Shown here piece by piece: positions 1-11,464 of a DNA stretch of 11,464 nucleotides; position 1 is the first letter of the stretch; every line of letters starts with the position of its first letter. Position numbers and translations under genes: made by a program. A model generated the notes under the pieces. That model was not told the origin of the DNA and did no database searches. It saw only the letters and a list, made by a program, of their open reading frames with translations. This stretch comes from a bacterium (GTDB lineage: Bacteria; SAR324; NAC60-12): assembly GCA_965205865.1 (NCBI GenBank), contig CBDBHR010000008.1, positions 1 through 11,464 on the forward strand, written 5' to 3'.

Positions 1-221
1 GGCAGAGCTCCCGAACCCAGTGCTGCAATGATTGATAGTCAATCCGTCAAAACCACGGAACTGGCTGATAGTCGAGGTTTTGATGGAAATAAACGAATCA
101 AAGGGCATAAAAGGCATGTAGCTGTCGATATCTCGGGAATTCCTCTCATGGTTAAAGTCACTGATGCCAATGCCTCCGATTCCAAAAGTGCTTACGATCT
201 TTTGGAATCGATGTTTAGCTG
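1..221 (+). pseudogene. IS5-family (IS1031-like) transposase, 5' part (starts before the window; interrupted by IS at 222)
   Basis: Frame 1 reads GRAPEPSAAMIDSQSVKT...GFDGNKRIKGHKRHVAVD..G.PL.VKVT.AN.SD, the typical first-D region of IS5/IS1031-type DDE transposases. Homology stops at the TIR at 222. Confidence 0.9.
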
Positions 222-263
222 GACCCTAGCCGAAAAGGGTTTCGAAAATAGTAAATGTAACCA

Positions 264-294
264 ATTTGATTCTATTTGATTCTCTATTTGATTC
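264..294 (+). repeat. Three subterminal direct repeats ATTTGATTC inside the IS end
   Basis: ATTTGATTC at 264-272, 274-282 and 286-294. Confidence 0.7.
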
Positions 295-419
295 AATATG
301 ACGAGAAAACGATTTTTTTGTTTTTTATTCGCCCACAGCACAGTTTTTATAGGGAAAAAATCTTTTTTGGACATACTTTCCTCGCCCCTGCTCATATTTC
401 ACACTCCCCCATTGAATAT

Positions 420-1949
420 TCAGGCCGCTTGTTTGAGTTGTCTTTTTTTCAACTCAATCATTTTGCAAAAATTATAGGTTAATGCTTTTTCCAGCAACTC
501 TGCCCGAACGTTTTCAATCCCTCTGCGCATAACTTGTCCGAAATGGAAACGATGCTTAAGATGAAACATCAACGACTCTGCAGCAGATCTTCCATTTCGT
601 GATTCCAAATAGATTTCACTTTCCCATTCTTCAATCGGGGTCATCTTTTTTCCCTTTGCCCCACTAATACTAAAAACCTTAACGCCTTTGCCCATCCACT
701 TTTCTCTGATCGCCTGATTGGCATATCCATCATCAAGGCTCACTTCAGAGGGAATGGTGATGGTGCATCGCAAATGTTCAACAAGGGCAGGGTCGAGTTG
801 CCCTGAATCAGCAGCATTGCCCTCCGGAGTAATTAACACGGAAATAAAACCATTTCCGCTCCTTCCTAATTGAGGCTTATATCCGATAAGCGCTTCTCGA
901 TCTCCCTTTTGAATATAAGCCGAGCTCTGATCGGAAAGACTCAATACTTTCTCAGTAGAAGGAACCTTCTTTTCTTCAAAAACTCTTTGATGACAGTAGA
1001 TGATTACCCGTTGCAAATTAGAAATATCTTCATTCATCATTTCAATGAGGCGAATCAAACGCGTTTTCCGAGAAGGGGGGAGAAGAGCTTTTTGGGCACG
1101 GATATCCACCTTTGCCATTTCTTTTAAAAATTTCCCATGAGCGCTTTGAGCTTTCTTCAATAGGGTTTTGTAATGTTTTTTTCGCTTCGTTTTACTGTCC
1201 TTTTTACCTGTCTCAAAAGCCATCATCTTAGAGAGCTTATTCATCTCCTTGATGAGGAAATCAAAATTTCTTTCACTGATCTCAGCGATTCCAAATGTAT
1301 CAAGGGAACGCCCTCGATGGTAGCTTCGCTCCACGAGACGAGTCAATATCGACGAATCAGTAGGCCAAGCTGTATTTCCTTTTACAGAGGTGCTATCCAG
1401 TTTTAAAATATCAAAATCGTCCAACTCTTCATCGAGAACCATTCGAATTTGAGCATCGAAAATAAACTGTCTGCTCTCGTTGCTGACAGCATTGACATTA
1501 TCAAGGATTGTACTCGCTCCCGGCATTTTCAATCCACGGTTGAGCAGAAGCAGATGCAGTGTGATTGACTCTGAAAGAAATATTTGGGCCGTTTGGGATT
1601 TGATACTTCCTAAATATCCCCGAATCATCATAAAAAGGTAGACTAAAAAAGCCGACATCCGAGGACACCCTATTTCCAGCCTCAGTTCTTCCGGCTTCAA
1701 TTCCTCATCTTCTACGGGAAGATGAGGAAGCCATGGATTCCGGGCTTCCTGCCATCGTTTATCCTCTAAACGCTCTTTCTTTTTATTTCTTGCGTATTTC
1801 TCCAAATCCTGTTCAATTTTGTCCAATATCTCCGGCTCTCGCTCAGACAATTGATCAAGTTCTGATAAGAAATTTTCAAATTCTGTATCAGGAGCGCTTA
1901 AAAAAAGATGTTTTTCTGCTCGAATGAATGGTTTCATTTTGGGTGCCAT
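420..1949 (-). CDS. DDE transposase, 509 aa (ISNCY/IS5-like)
   Basis: Single long ORF inside the TIRs. Motifs LDSTSVKGNTAWPTDSSIL, EKVLSLSD...YIQKG, SLDDGY and RSAAESLMFHLK form the DDE triad region. Confidence 0.9.
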   Translation of the reverse strand: MAPKMKPFIRAEKHLFLSAPDTEFENFLSELDQLSEREPEILDKIEQDLEKYARNKKKERLEDKRWQEARNPWLPHLPVEDEELKPEELRLEIGCPRMSAFLVYLFMMIRGYLGSIKSQTAQIFLSESITLHLLLLNRGLKMPGASTILDNVNAVSNESRQFIFDAQIRMVLDEELDDFDILKLDSTSVKGNTAWPTDSSILTRLVERSYHRGRSLDTFGIAEISERNFDFLIKEMNKLSKMMAFETGKKDSKTKRKKHYKTLLKKAQSAHGKFLKEMAKVDIRAQKALLPPSRKTRLIRLIEMMNEDISNLQRVIIYCHQRVFEEKKVPSTEKVLSLSDQSSAYIQKGDREALIGYKPQLGRSGNGFISVLITPEGNAADSGQLDPALVEHLRCTITIPSEVSLDDGYANQAIREKWMGKGVKVFSISGAKGKKMTPIEEWESEIYLESRNGRSAAESLMFHLKHRFHFGQVMRRGIENVRAELLEKALTYNFCKMIELKKRQLKQAA

Positions 1950-1998
1950 AATTCTTAATATTGAAGTTATTCACAGTTATTTCAATGAATTATGGCAC
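1943..1998 (-). promoter_or_regulatory. Inverted repeat pairing the transposase start codon with its putative -10 region
   Basis: GTGCCATAATTC (1943-1954) and GAATTATGGCAC (1987-1998) form a perfect 12-bp IR, with inner ATTGAA/TTCAAT. One arm contains the ATG, the other a TGnCATAAT extended -10. Confidence 0.65.
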
Positions 1999-2060
1999 TT
2001 TTTAACCTCAAGTTTAAAGATATAATTCTAAAAAATACCTTTTCGGCTAGGATCTAGCTG

Positions 2061-2334
2061 GTTCTTTTCGATTCAGATGATTTGGGCCGACGGAGGTTAT
2101 CGAGGGGAATTAGCCCAATGGTTATGGAATCGATTTCAATGTGAACTTGAGATCACTCTAAACCTCCAAGGAACGGGCTTTCAGGTCCTACCGAAAAGGT
2201 GGATCGTCGAAAGAACCTTTTCCTGGTTTGGATGGTATCGAAGACTCAACATCGATTATGAAAGAAAAACAAAAAACTCTGAAAACATGATCTATGTCGC
2301 TATGATTTGCTTGATGTTAAAGAGAATTAAATGA
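2061..2334 (+). pseudogene. IS5-family (IS1031-like) transposase, 3' part
   Basis: IWADGGYRG and PKRWIVERTFSWFGWYRRLNIDYERK motifs. Joins in frame to 1-221 (..ESMFSW-FFSIQMIWADGGY..) after removing 1839 bp. Confidence 0.92.
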
Positions 2335-2350
2335 CTTTCAAACAGGTTCT
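2335..2350 (+). repeat. Probable right terminal IR of the IS5/IS1031-like element
   Basis: CTTTCAAACAGGTTCT followed by AA immediately after the stop codon resembles IS1031-group ends and a TAA target. The partner IR is outside the window. Confidence 0.6.
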
Positions 2351-2386
2351 AAACAATAATTGACAAACCAGCAAGAAAGCGGTCCG

Positions 2387-2467
2387 ATGCATTCCCAGAA
2401 ATGGACAGAAAAGGCCTTTGAGGCGGTAGAGCGAGCCGAGGCATTGGCCATCGGCAGGAATCCAAAC
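2387..2467 (+). pseudogene. Possible N-terminal stub of a ClpB/Clp-N-domain protein
   Basis: MHSQKWTEKAFEAVERAEALA resembles the Clp ATPase N-terminal pattern KFTEKAQEAL..A..LA. Only about 27 codons before it collides with the ISAzo13 stub. Confidence 0.3.
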
Positions 2468-2626
2468 ACCTGTTGCATAGAATACCATGCTCACCCCACC
2501 TCTACCGTACTCTCGATTATAGGCTCTCGCTTTGGCAGCGCACCACAGACGAACACGACGTTCATCCAGAGAAAATTCCAAATCTTTAAATTCTTCTTGA
2601 GTCCTGAGGACGGCTTTGGTATCCAT
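2465..2626 (-). pseudogene. ISAzo13-family transposase N-terminal fragment
   Basis: LDERRVRLWCAAKARA....GRGGVSMV..ATGV matches the ISAzo13 N-terminal HTH pattern (LDER.RRLWAAAEA..LGRGG...V..ATG). Similarity is lost after about 54 codons. Confidence 0.8.
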
Positions 2627-2755
2627 TCGAAATGAATATCAACATTAGATTAAATGTAACCTAAATCCTGCAATTAGATGACAATCAAACATGGAAATGG
2701 TAATATACTCAAATAGTTAACACCAGAATCAACATTTTAAGAGATCACCATTACC

Positions 2756-4114
2756 ATGAAAAACAAACGTAGCGCAAGATCGGCAAGAACGACAGCAAAA
2801 AACATCCATATCAGCCAGGGAGGCAGAGACCTGACCGCGCAAGCAGGCTTGATTCCGGTTGTCAAATTTTTTCACAAAGAAGGGATTGTTTCAAAGACAG
2901 AGCAGACCGTAGATCATCGGCGTGGCGCCACGGGTCTTTATGACGCGGTGGACATGGTCATTTTGTCGGTGGTCGGCATTGTTGGTGGCGCCCGTTCGAT
3001 TGTGACAGTTTGGAACGACCGTGTTTTGAGTCGTGTGGCCGGTTGGCTGAGGATTCCGGATGAAACCACATTCGGCCGCATACTGCGTACTTTCACAGAG
3101 AAAAACATCAATGAGATGGAGAGCTTGAACCATCGGATTCGAGCCGGTATCTGGCGCAAGGCGCTTCGAAGTGGGACAAGCATCGTTGGGATGTTATACT
3201 GTCTTGTGATTGACGTGGATTCCACTGTGAAAACGGCCTACGGCAAGCAACAAGGAGTGTCTGTCGGATATAATCCCCACAAACGCGGTGCAGCTTCGTA
3301 TCATCCTCTGCTGGCATTTTGCGCAGAGACAAAGGAGATTCTTCAGGGTTGGCTTCGTGATGGGAGTGCCTATACCAGCAATGGAGTCGTTGAATTCATG
3401 CGGCAACTTCTTGCTCACTTTCCAAATCGGACTCGCATTCTGTTTCGTGGAGACAGTGGTTTTTTTGTGGGGGATTTGCTGGATTTCCTCGACGAACGAG
3501 GCCATGGCTATCTGATCAAGGTCAAACTCAAGGGGCTTGTCTCGTTGTTGGAAACCCAAAAATGGCAAAAAGTGAAGGGGCAGCCCGCTTGGGAAGGGTG
3601 TGAGTTTTCCCACCAATGTGAAACTTGGAGGAGGTCAAGAAAATTCATGGCCGTACGCAGGGAGAAAGAGGAGGAACTCAAAGGGATGGCCACCCTCTTT
3701 GAGATGAAGGAGTACGATTATTTTTGTTATGTTCTCACTGACGCGCTCACTCCCTGGCAGGTTCACAAAGAGTATGGCCAGAGGGCGGTCGCTGAGACAT
3801 GGATTGAGGAAGCAAAAAATCAAACTGCGCTGGCTCAGATTAAAACCGACGATTTTTGGGCCAACAGCGCCTTGTTCCAATGCGCGATACTCGCTTACAA
3901 CACGCTGCGCTGGATGGCCCTTTGTAGTGGTAACGCAATACTGCGCCGTTGGGAACCGGCCACCATGCGCACCTATCTTGTCCGAATGGCAGGAAAATGG
4001 ACGAGTGGCGCTCGTCAACAAAAACTGAGAGTTCCGGAAAGAACACTTTACAATGCTCAATGGGATGCATGGGTCGCTGTTGAGAGACCTAGATCCTTTG
4101 TTTCACTCCAGTAA
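2756..4114 (+). CDS. IS1380-family DDE transposase, 452 aa
   Basis: LTAQAGL, VIDVDSTVKTAYGKQQGVSVGYNP...YHPLLAF, FRGDSGFF, YGQRAVAETWIEEAK and FWANSALFQ..ILAYN motifs. Confidence 0.93.
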   Translation: MKNKRSARSARTTAKNIHISQGGRDLTAQAGLIPVVKFFHKEGIVSKTEQTVDHRRGATGLYDAVDMVILSVVGIVGGARSIVTVWNDRVLSRVAGWLRIPDETTFGRILRTFTEKNINEMESLNHRIRAGIWRKALRSGTSIVGMLYCLVIDVDSTVKTAYGKQQGVSVGYNPHKRGAASYHPLLAFCAETKEILQGWLRDGSAYTSNGVVEFMRQLLAHFPNRTRILFRGDSGFFVGDLLDFLDERGHGYLIKVKLKGLVSLLETQKWQKVKGQPAWEGCEFSHQCETWRRSRKFMAVRREKEEELKGMATLFEMKEYDYFCYVLTDALTPWQVHKEYGQRAVAETWIEEAKNQTALAQIKTDDFWANSALFQCAILAYNTLRWMALCSGNAILRRWEPATMRTYLVRMAGKWTSGARQQKLRVPERTLYNAQWDAWVAVERPRSFVSLQ

Positions 4115-4168
4115 ATACATTTTGCTGAGATGTAGATTCCCAAATCCAGGGAGAAGTACGTCTTGAAT

Positions 4169-4189
4169 CTTGTGCCCGCGAAAGCGGGT
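4169..4189 (+). repeat. 21-bp REP-like mini-palindrome, copy 1
   Basis: CTTGTGCCCGCGAAAGCGGGT: CCCGC-GAAA-GCGGG hairpin preceded by CTTGT. 18/21 identical to the reverse complement of 4425-4445. Confidence 0.7.
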
Positions 4190-4346
4190 ATCAGATCATC
4201 ACAAAATATGACGATCTAATGGAGGGCGGAAAAACCTTTATGAGCAAGGACTGATGGAAATTCAACTCTCAAATCCTTTTTTTTAAAAAAACCTCTCGAA
4301 AGAGTGGGGGGAAACTCAATCAAAATATTCAATTGCAGGATTTAGG

Positions 4347-4375
4347 TATTATTCTTTTTTCCATTGTGTCCCCTT
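4347..4375 (-). pseudogene. RBS plus first six codons (MEKRII) of a gene cut off by IS1380
   Basis: AAGGGGA (4375-4369), ATG at 4364, and six codons ending exactly at the IS1380 TIR. No continuation on the other side of the IS. Confidence 0.5.
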
Positions 4376-4388
4376 ACATTTGAGGTGC

Positions 4389-4420
4389 AATAAAAAGATT
4401 CACCCGCCCTGGGACGAATC
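4389..4420 (-). terminator. Intrinsic terminator-like hairpin within a 5' leader
   Basis: GATTCGTCCC-AGGGC-GGGTGAATC followed by TTTTTATT on the minus strand, ending about 14 nt before the RBS. Confidence 0.55.
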
Positions 4421-4500
4421 GGATCCCCGCTTTCGCGAGGACAAGTTTTTGTACAGCAGACACGACGTCTGCCACGATCAACCCCACGACGGGGGTGACA
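4397..4500 (-). ncRNA. Candidate structured leader RNA (three-hairpin repeat, isolated copy)
   Basis: CCCC-GTCGT-GGGG, GCAGAC-GTCGT-GTCTGC, an A-run, then the GATTCG..GGGTGAATC hairpin. Clear homology to copies at 10229-10307 and 10355-10432. Confidence 0.55.
4425..4445 (-). repeat. 21-bp REP-like mini-palindrome, copy 2 (inserted in the leader repeat)
   Basis: CTTGTCCTCGCGAAAGCGGGG on the minus strand. Absent at the homologous position (AAAAA^TCCGATT) of the other leader copies. Confidence 0.75.
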
Positions 4501-4511
4501 AGTTTGATGAA

Positions 4512-4540
4512 ATTATCTATTTGTGAGGAATCAATGTCAA
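4512..4540 (-). promoter_or_regulatory. Sigma70-type promoter
   Basis: TTGACA (4540-4535), 17-nt spacer, GATAAT (4517-4512). Predicted start near 4505, directly before the first hairpin of the repeat. Confidence 0.7.
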
Positions 4541-4731
4541 TGGGCGCATCACTGATTTATGGCTTCAAAAATTCTGATAAATGCCTCAGAAAAATTGAAG
4601 GAGGTATCGGATTTTCAACCCTTCAGTGAGATGAGTATCGCCAGGATTTACCAGTGGGAAGGAGGAGGATGGGAGATACGAGTTATTAGGCTACGATCTT
4701 TTCTTATTTCATGTTGCCAAACGATATACAG

Positions 4732-4995
4732 TTACAAGCTATTCACAAGGTTGTTATAGGCTGCATGACTACCAATCCAGAACCATACCATGTACTCTCC
4801 TTTATGTAAGCCGAGTGCACGCCAACCTAAACCAATCCGTACTGAATAAATGTTGTTACGGATATTTTTGTAATAGAGAGAGGGGTGCTGGGAATCCTGT
4901 TTCCACAGTTCGTAGGATTTCTTTGCCCGCTTCTGAATATGCCGGGGAAGGCTGGCATATAGTCTCCGAAAAGCAGGCGTTGTCTTTGATTTCAC
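4732..4995 (-). CDS. Type II toxin, ParE/RelE-superfamily-like, 87 aa
   Basis: Basic small protein with pattern T..FRRLYASLP..IQ..A.K.Y.LWK.D..HPSL..K....YSVRIG.GWRALG......WFWIGSH..Y. GTG start overlaps the upstream stop (GTGA). Confidence 0.85.
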   Translation of the reverse strand: MKSKTTPAFRRLYASLPRHIQKRAKKSYELWKQDSQHPSLYYKNIRNNIYSVRIGLGWRALGLHKGEYMVWFWIGSHAAYNNLVNSL

Positions 4996-5219
4996 TTCCA
5001 GAGGTTTTCAAGAGGTTCAGTTGAGTCTTCATGTATCGACTGTTCTGCCTCTGCGGCAAGCTGATCCAATACGTCAGGAGATTCGGCAAAACTCTGAGCC
5101 CATTGTGCCTCATCAAGAATATCCGAGAAATGTTCCAGAAGATATTGAGCAAGCGATTCCTGCTCGGCTTCTGGCAATTCTGCGACTTTATTGACGACTT
5201 GTTCTAGTATTTTGGTCAT
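4992..5219 (-). CDS. Cognate antitoxin, acidic, about 75 aa (alternative start 5228)
   Basis: MTKILEQVVNKVAELPEAEQESLAQYLLE...EAQWAQSFAESPDVLDQLAAEA. Acidic, upstream of and translationally coupled to the toxin. Confidence 0.8.
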   Translation of the reverse strand: MTKILEQVVNKVAELPEAEQESLAQYLLEHFSDILDEAQWAQSFAESPDVLDQLAAEAEQSIHEDSTEPLENLWK

Positions 5220-5258
5220 GGTATCCATTTGTTTAGAGGAAGTAACCGTTTTATTTTC

Positions 5259-5287
5259 ATTATACCAAAAAGGGCTTCTTTTCACAA
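5259..5287 (-). promoter_or_regulatory. Putative TA operon promoter
   Basis: TTGTGA (5287-5282), 17-nt spacer, TATAAT (5264-5259) with TGn extended -10. Confidence 0.6.
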
Positions 5288-5627
5288 ATTTCCAATTATC
5301 GTTAAATTTAGGAATGAAATTTAAATAAGTTAGAAGTATGGATACGCAAAATTAGGGTACGCGTAACAGCAGGCATAAAACAGTAGAGTTGGGATGCGCA
5401 GCGGTGTACATGTCCCCCAATTTTGCTCACGCCATTGGAAGAATTACAGGTTATTTAAGGTTTGTTCTTTAGGAAAATCAAAAATTTGCGGAAGACCCGA
5501 CCATTCAAAAGTAGGTATGTGAAGCGAGATGCCGCCCAAGAGAATTTACAATGGTATAACTGTATATTATTAGGATGCGTATTCCGCTCTCTTTGAAAAC
5601 GATTATGGCTACCTGAGAAAAGAAGTC

Positions 5628-6803
5628 ATGCCAGCCATTTATGCCTACCTGGACTGTGGAATTCCAGAGAACGGTGTAGCAAGGGTGAGATGTGAATGTG
5701 GAGAAGACTTCTTTGTGGCCTTTTCCTGCAAAAAAAGAATGGTCTGTCCCAGTTGCTCGACAAAAAGGTCAATCCTCTTTGGCGAGAAAGTTCGGCAAAT
5801 CGTCAAGCCGTTTCCTCACCTTCATGTGACCTTCACCATCCCGAAAATACTCAGAGGTTATTTCCGCAGAAACAGAAAATTATTGAAATTGTTGATCCAA
5901 AGCGCCAATTTTGCCATCGAACACTATTTTCACGAAGCTTTGGGTATGAAGGATGGCTATACTGGGGGAATCTATTGTATCCAATCCCATGGTTCTCTCC
6001 TAAATTTTCACCCCCACATTCACTCTCTGGTTCTTGGAGGAATCCTGAAAGATGATAAATTCTATCAACCCTTCCATATTTCTACCGATATCATTGCCAA
6101 AATATTCCGAGCAAGACTCCTGGCGGTCTTACTCAAGCAAGAAGTTATCACACAAGAACTCATCGACCTGCTGATGTCCTGGAATTATAACTCCGGCTTT
6201 CAGGTCCATAGTGATCAAAAAATCAACGGAGCTAATGGTGATCGTATTGAAAAAATTGCCAGATATATGAGCCGGGCAGCCATCTCGGTCGAGAGAGTCG
6301 AGTTCAATCCCGAAGAGAACACGGTAACGGTTTATGAGAAACAAAAGAAAACTTCTTCCTCCAAAAAGGCCCATTACGATATATTGGAGTTTATGGCCCT
6401 ATTGGCAGGGCATATCCCTTCACCCTACGAAACAATCACTTTTTATTATGGGATTTATAGCAGCTCCTATCGAGGCAAGGAAAGAAAAGAAAAAAGAGGA
6501 GAGAGCCCAATGCAGATGGAAAAGATCAAAGGAAAAGCGATAGCCAGCGCAAGTTGGGCACGATTGATCCATAAGATCTTCGAGGTGGATCCTCTGCTAT
6601 GTCCAAACTGCGGCAAGGAGATGAAGATCATCGCATTTATTACCAATCATCAAGAAGTCAAAAAAATTTTAAAGCATATCGGAGAAGAAACCCAAAGAGC
6701 GCCGCCACTGCCATCTATCACCCCCTATGAGACGGATGACTACTATGCCGACTACATCCCCCCTGATGAAGTCTATTTTGCTGATGAAGAATGGGTATCT
6801 TGA
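5628..6803 (+). CDS. IS91/ISCR-family rolling-circle (HUH) transposase; extreme N-terminus probably degraded
   Basis: Zn-binding YLDCG..RVRCECG..VAFSCKKRMVCPSC, HVTFTIP, HUH motif FHPHIH, KIARYMSR, YYGIYS and WARLIHKIFEVDPLLCPNCG. Homology-like sequence (..ENDYGYLRKEV) extends upstream to an in-frame TAG at 5571-5573. Confidence 0.88.
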   Translation: MPAIYAYLDCGIPENGVARVRCECGEDFFVAFSCKKRMVCPSCSTKRSILFGEKVRQIVKPFPHLHVTFTIPKILRGYFRRNRKLLKLLIQSANFAIEHYFHEALGMKDGYTGGIYCIQSHGSLLNFHPHIHSLVLGGILKDDKFYQPFHISTDIIAKIFRARLLAVLLKQEVITQELIDLLMSWNYNSGFQVHSDQKINGANGDRIEKIARYMSRAAISVERVEFNPEENTVTVYEKQKKTSSSKKAHYDILEFMALLAGHIPSPYETITFYYGIYSSSYRGKERKEKRGESPMQMEKIKGKAIASASWARLIHKIFEVDPLLCPNCGKEMKIIAFITNHQEVKKILKHIGEETQRAPPLPSITPYETDDYYADYIPPDEVYFADEEWVS

Positions 6804-6985
6804 AAATTCTCCAGAAAAACCCAGGGATCGCTTTGTCCAAAATCCGGCATTTCAAACCAGCATAAAAGAAAAGCGATAAAAAAATGAACATGCCGCACAC
6901 CCTCCCAGGAAACCTTCCAAAAAAGCAAAAATATCCCTCCTAATTTTGTCTTTACACACATATTTCCAAATGCTATCGTCTTGTG

Positions 6986-7008
6986 TAATTTTTGATTTTC
7001 CTATGTGG
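6986..7008 (+). mobile_element. Putative oriIS terminus of the IS91/ISCR-like element
   Basis: TTTTTGATTTTCCTAT-GTGG about 200 bp downstream of the transposase stop resembles the IS91/ISCR ori motif TTTGAA(A/C)TTCCTAT-N4. It coincides with the methyltransferase truncation point. Confidence 0.7.
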
Positions 7009-8190
7009 CCTAATTCCGCATTGGGAGCACTAGAGAGCAGCAATCTACCCAGCAAGTCAAATTTTCAAAGACTTTCCGGTCTTGCCGCAAAAACGGGGAA
7101 AGCCAACTTTGATATTGCGGAATGGATGCTGATTGCATTGCTTGAGAGCCTCAATAACAGTACGGCTTGTTTAGCAATGCTCTGTAAAACGGCAACTGCG
7201 CGTAAAGTATTAAAGTATTTGTGGAGTCATGAGGCGAATATCTATCATTCTTCCATGCATCGGATTGATGCCAAAAAATACTTTGAAGTATCGGTGGATG
7301 CTTGTCTCTTCATCACTCATGTAAAGAAAGGCAGAAGGGAGAAAACCGCAGCCGTTTACTCAGATTTGAATTTTGAAGATCCGATTTCCAAATTGGGAAT
7401 TCGTGGAAATGAGTTGATTGCAAATATTGATGATTACCAACAATTTCAGGATATTGATGGAATTGAATATTACAAATGGCGCTCTGGTCTTAAACATGAT
7501 GCTGCAAAAGTCATGGAGTTAACCAAAAGTAATGCCCATTATATTAATGGGTTTGGAGAACAGATAGAGATTGAAGTTGCCTATGTTTATCCCCTTTTGA
7601 AATCTTCTGATTTGGCAAATCAACGTCTGACTCCCAGAAAGCATGTTATCGTAACTCAATGCAATATTGGAGATGAGACTGAGCCTCTCATGGAAGAAGC
7701 CCCCAAAACATGGCAATATTTAGAAAAATACTCCAATATTTTAGGCAATAGAAAAAGTAGCATTTATAAAAATCGCCCCCCATTTTCTATTTTTGGCATT
7801 GGAGATTATAGTTTTTCTCCATGGAAGGTTGCTATCTCCGGATTGTACAAGAAAGTCGAGTTTTCTGTGATTGGTAATGTTGAAGGTAAGCCAATTATGC
7901 TTGATGATACCTGCTACTTTATTCCCTGCGAATTAGAGGAAGAAGCCACTTTTATTAGTCATCTATTAAATTCTGAAATATCTCAAAAGTTTTTAAATTC
8001 TCTCATTTTTTTTGATTCAAAACGACCTGTCAATATAGACGTGTTAAAGCGCATTGATTTAAAAAAATTGGCAGAACGTTACCACCTTGAGGAGCAAGCT
8101 ATCCAGTATCTCTCAAATGCTCAAGTAATGTTCACACAACAATCTCTCTTCGTATTCGAAAACCAAGAAAGTTATCGAACAATTGGATGA
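7009..8190 (+). pseudogene. 5'-truncated N6-adenine DNA methyltransferase (restriction-modification type)
   Basis: NSALGALESSNLPSKSNFQRLSGLAAKTGKANFDIAEWML is the segment that normally follows GNPPWVT in this MTase family. Also LAMLCKTATARKVL, IDAKKYFEVSVDAC and KVAISGLYK..KPIMLDDTCYF. No SAM-binding motif I or NPPW motif IV is present. Confidence 0.75.
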
Positions 8191-8311
8191 ACAACGGCTT
8201 GTGGGGGCTGCACTTTTTCCAATTCGGGACAGTCGCCCGGTTCTTGGAGACTCGACGGGTCCGCTTTGAGGTGTGCCGAAGCGGCGAGGAGGGACCAACG
8301 GCGCGGGTTCT

Positions 8312-8350
8312 CGACGTGGGACGGCAAGCTCGTGCCGCCGTCCCTCGTCG
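8312..8350. terminator. Strong GC-rich hairpin downstream of the ABC binding-protein gene
   Basis: CGACGTGGGACGGCAAGC-TCGT-GCCGCCGTCCCTCGTCG, 16 nt after the stop codon. No U-tract, so it may be a stabiliser rather than a terminator. Confidence 0.5.
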
Positions 8351-8366
8351 TCATCCGGCGATTCTC

Positions 8367-10196
8367 CTAAAACCCCATTTCCTTCTTCAGCTCCTGGTCA
8401 ATCCAGAGGCGGGCGAAAATGGAACGACGGTCCGGGAGTCCCAGATCAGATTCACCGTAATAACCCTTGACCCACGCCTGGATCGCGTTAAAGGATGGAA
8501 CTTTAGGACCCCATACATAAGTGAAATTCTTTATCTGGTACATATCTGCCTCTTTAGCTAGCTTAATCTGCTCCTCAATGGTGGTAGCTGCGGAGGCGGC
8601 GTCAACCATGGCGTCATAAGCCGGGTCCTTGAATCCGGGACGGTTCCCTTTAAATGTCGATTGAAGGAACTGTAGCCCCCACATAACACTATAATCTATG
8701 GCGGCCACCATATTGACCATGCCTTCGAACGTATGTTCGTTGATACTAGAGATATGGCGAGGGACATCCACTGTCTTAATCTGTACATGAACTCCGATGT
8801 CAGCCCAGTAGGCGGCCGCTAATTCTGCATAGTCTAAAGGGAAATACTCAGAGAGGTTTTCCAAGGTGGTCTTGAATCGAATGCCGTCGGCGCCACGCGG
8901 ATACTCAGCCTCATCAAGCAACGTTTCTGCCCCTTCCGGGTCATAGGTATAGCGTTCCTTGATCTCTTTGGGCCACTCTTCAAATGGGATGTGATACTCG
9001 ACGAGACCATCCCCTAGCATCCCCTGAGGTTTCCACTTTGCATAACTCTTAAAGAAGGTCTTGTTAATGGTCTCAAGGTCCAGTGCCTTCTGCATTGCTA
9101 TGCGCACCCTGATGTCGTCAAAGGGCGGCTTGAGCATGTCCAGAGCAAAGCTCTGATTCGAACGATTGTATTGCGAGAATAGCTCGATTTCGGGGTTCAT
9201 CTGCTGGAGCCTGAATACCTGGTCGATAGACTTTATGTCAGCTCCCGTGTTGGAACCTGCGTAGTCAAGCCTACCTGAACGAAGTGCCGCCAGAATTGTT
9301 GCATCCTCTTTCATAATCAGGCCCTTTAACCGGTCAGTATAGGGCAGGCGGTTCTCCGGGTATTTTTCGTCGGTGCCCCAGTAGTCAGGATTCTTGTCGT
9401 AGGTCATAGAACTGCCCTCGACCCACTCAGTCATCATCCAGGGTCCGGTGCCGACGAGGTCCCTCCAATCTTTAATGTCGCCGTGTTGCTGGATGACCTC
9501 GGGGGGTAACACCCACAGACAGGGGCCGATGAGGATCTCCCTCAGCGCATCGAGGTTTACCGCCTTCAGCTTGATAACAACCGTCCATTTGTCGGTGGTT
9601 GTTACCGATTCGAATGGTAGACTGACGAGTGCCGAACAAATGCCGGCAAGGGTCGGTTCGCTGAAGCCGCTGCCCAGACCCAACATCCGGTGGAAAGAAT
9701 ACTCGACGTCACTGGCAGTTAGCTCTCGACCGGACATCGGCGCCTTGTTGTGCCATTTGACTCCGCTACGGATCTTGAACATGTACGTGAGAGGATCCGG
9801 GGTCTCCCAGCTTTGCGCCAGCTGCCCTTTTATGGCAAACAGAGGGAATAACTGATTTTGGAAGCGAAATAGATCCCTGTCCGTTGCCCAGTTCCCGATG
9901 CCTAGCTTTTCTGAAACGCCACTGAGGGGGTCGCAGGTAGAGAACCAGATGTCAGTATTCGGCGGCACACACTTCTGGGCATAGGTGATTGACCCGCCAT
10001 ACTCTGGTGCGGTCAATACCTGCCCGGTGGCCGGATCTTTGACCATCTTTTTCTCAGCAGCAGCTGTCGGGCCCATCGAAAGGACAAATACACCCAGGAT
10101 GAGAGCCAGCAGCACCGAGAGGAGTTTTGCAGCAGACCAGGTGCCTGCCGCGATCAGCCCCACGACGGGGGCGAAGCATTTCTTCATAATACTCAT
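8367..10196 (-). CDS. ABC transporter substrate-binding protein, family 5 (OppA/DppA/NikA-like), 609 aa; alternative in-frame start at 10325
   Basis: LAQSWETPDPLTYMFKIRSGVKWH..GRELTASDVEYSF, VGTGPW, KNPDYW, PPFDDIRVRIAMQKALD and YDPEGAETLLDEA. Signal peptide (MSIMKK...LLSVLLALILGVFVLSMGPTAAA-EK). AGAGG RBS upstream of 10196. Confidence 0.93.
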   Translation of the reverse strand: MSIMKKCFAPVVGLIAAGTWSAAKLLSVLLALILGVFVLSMGPTAAAEKKMVKDPATGQVLTAPEYGGSITYAQKCVPPNTDIWFSTCDPLSGVSEKLGIGNWATDRDLFRFQNQLFPLFAIKGQLAQSWETPDPLTYMFKIRSGVKWHNKAPMSGRELTASDVEYSFHRMLGLGSGFSEPTLAGICSALVSLPFESVTTTDKWTVVIKLKAVNLDALREILIGPCLWVLPPEVIQQHGDIKDWRDLVGTGPWMMTEWVEGSSMTYDKNPDYWGTDEKYPENRLPYTDRLKGLIMKEDATILAALRSGRLDYAGSNTGADIKSIDQVFRLQQMNPEIELFSQYNRSNQSFALDMLKPPFDDIRVRIAMQKALDLETINKTFFKSYAKWKPQGMLGDGLVEYHIPFEEWPKEIKERYTYDPEGAETLLDEAEYPRGADGIRFKTTLENLSEYFPLDYAELAAAYWADIGVHVQIKTVDVPRHISSINEHTFEGMVNMVAAIDYSVMWGLQFLQSTFKGNRPGFKDPAYDAMVDAASAATTIEEQIKLAKEADMYQIKNFTYVWGPKVPSFNAIQAWVKGYYGESDLGLPDRRSIFARLWIDQELKKEMGF

Positions 10197-10433
10197 AATA
10201 ACCTCTTTTAATTGAGGGTGTTGAGAGCGATTCACCCGCCATGGGGCGAATCGGATTTTTGCAGCAGACACGGCGTCTGCCACGGTCAGCCCCATGATGG
10301 GGGCGAAAAGTTGCTTCAAAGACATATGAACTCCTTTACAAGAGATTGAAAATAATTCACCCCACCATGGAGCGAATCGGGTTTTTGCAGCAGACACCAC
10401 GTCTGCCACGGTCAGCCCCACCAAAAGGGTGAG
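10125..10433 (-). repeat. Tandem array of the three-hairpin repeat (two full copies plus one partial), period 126-132 bp
   Basis: GCAGCAGAC anchor at 10129, 10261 and 10387. Full units at 10229-10307 and 10355-10432; the 10125-10175 unit lacks hairpin 3 and lies in signal-peptide codons. Confidence 0.85.
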
Positions 10434-10462
10434 GCATAAGAAAACAATTTATTCGGTTTCAT
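10412..10462 (-). CDS. Possible leader peptide MKPNKLFSYASPFWWG (16 aa)
   Basis: GAGGGA RBS-like sequence, ATG at 10462, TGA at 10414-10412. The TTT TGG TGG codons overlap hairpin 1 of the first repeat. Confidence 0.35.
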   Translation of the reverse strand: MKPNKLFSYASPFWWG

Positions 10463-10538
10463 ACTATTATTCCCTCATTACAGATTAATCATTCCCCACC
10501 TTCTTCACTCACTTGAGCGTGAAGCATTCTCGGATGAC

Positions 10539-10566
10539 ATGCTAGCACTTTCCACTCACGAGTCAT
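10539..10566 (-). promoter_or_regulatory. Possible promoter for the ABC binding-protein leader
   Basis: ATGACT, 16-nt spacer, TAGCAT with TGn extension. Followed by a CTTCAC...GTGAAG hairpin (10503-10524). Confidence 0.35.
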
Positions 10567-10774
10567 TTAAGATGGGATGAAAACAAGATTGCTCAGAAAC
10601 AGGAACGCCTGCCGGCAGATTTTTTTCATTTGATCGCCTTCCCAAACAATCCTTTAGGAGGCATTTTTGCAGAAGAAGAAGAAGTCAAATTTTATTCCAT
10701 TTTTTTTTCATTTTGAGCAAAAAAAGTTAGATTGTATTAAATGGCACTTCGACGCTCTCTGGTTTTGGGCAGGA

Positions 10775-11101
10775 TTACCGGGGCCTGGAGGGGATTTCAG
10801 GGGGCTGAGGATGAATGGCAAGCACCAAACAGGAGGCTAATTCCTCCGGGTCGAGGCTGGATAGGACTCGCTGAAACGTATCATGAGATGGAATACCGTG
10901 AGGCAATTCCAGAAACTGAGCAAACCACTCTCGTTTGGATTGACCATAATCGGCTATATCTTCCCAACCATCGGCTCCACAAATGACAGCACACAACGAA
11001 ATAACCCAGATGTCCAATAAGAGATGGCGGGAATTATCGCGTCTAGGATCACTCAGTTCTGAAAAATGTTCTAGGATCTTTGATGAAAGAACTAAACTCA
11101 T
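10775..11101 (-). pseudogene. ISAs1-family transposase N-terminal fragment (H-repeat-associated domain)
   Basis: HFSELSDPR..RHLLLDI.VISLCAVICGADGWEDIADYG.SKREW...FLELPHGIPSHDTFQRVLSSLDP. Similarity ends near 10826 with no DDE core. GGAG RBS before the ATG at 11101. Confidence 0.9.
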
Positions 11102-11180
11102 ATGCACGCTCCATGATAGGTTCCAAACTTATGACAATACCGGATAGTGAGACCTATCTGAGAAAAATGCAATCAAAATC

Positions 11181-11197
11181 CAAATGCGATTGCCCTA
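11181..11197 (-). repeat. Left terminal IR of the ISAs1 element
   Basis: Minus strand TAGGGCAATCGCATTTG resembles ISAs1-family ends (CAGGGCAATCGCAT), about 95 bp upstream of the ORF. Confidence 0.65.
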
Positions 11198-11464
11198 CAT
11201 CTAAATACCTAACTAGTGCTTGGCCGAAAAATACACAAATTGCTGATATTAAATGACATTTATTCAATTTCACAGGATGAAGATTTGTTTGATACAGTGT
11301 TCAGATGGCCAAAGTCAGCAAAAAATGGGATTTTTGATGAGTTTCCCCAAAATCTTCGTTTCTTGAAAATAGGTGAATACCATTAAATATCATGTTAAGT
11401 CTTTCATTAATTATATCAAGATGATAAACTGATATTTGTGACGCGAAGATTTGAGAAAACCCGA

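Follow-up and report, generated by a model that had tools for sequence, protein, structure and literature searches.

What is the element at positions 4364–4540 (minus strand) of the 11,464-nt stretch of DNA analysed here (the window, which is one whole contig), and what has it to do with the gene that once followed it? The original prediction, made from the letters of the window, saw in it a candidate undescribed riboswitch or attenuator, built from a promoter, two hairpins with matching loops, a terminator and a ribosome-binding site, and regarded its four copies as a cis-regulatory RNA family. The parts of this copy, its relatives in the genome, their structure and their reading frames were compared, and they uphold that interpretation only in part.

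The predicted parts are all present in the window copy, on the minus strand. The promoter-like site TTGACA-17-GATAAT lies at 4540–4512 (TTGACA at 4540–4535, GATAAT at 4517–4512) and agrees with the consensus at 11 of 12 positions; a scan of 4200–4700 revealed no second promoter-like site of that kind. Downstream of it are hairpin H1 at 4496–4481, with five pairs and a 6-nt loop, and hairpin H2 at 4473–4455, with seven pairs and the loop GUCGU, so the two hairpins with matching loops (GUCGU or CGUCGU) were correctly seen. The third, terminator-like hairpin was also found, in agreement with a terminator scan: H3 at 4420–4397 forms nine pairs and is directly followed by TTTTTATT, with a T-run at 4396–4389. 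After it come a CCUC anti-SD (4385–4382), the SD-like AAGGGGA (4375–4369) and an ATG (4364–4362). The 173-nt RNA of the window copy folds at −58 kcal/mol, against −44 ± 3.8 for its shuffles (z = −3.7), and none of 200 shuffles was as stable.

What had been described as an A-run between H2 and H3 exists as a stretch, but it contains an extra hairpin, a small inserted repeat at 4424–4452 (minus strand; core 4440–4425) with a GAAA loop that is foreign to the ancestral unit. The repeat is missing in 52 of the 60 full units of the family. Its core motif occurs in 72 copies in the genome, 35 on the plus and 37 on the minus strand, and an inverted partner of the window's repeat lies at 4166–4196. In leaders as well as in N-terminal codons, a small hairpin repeat appears as 24- and 45-nt in-frame insertions.

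The gene start behind the window copy is only partly what it had seemed. Both AAGGGGA and the ATG are there, but the ATG opens six codons only, MEKRII (4347–4364, minus strand), left over from the solute-binding protein (SBP) gene once served by the leader. These 18 nt are identical to the gene start behind a related leader, G000:C30:196695; beyond them, the window enters the end of an insertion sequence (IS) that truncates the gene. This IS spans 2659–4347 on the plus strand, has 17-nt perfect terminal inverted repeats, one of which interrupts the gene after codon 6, and encodes a DDE transposase (2756–4114, plus strand; Pfam DDE_Tnp_1_4, E = 6e-49). At the other end of the copy, the promoter-like site occupies the spot of the SD and AUG that other units carry themselves, and the window copy therefore has no start codon of its own. 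The copy at 4364–4540 is an orphaned relic, and the gene is no longer served. A separate IS at 216–2054 is missing from some contigs when contigs of four runs are compared with the window.

A related array stands in the same window. The recurrence on the same strand about 6 kb away, at a transporter gene, proved real, but the third copy there, near 10.1 kb, codes for the SBP N-terminus and is not a UTR. This tandem array at about 10089–10449 (minus strand) comprises two full units and one partial unit. The first full unit, 'a' (10316–10449; 100.5 bits with the covariance model), has lost 1 nt, which disrupts its own upstream reading frame. The second, 'b' (10188–10323; 153.2 bits), has its own SD and an ATG at 10325–10323, and the 129 nt from that ATG to the next one (10196) keep the frame. 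The partial unit 'c' (10120–10196; nhmmer model positions 2–66) consists of H1 and H2 only and, by translation, encodes the first ~25 codons of the SBP precursor, before the hydrophobic core of the signal peptide. The gene behind the array (8367–10196, minus strand) is a family-5 ABC solute-binding protein gene (Pfam SBP_bac_5, PF00496; E = 8e-61); it scores below every NCBIfam equivalog cut-off, and no solute was assigned.

The design seen in this array recurs throughout the genome. Where the original prediction had counted four copies, iterated nhmmer searches of the window's own genome (4.74 Mb, 30 contigs) gave 105 matches in 61 loci, arranged in arrays of one to four matches per locus. 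A leader module measures about 125–135 nt and comprises H1, H2 and H3, then the CCUC anti-SD, an SD and an AUG. Followed along the RNA, the order is SD, AUG, a few Lys-rich codons, H1, H2, H3, CCUC anti-SD and the next SD and AUG; every unit closes with a strong SD and ATG. The usual layout is zero to two full units (about 124 model positions) and then a half unit that ends after H2. This last half unit is the start of a 600–700-aa SBP_bac_5 ORF and, when translated, gives the first ~25 codons of the precursor.

Next, the position of the leaders relative to SBP genes was determined by mapping the latter with tblastn, which yielded 175 SBP-like regions, 125 of them at least 1400 nt long (near-full-length). 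The association is a fixed one, 5′ of SBP genes and in sense: at 59 of the 61 leader loci an SBP region follows immediately and on the same strand, and the two exceptional loci, the IS-cut window copy and C23:160839, are both relics. Conversely, a leader is present at 55 of the 125 regions of at least 1400 nt, and all 101 matches to the H2 motif in the genome fall inside leader loci. Scatter without 5′ or strand bias, which had been named beforehand as grounds for refutation, is excluded by these counts. Such strictness also speaks against an integron attC-like or REP-like mobile site, a candidate that was dropped for this reason.

We then asked how widely the leader is distributed and whether it has been described. 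By BLAST, the unit is present in 2 of 41 related genomes. A covariance model built from 52 units (those of the 60 full units without the 24- or 45-nt insert) found 73 matches in the own genome, 54 in one congener and none in 43 other family genomes of 51–100% completeness. Among the genomes searched, which are samples and do not prove absence elsewhere, the leader is confined to one genus. The claim that no known riboswitch class is matched holds: Rfam 15 at gathering thresholds gave no match in the window or in 12 further loci from both genomes, and a permissive Rfam scan of 4250–4600 returned chance-level matches only, far below the gathering scores. When the first 125 translated residues were searched against 5.8 billion proteins, 33 clusters were retrieved, each of which has PF00496, and the gene calls in these public clusters take the modules as the protein N-terminus. 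A literature search found no description of such a leader element (PMC5069720 was not relevant). We class the element as an undescribed, genus-restricted variant of structured mRNA leader.

That stems are kept and loops vary across copies, as had been predicted, is seen in the family alignment. The structure was examined on a 52-row alignment with four local helices (H1, H2, H3 and CCUC:GAGG). These pair in 91.7% of cells, against 36–47% when the partners are slid by 1–3 columns; the individual values are 89.8% for H1, in which three of the five pairs have changes on both sides, 93.9% for H2, 91.2% for H3 and 90.2% for the four pairs of the anti-SD/SD helix. Changes on both sides of a pair occur in 37 cells, compared with 14.2 ± 3.1 in shuffles and a value that none of 500 shuffles reached, with the reservation that the copies are paralogues, so cell counts overstate independent events. 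The most conservative covariation count was not significant (9 doubly changed pairs; shuffles gave 7.2 ± 1.5, and 92 of 500 had at least as many). Within the stems, 180 G-U cells stand against 45 A-C cells (pair columns with either, 18 versus 17), and this excess is strand-specific. Folding agrees: the MFE z lies below −2 for 47 of the 51 distinct units.

The variation that remains is concentrated in the loops. Loop length is constant at 5 nt in H2 and close to 6 nt in H1, and the loop sequences are hypervariable; loops are the most variable columns of the alignment, and the invariant columns are stems (H2 and H3, third codon positions included) and linkers. In the translated half units (30 distinct rows, left from 37 after removal of five outlier rows and duplicates), third-codon entropy is 0.19–0.20 in the H1 and H2 stems versus 0.97 downstream, and loop positions range from 0.5 to 1.5. 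Depending on the subtype, one or the other of two frames runs through the 3′ arm of H3, whose nucleotides are nevertheless kept. The distance between the H3 arms varies, and the inner part stays self-complementary. Support is therefore good for hairpins that are kept as nucleotide sequence on the sense strand, over and above whatever is translated; it is not decisive, because the copies are paralogues and the tested structure was derived from the same sequences.

Two other sources of such a pattern were tried and rejected. A protein-coding repeat under amino-acid selection does not account for column variability that lacks 3-periodicity, or for an H3 3′ arm that is read in two frames. Conserved half-sites and variable centres suggested a DNA operator at H2 and H3, but the H3 arms differ in spacing between units, and G-U greatly exceeds A-C in the stems.

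The same pattern bears on the riboswitch, in which a hairpin aptamer would bind a metabolite and control termination or translation. The position 5′ of transporter genes invites this explanation, as does the hairpin with a T-run and a nearby SD in the window copy, and, since no known class is matched, such a riboswitch would be new. However, the element has no conserved unpaired nucleotides in loops or junctions, and its loops are precisely its most variable part; its three short hairpins are independent of one another, and covariation backs no multi-helix junction among them. Half of it lies inside coding sequence, it occurs in tandem arrays of variable copy number, and the SBPs served are only 44% identical and probably bind different solutes. 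We consider a riboswitch very improbable. An ANTAR-type dual-hairpin leader has two hairpins with hexaloops that carry conserved positions; here neither the H1 nor the H2 loop has a conserved position.

Transcription attenuation fares better in one subtype than in the family. The number of T residues in the 8 nt after H3 was at least 6 in 10 of 62 units, 5 in 15 and at most 4 in 37, and with a strong T-run (at least 6 T) in only those 10 units a general attenuator is not upheld. The T-run subtype includes the window copy, and its intact relatives have a further short module with a second H3-like hairpin and then the SBP start; for this subtype an attenuator role is possible. Nor did an antiterminator leader find support: the one alternative pairing suggested by folding, a long-range H1:H3 fold in the MFE structure, showed no measure above shuffles and was rejected for lack of covariation. 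What stands of the predicted cis-regulatory RNA family is a structured element with a strict position and strand bias and hairpins kept at the RNA level; the riboswitch or general-attenuator reading of it does not.

A regulated operator would be another way to use conserved hairpins. A dedicated RNA-binding protein or small RNA would bind them and co-regulate the ~55 SBP genes, with termination and antitermination in the T-run units. This would be the original prediction stripped of its small-molecule ligand. One conserved element before dozens of genes of a single functional class is what such a regulon would look like, and the stem and linker sequences are nearly invariant beyond what pairing requires. 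The window copy and its closest relatives also place H3 and a T-run between the promoter-like site and the gene, and the intact relatives add a second such hairpin. Yet the loops, where proteins or kissing RNAs usually make contact, are the most variable part, a strong T-run is confined to 10 of 62 units, and alternative antiterminator pairing shows no covariation. No antisense-oriented copy fit for a trans-acting RNA exists among the 61 loci (59 in sense with SBP genes and two relics), and no candidate regulator was found. We regard this account as rather unlikely.

The modules carry start codons of their own, and their reading frames were compared. From module to module, the frame is kept in 51 of 60 units. 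An additional nucleotide (+1) in H3 occurs in 16 units, in 10 of which a −1 or −4 in the spacer compensates for it; the compensated frameshifts represent perhaps two or three independent events, and uncompensated +1 units are mostly found in decayed loci. The frame of the gene is free of stops up to the next ATG in 49 of 60 units; frame −1 is open in 33 of 60 and the remaining frame in 4 of 60. When length classes instead of units are counted, frame-keeping and frame-breaking variants are about equally frequent, and with the classes so nearly balanced, frame conservation across modules is suggestive only.

In one SBP subfamily (loci 3, 13 and 28), the homologue of H1–H2 is the actual signal peptide, and in public gene calls the modules form the N-terminus. 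These comparisons indicate that the modules derive from a duplicated region of an SBP gene comprising the translation start and the signal-peptide-coding segment.

Leaders have also moved from gene to gene as 5′ cassettes. Median nucleotide identity among leaders is 0.76, that of the SBPs served is 0.44–0.46 at the amino-acid level, and the two are hardly correlated (Spearman 0.12). A FastTree phylogeny was built from the C-terminal 540 residues of 110 SBPs, all from regions with an ORF of 480 aa or more. The leader label requires 27 changes on it, and supported branches force at least 19 of these; with shuffled labels the mean was 36, and none of 500 shuffles came down to 27. Near-identical SBPs occur with different leaders. 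In one orthologous pair, about 94% identical from the end of the signal peptide on, the congener has the leader and the genome analysed here has a different modular leader, and the breakpoint of the exchange lies in the conserved signal-peptide region. In another assembly, a variant (P0033) of the window's SBP is one module shorter, and modules of types A and B stand together in the arrays P0016 and P0022. Single-linkage clustering could not tell leader types apart, since it merged 90 of the 94 upstream regions. Even without selection, some of the high leader identity could have come from gene conversion between 5′ cassettes.

Such traffic raises the possibility that the element acts on DNA, its inverted repeats and conserved flanks being a handle for recombination that moves 5′ cassettes or SBP genes. 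The breakpoint in the conserved signal-peptide region, the scattered presence of leaders on the SBP tree, and the expansion and contraction of arrays speak for it. But the strand-specific excess of G-U over A-C is more readily explained by RNA pairing than by a DNA site bound by protein, and so is the variable H3 arm distance with its self-complementary inner part. No recombinase is associated with the loci, and repeats can undergo ordinary homologous recombination without a special site. We regard a dedicated DNA handle as quite improbable.

The same history could also have left the modules as functionless scars of unequal recombination and gene conversion at the 5′ ends of more than 100 paralogues. 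The hairpins would then be inherited from signal-peptide coding, and keeping the frame would limit the damage done by a leftover SD and AUG. Homology of the modules to a real signal-peptide-coding region is in line with this, and so are the copy number that differs between strains (P0033), the leaders swapped between genes and between orthologues, the mixture of types A and B in single arrays (P0016 and P0022) and the restriction to one genus among the genomes searched. Neutral decay should, however, be even, and here widely diverged loops sit on stems that stay fixed, synonymous sites included; G-U variants are frequent, A-C variants rare; and leader identity is far above that of the genes and barely tracks it (Spearman 0.12). 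We regard an absence of function, too, as rather unlikely.

We therefore prefer, with a probability of about one-half, to see the element as a structured leader that acts in cis, is probably translated and controls mRNA stability or translation independently of a ligand. In such a leader, the hairpins would stabilize and insulate the 5′ region of the mRNA, and the short CCUC:GAGG helix would partly mask each SD. Ribosomes that start at any upstream AUG would read in frame into the precursor, unfolding the structure and exposing the next start. Signal-peptide cleavage would strip whichever N-terminus had been made, so that, as we propose, one mature protein would result from every start. H3 might also terminate transcription in the minority of units, the window copy included, where a T-run follows it.

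A more speculative possibility is that the tandem, in-frame, hairpin-insulated start modules constitute an undescribed expression device. They would be portable cassettes, shuffled among more than 100 transporter genes and resetting their expression, that offer several ribosome entries and whose N-terminal differences are erased by signal peptidase. With 125 near-full-length family-5 SBP genes, the genome holds a large nutrient-uptake repertoire; if the modules set expression, this repertoire would be tuned by portable 5′ cassettes and not by gene-by-gene regulators. The leader would then be a tidy natural case of selection on RNA structure within a coding region, and would show how cleavage of the signal peptide can render several in-frame starts harmless. 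For the discovery of RNA motifs, the locus carries a caution: a promoter, hairpins, a terminator and a ribosome-binding site before a transporter may be a duplicated gene start that mimics a riboswitch.

Several known systems share parts of this design. The 5′ UTR of E. coli ompA contains stable hairpins that stabilize an envelope-protein mRNA in cis and without a ligand. By analogy, the leader may function in cis in a similar manner, as hairpins bracket a single-stranded ribosome-binding segment on the mRNA of an abundant exported protein; unlike those of ompA, its hairpins lie inside in-frame SD-AUG modules that are arranged in tandem and common to ~55 paralogous genes. In leader-ORF attenuation of the ermC type, an upstream translated segment and hairpins precede a masked SD before the main start. 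Upstream translation could likewise unmask the next SD of the leader described here, but most of its units have no stop before the gene (49 of 60 are open), no stalling motif was identified, and alternative pairing is without covariation.

The pneumococcal BOX element, REP/BIME, ERIC and Correia repeats are modular hairpin repeats scattered among unrelated genes and in either orientation. The leader resembles them in its dozens of copies, modular build, variable tandem number and hairpin potential, and differs in standing in sense 5′ of one gene family (59 of 61 loci) and in encoding part of the N-terminus. With riboswitch and antiterminator leaders it shares the position 5′ of transporter genes and, in the window copy, a hairpin and T-run before the SD; it departs from them in having no conserved unpaired nucleotides and no Rfam match, a T-run in a minority of units and modules in frame with the gene. 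The parts consulted of a study of Salmonella N-terminal proteoforms report single alternative in-frame starts per gene and indicate, for OmpX and PagC, that signal processing can render the mature products indistinguishable (PMC11005335). Several in-frame starts in one gene are common to both cases, and repeated structured start modules shared by a gene family do not figure in those parts of that study. Set beside these systems, the leader is of interest mainly for its modular, translated and swappable build.

Family-5 ABC solute-binding proteins (SBPs) are extremely expanded in the genome to which the window belongs (G000): 175 SBP-like regions were counted across its 4.74 Mb, 125 of which measure at least 1,400 nt. 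Several SBP loci of this genome share, about 200 nt upstream of their arrays of the repeated H1-H2-H3 leader, an additional conserved region (for example, at C30:783900 and C26:291000, where C denotes a contig of G000). It contains a TTGACA/TTGGCA site that resembles a promoter, together with two hairpins, one small and one long, the long one being followed by a T-run. Many SBP genes that lack the H1-H2-H3 leader are preceded by modular leaders of at least two different types (for example, at C24:41560, C10:10670 and C28:509700), both of them in frame with their SBP gene. One is built of SD-ATG modules with a six-pair hairpin, upstream of which run tandem CCCAGTT repeats; the other consists of successive in-frame SD-ATG modules and is devoid of hairpins.

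Leader units also serve as insertion sites for a small GAAA-loop hairpin repeat, which is present genome-wide in 72 core copies, with both strands equally represented. These insertions are 24 or 45 nt long and in frame, and in-frame insertions of the same two lengths are likewise found in several SBP genes, among the codons for the protein's N-terminus. The window holds the repeat at 4425–4440, between H2 and H3 of the relic leader copy, and at 4166–4196. Unit ‘a’ of the leader array ahead of the SBP gene at 8367–10196 has lost 1 nt within 10440–10470, as judged by comparison with its closest relative (C28:61632). This deletion breaks the unit's own upstream ORF after 16 codons but leaves its hairpins whole.

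In the window, an IS91-type Y2 transposase gene (5628–6803, plus strand) is adjoined by an ORF of 414 amino acids (6946–8190, plus strand), for which comparison with Pfam and NCBIfam gave no matches. An IS at 216–2054, with its transposase encoded at 420–1949 on the minus strand, lies within another transposase-like sequence, pieces of which remain at 1–279 and 2077–2334; in each of the four public runs compared with the window, some contigs lack this IS and join position 215 to 2055. The SBP gene of the relic leader copy is itself interrupted by a different IS, at 2659–4347, bounded by perfect inverted ends of 17 nt. The same end sequence also adjoins the SD or start of two further SBP genes (C30 near 1294556 and C22 near 3160). 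The placement of the ends of one IS at the starts of several SBP genes hints that A-rich SBP start regions may be its preferred target.
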